This document shows, one piece after another, positions 1-64,000 of a DNA stretch of 64,000 nt (the first letter of the stretch is position 1; the number at the start of each line of letters is the position of its first letter). Made by a program: the position numbers and the translations under genes. Where the stretch lies: NCBI GenBank assembly GCA_963663385.2, contig CAXXXD010000002.1:32001-96000 (forward strand), read 5' to 3'. The notes beneath the pieces are model-generated. The model saw nothing but the letters and a program-made list of their open reading frames with translations. It had not been told where the DNA came from and searched no databases. Source of the stretch: Oceanispirochaeta sp. Its GTDB lineage: Bacteria > Spirochaetota > Spirochaetia > DSM-2461.

Positions 1-450
1 CTTGAAGATGCCATGGACGTTCATGAAGAACTCATCCGCAACCGGGTGATTATGAACTTCAACCAGGATGGTGTTTCTGTAAAGCAGGTGCTGGCCAGCA
101 TCAAGGCAATGATGGAAAACGGTCAGCGAGGTACAGACGCTGTTATTGTAGACGGATACGATTTTACTAAAGGAACTGCCGAGGACATTAAACAGTTCAA
201 GGCATTTGCTGTGGAATCTGATATAGAGTTGTGGTTCAGCGACACCTACACTGAGGGTGAGGTTAACGTGGATGACAGGGGTGTCCCCAAAAACCTGATT
301 AAAGATCTTGATGATATTGCCGTAGTGGTAACTCTCAGGGCTGAGCAGGGCTTTATGATTCTGAAACTGGTGAAGGAACATGACAAAATCGTGTCAGAGG
401 ATCTGTCTTTAAAGCTGGATCCCAAAACTTTACTTATAGCTGAAATGTGA
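1..450 (+). CDS. 5'-truncated protein, possibly the C-terminus of a RecA/KaiC-like ATPase fold
   Basis: Frame is open from the window edge; Walker-B-like AVIVDG; followed by a terminator. Confidence 0.5.
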   Translation, partial: LEDAMDVHEELIRNRVIMNFNQDGVSVKQVLASIKAMMENGQRGTDAVIVDGYDFTKGTAEDIKQFKAFAVESDIELWFSDTYTEGEVNVDDRGVPKNLIKDLDDIAVVVTLRAEQGFMILKLVKEHDKIVSEDLSLKLDPKTLLIAEM

Positions 451-471
451 TTCATCGATAATTAGCCAGTT

Positions 472-502
472 AGGACTGCTTCTTCGGAGGCAGTCCTTTT
501 TT
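472..502 (+). terminator. Intrinsic terminator
   Basis: AGGACTGCTTC-TTCG-GAGGCAGTCCT stem with a cUUCGg loop, then a T-run. Confidence 0.9.
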
Positions 503-546
503 AAATTTATCCTATGTGGTAATATTCACGGGGGATCAGATAACGG

Positions 547-1047
547 GTGAGAAAGGATAGCTACTATACACTGGAATTTCAGTTCGATAAAAGTTCTGAA
601 GGATTGGATCATCTCTTTCCATCCATTGAACTGTTAATACGTTCTCTCGAAAACATTGATCGTTTTCTGGTTGCCGCGGTTGGCTACGATTTAAACTATA
701 AGCGTTATCTTAAAAATATCGGAGAAGATTCCTTTACCTTTTCCATTCGTGTCAGGCTTTTTCAACCGGTTCAGATTGCTCTCGGCCAGAATTTCCCCTT
801 TGATGATGTCCGGTTATGGATGGAAAAGGGACGGCAGCTTTTTGTTGATCGTGCCAATAAAGAAGATCCGGATCCCGTTGATGACAAGGAGCTGGGACAA
901 GCCCTGGAAGGGCTGATTCACAGGTATAATCTGGACAATACCATCCTTTACAGCAGCCCCAGCGGTACTGATCTGAAGGCATTATCCGATGATTTGAATA
1001 ATGCTGTATCTTTTCTGGGCGGGAAGGCCCTGGTTAACCAGCGTTAA
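547..1047 (+). CDS. Hypothetical protein
   Basis: 166-aa ORF, GTG start, no motif recognised. Confidence 0.55.
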   Translation: MRKDSYYTLEFQFDKSSEGLDHLFPSIELLIRSLENIDRFLVAAVGYDLNYKRYLKNIGEDSFTFSIRVRLFQPVQIALGQNFPFDDVRLWMEKGRQLFVDRANKEDPDPVDDKELGQALEGLIHRYNLDNTILYSSPSGTDLKALSDDLNNAVSFLGGKALVNQR

Positions 1048-1210
1048 TTGTTGAAGAGATTCCCTGGAAGGCGGATTTTATCCTGTCATTCTTGAGGCTC
1101 AGTTCTCTTAAAGATCCTTTAATCCGGTTTGTGGAGGATGCGCTTCGTAATTCCTTCAACTCTTTTTCTATCTGCTCGATTTCCTGTCTGATTCTTTCAT
1201 ATCGGTTCAT
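1034..1210 (-). CDS. Small coiled-coil-like protein (58 aa), absent from the ORF track
   Basis: Translated by hand: MNRYERIRQEIEQIEKELKELRSASS...INAG; AGGAG SD upstream. Confidence 0.55.
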   Translation of the reverse strand: MNRYERIRQEIEQIEKELKELRSASSTNRIKGSLRELSLKNDRIKSAFQGISSTINAG

Positions 1211-1329
1211 ATCGTGGATACTCCTAATATGAATATCGGAGAATGAAAAATATTATTGAGGATTCTCTGGAATTTCATTCCTTTTCTGATTATTATAATT
1301 CTCATAAACCCTGAAAGAGGAGGCGTACC

Positions 1330-1524
1330 ATGTCGATTCTTGATGATGATGATTTTGATGAAAATACTATGTCCCTTGATGATCTTGAACCAGAAGAAGA
1401 TGATGATGCTGATGATGATTCGGATTGGGGTGATGAACTGGATGATATGGATTCTGAATCCTGGGATAAACATTACGGTGATACTGAGGAAGAACTGGAA
1501 GGTGATCCCTGGGATCTGAATTAA
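1330..1524 (+). CDS. Very acidic 64-aa protein
   Basis: GAGGAGG SD; about half D/E; stop overlaps the next start (TAATG). Confidence 0.7.
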   Translation: MSILDDDDFDENTMSLDDLEPEEDDDADDDSDWGDELDDMDSESWDKHYGDTEEELEGDPWDLN

Positions 1525-2318
1525 TGCCGGAAGCCGCAAGGGTTTTCCAGTCAATATTAAATAACGGCCCTTATGATAAGATCGATTCCCTTCTAACTTT
1601 ACTTAGCCTTGAACAAGGAGAAATCTTCTCGCTGATTTTAAGTCAGACTCTCTTGATGAGGGATGGTACCGTTCGGATACCTTCTTTTTTCCGGGACACC
1701 AGGGGAGAGCTCTCTTCCTATTCGGAATATGCTTTCTGGAAGACCATTTCGCTGATTAGGGAAAAGCCTCTCTGGCTTTATGGGGTTGAGCATCTGAGTT
1801 TTACCCGTTCTCCTTCAGAGGAGGAATTCCGCCTGCCCGGGAATCTGCAGTATTGTACCGCCTTGAGAAGCCTCAGTTTTGAAAACTGCGGTCTTAAGTC
1901 TTTTCCTGAGGAGATTCTGGATCTGCGTAAACTCCGGAATCTTGATCTCAGTTCGAATCATATAAAATCCATTCCCCCGGGGATAGGCAAATTCCAGCAA
2001 TTGGTGTACTTTAATGCTGCGGATAATGAGCTGAAGGAGCTCCCCGAACAGCTGGGACACTTGAGGAAATTGAAGGTTTTGGATCTGTCAGGAAACTGTC
2101 TGTCCTCCATCGGATTCTCTCTGAGCAGCTTCCACCGGTTGAACTCTCTGGACCTTTCCGGCAACAGGCTTGAGGCTGTACCGGAGGGATTGCAGAATCT
2201 GAATCAGCTTGAAAAGGTAGATTTATCATTCAATGAACTATCAGCTGAAGAAGAAGCCGCCTGGGAATCGGGTTATTATTCCATGATAAAAAACTATCAG
2301 TGGCCTCTTTCATTCTGA
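1524..2318 (+). CDS. Leucine-rich repeat protein
   Basis: Repeated LxxLDLSxNxL motifs. Confidence 0.9.
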   Translation: MPEAARVFQSILNNGPYDKIDSLLTLLSLEQGEIFSLILSQTLLMRDGTVRIPSFFRDTRGELSSYSEYAFWKTISLIREKPLWLYGVEHLSFTRSPSEEEFRLPGNLQYCTALRSLSFENCGLKSFPEEILDLRKLRNLDLSSNHIKSIPPGIGKFQQLVYFNAADNELKELPEQLGHLRKLKVLDLSGNCLSSIGFSLSSFHRLNSLDLSGNRLEAVPEGLQNLNQLEKVDLSFNELSAEEEAAWESGYYSMIKNYQWPLSF

Positions 2319-2329
2319 GGCTCTGATAC

Positions 2330-3142
2330 TTGATTCTGGAGCTGAAGAATATGGTGGATCTCTCTTTTTTTGAATACTATGAAACCCCGGTTGATGCGAA
2401 ACTCTCGCCTAGAAGGTTCTTCCTGGGAAAACGACTCTCTCTCTATCTTGATGGGGCCGGGATTGTTCTCCGCAGCAGAAAACTCTCTTTAAAAAATCAA
2501 TTCTCCGATCGTTCCTTTTTTGACGCTTCTGACAATATGAGAGAAATAATGGAAAGGCACGGCGGTAAATTCAATGTTACCGGTTTAAAGAATCTGCAGA
2601 CCCAGGGCCCCTTTGTTGTTGTGGCAAATCATATGGGAATTGCGGAAACCCAGCTTATGCCCTGGATCATAGGCAGCTTTACGCCCGTCTCCATGGTCAT
2701 GAAGGATAGTTTGTATAACTCCTGGCTTTACGGGCCTATTGCAGAGGCAACCAAGAGTATCGGGTTATCCCGTCAGAATCTCAGAGCTGATATTGACACC
2801 ATCATGACAGACGGGGGAACGCTGCTTTCAAAGGGCCGCTCCATCGTTCTCTTTCCCGAAGGGACCAGGAAGGAAGTCTTCAACCGGAAGGAGTTCAACT
2901 CCCTGGGAGTCAAACTTGCTGCCAGGGCGGGTGTTAAAGTTGTCCCTGTTGCACTTAGGACAGACTTTCTGGAAGCCGGCAGATTGAGCTCCTACCTTTG
3001 CACCATACACCCCGAGAGGACAATAAATATTGCCATAGGCGAACCTCTCCCGGTTGAGGGAAGGGGAAAGAAAGAGCATGAGGCCTGTCTGGATTTTATT
3101 GAGAAAAATCTGAGAGACTGGGGTGTTCCCATACAGGAATAG
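2330..3142 (+). CDS. Lysophospholipid acyltransferase (PlsC family)
   Basis: VVANH and LFPEGTR motifs; start may be ATG 2351. Confidence 0.85.
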   Translation: MILELKNMVDLSFFEYYETPVDAKLSPRRFFLGKRLSLYLDGAGIVLRSRKLSLKNQFSDRSFFDASDNMREIMERHGGKFNVTGLKNLQTQGPFVVVANHMGIAETQLMPWIIGSFTPVSMVMKDSLYNSWLYGPIAEATKSIGLSRQNLRADIDTIMTDGGTLLSKGRSIVLFPEGTRKEVFNRKEFNSLGVKLAARAGVKVVPVALRTDFLEAGRLSSYLCTIHPERTINIAIGEPLPVEGRGKKEHEACLDFIEKNLRDWGVPIQE

Positions 3143-3162
3143 AAACACAAAAAGGATTTATC

Positions 3163-3699
3163 ATGATTTACACTTTAAAGGGGAAAACACCCCGAATCCC
3201 GGACGATGTCGGATTTGTAGCGGATTCCGCAGATATTATTGGCGATGTATCCCTCGATAAGGGCAGTAATATCTGGTTCAATGCCGTTTTAAGAGGGGAT
3301 ATGGACGAGATAAAGATCGGAGAGAACACCAATATTCAGGATTGTGCTGTGGTTCATACGGATTTTGGTTTCTCCTGTACTCTGGGTTCCGGAGTTACCG
3401 TAGGGCATGGCGCTGTTATCCATGGTTGTAAAATAGGTAATGACTGTCTTATCGGGATGAATGCGGTAGTACTTAATGGTGCGGAAATCGGAGACAACTG
3501 TCTTGTCGGAGCAAACAGTCTGGTATCCCAGGGAATGAAAATCCCTTCCGGATCTCTGGTTCTGGGTTCTCCTGCCAAAGTGGTGAAAGACCTTAAACCA
3601 TCCATGATTGAAGCAATCCGTAAAAACGGAGCTGCCTATGGGAAAAATAGTGCGGATTATCTGGAAGGACTGAAAGCTGCAGAAGAGCTGTCGGAATAA
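3163..3699 (+). CDS. Gamma carbonic anhydrase family protein
   Basis: Hexapeptide repeats; LRGD, NIQD and GHGAVIHGC motifs. Confidence 0.92.
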   Translation: MIYTLKGKTPRIPDDVGFVADSADIIGDVSLDKGSNIWFNAVLRGDMDEIKIGENTNIQDCAVVHTDFGFSCTLGSGVTVGHGAVIHGCKIGNDCLIGMNAVVLNGAEIGDNCLVGANSLVSQGMKIPSGSLVLGSPAKVVKDLKPSMIEAIRKNGAAYGKNSADYLEGLKAAEELSE

Positions 3700-3839
3700 C
3701 CCTTTTTTCTGTTCTGCCTCTCGGCAGCCTGTTGCTTTTCAAAGACTGCCATATCCAGTAACTCCTCCATATTTTCAATCGATTCGCTCAGGAGGAGTTT
3801 TCCGTTGTAAATGTAAAAGTATTCAAACTCATACCGCAT
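3657..3839 (-). CDS. Small hypothetical protein
   Basis: ATG-started part of ORF 3657..3878 (MRYEFEYFYIYNGKLL...). Confidence 0.35.
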   Translation of the reverse strand: MRYEFEYFYIYNGKLLLSESIENMEELLDMAVFEKQQAAERQNRKKGYSDSSSAAFSPSR

Positions 3840-3957
3840 ACTTTTATTATAGTTCTTTTTTAACACTTCTCCCCACAAAACGATCGTTTTTTTTATTAAA
3901 ACAGCATTTCCCCGCTCTCATTTACAAGTGCGGAATCTTCTGAGTTCCTGACAGGGT

Positions 3958-4290
3958 TGTGGATAACTTGTTAAGATTTCGGCCGATTCTTGAATCTGCG
4001 GAGCTTCTGAATGTACAAGCTTGTGGATAACTTGGGGAAATCCTCTTTATTAATGTGGAAAACTGCTGTATTCCTAGTTAGGATATGCCTGAATAGAGGG
4101 CCTTTTTCGCTAAAATCGCCAGGGATTGACTGAAATCTCTTGAAAAATGGCATATTTGCAGAAAATCCCTGTTTATTAACATAAATAATATTGCTTGTGG
4201 ATAACTTGGGGAAAAAAAATTATAAAACAACAAAATTGAGGGCCTATATAAAAAGTAGTTTGTATAAGCCTGTGGAAAACCCGTGAATAA
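3958..4290. promoter_or_regulatory. DnaA-box cluster (candidate oriC or DnaA-titration/reactivation site)
   Basis: TGTGGATAA (reverse complement of TTATCCACA) at 3958, 4022 and 4196; TGTGGAAAA at 4054 and 4271; near-matches at 4207, 4259 and 4282; all in one orientation in AT-rich DNA. Confidence 0.75.
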
Positions 4291-4367
4291 GAATCTCAAA
4301 AGAATAATGAATTGCGTCTCTCCCGCATTCATGCTACTTTATAGACACCATAAAAGATTTTCAGGAG

Positions 4368-4820
4368 ATGTTAATGAGACGGCAGAATTCCGGTATGACT
4401 TCTTTATTCTTTCTACAGCTGGCAGTAGCGATTTTCTTCCTGATCCTGGGGTTGCAGGGGATTATGTATTCCGTCTCTCAAAACTCCGGTTTTGCCCGGG
4501 AAGTCGCCCGTCTCTTTAATCCGGAATACCCTGCTGTAAAAAACATTGAGCTTGTCTTTGGGATTTTCAGCCTTTTTTCCGGATTCCTCCTTTTGCTGGG
4601 ACTGTTCCGTTTCGGCGATTCCCGGCTGGTTACGGTTTCTTCGATTCTTATCTTTCTTTTCTGGCTGGTTCGGCTTGTAATACTGCGGTTTATGACAGAA
4701 CTGGTTGTCTTTAACGGCAATATCACTTTTCAACCGGACTTTTCAAACTGGTTGTTGAATGTGTCTATGGATACAATCATACTCTGTTCAATCTGGACCC
4801 TGGCCCGTCGTGTCCGTTAA
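4368..4820 (+). CDS. Hypothetical membrane protein
   Basis: About four hydrophobic segments; AGGAG upstream; directly before recC. Confidence 0.7.
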   Translation: MLMRRQNSGMTSLFFLQLAVAIFFLILGLQGIMYSVSQNSGFAREVARLFNPEYPAVKNIELVFGIFSLFSGFLLLLGLFRFGDSRLVTVSSILIFLFWLVRLVILRFMTELVVFNGNITFQPDFSNWLLNVSMDTIILCSIWTLARRVR

Positions 4821-4836
4821 GGACTGTATCAGGTGA

Positions 4837-7800
4837 ATGTCTCAGTATAGAATCTATAAGAGTAACTCTCTTTCCGGTCTGGTAGCCCGTTACCCTGGAA
4901 TCCTTACTCCATCCAGTCTTTTCGATAACTCACTTCTTCTGGTTGTTCAGAACCGGAATATGGGAGAGTGGCTGAAACTGGAACTGGCTGCCCATAGGGG
5001 CGTCAGCGCCGATTTCGCCTATGTCATGCCGGAGAAAGGTTTGCGGGAATTCTGCGGTGGATACCCTTCTGCCAGAGCTCTTCTGGGAGAGGGAGACCGG
5101 GAGAAACCCGTACTCTTTCTGGATAATCTGAAACTTATAATGTACTACACCCTGGATGAACTGCTGAACCGCAGAGAGAAGATTGATCCGGTTTACAGGG
5201 ATCTGTACCGCTACATTCAGGCCGGTGATCCGGTCGATGAAAGGGAGCTGACACAGGTCCGGACCGGACGTCTCTTCGAACTGGCGGACAGTATTGCCGG
5301 TTTATTTTTTCACTATGGTATGAACTGCCGGGATCTGATCTCCTACTGGGAGCGGGATCAGTTTTTCCCCGGTATGCCGGCTGTTTTACAAAAGCACGAA
5401 AACTGGCAGAAGCAGCTGTGGAATCATCTTTTCCATCCTGATCAGTCCTACCTCCATCTCAGTCAGCTTCTGACGGAGATAATGACCAGGGGCGATTCCT
5501 ATGACGGACCCTGTAAAAGGGTTGTACTGTTCGGGTCCTCCTTCCTGGGGGATACGGGACTGAAGTTTTTCCATCACCTGTCAAAAAGCATCAGGGTAGA
5601 TCATTTTATACTCTCTCCCTCAAGAGTTTATTCAAACTGGAGCGGAGAGGTCCGAAACAGCCTGCTGAAAAGCTGGAGTACCCTGATCGGCGGATTCGCT
5701 ACTCTTTCGGAGGGGTTTGAAGGCGCTGAGCATCAGGATGAGTACCTGTCCAGCCCGGGAGACTCTCTTTTGAACTCTCTGCAGAATGATATACTTGAGG
5801 ACCGGCAGGAAACCGGGAAAACCGCCGTCCGGGAGGATGACGATTCCATCAGGATCCATACGTTTACCTCTTCCTGGCGGGAAGTGGAAGTCCTGAAAGA
5901 CCTTATCCTGAATGCCCTCAACGAGGATGAGTCCCTCAAACTGACAGATATCTGTGTACTGGCTCCCGATATCAATGAATATGCTCCCTTTCTGGAAGCC
6001 CTTTTTCCAGCCTGGCAGGGGGATTATCCGGGCCGTGATTCCCTTTCCTATAATATAGTGGACCTTAAGGGATCTCCCGATACACCTTTCATTCAGGGGT
6101 TTTCGGCCCTTTTTAATCTGCCCGGGGAACGTTTTACACGTAAGGAACTGTTTCAGCTCTTTGATAATCCCTGTTTCTGCGAAACCTTTCAGGTTAACCG
6201 GCAGGAGCGGGATTTCTGGCTTCAGCTTTGTGAAGACCTCAATATGAAATGGGGGCTGAATGAAACCCATAAAAGGGATTTCTACCCGGAAGCCAGCGGA
6301 TTCAACTCCTGGGAGGAAGGGTTCCGCCGTTTGATGGACGGCTTTTTCCTGGAAGATGAAGAGGACAATTCCCTGCCGTACGGACTGAGTGATGAAACCG
6401 GGAACCAGAGTGCCGGAAAGCTGATCGGTGTCGTGGAAAATCTTTTTGCCGATTTTCATGAGCTGAACAATATAGCCCTCCCCCTGGAGCAGTGGGTGCT
6501 CTTGGCGGAAGCCATGATGGAGAGCTATATCACTGTCAGAGACGGGAATTTTCAGGACCAGAAGGACCGCTGGCAGTTGAAGGGTATATTCCGGGATCTC
6601 CTGAATCTGGCGGATGATTCCCGGGTGAACGAGAAACAGGACCTGAATTTTACAGTTTTCCGCATACTCCTCAACGAGTTTATCCGGAAATCCGGCGGAG
6701 AGAGGGGACGATACCTGACACAGGGGATAACCTGTTCTTCCCTTATGCCCCTGAGGGCTATCCCCTTCAGGCGAATCTATGTTCTGGGACTGAATGAGAA
6801 TGCCTTTCCGGGAGAAGATCTCAGCCTGGGGTTTGATCTGAGGGAAGTTGTGCAGCAGACCATTGATCTTTCCCGAAGGGGGAGTGACAAGTACGCCTTT
6901 CTTGAAACCCTTCTTTCGGCCGGAGACTCTCTGACCCTCTTCTATAAAGATCGGGATCCGGTCCGGGGAGAAGCCCTGCAGCCCTCTGTTCTGATCAGCG
7001 AACTCCTGGAGTATCTGGATTTTCATTTTACTTTTCCCGGCGGAGTATCTCCGGAGGAGTGGCTCATCCGGAAAGAGTCCATTCACGATTATGATGAGCG
7101 TTACTTTAACGGAGAGGCCGGATTCCTGTCCTTCAATGCCAGGGCACTGAAGAGCGCCCGTATTGCCATGGGGCTGCATTCCGATGCGGAAAACCCTCTC
7201 TGCCTGAAGGGGGCAGCCGGAGAAGCCAGGGACCTGCTGACTATTGCAGATCTTGAACAGTTTCTTCAGAATCCCGCATCCTATTATTTCAGGAAATCCC
7301 TGGGGATCTACCTGGAGGAGGAGGTAAACCGGGAAGAGGACAGCCTGGAGAACTGGGAGTCCGGCTTTATGGACCGCTACCGTTTTCTGAGCTCCCTGCT
7401 GGAAGCCCCATCCTGTCTGAAGGATCCGGAGATAATGCATACCTGGCTGGCGGATAGGCAGAAGAGGGGGTTCCTCCCCGATTCGGAGCTTATCTTTCTG
7501 GAAAAGGACTACTATTCAGGCCGATTGGATGACCTGAGGAATCAGCTGGAGGAGAAAGGGCTGCCTGACGGCCTTCCCTCACCGCGGGATTTCCTGATTG
7601 ATCCCGAAAGCGCTCCTCCCCGGAAGAGCAGGGGCTTTTTCGTGAATGAAGAAGATCGTACTTCCGTTCTGATCCCGGGGCTGGCCTTTGAGACCGGGGA
7701 GCGGGGAGTGATCCGGATGGCAGGGCAGCTCCGGGAGTTGAGTCCCCTGCCTGATGAGGCGGGAATATGGGGTACCATCGAGTACTGCGAATCGGGGTCC

Positions 7801-8322
7801 CCGGGGATACGTCATTTTCTGAAATCCTTTATCAAGGCCCTTTTTATGGACACCCTTGGCAGAGAGGGCTATATCGATCCTGTAGGAGCGCTGCGGCTGT
7901 ATCAGTTCGGGAAACGGTCCTACCCTCTGCGCCATTTTCTTCTCAACCCGTCCTCCGGGACCTTCGAGTCCGGGGGTGTCCCGCTTACGGGCCCGCAGGA
8001 AAGAATCGGCACTCTTATCCGCTTCTGTCTGGATCAGCTTGAGGACCCCCTGATGCTCTATCCGGAGATAGGAGAGAGTCTGGGGGCTTCCCTGGCTGCC
8101 AGGCCGGAACTGTCGGATAATGAACTGCTTGCTCTGTGGAAGGATAACTGGGTACGTCTGGCTGTTTCCGATTCTTACGGGGGATTCAGTCCCTTTGCCA
8201 ACTGCCCCTACCGGCAGCAGTTTTTGAGTGCTCCACCTGAAACCGATCCCGGCAGACTCAGGGAACTGCTTGAAATAATCTACCTTCCGTTTTTTAAAAA
8301 GGAAGTGAACCATGAAACCTGA
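4837..8322 (+). CDS. recC: Exodeoxyribonuclease V gamma subunit
   Basis: REVEVLKD, DICVLAPDI and PLRAIPFR motifs; first gene of recC-recB-recD. Confidence 0.9.
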   Translation: MSQYRIYKSNSLSGLVARYPGILTPSSLFDNSLLLVVQNRNMGEWLKLELAAHRGVSADFAYVMPEKGLREFCGGYPSARALLGEGDREKPVLFLDNLKLIMYYTLDELLNRREKIDPVYRDLYRYIQAGDPVDERELTQVRTGRLFELADSIAGLFFHYGMNCRDLISYWERDQFFPGMPAVLQKHENWQKQLWNHLFHPDQSYLHLSQLLTEIMTRGDSYDGPCKRVVLFGSSFLGDTGLKFFHHLSKSIRVDHFILSPSRVYSNWSGEVRNSLLKSWSTLIGGFATLSEGFEGAEHQDEYLSSPGDSLLNSLQNDILEDRQETGKTAVREDDDSIRIHTFTSSWREVEVLKDLILNALNEDESLKLTDICVLAPDINEYAPFLEALFPAWQGDYPGRDSLSYNIVDLKGSPDTPFIQGFSALFNLPGERFTRKELFQLFDNPCFCETFQVNRQERDFWLQLCEDLNMKWGLNETHKRDFYPEASGFNSWEEGFRRLMDGFFLEDEEDNSLPYGLSDETGNQSAGKLIGVVENLFADFHELNNIALPLEQWVLLAEAMMESYITVRDGNFQDQKDRWQLKGIFRDLLNLADDSRVNEKQDLNFTVFRILLNEFIRKSGGERGRYLTQGITCSSLMPLRAIPFRRIYVLGLNENAFPGEDLSLGFDLREVVQQTIDLSRRGSDKYAFLETLLSAGDSLTLFYKDRDPVRGEALQPSVLISELLEYLDFHFTFPGGVSPEEWLIRKESIHDYDERYFNGEAGFLSFNARALKSARIAMGLHSDAENPLCLKGAAGEARDLLTIADLEQFLQNPASYYFRKSLGIYLEEEVNREEDSLENWESGFMDRYRFLSSLLEAPSCLKDPEIMHTWLADRQKRGFLPDSELIFLEKDYYSGRLDDLRNQLEEKGLPDGLPSPRDFLIDPESAPPRKSRGFFVNEEDRTSVLIPGLAFETGERGVIRMAGQLRELSPLPDEAGIWGTIEYCESGSPGIRHFLKSFIKALFMDTLGREGYIDPVGALRLYQFGKRSYPLRHFLLNPSSGTFESGGVPLTGPQERIGTLIRFCLDQLEDPLMLYPEIGESLGASLAARPELSDNELLALWKDNWVRLAVSDSYGGFSPFANCPYRQQFLSAPPETDPGRLRELLEIIYLPFFKKEVNHET

Positions 8323-11300
8323 ATCATCCTTTAACCCTCTGGAAGCGGATCTTCTGACATCGGTCCGGCTGGAAGCGTCAGCAGGTACAGGGAAAACCTA
8401 TAACCTGGAGAGGGTGGTCTGCGAGCTGGTGGCCCGGTACGAAATTCCCCTCTCCAGGATACTTGTCGTGACCTTTACCAATAAGGCTGCCCGGGAGCTG
8501 CGGGAGAGAATCCGGACTATATTGAGCGAACTCTCCCGGCCGGAAGCCGGACGGGAACCGAAGGAGCAGAAACTGCTGAGCGAAGCCCGGCATAACTATG
8601 ATCAGGCTGCCATCTATACGATCCATGGTTTCTGTCAGCATGTCCTGCAGACCTATCCCTTCGAATCCGGCTCTTCCTTTCAGCAGGAGTTTTTAAGTGA
8701 TAATTCCCTGGCGGAAGAAGGGGTCCGGGACTTCCTGTACGGGCGGTTCCGCCGGATCAGCGGGGAGGACCGGGATCTGATCAGAGGATTCCTTAAAGAC
8801 AGCTGCTCCCTTGAGGAGGGGATTGGAAAACTTGTCAGGATTGCCGCAGATGAGATGGATGCGGGGAACCTGACTCTTATCCCCGGCCGGAATCAGCTTG
8901 ACAGGGCTCTGGCAGAAACAAAGAATTTCGCTGCCGGGGAGGGGACTGTCTATCAGGCTGTTTCCGTGCTGTTCAATCTTTCCTGGAGCAGCGAGGAGGT
9001 CTTTGACGTCTTTAAAACCCTGAAAACCAGACAGAAAGCCGTCACTGCCGAGAAAATCGGCAAGGTCGGCGGCCTCCTGCCGGAAACCGGCGACCTCCCC
9101 TCATGGCTGGACTGGTTCTATAACAGACAGGATGATCTGGGGGCTGCCCCCGCCGAACTGCTTCTGAATATGGCCGAACCTGTACTGGAGGAGAAATGCG
9201 GAAAAGGCTGTTCTCTGGACGACCTTCCGGATAAAACCCTGATCCGCGGCATTACAGATCTCTTCGAGGCGCTGGAGCCGTTCAGCGACGGCGGGTTTTC
9301 GGCAAAGGGGATACACAGGAAGCTTCTGGGTTATGCTTTTCTGCGGGAAGCCGTGGACGGAGCCGTTCCCCTTATTCTGGACAAGAAAAAAGTACGGGGT
9401 TTACGGGATTTTTCCGATCTGATCCGGGTCCTCCATGACATTCTGACCGAGGAGCCGGACGGCCCGCTGGCCGCTACACTCCGGAATCAGTATAAAGTTG
9501 TTCTTGTCGATGAATTTCAGGATACGGACCGCCAGCAGTGGGATATATTCAGAATCCTCTTCGGTCGGGATGCAGACCATAACTATTTCCTTATAGGCGA
9601 TCCCAAACAGTCCATCTACGGTTTCCGCGGGGCGGATCTGGCCGTGTATTTTCAGGCCTGTGACAGTGTGGCAGAGGAGCAGCGCTTCTCACTTGGGACA
9701 AACTACCGTTCCAGAAGAGCTGTTGTGGCCGGCTGCAACTACCTCTTTGAGAGGCTGTTTGCCCTGCCTTCCATCGGCAGCAGGAGCGTTCCTTTTCAGT
9801 CCGTTGATGCCGCCGGCGTCAAGGGTGCCCTTCCCAGGGACAGCCAGGGGAGGGTACTCCCGGCCATGACCTTCTGCGAAGTCCGGTACCCGGGGGATAA
9901 AGATATCGAGTCCAGGGGGAACCTGAAGGATGCCTGGATTCAGGATATTGCCAGGCGGGCGGAAGAGATGATCCGTGACGGTTCAACCCTGGAGGATCAG
10001 GCGGGAGCCCGGCGCATTAAAGCAGGGGATATCGCTGTATTGATGGATACAAACAGGGACTGCGAAGCCATGCAGCTGCAGCTGGAGGATCGGGGGATCT
10101 CCGCTGTTATCTACAGCGACCGGCGGGTCCTGGATGCTCCTGAAGCAAACCTTTTCGGTCTTATCCTGAAATGCCTGGCCTTTCCAGCCGACAACAGCGC
10201 CCTCACGGCTCTGCTGATTTCTCCGGTTTTTCAGCTCAGTCCGGCCACCATTTCCCAGGTTGAGCAGAGTGAGCAGCTTGATCAGATTGTTATGGCGTTT
10301 CATCGCTGGAAGGATATTACCGACAGGGGCGGGCTTATAAGGGTATTCCACAGCCTTTTTGAACAGGAGAATATATTCCCTCTGGAAAGTCTGGAAATTT
10401 CCTGGAAAAACCGGCTTCTCCATCTGAGGCAGGGGGACCGGAGCTGTACGAACCTCCTCCATCTGGCCGAAATTTTTCATCAGGAGCAGAGGTCCCGCAA
10501 ACTGGATGCCAGGGGGCTCTATGACCACTATATCCGGCTGCGTCATAATCCGGGGATGGATGATCAGAGGCAGGTCCGTCTTGACAAGGACGGCGAGTCT
10601 GTTCAGATTCTGACCCATCATTCAAGCAAAGGCCTGGAATATCCGGTTGTTTTTTTCTGCGGTGCCCTGAACAACGGCTCTGTCGGAAACCGGCCGGATC
10701 TGACCTTCTACTGGGAGGGGAGGCGTTACCGGGACTATCTTCTGACATCCGACTCCCGGAAGAAAGCGGCTCTTGCCGACTGGGAGGAAAGGAAACGGCT
10801 CTATTATGTGTCTCTGACCAGAGCTTCCTCCCTTTTGTATCTTCCGTTCTTTCCCCAGGGGGATTTCTGTTATCTTACCAATATATACGCGGCCCTCTGC
10901 GGGGATGCCCTTGTGTCTGAGGAACATGCCCTGCTAAAACCGCTTCCGCTTGCGGAGCAGTGGCCTCTTCACTCTGAAGCGAAATGGCAGAAAAGCGGCG
11001 CCGTCAAAAAGAAAAAAGCGGCCCTCAATGATAAAATGGCAGAAATCCTGCAGGATATCTGTCATGAGAACAGTAACCTTTTCCGTTTCTCAATCCCCGC
11101 CGGGGAGGAAGCGGATACACTGCCCCTTTTCCCTCCGGGTTATCTGGAACAGCCGGAAGGGGATACGATCCGTCTGGCTGCGGCTTCCTGGAAGGGCGGG
11201 ACTCCCTTTTACAAGAGGATTATATCGGTTGAAAGTTTTTCTTCCCTTACTGCCGGAGCACACGGGAGGATTCAGGCCCGGGACATCGACTCTGCAATAG

Positions 11301-12097
11301 ATGACGCAGACCGGGATGCAGGAGACGCGGGCCCCCCGGAGGAGGATTTCCCCGAAGAAATTCCGGAAGAGCAGCCCGGTCCCCTGGGGCTGACCAGAGG
11401 CGCCGAGTTCGGGAATCTTGTTCATTATATTTTTGAGACAATCGATTTTTCCTGGGGGGATATCCCTCTGGACCAATGGTTTGCGAAGGGGGACGGTCCC
11501 ACCCCGCAGGAAGTCTTTCTGGAAGAAGCGACTGAACGGTTCTTTGATCAGAACTGGTGGGTTCAATCCCGGCTCGCTCTGGGAGAACTGGTCTGGAATG
11601 TTCTGAACTGCCCACTGAAAGGCTGCGGTGCTCTGAAGCATATGGGACCGGAAAACAGGAAACATGAGCTTGAGTTCCTTTTCCGCGTCTCCGAATCCAC
11701 CAGGATGCAGGTTCAGGAGTGGAGTGTTCCTGTTGAGAAAGGATTTCTGAAAGGATTTATCGATTTAATATTCCGCCATGACGGGAAACTGTATATAGGA
11801 GACTGGAAAACAACTGTGCCTGCAGGGAAAGGCGTGTTGGGTGATTATGATGAAACAAATCTGAATGATACCATGCACAGTCACCTCTATGATGTTCAGG
11901 CGATGGTCTATACTCAGGCCCTTCACCGGTATTTGCTCTCCCTGGATCCTGATTTCTCCTATGAAAGGGATTTCGGGGGGATTTTCTACTTTTTTGTACG
12001 CGGTATGGGAGAGGAGGGGACCCGGGGGGTCCATTTCTTCAGACCGGATATACAGGAACTTGCCGATTTTATGCCGGGGTGTCTGGATTATGCATAA
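8312..12097 (+). CDS. recB: Exodeoxyribonuclease V beta subunit
   Basis: EASAGTGKT, VDEFQDT and GDPKQSIYGFRGAD helicase motifs; C-terminal nuclease GFIDL..GDWKT. Confidence 0.93.
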   Translation: MKPESSFNPLEADLLTSVRLEASAGTGKTYNLERVVCELVARYEIPLSRILVVTFTNKAARELRERIRTILSELSRPEAGREPKEQKLLSEARHNYDQAAIYTIHGFCQHVLQTYPFESGSSFQQEFLSDNSLAEEGVRDFLYGRFRRISGEDRDLIRGFLKDSCSLEEGIGKLVRIAADEMDAGNLTLIPGRNQLDRALAETKNFAAGEGTVYQAVSVLFNLSWSSEEVFDVFKTLKTRQKAVTAEKIGKVGGLLPETGDLPSWLDWFYNRQDDLGAAPAELLLNMAEPVLEEKCGKGCSLDDLPDKTLIRGITDLFEALEPFSDGGFSAKGIHRKLLGYAFLREAVDGAVPLILDKKKVRGLRDFSDLIRVLHDILTEEPDGPLAATLRNQYKVVLVDEFQDTDRQQWDIFRILFGRDADHNYFLIGDPKQSIYGFRGADLAVYFQACDSVAEEQRFSLGTNYRSRRAVVAGCNYLFERLFALPSIGSRSVPFQSVDAAGVKGALPRDSQGRVLPAMTFCEVRYPGDKDIESRGNLKDAWIQDIARRAEEMIRDGSTLEDQAGARRIKAGDIAVLMDTNRDCEAMQLQLEDRGISAVIYSDRRVLDAPEANLFGLILKCLAFPADNSALTALLISPVFQLSPATISQVEQSEQLDQIVMAFHRWKDITDRGGLIRVFHSLFEQENIFPLESLEISWKNRLLHLRQGDRSCTNLLHLAEIFHQEQRSRKLDARGLYDHYIRLRHNPGMDDQRQVRLDKDGESVQILTHHSSKGLEYPVVFFCGALNNGSVGNRPDLTFYWEGRRYRDYLLTSDSRKKAALADWEERKRLYYVSLTRASSLLYLPFFPQGDFCYLTNIYAALCGDALVSEEHALLKPLPLAEQWPLHSEAKWQKSGAVKKKKAALNDKMAEILQDICHENSNLFRFSIPAGEEADTLPLFPPGYLEQPEGDTIRLAAASWKGGTPFYKRIISVESFSSLTAGAHGRIQARDIDSAIDDADRDAGDAGPPEEDFPEEIPEEQPGPLGLTRGAEFGNLVHYIFETIDFSWGDIPLDQWFAKGDGPTPQEVFLEEATERFFDQNWWVQSRLALGELVWNVLNCPLKGCGALKHMGPENRKHELEFLFRVSESTRMQVQEWSVPVEKGFLKGFIDLIFRHDGKLYIGDWKTTVPAGKGVLGDYDETNLNDTMHSHLYDVQAMVYTQALHRYLLSLDPDFSYERDFGGIFYFFVRGMGEEGTRGVHFFRPDIQELADFMPGCLDYA

Positions 12098-14060
12098 GGG
12101 ATCAGTCAGAGGGCTCAAGCGTTTTCTTGAGCTTAAATCAATAAGGGAGAATTCGCCCGCTTCCATCCGGGCAAGGATGAAGAATCCCGGAGGCGAGGGG
12201 GAGTTTATGCAGAAAGCCCTTCTCAGCGGGGCCGAAACCTATCAGATTTACGGTGCTGTTCATATGATTCGCACCAGGGGAAGCGAATCCGACAGGAACC
12301 GGGCGGATCAGCTGCGCTGGCTTCTGCTTTATATCCTCTATCAATCGGGGAACGGCCATATCAGAATTTCAAAAGAGGACCTGGCGGAAGATTTCCCCTT
12401 CTGGACGGACTCCATCTCTGTTGCCTGGAATCAGATGGGTTCCGAATTGTCCACTCTTGAAAACATTGATGCCCTGATAAAAAGGAATAAGGGAATCTTC
12501 GCCTGTCTCCCCGGGGGGACGGCCCCTGTAGTGATCTCCCCTGAGGGCTCCTCTCTCTATCTGCTCAAACGCTGGCGCTATGAAAGGCGGTTCCTTCAGC
12601 TTCTGGATCCCCTGTGCGGGGAAACTGGGCTGTCCTGCATTCCAGGGGCGGGTAACCTGTCGGAAACTCTTGACAGGGCATACGAAAACCTTTCCCGCGA
12701 TTCGTCCCTCCTGATGGGCCCTGAAACCCGGGCCGCCGCCGGGATGGTGGCAACCAGGCTCCTCTCTGTGATTACAGGCGGACCGGGAACGGGGAAAACC
12801 ACTATTCTGGGGGGGCTCCTGCGTCTGCTGCTGGAGGCGGGAATGGACGGAGGACAGAAAGTTATGAATATCCGCCTTTGTGCGCCTACCGGGCGGGCTG
12901 CCGGAAGGATGGAAGAGAGTCTCAGAGCCCTCATCGGAGACCCCCGGTACAAGGACGCCTTTGTCCGGGAACCCTGCACCCTTCATAAGCTTCTGGGACT
13001 TGTTCCCGGTTCTCCTCCCCGTTTCAACCGGCACAGGCCGCTTCCTGCAGACCTACTGGTTGTGGATGAGGCTTCCATGGTGGACCTGAATATGATGTAT
13101 TACATCCTTGATGCTCTCCGGCCCGGAGCCCGGCTTCTGCTTCTGGGTGATAAGGACCAGCTGCCGTCGGTTGAAGCGGGAGCGCTCCTTTCGGATTTTC
13201 TTTACGGCCGGGAAGAGCCCGGATACAAACTGGAGGGAGCTGTTCTCTCCCTTACGAGGGTACACCGGAACAGCGGGGCGATTCTGGACGGTTCAGGGAT
13301 GATCATCCGGGGAGAAACGGATGCGTTCCTTTCCTTTCTGGAACAGCCTCAGAGGCAGGGCGTGAAGGAGAATCAGGAAGAGAGCGGTCTTTTCCTTTAC
13401 AGGGATATCCCCGATTTCCGCACATTTCTCGAGCAGGCTGCGGGGGATTCCGGTTTGGCTGAAATGAGAAGGACGATTCCTCCTTTTACCGATTCCGTTT
13501 CTGCCTGGAGAGAGCACAAGGCAGAGATCAGCCGTTATTTCCGGCTTTTTCAGGAGGAGGTTATCCTTGTACCCTCCCGAAAGGGACTGTTCGGGGTCAA
13601 CTCCCTGAACCGAGCCCTCAGTGCTTATCTGGCTCCGGGCGAAGGCCCTGTTTTCCATGGCCAGCCCATTATGATTACCCGTAATGATTACGAGCGGGAA
13701 CTCTTCAACGGAGACCGCGGCGTCATCCTCTCCTTCGGAGGGCAGTTTTATGCTTTTTTCGAGTCACCAGGAAGTCATCCCTACAGGCACTACCCTGTTG
13801 CTCTTCTGGGAGAGTATCAAACCGCGTTTGCCCTTACTATTCACAAGAGTCAGGGATCGGAATACAGGCATGTCAGCGTAATCATCCCGGAAGGGGCGGA
13901 ACGGCTCCTTTCCCGGGAGATCCTCTATACAGGGGTCACCAGGGCAAAGGATAAGGTCACCCTCTTCAGCCGGAAGGACCTGATTCAACGCTCTCTGAGC
14001 CGGGGTGTCAGACGGCACTCGGGAATCAGGGAGTTTATCAGCGGAACCGGGGGTAGCTGA
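12090..14060 (+). CDS. recD: Exodeoxyribonuclease V alpha subunit
   Basis: GGPGTGKTT, VDEASM, GDKDQLPSV and TIHKSQGSEY; start placed at the ATG overlapping the recB end. Confidence 0.92.
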   Translation: MHKGSVRGLKRFLELKSIRENSPASIRARMKNPGGEGEFMQKALLSGAETYQIYGAVHMIRTRGSESDRNRADQLRWLLLYILYQSGNGHIRISKEDLAEDFPFWTDSISVAWNQMGSELSTLENIDALIKRNKGIFACLPGGTAPVVISPEGSSLYLLKRWRYERRFLQLLDPLCGETGLSCIPGAGNLSETLDRAYENLSRDSSLLMGPETRAAAGMVATRLLSVITGGPGTGKTTILGGLLRLLLEAGMDGGQKVMNIRLCAPTGRAAGRMEESLRALIGDPRYKDAFVREPCTLHKLLGLVPGSPPRFNRHRPLPADLLVVDEASMVDLNMMYYILDALRPGARLLLLGDKDQLPSVEAGALLSDFLYGREEPGYKLEGAVLSLTRVHRNSGAILDGSGMIIRGETDAFLSFLEQPQRQGVKENQEESGLFLYRDIPDFRTFLEQAAGDSGLAEMRRTIPPFTDSVSAWREHKAEISRYFRLFQEEVILVPSRKGLFGVNSLNRALSAYLAPGEGPVFHGQPIMITRNDYERELFNGDRGVILSFGGQFYAFFESPGSHPYRHYPVALLGEYQTAFALTIHKSQGSEYRHVSVIIPEGAERLLSREILYTGVTRAKDKVTLFSRKDLIQRSLSRGVRRHSGIREFISGTGGS

Positions 14061-14132
14061 AAAACGCTATTTGTATTATTTTTTCTTACAGCTGTTATGG
14101 AGCAGCTGATTTTGGAATTTCAGGAGAGAATT

Positions 14133-14618
14133 ATGGCTGAATGTCCCTGCGGAAGCGGCGTCGAATATGAAAAATGCTGCGGGGTTTATATTAAGAACGG
14201 AATCCCCGCCCCTACAGCGGAAAAGCTGATGAGGGCCCGTTATTCCGCCTATGCTCTGGGTGAGATTGACTTTATAATGGATACTCATGAAGTAGAAAAA
14301 GGGGATGAAGAGAATTCCCGGAAGGCTACCGAGAACTGGGCGAAAGGATCTGAATGGCAGGGCCTTGAAATCCTTAAAACCTCAAAGGGGCAGGAAGGGG
14401 ATTCTGTCGGAACCGTTGAATTCAAAGCCCACTACATGGTGGACCGGGCCCGGTATACCCATCATGAAATCAGCAAGTTCGAAAAGAAAGACGGGAAATG
14501 GATCTTTATGGAAGGTCAGGAAGTTAACCGTCCTGCCAAACGGGATGAAAACAAGGTCGGCCGGAATGATCCCTGTCCCTGCGGCAGCGGGAAAAAATAC
14601 AAAAAATGCTGCGGCTGA
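14133..14618 (+). CDS. YchJ family protein with SEC-C motifs
   Basis: CPCGSG at both ends, [34 protein letters not shown]. Confidence 0.9.
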
Positions 14619-14794
14619 TCCCTCGGCTTCGCTAGCCTGAAGTAGGTCGGCATGGCCGTGCCGACCTACGGGTAGGTTGCACCCCTCCTGTGGAGGGGAT
14701 GAGGGAGGTCTGGTCGTGCCTACCAATAGCCATTACTGCGAAGGGGAGAAATAAGGCGATTTCCCCCTCCTTCGGAGGGGGCCAGGGGGAGGCT
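14619..14794. repeat. Composite cluster of REP-like palindromes
   Basis: GTAGGTCGGCA/TGCCGACCTAC palindrome at 14642-14669; two CCCCTCC-GGAGGGG hairpins with GGGAGG tails; a CCCTCGGCTTCGCT fragment. Confidence 0.75.
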
Positions 14795-15038
14795 ATGATA
14801 ACTCCGACATCATCTGGTCTTTCAGGGTGGCGATAAACTCTTTGTAATGCCGGTTCTCCTCCTGAAGGCGCTTGATTTCAAACACCATCCACCTTACATC
14901 TTCCATGGCATCCACCACGTCATAGTCAAAATCTGAAGCCGGGTTGTATCTGATCCAGCAGAGGCTGTTCCCATTTCTCTTTTTTCTCTCAAATTTCTCT
15001 TCCAGCTCTTTCAGTCTGTTTTCATTCAGATCGTTCAC
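14793..15038 (-). CDS. Hypothetical protein
   Basis: 81-aa ORF with protein-like composition filling a gap. Confidence 0.6.
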   Translation of the reverse strand: MNDLNENRLKELEEKFERKKRNGNSLCWIRYNPASDFDYDVVDAMEDVRWMVFEIKRLQEENRHYKEFIATLKDQMMSELS

Positions 15039-15127
15039 CCTTTTAATGTACCCTTTTTTTGTGGAAATTCAGAGGAGCTGCCGGTAAATAAAGACAAAAA
15101 AAGGGGCATATGGTAGGGTGTCCTTCT

Positions 15128-15835
15128 ATGAAACAGGATATTTCCCAGAGGATCCTCTATGAGGATAACCATCTGATAATCGTCAATAAAGAGTGTTCTG
15201 AAATTGTGCAGGGGGATAAAACCGGAGACTCACCCCTAAGTGATACGGTAAGAGAGTTTATTAAAAAGAGGGATGCCAAGCCGGGGAATGTATTTATCGG
15301 AATCCCCCACCGTCTGGACCGGCCTACCAGCGGTATCGTTATTTTTGCCAAAACATCCAAAGCCCTCTCCCGTATGAACGAGCTTTTCCGTAGGAACGAA
15401 GTTCACAAAACCTACTGGGCTGTTCTGGGCGGCTGTCCCTCTGCCGGGGAAGATACACTGACCGACTATCTGAGGCGGGACAGACAACAGAATAAATCCT
15501 ATACCTGTCCTGCCGGAAGGAAGGATGCCAAAAAAGCGGTTCTTTCCTATAGAATCCTCCATTTTACCGGTCGTTATGCTCTGGCGGAAGTGGACCTCCA
15601 TACGGGGCGGCATCATCAGATCCGGGTCCAGTTCAGTTCCCGCGGGTACACCATCAAGGGAGATCTGAAATACGGGGCATCCCGGTCAAATCCCGGAGGG
15701 GGAATCCACCTTCATGCCAGACGGGTTGCCTTTGTCCATCCCGTCAGCAGGGTAGCGGTGGATGTTACCGCCCCTGTTCCTCCGGATGACAACCTCTGGA
15801 CTGAGCTCGAGAGAGAGGTTTCGGCACTTGGCTGA
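15128..15835 (+). CDS. RluA-family pseudouridine synthase
   Basis: HRLDRPTSG and TGRHHQIR motifs. Confidence 0.92.
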   Translation: MKQDISQRILYEDNHLIIVNKECSEIVQGDKTGDSPLSDTVREFIKKRDAKPGNVFIGIPHRLDRPTSGIVIFAKTSKALSRMNELFRRNEVHKTYWAVLGGCPSAGEDTLTDYLRRDRQQNKSYTCPAGRKDAKKAVLSYRILHFTGRYALAEVDLHTGRHHQIRVQFSSRGYTIKGDLKYGASRSNPGGGIHLHARRVAFVHPVSRVAVDVTAPVPPDDNLWTELEREVSALG

Positions 15836-16886
15836 ACTTCTGAGTAAAGGTCAGATAGAATCCCTTCTGGAGTGGTTTGACACAAACGGGGTTGCCTACC
15901 CCTGGGGAGATGATCCTTCTCCCTATAAGGTCTGGGTATCCGAGGTTATGCTGCAGCAAACCGTTGTAACCGCTGCTGTTGAGCATTTCAGGAGATGGAT
16001 AATTCTCTTTCCCGATATACGGGCCCTTGCTGAAGCGGAAGAGGAAGCTGTTCTGAAGGCCTGGGAAGGGCTCGGTTACTACTCCAGGGCCCGGAATCTC
16101 CGCAAGGGAGCTATCTATCTGATTCATGAAAAAGAAGGGGCACTCCCTGAGTCCTACAGGGAACTGACTGCTGTCCCCGGAATAGGAGATTATACAGCCC
16201 GGGCTCTTCTGAGCCTGGCCTTCGGTCTTCCCTATCCTGTTCTGGACGCCAATGTCCGAAGGATCGGTCAGCGCCTTCTGGCCTGTGCCGGATGGGAGAA
16301 GAGAGACGACATATTCCTCCTTGAAAAACTGGATAGGGTTATCCCCCGGTATACTCCGGGACTGTTTAACGCCGCCCTGATGCAACTGGGGCAGCAGGTC
16401 TGCCGGACAGGAAAACCCGACTGCCCTTCCTGCCCCCTGTTGAAGGCCTGCGCCGCACGCAGGAAGGGATTGGAAGAGAGTATCCCCCTCAGGAAAAAAC
16501 GGAAGGTGAAAGAGAAACATACGGTTCTCTTTCTGATCGTTAATAAGGGGCGTATTCTGATGATACGCCGAAGCCGCGGGATCGGGGAAGGTTTATGGTT
16601 TTTACCCGGCGTTGAAAAAAGCCGGGTTGCCGGTATCAGGAACTATGTGGAAAAGCAGGCTGTGGAGGCGGGATCTCTCCCTGTCAGTATTCACTACTAT
16701 ACCAGCTGGAAGGATTATCTCTACCCGGAAATATACGAATGCCGTCAGGCGGACCCTGTCTTTCAGGATAAATTCGATACCCCCCCGGAAGATCGGATGG
16801 AGTGGGTGGATCTGAAGAATCTTGAATCCTGTCCCACGCCCTCTGCTTATAGAAGGATATTAAACCGTTACCTTCTTTCCAGTTAA
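15828..16886 (+). CDS. mutY: A/G-specific adenine glycosylase
   Basis: SEVMLQQT, WEGLGYYSRARNL, HhH PGIGDYTA, Fe-S cysteine cluster; probable TTG start at 15828. Confidence 0.9.
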   Translation: MAELLSKGQIESLLEWFDTNGVAYPWGDDPSPYKVWVSEVMLQQTVVTAAVEHFRRWIILFPDIRALAEAEEEAVLKAWEGLGYYSRARNLRKGAIYLIHEKEGALPESYRELTAVPGIGDYTARALLSLAFGLPYPVLDANVRRIGQRLLACAGWEKRDDIFLLEKLDRVIPRYTPGLFNAALMQLGQQVCRTGKPDCPSCPLLKACAARRKGLEESIPLRKKRKVKEKHTVLFLIVNKGRILMIRRSRGIGEGLWFLPGVEKSRVAGIRNYVEKQAVEAGSLPVSIHYYTSWKDYLYPEIYECRQADPVFQDKFDTPPEDRMEWVDLKNLESCPTPSAYRRILNRYLLSS

Positions 16887-17028
16887 TTCTCAGCATCTCT
16901 TCCTTTTTACCGGCTCTCTCAGCCGGGAGTGGTGTGTTCTTTATGCACTAATGTGTTCTTTCTGCAACTGTCCGATTTCCATCGCCTTGTTCTTGCCTAA
17001 TCATTGATTATTATTGTAGGGTTTACAG

Positions 17029-18039
17029 ATGAACCTGTTCACTAAAAACACCTTTCTTTTTCTGATCGGACTGGTCCTGACAGTTTCATCCTGCCGGTCG
17101 GTTGATGAAATGGCCATTGATAAGATTTCAGAGATTATGTCTTCCGATTCCGGTTCGGGAGCCTTTACCCGTGATAACGATCCCCAGTTCGTGGCTGATG
17201 CTCTGCCCTTTGCCATGAAAATGTATGAGATGCTGATCGAGATGAATCCCGACGATGCGGATCTGCGTCTGGCTGCGGGTAAAACTTTTATTATGTATGC
17301 CAATGCTTTTCTGCAGACTCCTGCGGGGATGATGGGGGATGAGGACTGGTCCGAGCAGGAAATCATGCTCTACAGGGCCCGTAACATGTACCTGCGGGGA
17401 CGGAATTATGTTCTGTCGGCCATGGCTCTGAACCACGAGAACTTCAATGATCTGCTGGAAAGTGATCCTGATGCACTTCTGGAGCAGACCGGCCAGGTGG
17501 ATGCTTCCGCCCTTTACTGGGCCGCCGCAGGCTGGCTGGGAGCCTTTTCCTGCAATCCCTTTGACATGGAACTGGGAAGCCGGATCTATTTGCCGGTAGC
17601 GTTTCTTTTCCGGGGGCTGGAACTGGATGAAAAAGTAGAACGGGGCGGGGCTCATGAACTGTTTATTACCATATGGTCATCCATCCCCAGGGGAATTATC
17701 GAAAAAGCTCTGCTGACAGCTCCCCGGACGGCCGGTACCTTTGCTGCGGCCTACTATGGAGAGGCCGGTGTGGGCAGTGATGAAGAGAGCCGGGCAAGGT
17801 ATCACCTGAAGAGAGCCCTGGAGTTGTCCGGTGGATTAAACCCCTCACCCTATGTTTCCTTTGCAACGGGAATACCCGTCATGCAGCAGAACTATGATGA
17901 GTTTGAGATGCTGCTGAACAAGGCTCTGGCTATTGACCCGCTGGATGATCCGGATAACGAACTTGTTATTCTGATAACCCGGCAGAAAGCCTCCTGGTAT
18001 CTGGAACACCGGGAAGACTACTTTTTACAGGATTTTTAG
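17029..18039 (+). CDS. TRAP transporter TatT (T-component) lipoprotein
   Basis: Lipobox-like signal (VSSC); helical repeats; ALYWAAAGW; precedes dctP and dctQM. Confidence 0.8.
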   Translation: MNLFTKNTFLFLIGLVLTVSSCRSVDEMAIDKISEIMSSDSGSGAFTRDNDPQFVADALPFAMKMYEMLIEMNPDDADLRLAAGKTFIMYANAFLQTPAGMMGDEDWSEQEIMLYRARNMYLRGRNYVLSAMALNHENFNDLLESDPDALLEQTGQVDASALYWAAAGWLGAFSCNPFDMELGSRIYLPVAFLFRGLELDEKVERGGAHELFITIWSSIPRGIIEKALLTAPRTAGTFAAAYYGEAGVGSDEESRARYHLKRALELSGGLNPSPYVSFATGIPVMQQNYDEFEMLLNKALAIDPLDDPDNELVILITRQKASWYLEHREDYFLQDF

Positions 18040-18077
18040 CATGTTCCGGGTATTTGCTTTATATTGAGGATAGAGTT

Positions 18078-19085
18078 ATGAAAAATAGAAAAACAACAAT
18101 AAGCCTGTTACTGCTCCTTTTTCTTATGATGATGCCCCTTTCGGCTATCACCATTAAAATGGGGAGCCTTTTCCCGGAAGGAACGGAATGGGACCGCTCC
18201 CTGCGTAAAATTGTGCAGGAATGGAAAGAAATCACCGATGGCCGGGTCAATCTGAAAATCTATGCGGGAGGGATTGCCGGATCAGAAGAGGATATGGTTC
18301 GCAAGATGCGGATCGGTCAGCTTGACGCGGCGGTTCTTACATCTATCGGCATGAACAAGATCGTATCGGATTGCCTTGTATTCAGTCTGCCTTTTTTCAT
18401 TCAGAATGAGGAGGAGCTGGATTTTGTCCTGAAGGAACTGACACCGATCTTTGATGATGATTTTAATGAGAAGGGTTTCGAAGTACTCCTCTGGTCAAAA
18501 TCCGGGTGGATCAACTTTTTCAGCAGTCAGGAGGTTCATACTCCCGAAGATATACGTAAAACCAAAATGGGTGTCTCTCCGGGAGATGAAGAGATGATTG
18601 AAGCCTTCAAGGCTCTGAAGTTTAATGTGGTTCCCCTTAATCTGAATGATACCCTGATGGGGCTGCAGAGCGGAATGATCGATACGGTTTACACGGCGCC
18701 GATCGGTGCCGCCGCCTATCAGTGGTTCGCTCTGGCGCCTTATATGAATCCCCTCAACGTACTGCCGGTGATCGGAGGGATTGTTCTGTCGGACCGGGCC
18801 TGGAAGAAAATCCCTGCCCAGTATCATGAGGAACTGAAAGCTTCCATGAGGAGTATTGTGGAAGAAGGATTTGCCCGGGAAGCTGAAAAACTCAATAATC
18901 AGGCTATGGATGTTATGAAGGAAAACGGTTTGGTCATTTCGGAGATAACCGAAGAGGACAAGCAGGCCTGGTACGATCTTTTCGATGGAGATTACTGGAT
19001 GATCGTCGGTGATGACAAGGCTGTCGCGCCTGAAGTTTATCAGGAGGTAAAAGCCCGTCTGGAAGCCTTCAGGGCCGGTAAATGA
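18078..19085 (+). CDS. dctP: TRAP substrate-binding protein
   Basis: TDGRVNLKIYAGGIAGSEEDMVRKMRIGQLD; signal peptide. Confidence 0.9.
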   Translation: MKNRKTTISLLLLLFLMMMPLSAITIKMGSLFPEGTEWDRSLRKIVQEWKEITDGRVNLKIYAGGIAGSEEDMVRKMRIGQLDAAVLTSIGMNKIVSDCLVFSLPFFIQNEEELDFVLKELTPIFDDDFNEKGFEVLLWSKSGWINFFSSQEVHTPEDIRKTKMGVSPGDEEMIEAFKALKFNVVPLNLNDTLMGLQSGMIDTVYTAPIGAAAYQWFALAPYMNPLNVLPVIGGIVLSDRAWKKIPAQYHEELKASMRSIVEEGFAREAEKLNNQAMDVMKENGLVISEITEEDKQAWYDLFDGDYWMIVGDDKAVAPEVYQEVKARLEAFRAGK

Positions 19086-20944
19086 AGAAACACTGGTACC
19101 ATCACATTGAGGATAAAGCCGCCGGGCTGATTTTTCTCTTCCTGGCTCTTATCCCTACAGTTGAAATCCTGTTCCGGCTCCTGTTCCACTCCGGGCTGAA
19201 AGGGGCGGAAGGGTATACGCGGAATGCCGTAGTGTGGGTTGCCTTTCTGGCCGGGACAATCAGTTCCCGGGAGAGGGGGCACCTCTCCCTGACGTCAGGC
19301 CGGGACTTTCTGAAGGGGCCTCTGGGTGAGATTCTGCGCAATATAGTCAAGATCCTCTGTTCGGGGATCAGTATCGGCCTGGCAGTCAGTTCCTTCTCCT
19401 TTATGCTTATCGGGTTTGATCCGGAGCAGATCGTCGGTTTTATCCCTATCCGTTTTATTATACTGGTTATGCCCCTCGGCTTTCTGGTAATGGCTCTGCG
19501 GTTCCTCTATATACGGGGACGGGAGCATTCGTCTTTTACCACTGTTCTGGGGGGGATCCTTTTCGGTTTGTTCCTTGGTCTCCCCGCCTTCGGGAATATG
19601 GCCTACTCCCTGATGATGGAACCGCCCCTGTTTCTTGATTCCTGGATGACCGTGTATTACAGCTTTTTCTATTACGCGGCCATTCCCCTTATCCTGCTGC
19701 TGATTGTATCAGCCTTTGCAGGAACCCCCATTTTTATCCTTCTGGGAGGCATCGCTTTTTTCCTTTTTTCCCGGGATTGGGGTTCTCTGGAAATTCTGCC
19801 CAATGAAGCGTACAACCTGCTTACCAGTTCCAGCATTCCCGCTATCCCCCTATTCACCCTCACAGGGTTCATACTCTCGGAAAGCAAGGCAGGAGAGCGT
19901 CTGGTTCGCCTTTTTCAGAGTTTTATGGGGGGACTGCCCGGGGGTATGGCTATTATGGCTGTTCTGGTGTCCGCTTTCTTTACAACTTTCACCGGTGCTT
20001 CGGGAGTTACCATCCTGGCCCTGGGAGCCCTTCTCCTTTATATGCTTTCGGAAACAGGGGAGTACAGGAAGTCCTTTTCCGAAGGGCTCCTGACTTCTTC
20101 CGGGAGTATCGGGCTCCTCTTTCCACCCAGCCTGCCCATTATCATGTATGGCGTAATGGCGCAGATAAGTGTGCGTGATATGTTTCTGGGAGGAATTATT
20201 CCGGGACTTATCCTGGTTGGAGCCCTTTCCGTTATGGGAATCTATACAGCGGTCAGGTCTCATAAAAAAAGGGAATTCCACTTCAGCTTCAAAGAGTTTC
20301 GTGAAGCATTGAAGGATGCATCGGGAGAGCTCCTCCTGCCGATTATTATCCTTGCCGGGTATTTCGGCGGTATTACCACGCTGGTGGAAACAGGCGCCGT
20401 TGCCGTTATCTACTCTATTCTGCTGGAAGGATTTATTCACAAGGATTTTTCAATCAGGAAGCTGTTCCATGTGATGGATAAAAGCCTCCCCATTATCGGC
20501 GGTGTGCTGATGATACTGGCAACAGCCAAAGGTCTTTCCTACTATCTGGTGGATGCGGAAGTTCCCATGATGCTGACGGATTTCGTGAGCCAGCATATCC
20601 ACTCCAGGATAGTCTTTCTGATTATACTGAACCTGATCCTGCTGGTCACAGGCTGTCTGATGGATATCTATTCAGCCATACTGGTAGTGGGACCTCTGAT
20701 TATCCCCATGGGTGAACTTTTCCAGATCCATCCGGTGCAGCTCGGAATTATTTTTCTGGCAAACCTGCAGCTGGGGTATCTGACACCTCCTGTCGGGATG
20801 AATCTTTTTCTGGCATCCTACAGGTTTGAAACGCCCCTGGCGATAATATATAAACGGGTCGTGCCATTCCTGCTGGTTCTGCTGGTTATGGTGCTTCTTA
20901 TAACATATGTCCCCTGGTTTTCTCTGGCATTACTGGGGCTCTGA
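19082..20944 (+). CDS. Fused TRAP permease DctQ-DctM
   Basis: AIPLF, GLLFPPS and LTPPVGMNLF motifs; N-terminal DctQ-like helices. Confidence 0.9.
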   Translation: MKKHWYHHIEDKAAGLIFLFLALIPTVEILFRLLFHSGLKGAEGYTRNAVVWVAFLAGTISSRERGHLSLTSGRDFLKGPLGEILRNIVKILCSGISIGLAVSSFSFMLIGFDPEQIVGFIPIRFIILVMPLGFLVMALRFLYIRGREHSSFTTVLGGILFGLFLGLPAFGNMAYSLMMEPPLFLDSWMTVYYSFFYYAAIPLILLLIVSAFAGTPIFILLGGIAFFLFSRDWGSLEILPNEAYNLLTSSSIPAIPLFTLTGFILSESKAGERLVRLFQSFMGGLPGGMAIMAVLVSAFFTTFTGASGVTILALGALLLYMLSETGEYRKSFSEGLLTSSGSIGLLFPPSLPIIMYGVMAQISVRDMFLGGIIPGLILVGALSVMGIYTAVRSHKKREFHFSFKEFREALKDASGELLLPIIILAGYFGGITTLVETGAVAVIYSILLEGFIHKDFSIRKLFHVMDKSLPIIGGVLMILATAKGLSYYLVDAEVPMMLTDFVSQHIHSRIVFLIILNLILLVTGCLMDIYSAILVVGPLIIPMGELFQIHPVQLGIIFLANLQLGYLTPPVGMNLFLASYRFETPLAIIYKRVVPFLLVLLVMVLLITYVPWFSLALLGL

Positions 20945-20964
20945 TTTAAATAAAGGTAGGTATA

Positions 20965-22242
20965 ATGAGAAATCTGACAAAACCGGAACGGAGCTGGGTT
21001 CTCTACGATTGGGCGAATTCCGCTTACTCCATTACAGTTACAACGGCGGTTTTCCCCCTCTTTTTCGGGCAGATAGCACGGCAGGGCGGTTTAAGCGATA
21101 CCGCATCCACGGCCGTCCTTGGTTACGGAAACAGTATTTATGCCCTGCTGATAGCGGTTCTGGCTCCCATACTGGGAACCATGGCAGATTATAAGGGCAG
21201 AAGAAAAAAGTACTTTAAGGGTTTCCTCTATACCGGTACGGGAGCGACACTTCTTCTTATGCTGATACAGCCCGGGGCCTGGCTGCCGGCTATTATTATC
21301 TACATGATTACGGGAATCGGATTTTATGGAGCCAATATTTTTTATGACTCCTTTCTGGTGGATGTGGCAGCGCCTGAGCGGATGGATATGGTTTCCACCA
21401 AGGGGTTCGGCTGGGGCTATATCGGGAGTACCATTCCTTTCGTGGCATCTCTGGTTATTATCTTTCTGATGGCCAGGGGTGATATGTCCACCCTCAATAT
21501 TACGGGCGTCCGGATAGCCTTTCTGATAACAGCCCTCTGGTGGCTGGGGTTTTCCTTCCCTATCCTCCGGAAAGTTCATCAGAAGTATGGAATCGAACCG
21601 AGCAGGCACCCTGTACGGGATTCCTTCCGCCGTTTATGGGAAACCTTCCAGAATATAAGGAAGTATAAGGCTGTTTTTCTTTTTCTCCTTGCCTACTTCT
21701 TCTATATTGACGGAGTGGGAACCATTATCAAGATGGCAACGGATTACGGATCGAAAATGGGGATCAGCTCCGCCTTTCTGCTTCTGGATCTTATGGGGCT
21801 GCAGATCGTTGCATTTCCCTTTACGATTCTATACGGTGTGCTGGCCAGAAAGACTTCAGCCCGGACTATGCTCTTTGCGGGCATAGGGATCTATATTGTC
21901 ATTACCATTATGGCTGTTATACTCCCCTTTACAGGTCCGGAAATGCTTCTTCCCATGTTTATCTTTATTTCCTTTCTGGTTGCAACCAGCCAGGGGGGGA
22001 TACAGGCCCTGTCCCGCTCTCTCTACGGAGCCATGATCCCGCCGGACCAGGCCGGGGAGTTTTTCGGGTTCTTTGATATCTTTGGTAAATTCGCCGCCAT
22101 CCTGGGACCTTTTATCCTTGGACTGGCTACGCAGATAACCGGGTCTTACAGTATCGGAATCGGATGCATTGTTTTCCTGTTTATCATTGGAGCCGTATTC
22201 CTCTCCCTTAGCGGAAAGGCTGTTAAAGGACAAACCGGCTGA
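20965..22242 (+). CDS. MFS transporter (UMF1/BtlA-like)
   Basis: SWVLYDWANSAY and GEFFGFFDIFGKFAAILGP. Confidence 0.88.
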   Translation: MRNLTKPERSWVLYDWANSAYSITVTTAVFPLFFGQIARQGGLSDTASTAVLGYGNSIYALLIAVLAPILGTMADYKGRRKKYFKGFLYTGTGATLLLMLIQPGAWLPAIIIYMITGIGFYGANIFYDSFLVDVAAPERMDMVSTKGFGWGYIGSTIPFVASLVIIFLMARGDMSTLNITGVRIAFLITALWWLGFSFPILRKVHQKYGIEPSRHPVRDSFRRLWETFQNIRKYKAVFLFLLAYFFYIDGVGTIIKMATDYGSKMGISSAFLLLDLMGLQIVAFPFTILYGVLARKTSARTMLFAGIGIYIVITIMAVILPFTGPEMLLPMFIFISFLVATSQGGIQALSRSLYGAMIPPDQAGEFFGFFDIFGKFAAILGPFILGLATQITGSYSIGIGCIVFLFIIGAVFLSLSGKAVKGQTG

Positions 22243-22778
22243 TGGATCGGCAGAATGAAGCGGAAAACCTGGTTTTTCAGGGCATCTCCTTCGCCAGGAA
22301 GGGGAAGCATCTGAAAGCTGTCGAAGCTTTTCTGGGGGCTCTGGAAATTGTCCCCGGCAATGCTGTTATCTGTTTCAATCTTGCCCTTGAATACCTGTCC
22401 ATGGATGAGCCGGAACTGGCCCTCTCCTACCTGGACAGATCTGTGAAGAAAGAGCCGGATAATCCGGATTACTGGTGCGAAAGAGGGGTAGCCCTTTACC
22501 GTACCCTGGATTATGCCGGGGCGGAAGAGTCCTATGAACGTGCCATGAGCTGCGGAGGAGAAAACTCCCGTTTATGGAACAACTTCGGGGTACTCCGTTT
22601 TATTACAGAACGGTACCAGGAAGCGGGAGAGTTTTTTGACCGGGCTGTCAAACTTGATCCTGTAAACGCGGATGCCTGGTATAACCTGGCGGATACCCTG
22701 GAAGAGCTGGGGAACGCAAAAGGCGCCGAGGCAGCCCGCCGGGAGTATCAGAAGCTGCAGGGAAAGGGAAATCCATGA
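22242..22778 (+). CDS. Tetratricopeptide repeat protein
   Basis: TPR units such as AWYNLA and LWNNFG. Confidence 0.85.
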   Translation: MDRQNEAENLVFQGISFARKGKHLKAVEAFLGALEIVPGNAVICFNLALEYLSMDEPELALSYLDRSVKKEPDNPDYWCERGVALYRTLDYAGAEESYERAMSCGGENSRLWNNFGVLRFITERYQEAGEFFDRAVKLDPVNADAWYNLADTLEELGNAKGAEAARREYQKLQGKGNP

Positions 22779-23008
22779 GAGCCGAAGAGCTGGTTGCCGA
22801 AATCTACCGGCAGAAGCTGGAAGTTCAGAGCAGGGGCGGCAACCCTGTTAAAGTCCTTATGCCCCCCGATGTCTGGGAACATATCCGCGCCTGGCACATT
22901 TCTCTGGGGGTTATGGAAAAGGCTCCTCATATGGACTATATAACGGAAGAGGCCGTTTTTGGGCTGAGTGTGGTGATAGCCCCGGATTCTATTCTGACTG
23001 TTCAATAG
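22775..23008 (+). CDS. Hypothetical protein
   Basis: 77 aa; ATGA overlap with the TPR gene. Confidence 0.6.
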   Translation: MRAEELVAEIYRQKLEVQSRGGNPVKVLMPPDVWEHIRAWHISLGVMEKAPHMDYITEEAVFGLSVVIAPDSILTVQ

Positions 23009-23017
23009 ATATCCCGT

Positions 23018-24211
23018 TCAGGGATAGGACACCTCAGTCCATTCGCTTCCGTTTACTGACGACTTGAGAACAGCCTCAACAAAAAGAACTCCTGCCAGGC
23101 CGTCTTTGGCTTTCGGGTAGGTGACGGACTCTTCCCGCGGTGTTTTCCCGCTGCGACGGGCTGCAATCGCTTCGGCGGCGTCTCTGTAGATATTGGCAAA
23201 CCCGGAAGGAAATCCTTCAGGGTGTCCGGCTGCTATATGGGTTGAATGACTCCCCAGGGTATTGGAAGCCGCCCCGCCGGGTGTTCTTGTTTCCCAGGGT
23301 TTGCCCAGGGGCTTGTATATCAGTCTTTGAGGTGTTTCCTGTTCCCATTCCAGGGTGCCCCGGGACCCGCTGAGGCGGATTCTCAGGCCATTTTCCATAC
23401 CGGCCGCCGCCTGTGTCACCCAGAAACTTCCCCTGGCGCCATTGCTGAGTCTCAGAAGAGCTCCTGAATAATCGTCCACTAACCGGCCGGGTACGATATG
23501 TCCTGTTTCAGCGGCCACTTGGGAAACTTCCAGACAGGATATATAGCGCAGCAGGTTATGTGCATGGGTTCCGATATCCCCCATCACAAGGGAAGGTCCG
23601 CATTTTTCCGGCTTAAAGCGCCAGGATGTTTCTGGATCTTCCGGATCCGGATCATCTCCTGTTGCTTTTCCTCCCTGAACATATTCCACCTGAACCAGTC
23701 GAATCTCTCCCAGAGCACCCTCTTCAACCATTCCCCTGGCCTGTCTGACCATGGGGTAGCCCGTGTAGTTGTGGGTAAGACAGAAAATCAGACCTGTTTC
23801 GGAAACCATCTTATTAAGCGCTTCCGCTTCTTTTACCGTATTGGTCATGGGCTTGTCGCAGATTACATCCAGTCCGGCATCAAGAGCGGCCATGGCATAT
23901 TCGTAGTGGGAGTCATTCGGTGTCATAATGGCAACGGTATCCGCTCCATTTGAGCGTCTGGATTCGCTTATTATAAGTTCCAGGGCATTTTCATAAATCC
24001 TGTCTTCTGACAGGCCGAGCTTTCTGCCGGCTTCCATTGATCGCCGGGGATCGGAAGACAGGGCACAGGCGACAATGTCATAGCAGTCTGTAATACGGGC
24101 CGCTTTGCGGTGCATGGCTCCGATAAAAGATCCCGGACCTCCACCGATAACAGCCAGACGGATCCGTCTGCCCAGTAAACTGACAGCAGGATTATACTCA
24201 TCTGTTTTCAT
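23018..24211 (-). CDS. Gfo/Idh/MocA oxidoreductase
   Basis: IGGGPGSFIGAMHR, CDKP and GDIGTH motifs; start moved to MKTDEY. Confidence 0.9.
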   Translation of the reverse strand: MKTDEYNPAVSLLGRRIRLAVIGGGPGSFIGAMHRKAARITDCYDIVACALSSDPRRSMEAGRKLGLSEDRIYENALELIISESRRSNGADTVAIMTPNDSHYEYAMAALDAGLDVICDKPMTNTVKEAEALNKMVSETGLIFCLTHNYTGYPMVRQARGMVEEGALGEIRLVQVEYVQGGKATGDDPDPEDPETSWRFKPEKCGPSLVMGDIGTHAHNLLRYISCLEVSQVAAETGHIVPGRLVDDYSGALLRLSNGARGSFWVTQAAAGMENGLRIRLSGSRGTLEWEQETPQRLIYKPLGKPWETRTPGGAASNTLGSHSTHIAAGHPEGFPSGFANIYRDAAEAIAARRSGKTPREESVTYPKAKDGLAGVLFVEAVLKSSVNGSEWTEVSYP

Positions 24212-24266
24212 AAAAAAGGACTCCTTCCGGAGTCCCATTATAAGATCAATTACTGTAAATTACCAG

Positions 24267-25556
24267 TTATTTGACTACATCCTTACAGGCGCTGAATACA
24301 TTGGCAAAGAGCTCTTCAATATACTGCGCGGGCAGTGAGGAGTAGGCGACCCGGACAAGTTTTCCCAGGGCGATTATTCCTGTGTCGTAATCCTTCAGAA
24401 GTGTCTGGCGGACCTCTTCCGCATCGGCGGTTTTCAGTTTGACACACATAAAATATCCCGAGTTGTAGGGAAGGGCTTCAAAGTGTTCCCTGTATTCAGG
24501 ATGAGCTTCCAGGGTTTTTATTACCAGGTCGTAACGGGATTTGAGCAGCTCGTATTTGCTTTTCTTGTCTCCTTCGTAGGAGCTGTCCTTGTATGCGGTG
24601 AGAAGAAGATTCTGGGAGAGAATGCTGTCGTTGGAGATATTTCCTCTTACCGCACCGGCAGCTTTATCCACCAGGGCCTGTCCTGCTTCGGCGGTCATTC
24701 CCTTCCAGGAGAAGGTCATGAAACCGACACGGAATCCCCATACATAGTCTTCCTTGGTGGCGCCGTCAATCTTAACAGCCAGAACTCTCTCGTGAAGTTC
24801 GGCTGTGTAGGAGAAGATGGACTGGGTGGCAATCCCTTTTTCGTAAACCAGTCCGAAATAGGCATCGTCAATAAGGACAACAATATTCTTGCCATTATCA
24901 GCGGCTGCTTTCAGGATACCGGCGATGCCTTCCATCTCATCTTCGTTCGGGGTGTATCCGGTAGGGTTATTGGGGAAGTTCAGAAGGACAATCTTCTTTT
25001 CTCCGGGGGCGGCCAGTTTCTCCTCCAGCCCCTTCAGGTTAAACCCCTGTCCTTCGTACATGGTATAGCAGTCCAGTTCCGCACCGTAGGCATTGGCAAA
25101 AGCCAGGTTGTAGTTGCCCCAGTAGTATTCGGGAAGGATAACCTTGTCTCCCTCATTGATGAAAAGGTAGCCTGCCATGCTCAGACCATGAGTCAGGGCA
25201 TTTGTTACCACAGGAAGTGTCAGTTCCGTATTTTCCAGGGCGGGATTCTTTTTCCGCATAATCTCCTGCCATGTTTTTCTCAAGTCCGGAAGGCCGTAGC
25301 TGGGGGCGTAGGGAAAAACCCTGTCGGGGGTCATATTTACCAGACTTTCCAGGGCAGACAGGCGCAGGGGAGATCCGTCATCCTCAGTAGCCATACCGAT
25401 GGATGCATTTATACGTTTGCCTTTGGCATCCTGTCCCTGCATAACCAGTCCCTTTTTCGGGAAAAAGATCTCCTTTCCCTTTCTGGAAAGCAGGGAAAAA
25501 ACGGCGGGATTCTGTTCGCTCAGAACTTTGTTCAGCGCTTCGGCCTGGGGATTCAT
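24267..25556 (-). CDS. Aminotransferase class I/II
   Basis: NFPNNPTGY, DDAY and GATKEDYVWGFRVG (PLP lysine). Confidence 0.92.
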   Translation of the reverse strand: MNPQAEALNKVLSEQNPAVFSLLSRKGKEIFFPKKGLVMQGQDAKGKRINASIGMATEDDGSPLRLSALESLVNMTPDRVFPYAPSYGLPDLRKTWQEIMRKKNPALENTELTLPVVTNALTHGLSMAGYLFINEGDKVILPEYYWGNYNLAFANAYGAELDCYTMYEGQGFNLKGLEEKLAAPGEKKIVLLNFPNNPTGYTPNEDEMEGIAGILKAAADNGKNIVVLIDDAYFGLVYEKGIATQSIFSYTAELHERVLAVKIDGATKEDYVWGFRVGFMTFSWKGMTAEAGQALVDKAAGAVRGNISNDSILSQNLLLTAYKDSSYEGDKKSKYELLKSRYDLVIKTLEAHPEYREHFEALPYNSGYFMCVKLKTADAEEVRQTLLKDYDTGIIALGKLVRVAYSSLPAQYIEELFANVFSACKDVVK

Positions 25557-25693
25557 TCAGATTGCTCCTTAAAATAGTCATATTTGGGTTTAATTTCTCA
25601 TACTAGCGGAAAGGATTGCCTTTGGGAATCCTGAAGTATGTATAAATATGCATTTTTTTCAGGTTTTATACATGATAGGACTTTCTAAACAAC

Positions 25694-25869
25694 AACCCTT
25701 TCCCCCGCCCCTGCTCCCAAAGGGAGAGGGGTGCGAAATCTTTAATCTCATCAGGGATTATTTTCAGACTGATTCATTCAATATGGTTCTGATGTAATTA
25801 AATTATTTTGTTTAATAAAAATACATTTCTCCCCTCTCCCTTTGGGTAGAAGGGTAGGGGGAGAGGGTT
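25694..25869. repeat. Inverted pair of REP-like palindromes around an AT-rich core (REPIN/MITE-like)
   Basis: 25694-25731 and 25831-25869 are imperfect reverse complements sharing CCCAAAGGGAGAGGGG. Confidence 0.75.
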
Positions 25870-25881
25870 TTAAATTATGGA

Positions 25882-26694
25882 TTACTGCTTGCCTGTCAGC
25901 TGGAGGTACTGTTTTCTGTATTGGGAGGGGGAACTCCCCGTGTATTGTTTAAATACCCGGCTGAAGTGGAATTCGCTGTAGAAGTTCAGATCCTGGGCAA
26001 TAACGGACAGGGGTCTGTCGGTGCTGGTGAGCATGGATCCGGCCGCTTCAATTCTGAGCCGGGTCAGATACTTCATGGGGGTGGTTTTCATCTTCTGCTG
26101 GAAAAGCCGGATAAAGTAGGATTTATTCAGTCCCAGCCGTCCGGCAATCTGTTCCAGGTCCAGTTCGGAAGTAATATTGTTCTGCATGATTTTCAGGGCC
26201 TTCTCGATATGGGCGTTCCGGCTGTCGGAGAAATGGAATTCCTCCTCGCTGGAGAGCATATATAAAAAGGAGAGAAACTGATGGATCGCCGAATGCCGGA
26301 GAGCCGGGCTGTCTGACAATCCTTTCTCCTTTATCTCCTCAAAGAAAAAACGGTAGTTGGTACCCGCCTTATAGATTTTATCATAGCGGATCTCGTCACT
26401 CAGGAGGCGGTGCACTTCCCTGTCCTCTTCCGACAGTTCAAGCAGAACCGCATAGTAGGAGATGGGATTGTCTCCCTCCTGAACGATGATGGCATGATTT
26501 ACTTCGGGACGGGTCATGCAAATACAGCCCGGAGTTATATTGAACCTGGTAAGATTATTGAGGAAGCGGGCATTCCCCTGAATGAAATAGTGGAGTTCAA
26601 ACTGTCTCTTCCCATGGGCGTGACGGCGGCTATGCCAGCGGATTTCTGTCTCTTCCCGCATCTGATAGACAAAAACCACATCAAGAATTTTCAT
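25882..26694 (-). CDS. AraC-family regulator, likely of xylose genes
   Basis: Cupin N-terminus and double HTH (FSRVFKQYTGSSPSQYR); divergent from xylB; start could extend to 26739. Confidence 0.88.
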   Translation of the reverse strand: MKILDVVFVYQMREETEIRWHSRRHAHGKRQFELHYFIQGNARFLNNLTRFNITPGCICMTRPEVNHAIIVQEGDNPISYYAVLLELSEEDREVHRLLSDEIRYDKIYKAGTNYRFFFEEIKEKGLSDSPALRHSAIHQFLSFLYMLSSEEEFHFSDSRNAHIEKALKIMQNNITSELDLEQIAGRLGLNKSYFIRLFQQKMKTTPMKYLTRLRIEAAGSMLTSTDRPLSVIAQDLNFYSEFHFSRVFKQYTGSSPSQYRKQYLQLTGKQ

Positions 26695-26780
26695 TGCAAT
26701 GTCAATTATATGCATGAATTCAAAATTCTGTCCATTCATTTGGGAGGATCGGGGAAATACAATGGGAGCATATAGGGAGG

Positions 26781-28283
26781 ATGAAGTTGAAAACAGTCAT
26801 TGGAATAGATAATGGAACTCAGAGCACAAAAGTGGTGTTCTATGATTTTGAAAATAAAAAGATTGCCGCCTCCGCTTCAGCATCCCATGAGCTGATCAGC
26901 CGGGATGACGGCAGCCGTGAACAGAAAGCCGAATGGTGGATTTCCGCTCTGCAGAGCTGCTTTGATCAGATAGATCCGGAAATCAGAAAAACGGCTCTGG
27001 CTGCCGGTGTATCCGGTCAGCAGCACGGATTTGTCCCGGTAGACAAGGATGGAAATGTCCTGCGGGATGTAAAGCTTTGGTGTGATACATCGACAGCTCC
27101 GGAGTGTACTGAGCTGACAGACACTTTCGGAGGGCGCGATAAACTTCTGAACGAAACGGGTAACCTGGTTCTTCCCGGTTATACCGCCTCCAAAATACTC
27201 TGGTTTAAAAAGAATAACCCCGAAGAATACGCCCGCATGGCCCACATTCTTCTTCCCCACGACTACCTTAACTACTACCTGACCGGGGAATATACCATGG
27301 AATACGGAGATGCTTCCGGTACCGCTCTTCTGGATGTGAAAACCCGGACCTGGCATGCTCCCCTTGTCAGGGCTCTGGACCCGGACCGGGATCTGATGAG
27401 CTGCTTACCCCGTTTGATTGAACCCTGGGAAGCCGCCGGAAAAGTCCGGAAGGAGATTGCTTCGAGGCTGGGGATCCCCGCCGGGATTCCTGTCTCATCC
27501 GGAGGCGGGGACAATATGATGGGTGCTGTGGGAACAGGAACGACCCGGGACGGTATACTTACCATGAGCCTTGGTACCAGCGGAACCCTCTACGGCTATT
27601 CGGACTCTCCCATTATAGATCCTGACGGGAACCTGGCGGCATTCTGTTCCAGCACGGGGGGATGGCTGCCCCTGCTCTGCACCATGAACTGTACCGTTGC
27701 CACCGAGCTGATGCGTCAGCTCTTTGAGTACGGGGTAAAGGAATTTGACCGGTTGGCCGATTCCGCTCCGGCCGGAGCTGAAGGAATTCTGACACTGCCT
27801 TTCTTCAATGGAGAAAGGACGCCCAACTTTCCAAACGGAAAAGGCTGTATTGCGGGGATGACCGCTTCCAATGTGAAGAAGGAGAATATTTTCCGCTCAG
27901 CCATGGAATCTGCCATTCTGGGGATGAAGCTTGGTCTGGACTCATTTCAGAAACTGGGATTCAAGGCCCGGGAAGTCCGTCTGATCGGGGGCGGTGCCAA
28001 CTCTTCCGTCTGGCGTCAGATCACAGCGGATATTCTGAACCTGCCGGTTGTGATCCCGGTTACAGCGGAAGCGGCTGCTCTGGGAGGCGCTCTGCAGAGT
28101 CTCTGGTGCCTGGAAAAAGCGGCAGGTCGTTCTGCGGATGATATTAATGATCTGATAAACGAACATGTCGGATTGGCCGAGGACAAGGGCTGTGTTCCCA
28201 ACCCGGAAAATGTCGGAATTTATGAAAAAGTCTATGCCGGTTATTCCCGTTATGTAGACGCATTAAGCGGGCTGTTCAGCTGA
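26781..28283 (+). CDS. xylB: Xylulokinase
   Basis: GIDNGTQSTK, SGQQHG, GGGDN and PFFNGERTP; adjacent to xylA. Confidence 0.92.
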   Translation: MKLKTVIGIDNGTQSTKVVFYDFENKKIAASASASHELISRDDGSREQKAEWWISALQSCFDQIDPEIRKTALAAGVSGQQHGFVPVDKDGNVLRDVKLWCDTSTAPECTELTDTFGGRDKLLNETGNLVLPGYTASKILWFKKNNPEEYARMAHILLPHDYLNYYLTGEYTMEYGDASGTALLDVKTRTWHAPLVRALDPDRDLMSCLPRLIEPWEAAGKVRKEIASRLGIPAGIPVSSGGGDNMMGAVGTGTTRDGILTMSLGTSGTLYGYSDSPIIDPDGNLAAFCSSTGGWLPLLCTMNCTVATELMRQLFEYGVKEFDRLADSAPAGAEGILTLPFFNGERTPNFPNGKGCIAGMTASNVKKENIFRSAMESAILGMKLGLDSFQKLGFKAREVRLIGGGANSSVWRQITADILNLPVVIPVTAEAAALGGALQSLWCLEKAAGRSADDINDLINEHVGLAEDKGCVPNPENVGIYEKVYAGYSRYVDALSGLFS

Positions 28284-28347
28284 ATACCCCAGGAAAATCA
28301 GCCTTACAGGGCTGTCACAATAAATCAACTATATGAAGGAGACTGTT

Positions 28348-29682
28348 ATGGGTCAGGTTTTTAAGGGAAATACAGAATATTTTAAAAATATCGGGAAAAT
28401 CCCATTTGAAGGCAGAGGGTCTGATAATCCTCTGGCATTTAAGTTTTATGATGAAAACAGGAAGGTTCTGGGAAAAACCATGAAAGACCACCTGCGCTTC
28501 GGAGTTGCTTACTGGCACTCTTTCTGTGCCAACGGGGGAGATCCTTTCGGTAATCAGACTATCTTTCACCCCTGGGATCATGCCGATCCCATGACAAAGG
28601 CGCAGAATAAAGCGGATGCGGCGTTTGAGTTCATTTCCAAACTGGGAGCTCCCTACTACTGTTTTCATGATGTGGATGCTTCTCCCGAAGGTACCAGTCT
28701 GGGGGAGTATGAAGACAATCTGCAGAAGGTTACGGCTATGCTGAAAGAACGTCAGGATGCCACGGGGATCAAACTATTATGGAATACGGCCAATGCCTTC
28801 TCCAACCCCCGTTATATGAACGGCGCAGCAACCAATCCGGATTTCAGTGTACTGGCTTATGCGGCGGCACAGGTAAAGGCGTGTCTCGATGCGAATGTGA
28901 TACTGGGCGGGGAAGGCTACACATTCTGGGGCGGACGCGAAGGGTATATGTCTCTCTATAATACAAATATGAAACGGGAAAAAGAGCACCTGGCTCAGTT
29001 CCTCACAATGGCCCGGGATTACGGTCGTAAAATCGGATTCAAGGGTAAGTTCTACATCGAACCCAAACCCATGGAACCCTCCAAGCATCAGTATGATTAC
29101 GATGCGGAAGTGGTTGTAAACTTTATTAAAAGTTTCGGACTGGAAGAAGATTTTGCCTGCAACATCGAAGCCAACCATGCCACCCTGGCAGGTCACTCCT
29201 TTGAACATGATCTTCAGGTTGCGGCAGAATACGGTCTGCTGGGAAGCGTTGACGCCAACAGGGGGGATATGCAGAACGGCTGGGATACGGACCAGTTCCC
29301 CAACAGTGTTCCCGAAGCCGTGGAAGCCATGAGAATCATTCTGGGGATGGGCGGCTTTAAAACCGGCGGTCTGAACTTTGATGCCAAGATCAGAAGAAAC
29401 TCTACGGATATGGAAGATCTGTTTATTGCCCATATCGGCGGGATGGATACTTTTGCTATCGCTCTGGAAATTGCGGCGGAAATACAGGAAGACGGGAGAA
29501 TTGAAAAGATGAAAGCCCGACGCTACAGTTCCTTCGATTCCGGTAAGGGCAGGGACTACGAAGAGGGAAAACTCTCCCTGGAAGAGCTGCGGAATATCGC
29601 CGCGGAAAAGGGTGAACCTGCCGTAATCAGCGGTAAGCAGGAGCTCTATGAGAATATTGTGAACCAGTTTATCTACAGATAA
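28348..29682 (+). CDS. xylA: Xylose isomerase (class II)
   Basis: AYWHSF, FHDVD, WGGREGY, EPKPMEP, NIEANHA and GWDTDQF. Confidence 0.97.
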
Positions 29683-29691
29683 GGATTTTTA

Positions 29692-29805
29692 CCTTGATCC
29701 CCCCTCGCCAGCCCCTCTTAAATCTCCCCGAAGGGGAGACACAAAACAGGTTTCCCTCCTTTGGAGGGATCAAGGGAGGCCGGGAGAGGGGTTCGGGGGT
29801 GAGGG
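29692..29805. repeat. Nested REP-like palindromes
   Basis: A CCCCTCGCC...CGGGAGAGGGG hairpin is interrupted by a two-hairpin unit at 29710-29780. Confidence 0.7.
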
Positions 29806-29832
29806 CTTCTGTTTGAAAACTCTCCTTATTTT

Positions 29833-29862
29833 ATACCCTGCCGTTCAACCGGCAGGGTATTT
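29833..29862 (+). terminator. Probable terminator after xylA
   Basis: Perfect 11-bp stem ATACCCTGCCG/CGGCAGGGTAT; T-tail is short. Confidence 0.65.
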
Positions 29863-29952
29863 CAATCGAAGGGGACATTTCACCATATTCATTGAAACCT
29901 GTTCTTTCACATTGTATACTGGATTATATCAATCATTCAGTCAGGAAAACAT

Positions 29953-30759
29953 ATGAAAATCGGTTTCATCGGATCAGGGAATATGGCCAGCGCGATTATC
30001 GGCGGCCTAATTAATGCAAATCTGGTAGAAGAAGGAGAGCTTTTTGTCTGCGACTATTCAAAAGATGCTCTGGACAGAATCAAAAAGCGCTTTCCTTCTA
30101 TTAATACAACACAGAACAATCAGGAATATCTTTCGCAGCTTGATTACCTCTTTCTGGCAGTAAAGCCACATATCTATTCTCCCGTAATAGCTCAGATACG
30201 GGAGGAGCTTCAGGATAATACGGTTGTTATTACAATTGCCGCCGGTCAGACAAGCGACAGGGTTTTAAAGGAATTCGGCAAGCCTGTAAAACTGGTCAGA
30301 ACCATGCCGAACACACCGGCTCTGGTCGGAATGGGAATGACCGCTGTAACCACGGGAGACAGGTTGAACAAGGACGAGGTGGAGGAAGTTCTAACCCTTC
30401 TGAAAGCAATGGGTAAGGTTGAGATCCTTCCTGAATCCCTTTTTGACAGTTTTACAGCACTGTGCGGTTCCGGTCCGGCCTATGTTTTTATGTTCATCGA
30501 AGCCCTGGCTGATGGCGCCGTCAGAGAAGGAATTCCCCGGGACAGGGCCTATACCATGGCTGCCCAGACTGTTCTGGGATCGGCACAGATGGTTCTGGAA
30601 ACAGGAGTACACCCCGCCGTATTAAAGGATCAGGTCTGTTCTCCCGGCGGAACAACAATAGAGGCTGTCGGTTCTCTCGAGCAAACGGGTTTCCGTTCTT
30701 CCGTAATGGAGGCTATCCGGATCTGTACGGAAAAATCCATAAAGTTATCCAAGGGTTGA
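29953..30759 (+). CDS. proC: Pyrroline-5-carboxylate reductase
   Basis: IGSGNMA, LAVKP, RTMPNTP, GSGPAY and SPGGTT. Confidence 0.96.
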   Translation: MKIGFIGSGNMASAIIGGLINANLVEEGELFVCDYSKDALDRIKKRFPSINTTQNNQEYLSQLDYLFLAVKPHIYSPVIAQIREELQDNTVVITIAAGQTSDRVLKEFGKPVKLVRTMPNTPALVGMGMTAVTTGDRLNKDEVEEVLTLLKAMGKVEILPESLFDSFTALCGSGPAYVFMFIEALADGAVREGIPRDRAYTMAAQTVLGSAQMVLETGVHPAVLKDQVCSPGGTTIEAVGSLEQTGFRSSVMEAIRICTEKSIKLSKG

Positions 30760-33700
30760 ACCATAGTGTGAAGACAGGCGGCTGCGTTACAAAACATTCT
30801 TTCCTCATTCTTCTGTTCTTTGTGAAGGTTTTATCCGGTTTAGGAGCGGACAATCTGATCTTTGATCATCTGGGTATGGAAGAGGGGCTTGTCAACAATG
30901 CGGTTGCGGGAATTGTTCAGGACAGGAGAGGGTATCTCTGGTTTGGAACACAGAACGGACTGAACCGTTATGACGGCAGGGAATTTCTGCTTTATGACAG
31001 TGAACCCTTTAACAGAAACTCACTTCCCCATAATCAGATTCAATGCCTCTATCTGGATCCGGTCGATCCCTATCTATGGATCGGAACATATGAAGGGCTG
31101 TCCCGATTCAATCTGGATACGGAAGAGTTCCTGAATTTTACTTCCGATCCTAATATCAGTGAGCGTGTCCTTTCAAACGGCATTATTACAGCCGTTTTGA
31201 GAGACAGGAACGGAGATATCTGGGTGGGGACCCTGGACGGGTTGAATCTTATCCGGAGTAATACTGGAGATATCGAGGTTTTCCGGCATTCCGACGAGGA
31301 TGACAATTCCATTCTTCACAATACGATCCGTGCTTTAACAATGGATAAGGAGAACCGAATCTGGATCGGATCATACGGCGGTCTGGATATGTATGAGCCT
31401 GAACAAAACCTGTTTTCCCATTACTGGGCGGATCCGGGGAATCCTGAGGCTCTGCAGTCTCCTTATGTCATGGCTCTGGCCAAAGGCCCGAATGATACCC
31501 TCTGGGCCGGTACCTGGGACGGAGGACTTACCCTGTTCAATACCCGGAAGGGAACTGTTGAAAAACAGATTCCCCTTGAGGAGAATATCTATTTTGTGTC
31601 GGCAGATTACAGATCTCTCTGGATCGGGACATGGGGAAACGGGCTGTACAACTGGATAGCGGAAACAGACTCTCTTGTTCATTACAGGGAGGATCCCGAT
31701 GACCGTTATAAACTGAATCATGGGATTGCATACTCTTTCTTAAAGGACCGCAGCGGTGTTATCTGGATCGGAACCAACGGGGGCGGTATAAACAAACTGA
31801 ATTTCAATAAGAAGGATTTTCGCTACTTCTATCATATAAAGGGAGATAACCAATCCCTTCCCAAGGGGAATATTATTGAAATTACTGTAGATTCCAGGGG
31901 GGATTTCTGGGTTGGAACCTACAGTCACGGCCTCTGGCGGTTTCCGGGGGAGGACTCGGATTCATTGATTCACAACTGGATGCCCGATGAGGATGACCCG
32001 TTTTCCCTGTCTCACAGGAATGTTCATGTTATCCTTGAAGATACCAGAGGGGGGCTCTGGATAGGATCCCTTGGGGGGCTGGATAAATTTAATCCCGAAA
32101 CGGAAGACTTTGACCATATTCTGCTGGAAGGGTTTGGATATGATGAAACCAGCGAACCGATCATCTACTGCATGACCGAAGACCTTGACGGCACTTTCTG
32201 GATAGGAACCTATAGTTCCGGAGTTCTTCACTGGTCCGAAGAAGACGGGGTTCTGGATACGTTTTCATATGATCCGGATAACCCCGGGTTGTCCAATAAT
32301 CTGGTATTTGCCACTTCCCTCGACAGTCGGGGAGATCTCTGGGTCGGCACTAACAGGGGGCTTAACCGCTACAATCGGGAGAAAAACGAGTTTGAATTCT
32401 TTTACCATGATCTGGATAAACCGGGAACCCTGAGCAGTAATTATATTACTGCCATTATGGAAGACTCTCAGGGTAATCTGTGGATCTGTACGGATGGGGG
32501 AGGTTTGAACCGTTATAACAGAGAACAGGGCGATTTTTCCTTTTATACCAGAGAGGACGGTTTGATATCCAACCATTTACAGTCTATTCAGGAAGACAAA
32601 CAGCATCGTTTATGGATCGGGACAATTAATGGATTAAGTATTCTGAATCCTGAAACCGATGAATTCCTGACGGTGGATTCAAGCGATGGTATTATGGCTC
32701 CCAAAATGGATTTCGGAGCGGCCAGGGGAAAGGACGGTTCTCTCTATTTCGGATCAAGGGAGGGTATTCTGAGGTTCGAACCGACGATCCTCTATGATAA
32801 TAATATACCACCCCCACTGTATTTCAACGAAGTCAAGGTTATGGATCAGTCTGTTCGCATTTCGGATTATATGGGGGAGGGGAAAGTTCTTGAGCTGCCC
32901 TGGGACAAAAACTATCTCTCCTTTGAATTTGTCGCTTTGGATTTTACCTCTTCCGAGAGTAATCTCTATCGTTATAAAATGGAGGGATTGGATCAGGACT
33001 GGGTAAACAGTGCTAACAGAAACTTCGCCTCCTATGTAAACCTGAAACCGGGGCGCTATACTTTTATGGTTCAGGGATCCAATAATGACGGTGTCTGGAA
33101 TACGGACAGTCTGAAGCTCTCCATTTGGATAAAGGCACCGCCCTGGCAGCAGAAATGGTTTCTTCTCATTTATATTGCGTTGGGTATTCTCCTCTTTATT
33201 GTTGTATCAAATTTTCAGGCTAATTTTCTTCTCAAAAAGAAACTGCGGGATGCCGAGTCCAGCAGGAACAACCTTCAGGACCTGAATGACAGGCTGGAAG
33301 AGATGGCATGGAAGGATGCTCTCACCGGTCTGGCAAACCGCCGGTTCTTTGATCTCTCCCTTAACAATCTCTGGCATCTTGGGGTAAGGGAGAAGAAGAG
33401 GTTGTCCATTTTTATGATCGATGTAGATTTTTTTAAAGCCTATAATGACTTATACGGGCATCAGATGGGAGATGTCGCTCTTAGAAAGACAGCTGACATT
33501 ATACGGAGCGTTCTCAGACGGGAAACAGATGCTGTCTGCCGTTACGGCGGGGAGGAATTCTCAATTCTTTTGTTTGATATGCCGGATAAGGAAGCAAAGG
33601 CCATTTGTAAAAGCCTTCTTGAAAAAACGAGACAGATGCGTATTCCCCATGAAGCTTCTTCTGTCAGCTCTTACTTAACTATTTCCATCGGGTTAGCCAG

Positions 33701-33839
33701 CCTGATTCCGGATTTTGATATGGATGCGGAAGTTCTTGTCAGCAGGGCGGATAAAGCTTTATACCGTGCCAAGGGCAAGGGGAGGAACAGAATGGAATTC
33801 TATAACCCTGATAATAAACATGAGGTCCGGTATGAATAA
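30756..33839 (+). CDS. Membrane diguanylate cyclase with beta-propeller and Y_Y_Y sensor
   Basis: Many WIGT..GGL repeats, YRYKMEG, a TM segment, RETD I-site and GGEEF. Confidence 0.92.
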   Translation: MNHSVKTGGCVTKHSFLILLFFVKVLSGLGADNLIFDHLGMEEGLVNNAVAGIVQDRRGYLWFGTQNGLNRYDGREFLLYDSEPFNRNSLPHNQIQCLYLDPVDPYLWIGTYEGLSRFNLDTEEFLNFTSDPNISERVLSNGIITAVLRDRNGDIWVGTLDGLNLIRSNTGDIEVFRHSDEDDNSILHNTIRALTMDKENRIWIGSYGGLDMYEPEQNLFSHYWADPGNPEALQSPYVMALAKGPNDTLWAGTWDGGLTLFNTRKGTVEKQIPLEENIYFVSADYRSLWIGTWGNGLYNWIAETDSLVHYREDPDDRYKLNHGIAYSFLKDRSGVIWIGTNGGGINKLNFNKKDFRYFYHIKGDNQSLPKGNIIEITVDSRGDFWVGTYSHGLWRFPGEDSDSLIHNWMPDEDDPFSLSHRNVHVILEDTRGGLWIGSLGGLDKFNPETEDFDHILLEGFGYDETSEPIIYCMTEDLDGTFWIGTYSSGVLHWSEEDGVLDTFSYDPDNPGLSNNLVFATSLDSRGDLWVGTNRGLNRYNREKNEFEFFYHDLDKPGTLSSNYITAIMEDSQGNLWICTDGGGLNRYNREQGDFSFYTREDGLISNHLQSIQEDKQHRLWIGTINGLSILNPETDEFLTVDSSDGIMAPKMDFGAARGKDGSLYFGSREGILRFEPTILYDNNIPPPLYFNEVKVMDQSVRISDYMGEGKVLELPWDKNYLSFEFVALDFTSSESNLYRYKMEGLDQDWVNSANRNFASYVNLKPGRYTFMVQGSNNDGVWNTDSLKLSIWIKAPPWQQKWFLLIYIALGILLFIVVSNFQANFLLKKKLRDAESSRNNLQDLNDRLEEMAWKDALTGLANRRFFDLSLNNLWHLGVREKKRLSIFMIDVDFFKAYNDLYGHQMGDVALRKTADIIRSVLRRETDAVCRYGGEEFSILLFDMPDKEAKAICKSLLEKTRQMRIPHEASSVSSYLTISIGLASLIPDFDMDAEVLVSRADKALYRAKGKGRNRMEFYNPDNKHEVRYE

Positions 33840-36087
33840 AGATAATGTGGAACTGATTTGTAATATAGGTGAGCTGTCTGATCTTTTCAGAGAGAAAAGT
33901 GATATAAGGGGTTTCCTTCACAAGGTTGTGCGAACCGTCTCTCTTCATATGAAAGCGGACGTCTGTTCCATCTATCTGTACGATGAGTTTATTGACCGGC
34001 TTATTCTGGAGGCTACTGAAGGGTTGAATCCTGCTCTGATCGGGAAACTGATCCTGTCTATCGGCGAAGGACTGGTTGGTACTTCCCTGAAAGAACTCCG
34101 GCCCATTCTTGAAAAACAGGGCAGTGATAATCCTCATTTTATGCCGGTTCCCGGGAGTAATGAAGACCGGTATGAAGCTTTTCTGGCTGTTCCGATTGTT
34201 CAGGGGCTGTCCCGTATCGGTGTTCTGGTTCTGCAGCACTCAAGGCCGGGGTTTTTCAACCGGAATGATATGATGGCTTTAAAGGCCATTGCTTCCCAGC
34301 TGGCCACAACCCTGGAAAATGCCAAACTGCTAATGGGGGTAAATAAAAAGCCTGTCGAAGCAAAGGGGCGGATGGAACTGTCTGTTATACGGGGACGGCC
34401 TATTGTGGAAGGTGTCGGTATCGGTTCGGTGTATGTACTGGAAGAGCAGCATACGGCACGACCCTTTTACAGGGACGAGTGCACCCGCCTCGGGTTTGAT
34501 GATTTTCAGGCCGCATTGCAGCAGACCGCCGAGCAGCTTCAGGAGCTGCAGGCTGAAATGGAGGAGCGTCTCTCAGATGTGGCTTCCCTGATTTTCAGTA
34601 CCCATCTCCTGATGCTGCAGGATACCAGTTTTATCGGGTATATTGAGGATGAAATTGAAAAAGGAAAATCTCCCTGTCAGGCCGTAATAGAAAGAGTTGA
34701 GTATTTTGTGAAGCTTTTCTCACAGAGCGGGAATCCCCGTATTATGGAAAAAGTTCAGGATATCCGTGATCTGGGGCATAGAATTCTCCGGAATCTGGCC
34801 AGGGAAAATCAGGTGGCGGGAGACTATTCCGATCAGATCGTTATTGCCCGTGAACTTCTCCCTTCGGAACTTGTAAAAATAACAGCCCAGCATGTGGAAG
34901 GATTCGTTCTCTACAGCCAGGGGGCTTCCGCCCATATATCCATCCTGGCCAAATCGCTGGGTGTTCCCATGATGTTTACAGAGGACAAGAGTCTCTTTTC
35001 TCTGGAAACGGACACCCCCGTAATCCTCGACGGGATTCAGGGGAATCTGCTGATCAGTCCGGGTGAGGATACGGTAAAGGAATTCCTGAGTCTGAAAGAG
35101 GGGGCCTCCCGTCTGGAGGGCGAACTCGACTCGGTTAAAACCGAAACCCGTACCGCAGACGGGGAACGGGTTCATCTATATGCCACTATTAATATCCTCA
35201 GTGATATTTCCACCGCTCTGAAAGTTAAAGCCGAGGGAATCGGTTTATATAGAAGTGAATTCCCTTTTCTGATCCGGAACAGCTTTCCCAGTGAGGAAGA
35301 GCAGTACCTTGTCTATAAAAAGATCTTTGATCGAATGCCCTCCGAGATTATCACCCTGAGGACTCTGGATATAGGGGGGGACAAGATCCTGTCCTATATG
35401 CCGGATCAGGAAGAGGATAACCCTTTTCTGGGGCTGCGGGCGATTCGTTTTCTGCTGAAGAATAAAAAGATCTTTGTGAGCCAGTTAAAGGCCATGCTCC
35501 GGGCAGGACAGGGGCGTTCATTCAGGATAATGTTTCCTCTTATTTCATCGGTGGATGATTTTCTGGAATCCAAACGGATGGTGGAAAAAAGCCGTGAGTT
35601 TCTGATGAGGGACGGTTTCGAGTGCAAAACCATGCCTGAACTGGGGGTTATGGTGGAACTCCCCTCGGCTGTTGCCATGGCGGATGCTCTGGCCGAAGAA
35701 GCGGACTTTATTTCCATCGGTTCCAACGATCTGGTACAATACCTGCTGGGGGTGGACAGGACCAACGAAAAGGTTTCCGGTTTATACGAAGCCAGACACC
35801 CTGCGGTACTCCGTTCCATCAATTCTGTTGCAAAAGCGGCGGAACAGGCAAACTGTCCCTTAAGCCTGTGCGGTAATATGACCAGCGATAAGGGAATGCT
35901 TCACTTTCTGCTCGGAATCGGAATCAGGAATTTTTCTCTTACTCCGACTCTTATTCCGGAAGTTCAGGATTATATTAATACCCTTAGCGCCGAAGCTGCC
36001 GGAAAGAATGCCCGGCATGTGCTCTCTCTGAAAACCCTGAAATGTGTAGATGATTATATGAAAGGATTTCTCGATTCTCAGCCGTAA
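33832..36087 (+). CDS. ptsP: PEP-protein phosphotransferase with GAF domain (EI-Ntr-like)
   Basis: N-terminal GAF; SAHISIL phospho-His; GIGLYRSEF, RTLDIGGDK and IGSNDL. Confidence 0.92.
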   Translation: MNKDNVELICNIGELSDLFREKSDIRGFLHKVVRTVSLHMKADVCSIYLYDEFIDRLILEATEGLNPALIGKLILSIGEGLVGTSLKELRPILEKQGSDNPHFMPVPGSNEDRYEAFLAVPIVQGLSRIGVLVLQHSRPGFFNRNDMMALKAIASQLATTLENAKLLMGVNKKPVEAKGRMELSVIRGRPIVEGVGIGSVYVLEEQHTARPFYRDECTRLGFDDFQAALQQTAEQLQELQAEMEERLSDVASLIFSTHLLMLQDTSFIGYIEDEIEKGKSPCQAVIERVEYFVKLFSQSGNPRIMEKVQDIRDLGHRILRNLARENQVAGDYSDQIVIARELLPSELVKITAQHVEGFVLYSQGASAHISILAKSLGVPMMFTEDKSLFSLETDTPVILDGIQGNLLISPGEDTVKEFLSLKEGASRLEGELDSVKTETRTADGERVHLYATINILSDISTALKVKAEGIGLYRSEFPFLIRNSFPSEEEQYLVYKKIFDRMPSEIITLRTLDIGGDKILSYMPDQEEDNPFLGLRAIRFLLKNKKIFVSQLKAMLRAGQGRSFRIMFPLISSVDDFLESKRMVEKSREFLMRDGFECKTMPELGVMVELPSAVAMADALAEEADFISIGSNDLVQYLLGVDRTNEKVSGLYEARHPAVLRSINSVAKAAEQANCPLSLCGNMTSDKGMLHFLLGIGIRNFSLTPTLIPEVQDYINTLSAEAAGKNARHVLSLKTLKCVDDYMKGFLDSQP

Positions 36088-36485
36088 TGGCCCATAATTT
36101 CTTTAATTGTCTGATCAGCCAGATAGTCCCGGATATGGTGTTCCGTAACATCCCAGAAATGAGCCAGGATGCAGTCGTCGGTTCTGCCGCAAATGTGGTC
36201 ATCGTGGGTACAGGGCGCCAGAATAACCCCCTCCTCAACGGCTTCCAGAATATCCAGAACGGTAATATCTTCCACTGATTTGGCCAGGCGGAATCCCCCG
36301 GAAGCACCGCGTACGGATTCCGTAATCCCCGCTTTTTTCAGTTTGGTGAAAATCTGTTCCAGAAATATGGGTGACAGATCTTCGCTGTTGGATATTTTCT
36401 TTATGGAAATGGGTGTGTTGTCATCACTTAAAGCCATATTGACTATAGCTCTTAAAGCATAGCGTCCCTTAGTCGTTATTCTCAT
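36078..36485 (-). CDS. Rrf2-family regulator (IscR-like cysteines)
   Basis: MRITTKGRYA, SVRGASGGF, three C-terminal Cys followed by His. Confidence 0.9.
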   Translation of the reverse strand: MRITTKGRYALRAIVNMALSDDNTPISIKKISNSEDLSPIFLEQIFTKLKKAGITESVRGASGGFRLAKSVEDITVLDILEAVEEGVILAPCTHDDHICGRTDDCILAHFWDVTEHHIRDYLADQTIKEIMGHYG

Positions 36486-36654
36486 GGTTTTAATAGTATA
36501 TATATTGATATGACTTATCAAGGCTTCATTCTCTTTGTCTGGACTAATTTTTCAGAAAGGCAAAAAAATACCAAAATTAATAGGACATTTATATATGATA
36601 TATCTTGTAAGGTATTAACATGCTCCTAAAGAGTTAATCATGCGGAGGTCAGAA

Positions 36655-38001
36655 ATGACAGGGAAAGAGTTAATCACTAAACAATTTCAGGGAGAATCAA
36701 CCGAAAGAGCTCCCTGGGTTCCTTATACGGGTGTACAGATAGCCAATCTGAAAGGATATACGGCTGAAGAGGTCTTAAAAGATGCGGACAAATTAACAGA
36801 ATGCCTGCTGGAGGCTCACAAACAGTACTCTCCCGATGGTATGCCCGTTGTTTTTGATCTGCAGATAGAGGCGGAAATTCTGGGATGTGATCTGCTTTGG
36901 GCTGAGGATTCTCCTCCCACGGTTAAAAGCCATCCTCTGGCGGATACAAAAGAGATCCCCCGAACTCTTCCCGCCAGAACAGACGGTCGTATCCCCCTGG
37001 TTCTGGATGTCATGAAAGCCATGAAGGAGAAAGTCGGCGGCACGACTGCCCTGTACGGTCTGGTTTGCGGTCCCTTTACACTGGCTTCCCATCTGAGAAG
37101 TACCAATATCTTTATGGATATGTACGATGACGAAGAGTATGTTAAAAAACTGATGGCCTACTCAACAGATATTGCCATGGCCGTGGCGGACTACTATATC
37201 GAAGCCGGTATGGATATTATTGGATCTGTGGATCCTCTTATCTCCCAGATTTCTCCGGATATGTTTGAACAGTTTATGGCCGTGGATTACAAGCGATTTT
37301 ATGATCACTGCCGGGATAAGGGAGTATTCAGCTCTTTCTTTGTTTGCGGAGATGCCACCAAGAATCTGGATGTTATGGCCCAGTCCGGTCCGGACTGCCT
37401 TTCCATTGATGAAAATATAGATATTGCGGAGGCAAAGAAAGTAACCGAAAAACATGGAATCCTTATTTCCGGAAATATGCAGCTTACTGTTACCATGCTG
37501 CTGGGAAATCAGAAGGATAATCAGAAAGCAGCTATCGAACTGATGGATAAGATGGGAAACAGGGGATTTATCCTGGCTCCCGGATGCGATATGCCCTTTG
37601 GAGTTCCCGTAGAGAATATTGTAGGTATCGGACAGGCTGTTCAGAATATCGAATCCACAAGGAAATTCCTGGAAAGCTATGAGAAAGAGGTCGTCGAAAT
37701 TGATGTGGAAATGCCCGATTATGCCAACCTGGATCATGTGCTGATAGAAGTGCTGACTATCGATTCCAAGACCTGTGCGGCCTGCGGCTATATGAAAGCT
37801 GCTGCAGACGACATGATTGGGATTTTCGGGGACAAGGTAGAGGTTGTGGAGCGATCCATTATGGAAGCGGAGAATATTGCCCGGATTGGTAAACTGGGTG
37901 TTGCCAACCTGCCCTCCATGGCAATCAACGGAGAGGTTAAGCATATATCCCTGATTCCTTCCCGGGCGGAGCTTGAAGCGGAGGTTCGGGAACTGGTTTG
38001 A
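36655..38001 (+). CDS. Uroporphyrinogen-decarboxylase/MtaA-CmuA family protein with C-terminal thioredoxin-like domain
   Basis: GPFTLASHL, FVCGDAT and ILAPGCD; C-terminal CAAC; GGAGG SD before ATG 36655. Confidence 0.85.
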   Translation: MTGKELITKQFQGESTERAPWVPYTGVQIANLKGYTAEEVLKDADKLTECLLEAHKQYSPDGMPVVFDLQIEAEILGCDLLWAEDSPPTVKSHPLADTKEIPRTLPARTDGRIPLVLDVMKAMKEKVGGTTALYGLVCGPFTLASHLRSTNIFMDMYDDEEYVKKLMAYSTDIAMAVADYYIEAGMDIIGSVDPLISQISPDMFEQFMAVDYKRFYDHCRDKGVFSSFFVCGDATKNLDVMAQSGPDCLSIDENIDIAEAKKVTEKHGILISGNMQLTVTMLLGNQKDNQKAAIELMDKMGNRGFILAPGCDMPFGVPVENIVGIGQAVQNIESTRKFLESYEKEVVEIDVEMPDYANLDHVLIEVLTIDSKTCAACGYMKAAADDMIGIFGDKVEVVERSIMEAENIARIGKLGVANLPSMAINGEVKHISLIPSRAELEAEVRELV

Positions 38002-38006
38002 CCTCG

Positions 38007-38108
38007 CCCCCTCGACTTCGCTCGGGGATCTTCGGGGTATTCCTCCCTTCCTCGGGAGTATCCATTACTTGTGGGTAATCGAATGCTCCCAGAGGGAGAG
38101 GGGGAATT
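38007..38108. repeat. REP-like palindromes
   Basis: CCCCTCGACTTCGCTCGGGG plus a long imperfect hairpin ending GAGGGAGAGGGGGAAT. Confidence 0.6.
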
Positions 38109-38128
38109 GTATTAATAGGAGAATTATA

Positions 38129-39100
38129 ATGAGTGGAAAGATTGATATTGTGCTGCTCGCAGGATTTCTGGGGGCGGGAAAGACTACGGTGCTGAATGAG
38201 CTTATCCGCCAGTTTCCGGGTATTAAGCTGGGGATGCTGGTTAATGATTTCGGTGAAGTTCCTGTAGACGGTTCCCTTTTAAAGAGCGAGAATCCGGAAA
38301 TTCTGGAAGAGGGACATAAAATCTATGAAATAGGGAACGGTTCCATTTTCTGCTCCTGTCTGAAAGCGCCGTTTCTGTACGGGCTGCAGTATTTTGAAAA
38401 AGAGAAACCCGAACTCCTCTTCATCGAAGCTTCCGGGCTTTCCGATCCGTCCAGTATGGACAAGATTCTGAAGGAGCACGGGCTGGAGGGGGCTTTCCGG
38501 GTTAAAAGGGTTTTGACCCTGGTGGATCCTGTCCGCTATGTTCAGCTGGTACATGTTCTGGATGTCATAAGCCGGCAGATTATGGCGGCGGACAATCTTC
38601 TGATTAATAAAGCCGATCTGGTTACAGATGAGGAACTGAAAAAGGTCGAAGAGATGGTTCGGGAACTTAACCGGGAGGTGCCGATTCAGAAGGGTTCTTT
38701 CGGGCAGTTTGATTACTCTTTTCTCCGTGAAGAGGACAGGATGCACCGGATGGCGGATCGGGAGAGCTGCAATACCCCCGATACCAGACCGGCCAGCCTG
38801 TTTCTGGAAGGTTCTCTTCTGAATGAAAAGGTGCTGCTGGACTTTTTGAACTCCATAAAAGATGAAGTTTACCGCTTAAAGGGATTCTGGGAACTGGAGG
38901 GCGGGATGCGCTATGTTTCCGATACGGGACGGGGCTTCAGTATCACTCCTGCGGAGAAAAGCGGGATCAGGTCGGGTCTGACAGTGCTCTGTCCTCCCGC
39001 AAACGCGGAAACCGTTCAGGCGGCCTGGCAGAGGTTCCGGGAAGATAAATTCAGGATGGTCGGCGGAGGCGGTATAAGCGGGGGGCTCGGGCTGCGGTGA
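38129..39100 (+). CDS. COG0523/CobW-family GTPase metallochaperone
   Basis: GFLGAGKTT, NDFG, GSIFCSC, IEASG and NKAD; AGGAG SD before 38129. Confidence 0.9.
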   Translation: MSGKIDIVLLAGFLGAGKTTVLNELIRQFPGIKLGMLVNDFGEVPVDGSLLKSENPEILEEGHKIYEIGNGSIFCSCLKAPFLYGLQYFEKEKPELLFIEASGLSDPSSMDKILKEHGLEGAFRVKRVLTLVDPVRYVQLVHVLDVISRQIMAADNLLINKADLVTDEELKKVEEMVRELNREVPIQKGSFGQFDYSFLREEDRMHRMADRESCNTPDTRPASLFLEGSLLNEKVLLDFLNSIKDEVYRLKGFWELEGGMRYVSDTGRGFSITPAEKSGIRSGLTVLCPPANAETVQAAWQRFREDKFRMVGGGGISGGLGLR

Positions 39101-39111
39101 GGGTATCTGCT

Positions 39112-39450
39112 CTAAAGGAGCTTTGACCCTAAATCCACATCTTTATCCGGGACTGCTAAAACGACATTATTATCAGAGTTATAAAAACCGGTTACCAGAC
39201 ATTCCGACTGCATGTTGGCTATCTGCTTATCAGGGAAATTGACAACGGCAATGATTGTTTTTCCCAGCAGGTCTTCTGGTGAGTACAGGTCTGTTATCTG
39301 ACTGCTGGTTTTTTTAATTCCTATGTCTCTGCCAAAATCAATCTGCAGCTTATAGGCCGGTTTTCTGGCTTCCCTGAAAACCTCGGCTTTGATGATCTTT
39401 CCTGCCCTTAATTCTACTTTTTCATAATCATCCCATGTGATTGTGTCCAT
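39112..39450 (-). CDS. csaA: tRNA-binding protein / CsaA chaperone
   Basis: ARKPAYKLQIDFG and AVVNFPDKQIA; start moved to MDTITWDD. Confidence 0.85.
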   Translation of the reverse strand: MDTITWDDYEKVELRAGKIIKAEVFREARKPAYKLQIDFGRDIGIKKTSSQITDLYSPEDLLGKTIIAVVNFPDKQIANMQSECLVTGFYNSDNNVVLAVPDKDVDLGSKLL

Positions 39451-39716
39451 AGTTGCAACCTCTGTTTTGTTTCCCAAATATTGCTCAATTCCCATGTGGT
39501 GGAAGGGAATTTCTGCTTCCAAACGGTGTATTGCGGTGTGTCGAGTGAACTTTAAATATAAAGTTCTTTAGGATTTCAATCTGCTCTATCAGGTTTTTCA
39601 TTGTATCAAAATTTCTATTGACAATGTATTTAATAATGTAATATTCCTTAAATTTTAGAAGTACCTAAATCGAGATAGTGGGCAATATAAAAATAATGAT
39701 TTTATTATTCTACAAG

Positions 39717-40389
39717 TGAATGTGCTATACTTTGGAATACTCCATCAGGACAACCTGGAGGGTTGCTGATGGACCCCATTTCTGAATGTGCTATACTCCT
39801 TACTTCAATCCGAATTATTTCACCGGTGTTGCGGATGGACCCCATTTCTGAATGTGCTATACTGAGATATGGCAAGATACTACATATTCTGTTGTTGCGG
39901 ATGGACCCCATTTCTGAATGTGCTATACTCTGAATATAGTTCCATATCGATGGGTAATAGTTGCGGATGGACCCCATTTCTGAATGTGCTATACTAGGTT
40001 TCAATTCGAAAAGAACGTTAAGCCTGTTGCGGATGGACCCCATTTCTGAATGTGCTATACTAGTGTCACAGCTTCTACGTCTCAGGTTAAGGTTGCGGAT
40101 GGACCCCATTTCTGAATGTGCTATACTCAGCCAAAAGAAATGGTATAACCAATCAAGTTGCGGATGGACCCCATTTCTGAATGTGCTATACTTCTTTTTC
40201 ATGTGTTACCTCTTTAATTATAGTTGCGGATGGACCCCATTTCTGAATGTGCTATACTATCTTTGATAACCGGGATAACATATAGATTGTTGCGGATGGA
40301 CCCCATTTCTGAATGTGCTATACTTCGGCTGGATTAGTACCTATTAACGTTCTGTTGCGGATGGACCCCATTTCTGAATGTGCTATACT
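39717..40389 (+). CRISPR. Type II-C CRISPR array: 10 full repeats, 1 truncated repeat, 10 spacers of 29-30 nt
   Basis: Repeat GTTGCGGATGGACCCCATTTCTGAATGTGCTATACT at 39762 (G6T variant), 39828, 39894, 39960, 40026, 40092, 40157, 40223, 40289 and 40354; a 15-nt 3' remnant at 39717-39731. Confidence 0.98.
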
Positions 40390-40458
40390 AGTGATTGTGT
40401 AACTCCATAACCGGAAAGGCTTTGGAGTGCATAATTGCAAATAAAAAAGAGGTGGAAA

Positions 40459-40788
40459 TCAGAAAAGCAGGAACTGTGCATTTGTTTTTTTCTGCTTTTG
40501 GAACTCTTTTCCATAGAAAGAAACGATATTTTCATATTGCTTGTCTGTAATTGAAATAATATCAACCTTTCCTCCCTTAGGAAGAGCATCCTCCACCATT
40601 TCAACAATGGTTTTCAATGCATCTTTTCCTGATAACAATCTATAGTATACCGAATATTGACTCATATGGAAACCGTTGTCCAGCAAGAACTTACGAAATT
40701 CTGTTGCTTCTTTTCTCTGCTTCTGTTCAACCACTGGTAAATCAAATAATACTATTGCCCACATCATCCTGTACCCGTTCAAAAACAT
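40459..40788 (-). CDS. cas2: CRISPR-associated Cas2
   Basis: VLFDLPV and GFHMSQYSVY; next to the array. Confidence 0.96.
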   Translation of the reverse strand: MFLNGYRMMWAIVLFDLPVVEQKQRKEATEFRKFLLDNGFHMSQYSVYYRLLSGKDALKTIVEMVEDALPKGGKVDIISITDKQYENIVSFYGKEFQKQKKTNAQFLLF

Positions 40789-41705
40789 AATTCCACCAAC
40801 TCGTTTAACTCCCCGTCTCCCGGAAAGGGAGGAATAATCAATTCGTTGCTTTTTTCTTTAAAACTCCTGACAACGGATAGGCATAAATCTTCCAATGCTT
40901 TAATCAGGGGCGTTTTCCCTTTCAGGGAATCCAGATCCAGCCAGCAGAGCTGTATAATTTTCTTTTTGTTTGCCGGTATAAGGCTGAAATCGTCGTATTT
41001 AGAAATTTCCACAGCAGCAATATCAAACAGTGGTCTGTATATCTCCATAAGATCATCTACCAGACACATATTGTTTGACCTGTTTATATGATGGATACCC
41101 AGAGCAGGTTGTAAACCGCAGGAACAGACCGCACGTGCTGTCATTCCTCTCAGTACTCCATATCCGTAATTTAATAAGGAATTAATCCCCGGCTCGTTTA
41201 TATCCCTTTTGAAGGTTCCTTCAAACAGGCTTTTCCAATACACCCGAGCGGCATAGGCTTCGTTATTTTCCTTATCACCGGATTTAACCTGTTCTGCAAT
41301 ATGGAGTAAGGTTTTGTAATCATCTTTCTTATAGAAGCTTAGTATCGCGGCCTGATTCCGGATTTTTGTCTGAACGATTATTTTCCACATCTGCTTTTTT
41401 AAAGGCAGAGACGCATCAATTTGATCCAGTAATCTTCCGGTATATTCAAAGTGGGAGCTGTAAGGCAGGAGAAATGATGCGGGATTGTAGTTTTTGCCGC
41501 ATAGTATGGCCATGCCGCCCCGCTCATTTATACGTGTCAGTATCTCCTTTGAGAAACTAACACCTCTGGCTGTAACAAGAAGAACGGCAATATCGTCCAG
41601 CGGCACTTCGGCCAGTTTTTCCCTGGCTTTGGATATCTTTAAAAATCCTCTGTAAGCGGATAAATATGTCCCTTCTTCCGAGATTTCAACGACTTGTCTG
41701 AGCAT
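40779..41705 (-). CDS. cas1: CRISPR-associated Cas1 (type II)
   Basis: VPLDDIA, EAYAARVYW, NSLLNYGYGVLR, LGIHH and DDLMEIYRP. Confidence 0.97.
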   Translation of the reverse strand: MLRQVVEISEEGTYLSAYRGFLKISKAREKLAEVPLDDIAVLLVTARGVSFSKEILTRINERGGMAILCGKNYNPASFLLPYSSHFEYTGRLLDQIDASLPLKKQMWKIIVQTKIRNQAAILSFYKKDDYKTLLHIAEQVKSGDKENNEAYAARVYWKSLFEGTFKRDINEPGINSLLNYGYGVLRGMTARAVCSCGLQPALGIHHINRSNNMCLVDDLMEIYRPLFDIAAVEISKYDDFSLIPANKKKIIQLCWLDLDSLKGKTPLIKALEDLCLSVVRSFKEKSNELIIPPFPGDGELNELVELCF

Positions 41706-41712
41706 AGTCTAC

Positions 41713-44700
41713 TCATGTCCTTTCCCTCCCGTCTGCTGTGATATGAACTTTCGAAACCAGATAAGTTTGAAAAACTTGGTTTATCGAATTCCAATTTTGA
41801 CCTTTCTGTGGCTTCCAAATATCATCTTTTATAATAATATTCGTATGTTCATTCCAATCTTTCAAGTTTGTTGCGTTAAAAACAGTTGAAAAATCAATTC
41901 TATTTGTTGTTGCAGCATATCCTTTGATTATAGAGTAATGTGTTTTATTTTCTTCATCGATAATTTTTACAATATCTTCTTTATATAAAGACATTATTTT
42001 CTTTGCTGCCGGATGTGGGCAAGGTGATTTGAATTTCTCATCCTGTGCTTGAACACGGTTTACAAAATACCCTTTATATTCTGTTTTTTTCTTATTCTTA
42101 TGCGGAGGAATGGCCCAGATATCTACATACAGATAATCATTAGGTAAATAGGCTTTATTCTTGTTCACAGAATTAATTCGTACAGCGTTTTCCGTATTAT
42201 CCGGCATTATTCGTACTCGGCGAATTTTGTGTTTTTCTCCAAACAGCTGTAAAGCTTCCTGCAGCATTTTGGCATTCAGTTCAGATACTTGTATTTCGTT
42301 ATAAATTTTCAACTTGATCTCTTCGTCCCAGATTCTGGCAACCTCTGTTGCTTTCAGATCTTTTAAAGCCTTACGTGTAACATAAGTCGGAACCAGACAG
42401 ATTGGACCTTCCGCATCATTATCGGAATGCCATTTTTCAGCCATTATTTTTCTGGCTTTATTTATTCCTAGTTCCCGGACATAATCCTTGAACTCTCTCT
42501 TAAGGGAACGGCTTTCAATCTGATTAATATCATCAATAGTTTTGAATTTATCGAATCCTCTTCTTGTCTGTTTTAACTTCATACCAAGGGCTGTCTCATT
42601 AAAAAGCTTACCCTGTCTACCATGATCCAGCTTATGTGAGACGATGATCTTTTTTACCTGTTCAGTTACATCCCTCACCAGAAAGGGACTTGCAGGTACG
42701 ATTATATCTTCCGGTCTTTGTAGAATTGCCTCATTGGCAAGTCGTTTAATCGTACTCCTGTCTGTTAACGCAATTACAAGGGCATCAATACTGTGATGCC
42801 TATGATCCGTTCTGTTTTTGTGCCAGTTGCTGCGATGATTACTTAATATCGTGTTATATCCCCAGCGAGCCCGCAGCATGGCAGTCTGGCCGCCTTTTAT
42901 TGTCCAGATCTTGTTATAAATACAAATGGCAGAAAGGTATTCTTTTGATTTTCTTGACAGATAGGCATTATCTGTAAGCTGCCGGTCCATAAATCCGGCT
43001 TTTTCTTCCCACTCATGTAAAGCTCCTTTCAAAAAGAATTTGCTTTTGTTATTGGGTAGATGGGAGGAGCGCTCTACTATTTTATCGTAGTTAAAATCAT
43101 CGTGACAGGCTGAAAAAGCTTCATCTGGTGTACGATTTCCCTTAAAAGCATTGCATCGTTTATGGGACACCGTCAGATTATTCATACTGTTCATCAGAGT
43201 CCTTGAGTAGGGTAGTATATGTTCGATTTCAACATCCGGACTGAACAGTTGAGAAGCACTTATAGGTTTGCCGCAGTAAACACATCTGCGAGTAACTCCC
43301 TCAGGGGCCAGTTCTTCCCAGAGTTTGTATTTCTTTATATCCCAGGAACTGGGATGCCCTATTCCTAATGATTTCAGTTGATTATAGATTCGATCATTAT
43401 CAAGTTTATTCTTTTTCTGCCTGTTGAAAGCATCCATTTTATTGTCCCGGCTCATTTTTAATTCCCTGGACAATTCAAGCACTATTTCATCCGGGTTTCC
43501 AAAACGTTCAATCAGGCAATTTACCAGCTTCCGAAGCTGATTAAGGGCTATATGAACCGTTGGATTTCCAATTTTTCCATAGAGAATTTCGGGATCTCTA
43601 CTAAGGGATTCCGGTTTCCCGCCAATAGTACTGCCTTTCAGAATCTCACCATAATAGGGAAGTCGTTTCTTCAACTCTTCTTTGTTTCTGAAATCACTGT
43701 GATGAAGCCCCATCATTTTAACTGCTTCATGATAAGGCAGGCCTTTTTTCTCCATAATGAGGGAGCATTCATTCATAAATTCTTTTGATAAATTTGTTGT
43801 TCCGGAAGAGAATGTCTGGTTCAAAATTTCTTCAACCATATCTGAATCAAGATTGTACTCACTAAGAAAGTTTTTAATCGGTTCATCAGAATTACTTTCA
43901 ATGAGGAGCTCGATTAACTCATCCTGTTTTTCAAGTGCAATATCATCCCAGTATTTACCCATCACTTTTCGCATTGAAAAGGCGGTTGAGTTACCGTTTA
44001 GTTTTTCATCTGCTCTTTTTTCAAGGTTGAAACGGTTATCTACTTTCAGTAAAGACCGAATTTTATTAAAGGCAACTGTTTTGGCCTTATCAAGAGCTTG
44101 AATAAGGATCCTTCTCTGTCCATTAGTTAACCTGGTTTTGCTGCCATCACTATTTATCAGTTCAAGGTTATTCACTTCCTGAAGTATTCTGAATCGATGA
44201 CTGACAGGAAGGGCTTTATGGGCTCTCTCCTTATCAATATAAAACTGACACTTTCCTCTTTCCTGTGGTTTTAATGGTCTTTGAAAGAATATAATATCAT
44301 AGAGCAGATCCCAATCCAGTTGAGGATAGGAAGGTTCCTGAATATTCCGCAGAGAAAGGAATTCCTCTTCATATAATTTACGATCAGGATACTGATTTGA
44401 TATTTCAGGGCGGAATCGTATCCCTTTGCACTTCCCATCAACTCCCAGACTGTGAAACTCTTCTCTTTTCTTATATAAAAACTCGCCAAATGTTCTAGCA
44501 TCTGATTCATCAAGAGCATTCTGGAGATTCGATATCTTCAGGTAGTTCCCTTTGGTTTCAGCATCACCAGACTTTTCTTCTTTCCGGTTGCTTTTGAAAC
44601 CTCTTCTTTTGGCCAAATGAGCAATTGCACGGCATAATTCCTGACCATTCAATACTCTGTCCAGACCCTCTTTCCTGACTAAATAGGGATCTATACGTTT

Positions 44701-44991
44701 TATCTGTGCAGATTCATCTTGATCAATTATTCCAGAGCTAATAAAGAAACCATATACTTTTCTTATTTGTCGGTTTCTTCTGTCTCTTCTCTTTCGCATC
44801 TGACGGGCATTTCGTCTTTGAACGGCTAAGGAATCTCCGACACGTCCCTCTGCAGCCGGTTCTCTTCCATCAGAAAAAATTCTGACTCCCATATCCAATA
44901 TTTCAAGAGGTATACTGTCATCGGTTATTTTTAGAGCACACCATCCGATTGAATTCGTTCCAAGATCCAAGCCCAAGCGCCATTTATCCAT
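41713..44991 (-). CDS. cas9: Type II-C Cas9, about 1092 aa
   Basis: RuvC-I GLDLGTNSIGW, Arg-rich bridge helix, RuvC-II VLELSRE, HNH EIEHILPYS..N..KGNRTP, RuvC-III HHSIDA; no csn2 or cas4; GAGG SD favours ATG 44991. Confidence 0.98.
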   Translation of the reverse strand: MDKWRLGLDLGTNSIGWCALKITDDSIPLEILDMGVRIFSDGREPAAEGRVGDSLAVQRRNARQMRKRRDRRNRQIRKVYGFFISSGIIDQDESAQIKRIDPYLVRKEGLDRVLNGQELCRAIAHLAKRRGFKSNRKEEKSGDAETKGNYLKISNLQNALDESDARTFGEFLYKKREEFHSLGVDGKCKGIRFRPEISNQYPDRKLYEEEFLSLRNIQEPSYPQLDWDLLYDIIFFQRPLKPQERGKCQFYIDKERAHKALPVSHRFRILQEVNNLELINSDGSKTRLTNGQRRILIQALDKAKTVAFNKIRSLLKVDNRFNLEKRADEKLNGNSTAFSMRKVMGKYWDDIALEKQDELIELLIESNSDEPIKNFLSEYNLDSDMVEEILNQTFSSGTTNLSKEFMNECSLIMEKKGLPYHEAVKMMGLHHSDFRNKEELKKRLPYYGEILKGSTIGGKPESLSRDPEILYGKIGNPTVHIALNQLRKLVNCLIERFGNPDEIVLELSRELKMSRDNKMDAFNRQKKNKLDNDRIYNQLKSLGIGHPSSWDIKKYKLWEELAPEGVTRRCVYCGKPISASQLFSPDVEIEHILPYSRTLMNSMNNLTVSHKRCNAFKGNRTPDEAFSACHDDFNYDKIVERSSHLPNNKSKFFLKGALHEWEEKAGFMDRQLTDNAYLSRKSKEYLSAICIYNKIWTIKGGQTAMLRARWGYNTILSNHRSNWHKNRTDHRHHSIDALVIALTDRSTIKRLANEAILQRPEDIIVPASPFLVRDVTEQVKKIIVSHKLDHGRQGKLFNETALGMKLKQTRRGFDKFKTIDDINQIESRSLKREFKDYVRELGINKARKIMAEKWHSDNDAEGPICLVPTYVTRKALKDLKATEVARIWDEEIKLKIYNEIQVSELNAKMLQEALQLFGEKHKIRRVRIMPDNTENAVRINSVNKNKAYLPNDYLYVDIWAIPPHKNKKKTEYKGYFVNRVQAQDEKFKSPCPHPAAKKIMSLYKEDIVKIIDEENKTHYSIIKGYAATTNRIDFSTVFNATNLKDWNEHTNIIIKDDIWKPQKGQNWNSINQVFQTYLVSKVHITADGRERT

Positions 44992-45025
44992 ACTCACCTC
45001 TTGTTTTTATAGTAATCAGTGAGTT

Positions 45026-45054
45026 ATTTTAAACCTGTTTTAATTGACAATCAA
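45026..45054 (-). promoter_or_regulatory. Putative cas9 operon promoter
   Basis: TTGATT-N17-TAAAAT on the minus strand. Confidence 0.6.
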
Positions 45055-45072
45055 ATAGTAAACGAATAAGAT
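45044..45072 (+). promoter_or_regulatory. tracrRNA promoter
   Basis: TTGACA-N17-TAAGAT ending 6 nt before the anti-repeat. Confidence 0.8.
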
Positions 45073-45078
45073 TAAATC

Positions 45079-45188
45079 AGCACATTTGGAAATGCGGTTC
45101 ATCCGCTAACAAGGCGAACCCGTTAGGGCACCGCCACAAAATGCACAGTTAACTGTGGAAAAGGCCTCCTGCGGGAGGTCTTTTTTTT
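45079..45188 (+). ncRNA. tracrRNA (about 110 nt)
   Basis: Anti-repeat AGCACATTTGGAAATGCGGTTCATCCGCTAAC (45079-45110), AAGGC nexus-like start, hairpins, terminator GGCCTCC-GGAGGTC-T8. Confidence 0.92.
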
Positions 45189-45202
45189 ATTAAAAGGATT
45201 AC

Positions 45203-45697
45203 TTAAAACACATACCTCACCCCAAAGGATGAGGCCAGATAAAAACCGAAATCATTCATAAACTGCAGCCCGGGAGTAGCCTCGATATAGAGGTTCAGGG
45301 GCACTTCATCAAACGTATACTCCCAGCGGACTGTGGCGCCTGCAGCCATACTGAACTCGTCATCAAAATCGCAGTATAGAGCCGGTCCCATAGAGAGGGG
45401 GAAAATTTCATCTCCCATATTTATATTCACAATGGTAAACAGAAGATTGGCACCCATGGCAAAATCACTATTGAAGTGGGTTCCAGCAAAAGCATTGGCT
45501 TCCAGATAGTTGGCCAGCCTGTAGCCGAATGTTAAGCCGAAGGGGTAGCCGATAGCCAATCCGGCTTTTGCCCTGCCTTCCAGATCCTCTGTGCTGAGGC
45601 TGAGTTCCGGTATCTCTTTATCTTCGTAGCGATTGTCGTTGGCAAACAGCCCTGCCGTCAGGATAAAAAGAAAAATCAGTATGAGAATCTTCTTCAT
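45203..45697 (-). CDS. Predicted small outer-membrane beta-barrel protein
   Basis: Signal peptide MKKILIL; GLAIGYPFGLT; C-terminal GVRYVF. Confidence 0.7.
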   Translation of the reverse strand: MKKILILIFLFILTAGLFANDNRYEDKEIPELSLSTEDLEGRAKAGLAIGYPFGLTFGYRLANYLEANAFAGTHFNSDFAMGANLLFTIVNINMGDEIFPLSMGPALYCDFDDEFSMAAGATVRWEYTFDEVPLNLYIEATPGLQFMNDFGFYLASSFGVRYVF

Positions 45698-45767
45698 TAT
45701 GTGATCTCCCGTTAAATATTCAAAGCATCCGCTTATGCAATGCACCGGTTTATAATATAATAAATTT

Positions 45768-46724
45768 ATGGAAAAAGTCATCCTGATCTTCATAGACGGT
45801 GTCGGAATCGGAGCCGACGACCGCACGCGGAACCCCGTTATAGACCTCTTTAAGGGAATTGATTCCGGGATTCGGCTGTGCGAAGGATCTTTTCCCAGTG
45901 AATTCCCCGGTGGATACGGTTTTCCACTTGATGCCTGCCTGGGGGTGGATGGGATTCCCCAGTCCGCTACAGGCCAATCTTCCCTGTATACGGGAGTAAA
46001 TGCCCAGGCTTATCTGGGCTACCACCTGAATGCCATGCCCAACGATGCGCTAATCCATCTGTTGTGTAGGGAAAGTCTGCCCGTCCATATGAAACGGAAC
46101 GGGATCCGCTCACGGAATGCCAATCTCCACAGTTCGGCCTTTTTCGGGCAAAGGAGGAGCGGGCACAGGAATCGCTTCCCCGTTTCCACAATTATGACTT
46201 TTGCCGGAAAGACATCCTTTGTTTTTGAAAAGGAGTATCGGAAGGGGCAGGGTGTTTATATGGATATTACGGGAAAACTGATGCGGGAGAGAGGCTTTGA
46301 TATCCCTCTGATTACCCCCCTGGACGCGGCGGAGCGTTTATGCCGGATGACAGGGAATGAGGATTTTATCTACTTTGAGTATTTCCTGACCGACCGCTGG
46401 GGGCATAAACGGAACCGGGAAATTCTGGATTCCTGCCTGGACGACCTTATCCCCTTTCTGGGCGAATTAAGTGGTTTGACCCGGGAAAACAATATTCATC
46501 TGCTTGTATGCAGTGATCATGGCAATGCCGAAGATTTTGATACAGGCGATCATACCAGGAACCCCGTGCCATTCCTCTATATCCCGTCTTTCTGTTATCC
46601 TGCAGAAAAACGGGACGCCCTGCTGAAAAATCCCCCTGAAAAGATAACGGATGTCTGCAATATGGTTAAAAACATCTATAATATTAAAATAGATAACAAT
46701 ATAAAAATCCGGGAGAAGAAATAG
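45768..46724 (+). CDS. Metalloenzyme (phosphoglycerate mutase/phosphopentomutase-like)
   Basis: FIDGVGIG, PQSATGQ, DRWGH, SDHGN and HTRNPVP. Confidence 0.85.
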   Translation: MEKVILIFIDGVGIGADDRTRNPVIDLFKGIDSGIRLCEGSFPSEFPGGYGFPLDACLGVDGIPQSATGQSSLYTGVNAQAYLGYHLNAMPNDALIHLLCRESLPVHMKRNGIRSRNANLHSSAFFGQRRSGHRNRFPVSTIMTFAGKTSFVFEKEYRKGQGVYMDITGKLMRERGFDIPLITPLDAAERLCRMTGNEDFIYFEYFLTDRWGHKRNREILDSCLDDLIPFLGELSGLTRENNIHLLVCSDHGNAEDFDTGDHTRNPVPFLYIPSFCYPAEKRDALLKNPPEKITDVCNMVKNIYNIKIDNNIKIREKK

Positions 46725-47630
46725 ATGCCGCAAAGTATAAGCCGATCTGTCCGAAATGTAACTCTGGTTGGTATGATACTGAATATTCTTCTGGCAGGTG
46801 TGAAATTTGCTGTCGGACTGATCGGGAACAGTCAGGCTGTTCTGGCGGATGCCTTTCACAGTTTATCCGACCTGATTACTGATGTCGCCGTATTGGTCGG
46901 AGTAAAATTCTGGGACCCCCCTGCCGATGACGATCATCCCTACGGGCATAAGAGAATCGAATCTATTGTAACCTTTTTTATCGGGATACTTCTGGCTTAT
47001 GTGGGGTTTGAACTGCTCCTGAATGCCGTTTCTTCCATTTCCGAGCCCCCTGATCCTTCCCGGGCCACACTTCTGGTTGCTCTTATCGGACCGGCCCTCA
47101 GTATTGCAGGGAAGGAAATAGTCTTCCGTTATACAATCAAAGTGGGGAAAAGGGTTCACTCCTCGGCGGTTGTTGCCAATGCCTGGCACCATCGCTCCGA
47201 TGCCATCAGTTCCCTTCCGGTTCTGGTGGCTGTTCTGGTGGCAATTGTATTTCCGGAATGGCAGTTTGTGGATGCTGTAGGTGCAATTATTGTTTCCGGT
47301 TTTATATTCAAGGTTGCTTTTGAAATTATAAAACCGGCCTTCTTTGAGCTGACCGACAGGATGGTGGACCGGGAGCTGCTGAAGGTAATCGAGAAAACAG
47401 CCCTTGAAATCGATGGAGTCTGCTCCATTCATAAAACACGGACCAGGCGGTCCGGAGATGCCACTCTGGTGGATATGCATGTTCAGGTGGACGGGGAATT
47501 AAGTGTACGGGAAGGGCATGATATCTGCGAAACTGTCAAGCATACGATTATACGGCAGTGCAGTGAAGTCGTGGAAGTTCTGATTCATCTGGAACCTGCC
47601 TATACCGGTGTGTGTGAGGAAGGGGAGTGA
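46725..47630 (+). CDS. Cation diffusion facilitator (FieF-like)
   Basis: ADAFHSLSD, HPYGHKRIE and AWHHRSD. Confidence 0.92.
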   Translation: MPQSISRSVRNVTLVGMILNILLAGVKFAVGLIGNSQAVLADAFHSLSDLITDVAVLVGVKFWDPPADDDHPYGHKRIESIVTFFIGILLAYVGFELLLNAVSSISEPPDPSRATLLVALIGPALSIAGKEIVFRYTIKVGKRVHSSAVVANAWHHRSDAISSLPVLVAVLVAIVFPEWQFVDAVGAIIVSGFIFKVAFEIIKPAFFELTDRMVDRELLKVIEKTALEIDGVCSIHKTRTRRSGDATLVDMHVQVDGELSVREGHDICETVKHTIIRQCSEVVEVLIHLEPAYTGVCEEGE

Positions 47631-47719
47631 TGAATGAAGAGAATCAGACTGTTGAATTATTTGACTTTCAAGAGGTCTTCTTTTAAGCTGAGCTCATAGT
47701 AGCAGGACAGGAGGCAATT

Positions 47720-48067
47720 ATGTCGATTCTGAAAAATAAAGATATGAAGGCTGTGGAAATCAATATGGAAGCGGCGAAAAACGTACTCAAACAGACTGCC
47801 ATTTCCCCGAAAGAGGGCTGGGACGGCTGGGTTATGCGTATTTTTACCCTTAAAAAAGACGGGTTCACACCAAAACACACCCATGACTGGCCTCATATAA
47901 ACTATATCATAAGTGGAAAGGGGACCCTCTTTATTGATGGGGAAGAACGACCTGTTGCTCCCGGTGATACCGCTTATGTTAAAGGCGGAGAGCTGCATCA
48001 GTTTAAAAACGGGGGAGAGGATGATTTCTCTTTTATCTGTATTGTTCCGGAAGAAGGGGATAAATAG
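47720..48067 (+). CDS. Cupin domain protein
   Basis: HTHDWPH and HQFKN motifs. Confidence 0.88.
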   Translation: MSILKNKDMKAVEINMEAAKNVLKQTAISPKEGWDGWVMRIFTLKKDGFTPKHTHDWPHINYIISGKGTLFIDGEERPVAPGDTAYVKGGELHQFKNGGEDDFSFICIVPEEGDK

Positions 48068-48115
48068 GGGACCCGGGCTCTGTGCTTCCCGTAGGAAGGA
48101 CAGTCAGGAGATAAT

Positions 48116-48958
48116 ATGAAATTCATAGGCCCTCATGTCAGCATAGCGGGAGGCGTTGAAAATGCGCCTCTGAATGCCAGAAAGATCGGAGCCACAGGTT
48201 TCGGAATGTTTACCAAAAACCAGAGGCAATGGAAGGCCAGACCCCTTGAGGAAGAGAGCATCCGGACGTTCCGGGAGAACCTGAAAGCCGGAGGTTATAC
48301 GGCGGACTGTGTTCTGCCCCATGATTCCTATCTGATCAATCCGGGACACCCGGAAGCGGAAAAACTGGAGAAATCCCGGGATGCCTTTCTGGATGAAGTA
48401 CAGAGGGTGGAACAGCTGGGGCTGAAATACCTGAACTTCCACCCCGGCAGCCATCTAAAAACCATTGAGCCTGAAGCCTGTCTGGACAGGATTGCGGAAA
48501 GTCTGAATCTTACCATCGATCAGACGGAATCTGCGGTACTGCTGATTGAAAACACGGCCGGACAGGGGTCCAATATGGGCAGCCGCTTCGAGGAGATCGC
48601 CCGGATTCTAGAGGGAGTAAAGGATAGGTCCCGTGTGGCAGTCTGCCTGGATACCTGTCACCTCTTTGCTGCCGGCTATGATCTGCGTACTCCCGAATCC
48701 ATGGACAGGGTCTGGGAAGAATTTGATCGACTGATAGGATTCGAATTCCTGAAAGGGATGCATCTGAACGATGCCAAATCGGAGTACGGAAGCCATCTGG
48801 ACCGGCATCACAGTCTGGGGCAGGGGACTATCGGCTGGGGGGCGTTTGAACGGATAGCCGCTGACTCACGGTTTGACGGGATTCCTCTGGTGCTGGAGAC
48901 GATTGATGAGGGCCTCTGGCCGGAGGAGGTTGTGAGGCTGCTGAGGCAGTCCGGTTAG
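48116..48958 (+). CDS. nfo: Endonuclease IV
   Basis: HDSYLIN, FHPGSH, ENTAGQG, DTCH, HLND and DRH. Confidence 0.96.
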   Translation: MKFIGPHVSIAGGVENAPLNARKIGATGFGMFTKNQRQWKARPLEEESIRTFRENLKAGGYTADCVLPHDSYLINPGHPEAEKLEKSRDAFLDEVQRVEQLGLKYLNFHPGSHLKTIEPEACLDRIAESLNLTIDQTESAVLLIENTAGQGSNMGSRFEEIARILEGVKDRSRVAVCLDTCHLFAAGYDLRTPESMDRVWEEFDRLIGFEFLKGMHLNDAKSEYGSHLDRHHSLGQGTIGWGAFERIAADSRFDGIPLVLETIDEGLWPEEVVRLLRQSG

Positions 48959-48973
48959 GATAAAGGAACATGG

Positions 48974-50083
48974 TCATTGCGGAAGATCCGGATCAATAAT
49001 TTCTATCTTATAGCAGTTTCGTCCGGATTTCTTTGATTCATATAGAGTCTCGTCTGCAATTCTTATAAGGTCCTGTTTGCTTACGGTTCTGATCTTTTTA
49101 ATAAAGGCCGTACCCGCAGATACTGTCACTCTTGAGTAGGGACTTTTTTTATGAGGGATATTCAGTCTTTCAAAATCTTCTATAATACGGGATGAGATTT
49201 CTTCCGCTATGTCCCTGTTGGTGCAAGTCAAAAGCAGTGAAAACTCCTCTCCCCCGTACCGGAAGGCATAGTCCGTGCTCCTCCTGATATTATTCCTCAG
49301 AACCTCTGCAAATTCCTGAATCACAATATCACCGGCCTGATGCCCGTACGTATCGTTGTACTGCTTGAAATAATCCAGGTCTGCCATAATAAAGGCGGCA
49401 GAACACTCTCTGTCGCTCTGGCGATAGTAGAAATCAAATATACTATCCATATAGCGTCTGTTATAAAGCTGTGTGAGGCTGTCGACTAATGTTTCCTGTC
49501 TGAGTTTCTCCATCGTCGTTTCAAGTTCTGCTTTTGTCTGCTGTCTTGAGGATTCGTGTATACAGACGAAAACCGTTACACAAAGGTAACTGAAAAAGAA
49601 ACGGAACAGAAATCCATCGGGGTAGGGTGAATAATGGGGGATGTAATTTCCAAAAACTGCTATCAGGACAGATATAAATGCAACAAGTAATGATAGAGTC
49701 AATCCGCCTTTAATCCCGAAGTAAAAGATTGAAACAACCGGGATGCAGTAATACCAGAGAAAAGACTGGTTTCTGCCCAATCCAAGAGTAAAAAAGATCA
49801 GGAAAAATAGTATGGTTATTGAAACAAAGCTTATGATGACTTTTCTAAGGAAAATATTCAAACGGGCAAGGATAAACAGGGTTGTCATTATTAAGAGAAG
49901 AGCCGAATCCAGTATGGCAAGCAGCATTTCCTTTTCATAGAAGGCAAAGGAACTCAAGATGAATAAAAATAGAATCCCGGGTGTTATGACAAAATAAAAC
50001 ATCACTTTATAACGGATATAATCATCCGTCATAGAGATGTTTTCATGGTCGTCAAAAAAAAGTTTCTTGAGCCGGTTCTTCAA
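48974..50083 (-). CDS. Membrane diguanylate cyclase
   Basis: Multi-TM N-terminus, RSTD I-site, GGEEF. Confidence 0.9.
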   Translation of the reverse strand: MKNRLKKLFFDDHENISMTDDYIRYKVMFYFVITPGILFLFILSSFAFYEKEMLLAILDSALLLIMTTLFILARLNIFLRKVIISFVSITILFFLIFFTLGLGRNQSFLWYYCIPVVSIFYFGIKGGLTLSLLVAFISVLIAVFGNYIPHYSPYPDGFLFRFFFSYLCVTVFVCIHESSRQQTKAELETTMEKLRQETLVDSLTQLYNRRYMDSIFDFYYRQSDRECSAAFIMADLDYFKQYNDTYGHQAGDIVIQEFAEVLRNNIRRSTDYAFRYGGEEFSLLLTCTNRDIAEEISSRIIEDFERLNIPHKKSPYSRVTVSAGTAFIKKIRTVSKQDLIRIADETLYESKKSGRNCYKIEIIDPDLPQ

Positions 50084-50261
50084 ATACTACTCCCGAATAA
50101 ATTATAGGATATACGTTTCAGACAGTCAAAAATGGCATCTTCCTCCGGTATTGCTCCAGAGGATATCAGATAGATTAACATCATTATTACAGGTTTGCCA
50201 CCAGGAAATTTTCCGGGGAACCGCGGGGCGAAATCCATGGTTCCGGGACCAATACGGAACA

Positions 50262-53200
50262 CTAAAAAGTATTAACCCCTCCGCTTAGAATAAATACTTT
50301 ATAATTGTCCCGGAATCCCGCCTGTTTCAGGACCTCCCTGTAAGAGCTTTCCGAGACAGGTTTGCCATTGACTGTTTCGACCCGTATCGATTTGAGAGGG
50401 CTGAACTCACGGCTGAGCAGCACTTTAAAAAAGCCCAGGGCTTCCAGGGAATCCGGATCTTTTTCATCAGTGAAAAAATCCAGCTCCTTTCCGTTTCTTT
50501 TGGAGAAAAGGATGGGATTTTCTCCCCGGAAAACCATATGGCTGCCTGCAAGCCGGTTGGGATAATTTCCCTTCAGGGCATCCACCTTAATGCCCGAAAG
50601 GGAGGCCGGATCGCTGCAGTTCATCCAGTACAGGGCTTCTTCATCCAGCGGCCGTGACAGTTCCCGCAGGGCTTCCCAGCTGGCAAACTGCAGCCCCCGG
50701 ATATCCTCGAAAAAATGCCCTGAGACGCACTCCCCGGACAGCTCCATCAGCCGCAGGGTGGGGAATACGGCATTCCAGTTCAGCTGATCCGTTTCCCGTT
50801 CCAGCAGCTGCCGGAAGAGGACCCCGTAACGGAGGAACAGCTGCCGGATAACATCCCTGAGGCGTTCGTCCTTCTCAAGCAGGTCTTCCTCTGCCGGGAT
50901 TGTTTCGGTCCGGAACCAGCGGCCCTCCACCGGTCTGGTATGCATCCAGCGGTTGAATCCTCCCCGGCTGATCCTCCGTCCCCCGTTTTTTCTTTCTATA
51001 TCCTTAAAGGATTCGGCCGAGTATTTATTCTGAATTCCCGATCGGACTGTCCCGTAATGGTCGTTGCTGATCAGCCCTTTCCAGCACTGCTGCCAGAGAA
51101 ATTCAACCAGTTCGGTGCTGCTCATCCGGCTGTGTTCCTTTATGTCCCAGAATGTAAAACTTCCCCGTTTATCCGGAAGCAGCCGGTCCAGTTCTCCGCT
51201 CTCTCTTCCCTTCGGGATAAAAAGGGATTGTTCCTCCTCAAAGCAGAAAGCGATCTTCTCGTTTCCGCTGCCGTACCAGAGGAGGGAACTCTCCTGAAAG
51301 AGTGTATCCAGCCAGGATTTGTAATAGGGATTGATCCGGGCCGGTAAAATATCACTTTCCCACAGGGATGGTTTGGCGCCGTAGGCTATCATCTGCTCCA
51401 GGACATCCTGCAATTCCTCTTTTCCCGATCCGGCTTTTGTCAGCAATTGATGCTGGGCCATAAAGAGCTGCATTTTTTTTACAGGCAGAGCTTTGAAGGT
51501 GCTGCGGCCTTTCCGTCTTTTCAGGCGGAAGAGAATCTCCAGGTTTTCTGCCGTGCAGAACTGATCATCCCGGGCATCTTCCGTCAGTCTGTCTATAATC
51601 AGATCTCCCGCTTCCCTCAGGCTTTTCAGGAGATTCCGGATATCCTCTTCAACGGCCGGGTAGATCTCAAACAGGTATTCCAGGGATCGGGGGCCGAAAT
51701 AGCCGATCCACCGGGGAAGAATAAAATCGATCTCTGAAGCAAATCCCCCTTCCCTGTATTTCTTTCTGTAACGGGAGGAGAGAACAAGAACTTCACTGCT
51801 CAGGTCCGTATCCCAGAAGGTCAGTTTCTTTTCCGTTTCAGCTATAACGAGAGGAGCCTCATCCGGCAGATCCCGGGCCAGGGCGGTTTTCATATCCTCC
51901 CACTGGCTGAACGGGAGGAATATCCGCTCCTCCACCCAGTCGAAAAGGTCATCCGCCGTCCGGGGACTGTAATCAGGCCAGATCCTCTGCAGCTTGCTGT
52001 TAAACTCATACGCCAGCTCCGCAGGGAGCATGGGACGCAGGCCCGATTCGTGAACAATCCCCTTTATCAGGTCTTCCCTTAGATTGGATATTCCTCCCAG
52101 GGGCGTATCGTCCTCATACATACGCTGATTGGTGTGATCGTAGATAATGCCGGAGGCAAAGGGAGAAGGCGTTTTTGTCACCACTTCGCTGATTTTTATC
52201 TGCCCTTCCCGGACTTCATCCAAAACCCGGCAGAGGGATTTCAAATCAAAATCATCATGGAGGCAGGAGCGCCAGGTCTCTGTCAGAATGGGGAAATCCT
52301 CATACCGGCTGACTGCCTGAAGGAGCTTTTTCGACCTTAGCCTGGTAAGCCAGAGAGGAGTCCTCTGGTTAAAGGATTTTCGGGGGAGGAGCAGGGCCCG
52401 GGAACAGTTGTGCCGGAAACGGGCTCCGAAGAACATGGTGGATTCCAGTCTCTGCCGGAGAAGTTTCTCCAGGTTATCGCTGTTTGCAAGAGAGAGGATG
52501 TCAGATGTCCCGAACTGATGAGGCAGGTCCAGAATAATCGCGTCGTCGTCGCAGTATACCTGCAGGGGGTAACCGTGTTTATTCTCCCAGGCCTGGGAAA
52601 GGGCCTCGCTGTAGGGAAAGTTCAGTTTCCCGCCCCACAGGGTGTGAAGGATAATCTGATGGCAGTCTGTACGGCTCATGGGGTCGTTGAAGTGTTCAAT
52701 CAGCAGGTGATACCGGTGGGGGAGGGCGCTGTTTGAATGATCCCTCTGGCGGTTCAAAAAGGCGATAAGAGCTTCCGCAGCTTTATCATCCATGTAATAG
52801 TTTCTTATAAGGGTATCCCTTACGGGGGCTCCTCCCGGTTTTAACAGTGCCTCCTCGCAGAACCGGAGGAGTTCAAGGATCTTTTCCGAATAGAAAAAGT
52901 CTCTTCCATTGGGATCCGCCTTCCAGAAGGGGCTCATGGCTCCTCCCGTATCGGACGGACTTACCTCTACGGCGCGGTCGCTTATAGAATCAATACGCCA
53001 GGTCTGGGTACCGAGAGTAAAGAAGTCTCCGTGGGAGCGCTCCCAGACAAATTCTTCATCCAGCTCTCCAATCTTTGCGCCCTCCCCATGGATCCTCAAT
53101 TCATAGTATCCCCTGTCGGGGATGGTCCCGCCCGAGAGGTAGATAACCCGTTCTGCCCCGTCTCTGGCCCGGGCGGTATTACTCACCTTATCAATATTCA

Positions 53201-54617
53201 GCCGGGGTTTCAGTTCCCCTATGCGTGTATCGCTGTAGCGGCCGTTCAGCATTTCCATCACCAGATCGAAATGCCGGCGGGGCAGGGTCCGCCACATAAA
53301 GACGGATGTTATAAACAGGTATAAATCGTCCAGGTTCCACTCCCGGGTGCAGCACATGGACAGCAGAACCTGAGCCAGTACATCCAGGGGATTAACGGGG
53401 ACTTCCAGTTCCTCGATTTCTCCGTCTTTTACCGCTTTCGCCGTAACGGCGCTTCGCAGCATATCATTTCCAAACAGGGGGAAGAGGGTGGAATGGCTTG
53501 TCTCTCCCACGTTATGTCCGCCCCGGCCGATTCTCTGTACCGCGGAAGAGACCGAAAAGGGGGCTGAAATAAGGATGACCTCATCAATACTGCCAATATC
53601 GATTCCCATCTCCAGTGAGCTTGTAGCCACAATGGCTTTCAGATCTCCCTTTTTCATTTTCTGCTCCACAAAATACCTGATCTCCCGGGACAGGGAGCCA
53701 TGGTGGGCAAAAGCAATGGTTTCATCCGCCTGTTCGTTGATCATGCGGGTGACTTTTTCTGTCTGCCTTCTGGCATTGCAGAATATCAGGGTGGACCTGT
53801 TTGCCCTGATCCTCTCTACCAGTTTATCGATAACAGAGGGCCAGTGGGACTTCTCCCCTTCGGAATCTCCGGGAAAGCTGACCCGGATTTCGTACTCTTT
53901 TCTGATATCCGAACGGATCGTTTTTACAGGACGTGCCCTGAAGGCTTCCCCGGGATGTGTCCGGGGATAGAAACCTCCCAGGAGGGAGGCTGCCAGGGTC
54001 ATAGGGTGAACCGTGGCAGAAAGCCCTATCCTCTGAAACTCCCCATTAATCAGGGTCAGCCTTTCTACGGCAGAAACAAGATGGACCCCCCTCTTACTGG
54101 CCGCCACAGCATGGATTTCGTCCAGAATCACCACGCACAGGCCGGACAGTATCTTATCAGCTGCTCCGGAGGTCAGCAGGAGATTCAGGCTTTCAGGGGT
54201 GGTAATAAGAATCTCCGGAGGACGCCTCATCATCTTCTGTCTGTCCGAACTGCTGGTATCTCCGCTTCTTATACCGATACGGATATCCGGAAAGGGAACA
54301 TCCCTCTGTTCAAAGAAGGCTTTCAGTTCCTTCAAGGGTTCTGTCAGGTTCTTTTTTACATCGTTGTTGAGGGCTTTAAGGGGGGATATATAGAGCACCC
54401 GGACTGTTCCTGAAGGCCACTCCCCCGTAATGAGCTGATTCAGGGACCACAAAAAGGCCGCCAGGGTTTTTCCGCTCCCGGTGGGGGCGGTCATCAGGGT
54501 ATGGGATGAGGAGGCGATTTCCTTCCAGCCCCTTTCCTGAATATCTGTCGGATTTTTGTATTTCCGGATGAACCATTCCCGTATAAGCGGATGAAACTGC
54601 TGCATCGGAGTCGTCAT
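50262..54617 (-). CDS. lhr: Lhr-family helicase, long form
   Basis: APTGSGKTLAAF, DEIH, HHGSLS, QRIGRGGH and GTIPD; long C-terminal extension. Confidence 0.9.
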   Translation of the reverse strand: MTTPMQQFHPLIREWFIRKYKNPTDIQERGWKEIASSSHTLMTAPTGSGKTLAAFLWSLNQLITGEWPSGTVRVLYISPLKALNNDVKKNLTEPLKELKAFFEQRDVPFPDIRIGIRSGDTSSSDRQKMMRRPPEILITTPESLNLLLTSGAADKILSGLCVVILDEIHAVAASKRGVHLVSAVERLTLINGEFQRIGLSATVHPMTLAASLLGGFYPRTHPGEAFRARPVKTIRSDIRKEYEIRVSFPGDSEGEKSHWPSVIDKLVERIRANRSTLIFCNARRQTEKVTRMINEQADETIAFAHHGSLSREIRYFVEQKMKKGDLKAIVATSSLEMGIDIGSIDEVILISAPFSVSSAVQRIGRGGHNVGETSHSTLFPLFGNDMLRSAVTAKAVKDGEIEELEVPVNPLDVLAQVLLSMCCTREWNLDDLYLFITSVFMWRTLPRRHFDLVMEMLNGRYSDTRIGELKPRLNIDKVSNTARARDGAERVIYLSGGTIPDRGYYELRIHGEGAKIGELDEEFVWERSHGDFFTLGTQTWRIDSISDRAVEVSPSDTGGAMSPFWKADPNGRDFFYSEKILELLRFCEEALLKPGGAPVRDTLIRNYYMDDKAAEALIAFLNRQRDHSNSALPHRYHLLIEHFNDPMSRTDCHQIILHTLWGGKLNFPYSEALSQAWENKHGYPLQVYCDDDAIILDLPHQFGTSDILSLANSDNLEKLLRQRLESTMFFGARFRHNCSRALLLPRKSFNQRTPLWLTRLRSKKLLQAVSRYEDFPILTETWRSCLHDDFDLKSLCRVLDEVREGQIKISEVVTKTPSPFASGIIYDHTNQRMYEDDTPLGGISNLREDLIKGIVHESGLRPMLPAELAYEFNSKLQRIWPDYSPRTADDLFDWVEERIFLPFSQWEDMKTALARDLPDEAPLVIAETEKKLTFWDTDLSSEVLVLSSRYRKKYREGGFASEIDFILPRWIGYFGPRSLEYLFEIYPAVEEDIRNLLKSLREAGDLIIDRLTEDARDDQFCTAENLEILFRLKRRKGRSTFKALPVKKMQLFMAQHQLLTKAGSGKEELQDVLEQMIAYGAKPSLWESDILPARINPYYKSWLDTLFQESSLLWYGSGNEKIAFCFEEEQSLFIPKGRESGELDRLLPDKRGSFTFWDIKEHSRMSSTELVEFLWQQCWKGLISNDHYGTVRSGIQNKYSAESFKDIERKNGGRRISRGGFNRWMHTRPVEGRWFRTETIPAEEDLLEKDERLRDVIRQLFLRYGVLFRQLLERETDQLNWNAVFPTLRLMELSGECVSGHFFEDIRGLQFASWEALRELSRPLDEEALYWMNCSDPASLSGIKVDALKGNYPNRLAGSHMVFRGENPILFSKRNGKELDFFTDEKDPDSLEALGFFKVLLSREFSPLKSIRVETVNGKPVSESSYREVLKQAGFRDNYKVFILSGGVNTF

Positions 54618-54699
54618 TCTACCTATTATACAGCATTCATCGTGGATTTAAATTCGGATAGCCGTTATATTATTCATTACCTAAAGCAAGGATCGAACT

Positions 54700-55260
54700 A
54701 TGAAAATATCAGAAATCAAAATAACGGGAACCTGGCGGGACGTCGCCGATTCAGCCCGAACCACCATAAATATGAAACCGGGAGAGGGAGAGCCGTCCTC
54801 CTCCTGGAAAAGAAGGATGCTCCGCTGCGAGCATGCACCTATCCGGCAGGTTTTTATCCGGGCCAAGTGGACAGATCTGCCCTACTGGGTTTCGGTGCAT
54901 TTTGTCCGTCATAAGGTGGGTATTGAGCATTTTGTCCGAACCCAGAGGTCGGATCGTACCGGAGAAGACCGGAACAGCAAATCCCAGGACTCTCCCGTTG
55001 AACATGAAATCCTGGCTTCCTATCAGGCTATTCTTTCGATTTCCCGCAAACGCCTGTGCGCCTGTGCGTCAAAAGAGACGCAGCAGGCCTGGCGGATCCT
55101 TCTGGAAGCCATTAAAGAGGTTGATCCGGAACTGTATGAAGCCTGTGTGCCCGACTGTGTCTACAGGGGCTGGTGTATGGAGTACAAGAGCTGCGGTTAT
55201 CATAAAACGGAAGGGTTTCGAAAAGCCCTGGAGGATTATAGACGGGATATAAATCCCTGA
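54700..55260 (+). CDS. thyX: Flavin-dependent thymidylate synthase-like protein (divergent)
   Basis: SARTT, EHAPI, HFVRHK..RTQR, RKRLC..AS.ET and C-terminal CVYRGWC.E..SCG resemble ThyX. Confidence 0.7.
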   Translation: MKISEIKITGTWRDVADSARTTINMKPGEGEPSSSWKRRMLRCEHAPIRQVFIRAKWTDLPYWVSVHFVRHKVGIEHFVRTQRSDRTGEDRNSKSQDSPVEHEILASYQAILSISRKRLCACASKETQQAWRILLEAIKEVDPELYEACVPDCVYRGWCMEYKSCGYHKTEGFRKALEDYRRDINP

Positions 55261-55362
55261 TCCTTTCCATGATGAGAAACCGGCAGAAGATAAGAACTGA
55301 ATAGTCAGGGAACCTGGCCGGCATGAAACCGGCTTTGACAGAGGGACGCAGGGCGCTGGTTA

Positions 55363-56430
55363 TTATATGATTCCTGTAATACAAGTCGGGGTCCCGATTT
55401 TAAAATCACCGGGATGAGTATCCAGCGGAAGCCCGGATCTGCTATCGAACTCTAAAACCTGTATGCTGTCGGAATCCTGATTGGCAATAAGAAGCCAGCG
55501 TCCAGAGTCGTTGAATTCAATATCCCTGGGCGTTTTTCCTCCGCTGCCTATAATGTCAGACTGAATCAGGCTTATCATGGAGTTTTTCCTGTCCCGGATT
55601 ATACGGAATACGGTTACTGTATCTTCAAATCGATTGGATACCACGAGACTCCTCCCGGAAGGATGAATCTTAATAGCGGCCGGCGCAGCCGTGTCCGTTC
55701 CGGTCGTATCATATTCCTGAAGTATCATCATATCTCCTGTCCGGCGGTCTCTGACGGCAACAAGGAGTTTCGGCTTCAGTTCGCAGAGTATGTACAGGGC
55801 ATTCGTTTCAGGATCCCCTGCTATATGCCGGGGGCCGTAACCGGAAGGTACCTTCAAAGCTATTCCAGCATCTGCTCCTTCCAGGGGTAATGGGTGTTTC
55901 CATATAGTATCCGAACCCAGGTCGCACACGTAGATAAATTTATTTGGCTCTGTCATCAGGATATGATGGGCGTGCGAGGATTCCTGTCTCAGCTTATCGG
56001 GGCCGTTTCCTGAATACTGATATCTATAGTCAGACGGGCTCAGCTCTCCCTTCTGAAGAGGGTAGGCCGCCAGGCTGCCGTCCAGGTAGGATACGGCAAA
56101 AAGGCTGGATCCCGATGAATCTGTCGTCAGAAAGCAGCCGGCCTTCCCCGGGCCCCTTTGCTGCCCTGTAACAGAAAGAGAGTCATTTTTCATAGCTAAT
56201 TCAAAAACGGCTCCTTCACTGTTTTCATCCTCCGATACAGCAAACAGTCTCTCTGATTCTCTGTTCCAGTGCAGATAGGAGGGATTCGGAAGGGGGAGGG
56301 GGTGATTTATCCTATTCAGTTGACCCGTTTCCCCATCCAGAGTTAATAAGGATACGCCCTCTCCGGAGGCATGGGGAACATGGGGCAGGTCTTGTGTATA
56401 GGAACCTATTGCAAAAATGTTTTTTTTCAT
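55363..56430 (-). CDS. 6-phosphogluconolactonase-like beta-propeller
   Basis: NPSYL, RQESSHAH, DLGSD, GPRH and GKTPRD. Confidence 0.88.
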   Translation of the reverse strand: MKKNIFAIGSYTQDLPHVPHASGEGVSLLTLDGETGQLNRINHPLPLPNPSYLHWNRESERLFAVSEDENSEGAVFELAMKNDSLSVTGQQRGPGKAGCFLTTDSSGSSLFAVSYLDGSLAAYPLQKGELSPSDYRYQYSGNGPDKLRQESSHAHHILMTEPNKFIYVCDLGSDTIWKHPLPLEGADAGIALKVPSGYGPRHIAGDPETNALYILCELKPKLLVAVRDRRTGDMMILQEYDTTGTDTAAPAAIKIHPSGRSLVVSNRFEDTVTVFRIIRDRKNSMISLIQSDIIGSGGKTPRDIEFNDSGRWLLIANQDSDSIQVLEFDSRSGLPLDTHPGDFKIGTPTCITGII

Positions 56431-56618
56431 CCCGATAAGGTTATTATATCGTTCTAATCAATAATTTCCAATTCTGTAATAAATGCTTCTAACTGATATC
56501 GCCCCGGCGGATTATTAATTCATGAATTCCTTACGATGATGAGCAACGGCCGGCTCCGGGAATTTACGGGACCGGGCAGGACTGCATACCGGTATACAGA
56601 CAGGATCCTGATTCTGGA

Positions 56619-58568
56619 TTAAGGGTCCTGATATATAGGGGCAGGCCGGATCCAGGACGAACGGTCTTCTTTCAGGATCTTCATGACAATCAGTTTTTCT
56701 TCTATCGATCCATTAGGGTTATATTCAAAAGAGAGAAGGGCATTCTGCAGCTCTTCCCGTACAGTAGAGATGTACCTGCTCCGGGCGGATACACCGTCCA
56801 CCCATGCGACCCATCCTGTTTCTGATGGAGAAGGAATCCGGAAAAGCCTGTAATGGTTCACCGATTTTCGAACCCTCCGGACCAGCCGGGTTTTGAGTCT
56901 GTATATCCCAATGCCTGACAGGAGCGTCAGGAATAGAGCCGGGATAAGTATCTGGAGAACAATCCCGACACCTGTTCCCGTAGTCCGGCTGTCCGGCACT
57001 CTTGTATCAGCCGGGACAGGGACTCCCTGTTCGGCAAGAAGAGAACGGGTCTGTTCATCGTCCGTGTCCATTATTTTTTCATTTTCATCTGTGAAGGGTG
57101 GAGTCACTTCCACGATTACCCAGCCCCTGTCCGGCAGATATACTTCCGGCCAGCGGTGGGATGCATAACCGGTTATATTTACAAGTCTCTCAGCCTTTTT
57201 CCGCCGTACTTCCCGGCTTTCTTCGGGTATCCGGATTCTGTACCCTCCGGCCAGGCGGACGGGAATCCCGTTTAATCTGGCCAGAACCGCAAAGGCTGAT
57301 GAGAAATGGACACAGTAGCCTTTACGGCTTTGATTCAGAAAATGGCTCAGGGGAAACTCAGTTGCCTCCGTTTCGAGGGAGTAGGTATACTCTCTGATGA
57401 GATAGTTCCGGATCAGTCGGACAGTCTCTATGGGATCATCTGTGTAAAATGTTTCTGCAAGGAACCGGAACTCCGACCGGGTTATCTCCGGAAGGGCTGT
57501 AAAATCTTCTTCAGAGGGCGGTTCCGGGAAGCTGTTCCCGCTTTCATGCAAATTAATAACCGTACCCTCTTTCAGCGGGAGGCTGAGGGGCAGCTCAAGG
57601 GGGGTCTCCCAGGGATGTCCGATTGAGTATTGTTCACCTGCAATGGTTAAGCCACCTGTTTTTTCTGTATAGGGGATACGACGGGAATATTCGGTTAAAA
57701 CAGTAAGTGTTCGGTTACGGATTTTCTTTTGTACCTCATCCCGGGGGATTTTAATCACCTGTTCGGCCGGATCACTGATCCAAATCTTTCCGGAAAAGAC
57801 CTGAAAAGTCTCGGTTTTAAGATAGATCGATTCTCCGGGATATCCCTCTATCCGGAAGAGTGCCGCCGGGGTAAGGACGGGACGGCCTCCTCTGTTTGTC
57901 TCCCTGTACCCTGTTCCGTATCCGGGGAGATTGAAAAACAGGGGATAATCCGGAAAAACGGTCAGAACCTTCTCTCTCAGAGTGTTGGATACGCTGCTGA
58001 TAACTTCAGATCCCTTTATCTCCTCCCGGGAGGGGCTAAGCAGTGAAAACAGTGCGGATACCGCAAAGAACAGGGGGATCCATCCGCTGAGCCATATCCC
58101 CCGTTCCCCCGGCGGGATGTTCTGATGGAAAAGAAGAGACGTTAACAGGATCAGAAGCATGAAAGACCGGAAACCCGGGTAGATCAGTACCAGAATCATA
58201 CTCTGTGAAAGGAACAGGTAGAGGAGTCCCTTCCCGCGGGGTTTTTCCAGTATCTTCAGATACCCCGGAAAACTCAGTATCCCCGCAGTCATGGCAAAAA
58301 CGGACGAGACCGTTCCTTCGGGCTGCCCGATTGACAGAAGCTGATACCAGGCCTGGTAGACAGATCCTGGTATCAGAAGGATACGCCCTCCTCCTGCCAG
58401 TAGGGATATAACCAGAAAGAGGAACAGGGCCGTCCTGTTTTTGCGGAATTTAAAGAGATAGAGGGCTCCTCCGCATAACAGGATAGCTGTAAGAGGAGAC
58501 AACGGGCCTTTCAGGATCAGAAGAAAAAGCAGATAAAGACAGACCGGTATCAGAGTAAACACAAACAT
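56619..58568 (-). CDS. Membrane transglutaminase-like protein
   Basis: GYCVHFSSA, GIPVRLAGGY and HRWPEVY. Confidence 0.85.
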   Translation of the reverse strand: MFVFTLIPVCLYLLFLLILKGPLSPLTAILLCGGALYLFKFRKNRTALFLFLVISLLAGGGRILLIPGSVYQAWYQLLSIGQPEGTVSSVFAMTAGILSFPGYLKILEKPRGKGLLYLFLSQSMILVLIYPGFRSFMLLILLTSLLFHQNIPPGERGIWLSGWIPLFFAVSALFSLLSPSREEIKGSEVISSVSNTLREKVLTVFPDYPLFFNLPGYGTGYRETNRGGRPVLTPAALFRIEGYPGESIYLKTETFQVFSGKIWISDPAEQVIKIPRDEVQKKIRNRTLTVLTEYSRRIPYTEKTGGLTIAGEQYSIGHPWETPLELPLSLPLKEGTVINLHESGNSFPEPPSEEDFTALPEITRSEFRFLAETFYTDDPIETVRLIRNYLIREYTYSLETEATEFPLSHFLNQSRKGYCVHFSSAFAVLARLNGIPVRLAGGYRIRIPEESREVRRKKAERLVNITGYASHRWPEVYLPDRGWVIVEVTPPFTDENEKIMDTDDEQTRSLLAEQGVPVPADTRVPDSRTTGTGVGIVLQILIPALFLTLLSGIGIYRLKTRLVRRVRKSVNHYRLFRIPSPSETGWVAWVDGVSARSRYISTVREELQNALLSFEYNPNGSIEEKLIVMKILKEDRSSWIRPAPIYQDP

Positions 58569-59734
58569 GCCAGATCTTCCTTGATTGTATGAGCGCTGCG
58601 TACCTCTGTGACGGGAACATTCAGGTCCTTCAGTTCTCTGAGAAGTTTTGATTTGACTTTTAACTCATCCTCTTCCATCTCCTCCAGTACAGGTATCAGA
58701 TGCCAATCCGGTCTCTCCTGCCAGTATCGATAGTTCAAAAGAGAATAATCGCTCAGGGCGGTAAAGAGGAATACCCCTGTCCGGTTCTCCTGCTTCAGGC
58801 AGACAGGTGTTTCTGAATCGAACCTGAGTCTGATAGACAGCCTGTTCAGTGTTTCCAGATCAGACCTGTTACTCAGACAGGCGGGATACCCGTCAGGAAA
58901 ACCGTACAGGACAACTTCATCCCCGCCCCGTATTACTGCATCTGCCACAGCCATAAGGGATTCCAGAAGGGTGTCTTCGCAAATGGGTGACCGGCATATG
59001 GGGCTGCGGTCCAGTATAAGGTGAACCCGGGAGTAACCGATAGAGGAAAACTCCCTCAGGCAGATCTGGCCGGTCTGACGGAATCGCTTCCAGCTTACTG
59101 TGCGGAGGCTTTCCCCCGGGCGGTACTCCTTCAGTCCCATCATGACATCCGGGGTTTCCCTGTGCTGGGTTCCAAGCTGTCCGTCCCTGTCCGAGCCGGC
59201 TTTCCTTATCCCTCTCCCGGGGAGGCTGACCATTCTGGGGTAAACATAGAAGGTCCGCGACCAGATGGGGAAATCCCAGGAGATTAACCCGGAATAACTG
59301 TGTACCCTCATCCTGGCAAGACCTATTCTGTATACACCCCGGAGTCTGGTGTGAATCGTCATGCGGCTGTTTCGCGTTTCTCCGGGCGGGATGGCCAGTT
59401 TGCCGTTCCTGTGGGGTTTCTTCTCTCCCAGGGCGTTAACGTTGTGGAATTCCAGGGAGAGGCCGGGCACAGGGAGTTCAAACACGGACTCCAGGTGAAG
59501 TGTGTAGGTCAGGGTATCCCCTTTTGATATATGATCCCTGTTGAAATCCTGATAATAGCGTATCCCCCAGGCATTGAGCACAAAGAGCAGGGTATCCAGA
59601 AAAAAGACCATTTTCCAGAAACGGAAAAGAAAAACAAAAGAGCCTCCCAGAAACCGGGCTGACAGAAAAAAGAGAAGAAAAGAGCCGGTAAAAAGAACAA
59701 AACCGACCGGGTTTATTTTCAGGGGAAATCTCAC
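58550..59734 (-). CDS. DUF58 domain protein
   Basis: LKEYRPGESLRTVSWK; lies between the MoxR and transglutaminase genes. Confidence 0.82.
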   Translation of the reverse strand: MRFPLKINPVGFVLFTGSFLLFFLSARFLGGSFVFLFRFWKMVFFLDTLLFVLNAWGIRYYQDFNRDHISKGDTLTYTLHLESVFELPVPGLSLEFHNVNALGEKKPHRNGKLAIPPGETRNSRMTIHTRLRGVYRIGLARMRVHSYSGLISWDFPIWSRTFYVYPRMVSLPGRGIRKAGSDRDGQLGTQHRETPDVMMGLKEYRPGESLRTVSWKRFRQTGQICLREFSSIGYSRVHLILDRSPICRSPICEDTLLESLMAVADAVIRGGDEVVLYGFPDGYPACLSNRSDLETLNRLSIRLRFDSETPVCLKQENRTGVFLFTALSDYSLLNYRYWQERPDWHLIPVLEEMEEDELKVKSKLLRELKDLNVPVTEVRSAHTIKEDLACLCLL

Positions 59735-60684
59735 AGGCTGAGACGGGAAGGGATTTTCACACTCCGGATCAGAGTTTCAATCGCCTCGTCCATGCCGATC
59801 CCGCTGCCTCTTGATTCTGTTGAGAGCACCAGTTTATGCCTCATTACAGCAGGAGCGGACAATATAATATCTTCGGGAATAATGAACTCTCTGGCTTCCC
59901 TGGCAGCCGAGCACTGAGCCGCCTGCATCAGGTGTCTGGCTCCGCGGGTGCTTAATCCGGATTGAAAGACGGATGAGTCCCGGCTCTGCTCGGCAAGATC
60001 TACAAGGTATTGGATAACTTCCGGACTTCCCTTTATGCCAAGTATATGCTGACGTATCGCCAGTATCTCCCCGGGGCCGCTTATCTCCCCTACCCGGTTC
60101 AGAGGGTCCTCTATCCTGTACTCCGTCAGTATTTTTGCTTCAGTATCCCTTTCCGGGTACCCCGGAGAAAAACTCAGGCCGAAACGGTCCAGCTGGGATT
60201 CGGGGAGCGTAAAGGTTCCCGTATAACGGAAAGGGTTCTGGGTGGCCGCAACAAAAAAGGGCTGGGGAAGGGGGCGGCTGATCCCGTCAACCGTAACCGT
60301 GTCTTCCTGCATGGCTTCCAGGAGGGCCGCCTGAGTCCGGGCCGAGGCCCTGTTCAGCTCATCTGCCAGAATAAATGAGTGGTTAAGGGGGCCTTTATTG
60401 AAACGGAACTCTTTAATCTGATGGTCCCATATCATCATCCCCGTAATATCGCCGGGAAGGAGATCGGGGGTAAACTGAATTCTGCCGAAGTCCAGACCGC
60501 TGGCCCTGGCCAGGCATTTGACCAGGGTCGTTTTCCCGATCCCGGAGACATCTTCAATCAGGACATGCATACCGCTCAGCAGACCGGAAACCAGAATCCC
60601 GACCGCATCCTCCTTTCCAAGGAATCCTTTATTTGTTTCTGCCGTCAGGGATTGAATCAGATCTGAAGTATCCTTCATGTTCAT
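59731..60684 (-). CDS. MoxR-family AAA+ ATPase
   Basis: GIGKT, RIQFTPDLLPGDITG, ADELNRA and ATQNP. Confidence 0.93.
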   Translation of the reverse strand: MNMKDTSDLIQSLTAETNKGFLGKEDAVGILVSGLLSGMHVLIEDVSGIGKTTLVKCLARASGLDFGRIQFTPDLLPGDITGMMIWDHQIKEFRFNKGPLNHSFILADELNRASARTQAALLEAMQEDTVTVDGISRPLPQPFFVAATQNPFRYTGTFTLPESQLDRFGLSFSPGYPERDTEAKILTEYRIEDPLNRVGEISGPGEILAIRQHILGIKGSPEVIQYLVDLAEQSRDSSVFQSGLSTRGARHLMQAAQCSAAREAREFIIPEDIILSAPAVMRHKLVLSTESRGSGIGMDEAIETLIRSVKIPSRLSL

Positions 60685-60751
60685 AAAAGGAATTATAAAC
60701 CCTGTCCCCGGAAAATGAAAATACTTTACAAATCCCCTGTTTCCCTGGCGT

Positions 60752-61009
60752 TTATGCTTCCAGTTTTCTGTTCCGGCAATACAGGGCTATATCAATGGAG
60801 ACCATCAGAAAGTTCAGGATGTAGAGGTAAATCACGAAATCAAAGGAGTAGAGAATCTTGTGCAGCATCCCGCTTACATACCCCAGCCAGATTATTATCA
60901 GAAAGGACAGGCTCTTACCTTTTGTGCTTCTGGAACGGATGGATTTATAGATGGATGTGGGCCAGGCAAAGCCGAAGGCCATTAACATCAGGGCTTCAAA
61001 TAGACTCAT
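60752..61009 (-). CDS. Small three-helix membrane protein (PQ-loop-like)
   Basis: FGFAWP..IYKSIRSRSTKGKS. Confidence 0.7.
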   Translation of the reverse strand: MSLFEALMLMAFGFAWPTSIYKSIRSRSTKGKSLSFLIIIWLGYVSGMLHKILYSFDFVIYLYILNFLMVSIDIALYCRNRKLEA

Positions 61010-61081
61010 ATTTTTTCCTTATATTACAGTAATAACCAGGAAAACATATCAAATTCCGCCTTTATAAACTAGAATACCCCT

Positions 61082-61540
61082 ATGGAAAAACAATTGGCGC
61101 AAAAAGGTTCTGTTTCTGCTCTATTTATCAGCCGGGAGAAAGGGCAGTCCCGGGAACGCATTGAATCCGGCTTCTTCCGGCAGGATCACGGTCTGGAGGG
61201 AGACTCCTGGTCGGCTCCGGGAGAAAGGCAGGTTGTTCTGCTTTCAAAGGAGAGACGGGATGCGGTTACGGAGGATTCCCGGGTAGGACTCTGCTATAAT
61301 CGTTTTCATGAAACCCTTCAGTTTACCGGCCTGCCGCTGGAAGAGGCGGAAACGGGAACACGCTTCCGGGCGGGAGAGGCTCTTCTGGAAATTACCCGTA
61401 CGGGTAAACGCTGCTTCCCCGAATGTAAAATCGTCCGGTCCGGTGCTGTCTGCCCCCTGAAAAAAGGGGCGGTCTTTGCCCGTGTTCTCGAGTCCGGAAG
61501 AATCGCTGCGGGTGATCCGGTGGCCCTGGAAGAAGAGTGA
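61082..61540 (+). CDS. MOSC domain protein
   Basis: HGLEGD, RQVVLL, GKRC and FARVLESGRI. Confidence 0.85.
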   Translation: MEKQLAQKGSVSALFISREKGQSRERIESGFFRQDHGLEGDSWSAPGERQVVLLSKERRDAVTEDSRVGLCYNRFHETLQFTGLPLEEAETGTRFRAGEALLEITRTGKRCFPECKIVRSGAVCPLKKGAVFARVLESGRIAAGDPVALEEE

Positions 61541-61562
61541 AGGGTGCCTGTTCGGATTTCTC

Positions 61563-61591
61563 TTGACAATTTGTAAAAATGGTTTTAAGTT
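61563..61591 (+). promoter_or_regulatory. Sigma70-type promoter of the ABC exporter leader
   Basis: TTGACA-N17-TAAGTT. Confidence 0.7.
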
Positions 61592-61622
61592 TATTAAAAA
61601 TTATCTGAAGGAGACGTATTTG

Positions 61623-61706
61623 ATGTTTAATTTTATGGCAGTGCTTATCGCTGAAATATCCATACGGGATAGCTATGTACCAAATGCGTCTGCGTTTCCA
61701 GTCTGA
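61623..61706 (+). CDS. Putative leader peptide (27 aa)
   Basis: AAGGAG SD at 61608-61613; MFNFMAVLIAEISIRDSYVPNASAFPV. Confidence 0.6.
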   Translation: MFNFMAVLIAEISIRDSYVPNASAFPV

Positions 61707-61728
61707 TCTGAATCAATACTGAATATAC

Positions 61729-61763
61729 ACCGCAGACCATTCAGGGTCCTGCGGTTTTTTTTT
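61729..61763 (+). terminator. Terminator within the ABC exporter leader (candidate attenuator)
   Basis: ACCGCAGACC...GGTCCTGCGG followed by T9. Confidence 0.85.
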
Positions 61764-61836
61764 GCCCCGCCTTTTCTGCCGTGGCTCCGTCCGCCGGACT
61801 TCATTCCATGTCCCCGCCCTCAGGAGGGGCGGCATT

Positions 61837-63642
61837 ATGAGTATTCAAAAAAACAAGCCGAAAAAATCGGGATGGAATTCCTTACGGGGATTGTTTTCTC
61901 TGATAGGGGCCTCGAAGACCCTGTATATACTCTCTATTCTGGCGCTGGCCGTTACTGTAGCGCTTGAAATGAGCGGTTTTCTGGTTATCCGCCACGTGGT
62001 GGATAAAGTGATTATAATAAAAAAGGGAATAAAGCCGCTGGCTTTCTGGGCCGGGATTTTTCTTCTTGCTTCTCTGGGGAGGGGATTCTTCAGCTATCTT
62101 CACGGCAAGGGGAAAGCCCGCTGTGCCGAAACAGTTACCCGTCAGATCAGAAACGGGCTTTATGATCATATGCAGAGGCTTTCCTTCTCCTATCATGATC
62201 GTTCCCAGACGGGAGAACTGGTTCAGAGAGCCACCAGTGATGTGGATGAAATCCGCCGGTTTTTTGCGGAACAGATTCCGGCTGTCTGCCAGATCCTTTT
62301 TCAGTTCTCTATCAATCTGGCAATTCTCCTTTTTCTGGAGTGGCGGCTGGCTTTGCTCTCTATCATTATTGTTCCTGTTGTAGGGGGGATCTCAAGCTGG
62401 TTTTTCTTCCGGATCTTTGAAGCCTATGACAGCTTTCAGGATCAGGAAGGGCATATGACTGCCCGTATTCAGGAAAATCTCTCCGGAATCCGTGTGGTCC
62501 GGGCATTCGCCCGTCAGAAATGGGAGATTGAGCAATTTCGCGAGATAAACAGAGAACAGCTGAAAAGGGGGTTGAAACTGACCTGGTGGAATAGTTTCTA
62601 CTGGCCCTTCGGTCATATCCTCTGCGGTCTGCAGTTCTGTCTGACCCTTCTGATCGGCGGGTATATGGCTATTGATGGAGCCATTTCCCCGGGAACCTTT
62701 ATTGCCTTCTCCAGTCTTGTCAACTCTCTTATCTGGCCCATGCAGGAGCTGGGCCGGACTATGGCGGAGCTTTCAAAAAGTCATGTCTCCTACCAGAGAA
62801 TACGGGTGATTCTGGACGAAGAACAGGAGGATCTGATTTCCGGGAACTCTTCGGATGAAATCCATCTCAAAGGCGATCTGGAGTTTAAAAAAGTGAAGTT
62901 CGGCTATACTGAGAATCTGCCGGTTCTGCAGGATATCAGTTTCAGTTGTCCCCGTGGAAGTAAAATCGCCCTTCTGGGAACCACCGGATCAGGGAAGACG
63001 ACCCTGGTCAATCTGCTGCCCCGTTTCTACGATTATACGGGGGGCGAAATCCTGCTGGACGGGGAACCTCTGAAAAATTACAGCCGGCATATGCTGAGGC
63101 GGCAGATCGGCATCGTCGAACAGGAACCTTTTCTTTTCTCCATGACAGTCAGGGAGAATCTGACCTATTCAGTGGATAGAAAAGTCTCGCAGGAAGAGGT
63201 GGAAGCTGCCGCGAAGGCCGCATCGATTCATCATTCCATTCTATCATTCCCGGAAGGGTATGACACCATGGTGGGAGAGAAAGGTGTCAGTCTTTCGGGA
63301 GGGCAGAAGCAGAGAATCGCCATTGCCAGGACTCTTCTGAAGGATCCCCGCATCCTGATTCTGGATGATTCCACTTCTGCGGTTGATGCGGATACGGAAG
63401 CCAGGATTAAAAAGGCCATGAATGGACTGATGAAAAACAGGACAACCTTCCTGATAGCCCATAGAATCCAGACCCTTAAGCAGGCGGATACCATACTGGT
63501 TCTGGATAAGGGCCGGATTGTTCAGCAGGGGAGCCATGAAGAGCTTATCCGCAGGGACGGTTTCTATAAGGACGTGTTCAGACTGCAGACCCGTATGGAA
63601 GAGGAACTGCAGGAAGAACTGCAAGCGGCAGGAGCCGTATAG
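61837..63642 (+). CDS. ABC exporter subunit (TMD-NBD)
   Basis: GTTGSGKTT, LSGGQKQR and ILILDDSTSAVD (non-canonical Walker B); AGGAGG SD. Confidence 0.93.
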   Translation: MSIQKNKPKKSGWNSLRGLFSLIGASKTLYILSILALAVTVALEMSGFLVIRHVVDKVIIIKKGIKPLAFWAGIFLLASLGRGFFSYLHGKGKARCAETVTRQIRNGLYDHMQRLSFSYHDRSQTGELVQRATSDVDEIRRFFAEQIPAVCQILFQFSINLAILLFLEWRLALLSIIIVPVVGGISSWFFFRIFEAYDSFQDQEGHMTARIQENLSGIRVVRAFARQKWEIEQFREINREQLKRGLKLTWWNSFYWPFGHILCGLQFCLTLLIGGYMAIDGAISPGTFIAFSSLVNSLIWPMQELGRTMAELSKSHVSYQRIRVILDEEQEDLISGNSSDEIHLKGDLEFKKVKFGYTENLPVLQDISFSCPRGSKIALLGTTGSGKTTLVNLLPRFYDYTGGEILLDGEPLKNYSRHMLRRQIGIVEQEPFLFSMTVRENLTYSVDRKVSQEEVEAAAKAASIHHSILSFPEGYDTMVGEKGVSLSGGQKQRIAIARTLLKDPRILILDDSTSAVDADTEARIKKAMNGLMKNRTTFLIAHRIQTLKQADTILVLDKGRIVQQGSHEELIRRDGFYKDVFRLQTRMEEELQEELQAAGAV

Positions 63643-63652
63643 AGGAAAAAAC

Positions 63653-64000
63653 ATGAGTACTGCATATATAAACGACAATCTGGAAAAAAGGGCCTATAAG
63701 GGAAATCTGGACAGTAAAACCCTTATACGTATTCTGGCCCAGACTAAACCCCATTTTATTCTTATGGCGGGTTTTCTTTTTTTTATCTTTGTTACGGCTT
63801 TTGTTGATGCCCTTGGAACCTATCTGACACGCTATATTATCGATGATGGTATCCTGGCCGGGGATACGGAAGCTCTCTGGCGCTATACGATGTACCAGGT
63901 GCTGTGTTTTTCTGTGAACAGCGTCAGCATATTCGGTTTCATTTATTGCGCCGATAAGCTGGGGCAGCAGTTACAGTTTGATCTGAGGGAGAAGCTGTTC
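63653..64000 (+). CDS. Probable second ABC exporter subunit, 3'-truncated
   Basis: Open frame MSTAYINDNLEKRAYKG... with TM helices and YIIDDGI; GAGG SD. Confidence 0.8.
   Translation, partial: MSTAYINDNLEKRAYKGNLDSKTLIRILAQTKPHFILMAGFLFFIFVTAFVDALGTYLTRYIIDDGILAGDTEALWRYTMYQVLCFSVNSVSIFGFIYCADKLGQQLQFDLREKLF

What the first reader, a model, noticed from the sequence alone, without database searches (positions are those of the whole stretch)
41713..45188. Compact, apparently intact II-C Cas9 with a fully readable tracrRNA
Seen: about 1092 aa with RuvC and HNH catalytic motifs present, and a tracrRNA from promoter to terminator that pairs over 31 repeat positions with three G-U pairs, one C-C mismatch and a 1-nt bulge. 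The locus is visibly more AT-rich than its flanks. Inference: a horizontally acquired, probably uncharacterised orthologue; an sgRNA can be designed directly, and I cannot infer the PAM by eye.
Basis: partly seen in the sequence, partly recalled or inferred. Interest (0 to 1): 0.72.

Follow-up and report, generated by a model that had tools for sequence, protein, structure and literature searches.

The report
Spirochaete Cas9 with doubled wedge module
This is an intact, untested bacterial CRISPR-Cas9 immune locus of a well-known compact type, likely acquired sideways, whose Cas9 carries two copies of a small "wedge" unit that occurs once in solved Cas9s such as GeoCas9 and that is predicted to give it an extra grip on its guide RNA or target DNA.

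Summary
cas9 (41713-44991, minus strand, 1092 aa) has all RuvC and HNH catalytic residues and is followed by cas1, cas2 and a 36-nt-repeat array read the other way. The tracrRNA (about 45079-45188, plus strand) pairs with the repeat exactly as described. The island is 39% GC against 47-48% flanks; 0 of 10 congeners have a Cas9, and 8 show the empty site. It is a standard type II-C system. The tracrRNA type, including the 1-nt bulge, is common (117 of 127 related loci) and matches in-vitro-tested orthologues (Ghc1, Ghh1, Sdo). The closest full-length homologue is 58% identical; no characterised near-twin was found. New here: residues 806-868 and 871-928 are two copies of the helical WED module (profile probability 96%, controls at most 11%). 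Relatives have 0, 1, 2 or 3 copies, and the 2-copy form marks one mostly spirochaete branch. The module aligns with the GeoCas9 WED segment whose mutations speed DNA unwinding. The extra copy's function is untested. No protospacer was found, so the PAM stays unknown. Modest interest.

The parts
45044..45072 (+). Predicted sigma-70 promoter of the tracrRNA (TTGACA-17-TAAGAT); overlaps a weaker divergent match (45054-45026, minus) that may drive cas9
   Evidence: consensus match only
45079..45188 (+). tracrRNA: anti-repeat 45079-45110, extended nexus hairpin 45113-45135, hairpin 45144-45157, terminator hairpin and U8 to 45188
   Evidence: covariation of nexus base and terminator in 9 related tracrRNAs, 10 of 17 pairs with compensatory change
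41713..44991 (-). cas9, type II-C, 1092 aa, catalytic residues intact
42388..42576 (-). Extra, diverged WED helical module (Cas9 residues 806-868), set between the phosphate-lock loop and the canonical module
42208..42381 (-). Canonical WED helical module (Cas9 residues 871-928); the single-copy relatives' module aligns to GeoCas9 residues about 838-905
40779..41705 (-). cas1 (TIGR03639, type II), 308 aa
40459..40788 (-). cas2 (TIGR01573)
39717..40389 (+). CRISPR array: 9 exact 36-nt repeats (39828-40389), 1 repeat with one change (39762-39797), a 15-nt remnant (39717-39731), 10 spacers of 29-30 nt; each repeat ends in an extended -10-like TG-n-TATACT; decayed end away from cas2
39112..39450 (-). 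csaA-like tRNA-binding protein gene; absent from the same site in congeners, so part of the inserted segment or a separate insertion; not linked to cas9 in any other fetched locus

Best explanation
This is a complete type II-C CRISPR-Cas9 locus (tracrRNA, cas9, cas1, cas2, reversed array), likely a working immune system acquired horizontally, and its Cas9 carries two copies of the helical WED module, the extra one predicted to fold and likely adding a contact to the guide RNA scaffold or to DNA beside the PAM. Shown: gene set, catalytic residues, repeat:anti-repeat duplex, empty site in congeners, the duplication. Inferred from Neisseria-type II-C systems: each repeat's extended -10 box starts a short crRNA on the plus strand; it pairs with the tracrRNA, may be trimmed by RNase III, loads on Cas9, and HNH and RuvC cut PAM-flanked DNA; Cas1-Cas2 add spacers at the cas2-proximal end. 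Inferred and untested: copy 2 keeps the usual WED job of bridging the repeat:anti-repeat duplex and PAM-side DNA, and copy 1 extends that surface.
For: Family scores over cut-off for Cas9, Cas1, Cas2 and no csn2/cas4 between them. Duplex far beyond background. The array reads opposite to cas9 in all 18 related loci. RNase III gene present. No spacer matches the own genome beyond 16-17 nt outside the array, so no sign of self-targeting pressure. 0 of 10 congeners pass the Cas9 cut-off; cobW is followed by the omp-like gene without csaA or cas genes in 8 of 9 congener loci examined, the ninth being a csaA locus elsewhere. The window's Cas9 groups (FastTree support 100) with P0002-P0007, P0007 coming from another family (G241, 51% identical), not with same-family Cas9s at 36-41%. 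Duplication: segment between the DHG motif and the RRVR strand is 125-160 aa in 130, 75-100 aa in 21 and 40 aa or less in 94 of 249 homologues, 4 unclassed. hhalign copy1 vs copy2 96.3%, E 1.5e-9; 14 control comparisons at most 10.6%; repeated on independent alignments 94.7%. AlphaFold gives both copies the same strand-short helices-two helices pattern, 10-residue pLDDT means 87-96. On a tree of residues 1-788 only, 49 of 49 two-copy rows lie on one branch (97) with 3 one-copy rows. P0121 has three tandem copies, 39-43 of 55 residues alike, so the module duplicates as a unit. The single-copy profile aligns the module to GeoCas9 about 838-905, covering the iGeoCas9 positions 843 and 884, which PMC11658890 links to DNA unwinding (passages).
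Against: No RNA run, cleavage data or protospacer: activity and PAM are not shown. The alignment to GeoCas9 WED is weak on its own (independent E 0.08-0.11) and the bare module profile hits no solved Cas9. Copy 1 is only slightly basic (14 K+R, 11 D+E) and poorly conserved (no invariant column). 94 relatives lack the module altogether and three rows on the two-copy branch have one copy, so it is dispensable somewhere. The extended-nexus link (11 of 14 vs 4 of 16 and 7 of 90) is confounded by kinship. The tree is FastTree on 89 of 249 rows; IQ-TREE did not finish. No mobility gene or end repeat marks the island.
Confidence: 0.72

Rival explanations
1. Ordinary working II-C Cas9; the extra WED module is a real but near-neutral surface insertion inherited by a clade.
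For: Copy number varies 0-3 among relatives with the same tracrRNA type; copy 1 diverges fast; apparent losses on the two-copy branch.
Against: Kept in 49 of 52 classed rows of a deep branch whose members are often only about 40% identical, and predicted to be well folded.
Confidence: 0.2
2. The locus is intact in sequence but silent or inactive in this host (recent import, short array; the 71-repeat second array elsewhere in the genome does the work).
For: Only 10 spacers, no spacer variation seen in the pieces laid, unameliorated GC3 of 34% vs median 52%, a 71-repeat array on contig C1.
Against: No lesion in any part; nine identical repeats; promoters and terminator intact; same sequence in two studies.
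Confidence: 0.06
3. The two segments only look alike because both are generic amphipathic helices; there is no duplication.
For: Only 15-18% identity between the copies in the window's protein.
Against: Other helical regions of the same proteins score 10.6% or less; lengths step by about 50 aa; the same secondary-structure pattern; a plain triple repeat in P0121.
Confidence: 0.02

Closest known systems
Clade IX type II-C Cas9s tested in vitro by Gasiunas et al. 2020 (PMC7606464): Ghc1 (1038 aa, PAM HGCNGCR), Ghh1 (1094 aa), Sdo (1070 aa, NRRNTT), Msc (1044 aa, NNRRCC)
   Same: 36-nt repeats starting GUU(G/C/U), tracrRNAs with the same bulged U before AAC, then AAG-nexus, a CAC-type linker and a terminator; similar size and N-terminal motifs (supplement 7 rows).
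   Different: Not aligned directly: the stored cells are cut at 400 letters, so their identity and WED copy number could not be tested. A proxy with a Ghc1-like repeat (L013) is 37% identical and has one module. Their PAMs differ widely, so none transfers.
EHCas9 (bioRxiv 10.1101/2022.10.31.514646), 1070 aa II-C, sgRNA modelled on Sdo
   Same: Same locus plan (tracrRNA upstream, cas9-cas1-cas2, 36-bp repeats, array read like the tracrRNA) (passages).
   Different: Not compared by sequence; no WED doubling mentioned in the passages read.
GeoCas9/ThermoCas9 and Nme1/Nme2Cas9 (solved II-C structures)
   Same: Best PDB hits by sequence (E 1e-62 to 1e-48) and fold; WED module alignable in position.
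   Different: About 20-22% identical in structural alignments; one WED module in the GeoCas9 alignment; their WED+PI spans about 240-260 residues against about 310 here.
Tde and Tpu Cas9 (Treponema denticola, T. putidum)
   Same: The spirochaete Cas9s named Treponema in that catalogue.
   Different: 1395 aa, clade III, different repeat and tracrRNA; not close relatives.

Membership tests
Type II-C CRISPR-Cas | cas9, cas1, cas2 only; no csn2 or cas4 | tested here: met
   ORFs and family scans of 36.6-54.6 kb
Type II-C CRISPR-Cas | Cas9 with RuvC I-III, bridge helix and HNH catalytic residues | tested here: met
   TIGR01865 556 bits vs cut-off 100; residues
Type II-C CRISPR-Cas | tracrRNA with anti-repeat, nexus and terminator | tested here: met
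   (computational)
Type II-C CRISPR-Cas (Neisseria-type arrays) | Array read opposite to cas genes with promoter in each repeat | tested here: inconclusive
   Orientation follows from the duplex; TG-n-TATACT in all 10 full repeats; start sites need RNA data
Type II-C CRISPR-Cas | PAM-dependent, guide-directed dsDNA cleavage | not testable with these tools
   No protospacer found
Type II-D (Cas9d) | NF049971 over cut-off | tested here: not met
   106.9 bits vs 375
Type II-A / II-B | csn2 or cas4 after cas2 | tested here: not met
   array follows cas2 directly
Gasiunas clade IX (Ghc1/Ghh1/Sdo/Msc group) | Repeat and tracrRNA architecture | tested here: met
   searches compared
Gasiunas clade IX (Ghc1/Ghh1/Sdo/Msc group) | Placement on a tree with those proteins | not tested
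   full sequences not available in the stored supplement
Loci with a cr-like/scaRNA regulator | Solitary repeat near cas9 with seed match to its promoter | tested here: not met
   87-nt cas9-tracr gap has no repeat copy; best spacer seed match 7 nt

The most novel reading that the evidence does not exclude
A large, untested, mostly spirochaete branch of compact II-C Cas9s has naturally doubled the WED module that limits DNA unwinding in GeoCas9 and Nme2Cas9. The second copy binds extra DNA backbone or the lengthened nexus hairpin and makes these enzymes faster or less PAM-bound than other II-C Cas9s, and WED copy number (0, 1, 2, 3) is a natural, modular dial that could be grafted.
Probability: 0.2. 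Interest if true: 0.7.

Novelty: new variant of a known kind. Interest (0 to 1): 0.36.

Why it matters
As one more II-C orthologue it matters little: thousands exist and several with this tracrRNA type have been tested. The doubled WED module gives it some value. Point mutations in that module raise GeoCas9 editing more than 100-fold by speeding unwinding (PMC11658890, passages), and here nature offers a 0/1/2/3-copy series with readable guides. One deletion in this protein would test what the module does, and the branch has no characterised member in the searches made.

Tried and rejected
PAM inference failed. The 10 spacers had no match beyond chance in the own genome, phages (6 records, all E about 8), plasmids (9 records, E about 7) or 401 class genomes (3 hits besides G000: 2 repeat matches, 1 at 88% over 33 nt; only 2 candidates per genome were scored, so sensitivity is low). 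Only 1 of 10 spacers (22-nt core) was scanned in viral contigs: 0 hits. No overlap beyond 10 nt with the 70 spacers of the second array. A 7-nt seed match of one spacer at the cas9/tracr promoter is at chance level. No RNA holder was listed; no new spacers were seen, but the array is poorly covered by contigs. Rfam: nothing. The search for related loci with the single protein found nothing. Module-only and WED+PI profiles hit no solved Cas9 by sequence. IQ-TREE did not finish; no AU test was run. No end repeat over 10 nt at the island borders. Motif searches in supplements 7 and 9 of PMC7606464 gave nothing because cells and files are cut; unseen parts may hold a tested two-module Cas9. Literature searches for a WED duplication or a characterised spirochaete II-C Cas9 listed no such paper; the library lacks most subscription papers and all patents. 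PMC3694421 was not held. DO1Cas9 (991 aa, passages) is not this protein. The search of earlier findings returned nothing.

Full report
1. Observation. The minus-strand frame from ATG 44991 to the stop at 41713 gives 1092 aa. It scores 556 bits on the Cas9 model TIGR01865 (cut-off 100), and the next two genes are cas1 (TIGR03639) and cas2. RuvC D9, E506, H733, D736 and HNH H591, N605, N614 match near-invariant columns in 249 aligned homologues. The anti-repeat 45079-45110 pairs 31 repeat positions with three G-U pairs, one C-C mismatch and one bulged U, at -46.2 kcal/mol against a best of -33.5 in 3000 random genome 45-mers. A TTGACA-17-TAAGAT match precedes it, and a nexus, a small hairpin and a terminator hairpin with U8 follow (the terminator scan did not list it). 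Contigs from two studies carry 40362-46500 with 0 and 1 differences.

2. The locus. Order: tracrRNA (plus), cas9-cas1-cas2 (minus), array. The array has nine exact 36-nt repeats, one with a single change and a remnant, with 10 spacers. Pairing with the tracrRNA fixes the crRNA on the plus strand, opposite to the cas genes, as in all 18 related loci. Each repeat ends in TG-n-TATACT. Transcription from promoters inside repeats is documented for other II-C systems (stated in a passage of bioRxiv 10.1101/2022.10.31.514646; the Neisseria details are recalled, the primary paper was not held). The decayed end lies away from cas2, so new spacers likely enter next to cas2. The genome has RNase III and a second array of 71 repeats on another contig (its type I-C look is recalled, not tested).

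3. Horizontal origin. The segment is 39.0% GC against 48.5% and 46.8%. None of 10 congeners passes the Cas9 cut-off (9 of them are at least 90% complete). In 8 of 9 congener loci examined, cobW is followed by the omp-like gene with no csaA or cas genes; the ninth was a csaA locus elsewhere. Six of 37 same-family genomes have a match, full-length ones 36-39% identical, while a genome of another family (G241) has a 51% identical Cas9, 60% Cas1 and a similar repeat. The tree groups the window with that set. A recent gain in this lineage is simpler than losses in ten congeners; the donor and vehicle are not identified. The host is likely a spirochaete, judged only from the names of Cas9 homologues; no marker gene was tested.

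4. Relatives. The best full-length homologue is 58% identical (P0002; 3718 proteins at E<=1e-50 among 7998 scored), and a 543-aa fragment is 77% identical (P0131). Named ones are Spirochaetales, Treponema and Sphaerochaeta MAG proteins. Solved II-C Cas9s are about 20% identical. The tracrRNA junction with the bulged U is found in 117 of 127 loci with enough upstream DNA and in the tested orthologues Ghc1, Ghh1 and Sdo (PMC7606464 supplement 7 rows). So the guide is of a known, workable type.

5. The unusual part. Between the phosphate-lock motif (DHG, 789) and the RRVR strand (927), 249 homologues fall in three length classes: 40 aa or less (94, mostly betaproteobacterial where named), 75-100 aa (21) and 125-160 aa (130, including the window); 4 were unclassed, three truncated and one chimeric. 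The set is biased to the query's nearest relatives. Profiles of residues 806-868 and 871-928 match at 96.3% (E 1.5e-9), 14 controls at most 10.6%. Copy 2 matches the single-copy module at 99.4%, copy 1 at 92.8% (94.7% on separate alignments). AlphaFold models show the same pattern twice with high confidence. On a FastTree of residues 1-788 (89 of 249 rows) all 49 two-copy rows sit on one branch with three one-copy rows; one gain with a few losses is the simplest reading, not tested by AU. A search of 1.84 billion representatives with the module profile gave 235 hits at E<=0.001. Of 144 new proteins, 99 had one module, 16 two by spacing (a few may be long single copies), 1 three, and 28 lacked the anchor, among them false hits. 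The three-copy protein P0121 has 55-aa tandem units 71-78% alike. A profile of single-copy relatives aligns the module to GeoCas9 about 838-905, and the iGeoCas9 changes at 843 and 884 fall in it (weak independent E, supported by position). PMC11658890 (passages) says this WED domain recognises the repeat:anti-repeat duplex and PAM-side DNA and sets unwinding speed.

6. How it likely works. Short crRNAs start inside the repeats, pair with the tracrRNA and guide Cas9 to cut PAM-flanked foreign DNA (inferred from II-C precedent; all parts present, activity not shown). Copy 2 likely does the normal WED job. Copy 1 is predicted to fold as an appended lobe and likely adds a nucleic-acid contact. 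One candidate is the longer nexus hairpin: 18 nt or more in 11 of 14 two-copy loci, 4 of 16 one-copy and 7 of 90 zero-copy loci where a nexus was found (of 20, 19 and 94). That link is confounded by kinship, and the nexus is not the part WED is reported to bind. The neutral-insertion rival remains open, since many relatives lack the module.

7. PAM. Not obtained; see Tried and rejected. Flanks in relatives disagree: CTGGGCCC for one protospacer of P0007's array and NNATT at the promoter targets of solitary repeats in three more distant loci. Neither transfers to this PI domain.

8. Verdict. A real, intact, horizontally gained II-C locus, ordinary in plan and guide, with no characterised near-twin found. 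The doubled WED module is a clade-level variant that I did not find described (subscription papers, patents and cut supplement cells were not seen). Novelty: new variant of a known kind. Interest 0.36.

Noticed in passing
L006, L105, L106: 200-270 nt upstream of cas9: 3 of 8 loci inspected have a solitary repeat between tracrRNA and cas9, read on the cas9 strand, whose 5' neighbour ends in 9-11 nt that match a site 96-140 nt upstream of the cas9 start, just before a TTGACA box. Guide and target vary together between loci and all three targets are followed by NNATT. This looks like scaRNA/cr-like autorepression of a II-C cas9 and would give that group's PAM. bioRxiv 10.1101/2023.03.03.530964 covers such elements; the term 'II-C' did not occur in its text. 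Absent from the window.
   Followed up: partly
P0121 (677-aa fragment), residues about 362-529: Cas9 with three tandem 55-aa WED modules, 39-43 of 55 residues alike; a recent expansion, apparently separate from the spirochaete doubling.
   Followed up: partly
L114:2459-7462: 1668-aa frame: Cas9 cut off after the WED module and continued by what reads like a GAF-histidine kinase-receiver protein (by eye); probably an assembly chimera.
   Followed up: no
G000 contig C1 340215-344938 (outside the window): Second CRISPR array, 71 exact 32-nt repeats; no spacer matches the genome beyond 19 nt.
   Followed up: partly
window 41978: Runs X3 and X6 read T>C, changing codon 1005 from Glu to Gly in the PI region. 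X3 also holds a 44.9-kb contig with a diverged cas9-cas1 locus.
   Followed up: no
L198 (G241:C57:11189-11219): The oldest spacer of G241's array matches its own assembly exactly, inside an 841-aa helicase-methyltransferase-like frame (by eye); 3' flank CTGGGCCC. The genome is 8% contaminated, so this may be an invader or a foreign contig.
   Followed up: partly
L010/L194 and L116, tracrRNA lower stem: The anti-repeat is interrupted near its 3' end by an inserted hairpin of about 15 nt, a tracrRNA variant within the two-module branch.
   Followed up: no
window 39100-45203: The cobW-omp gap is a variable site: about 50-120 nt in three congeners and about 1.1 kb in five.
   Followed up: partly
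window 45203-45700: Conserved, roughly 160-aa protein with a signal-peptide-like start and C-terminal Phe, no Pfam or NCBIfam hit; 48-69% identical in congeners. Called 'omp-like' here by eye only.
   Followed up: no
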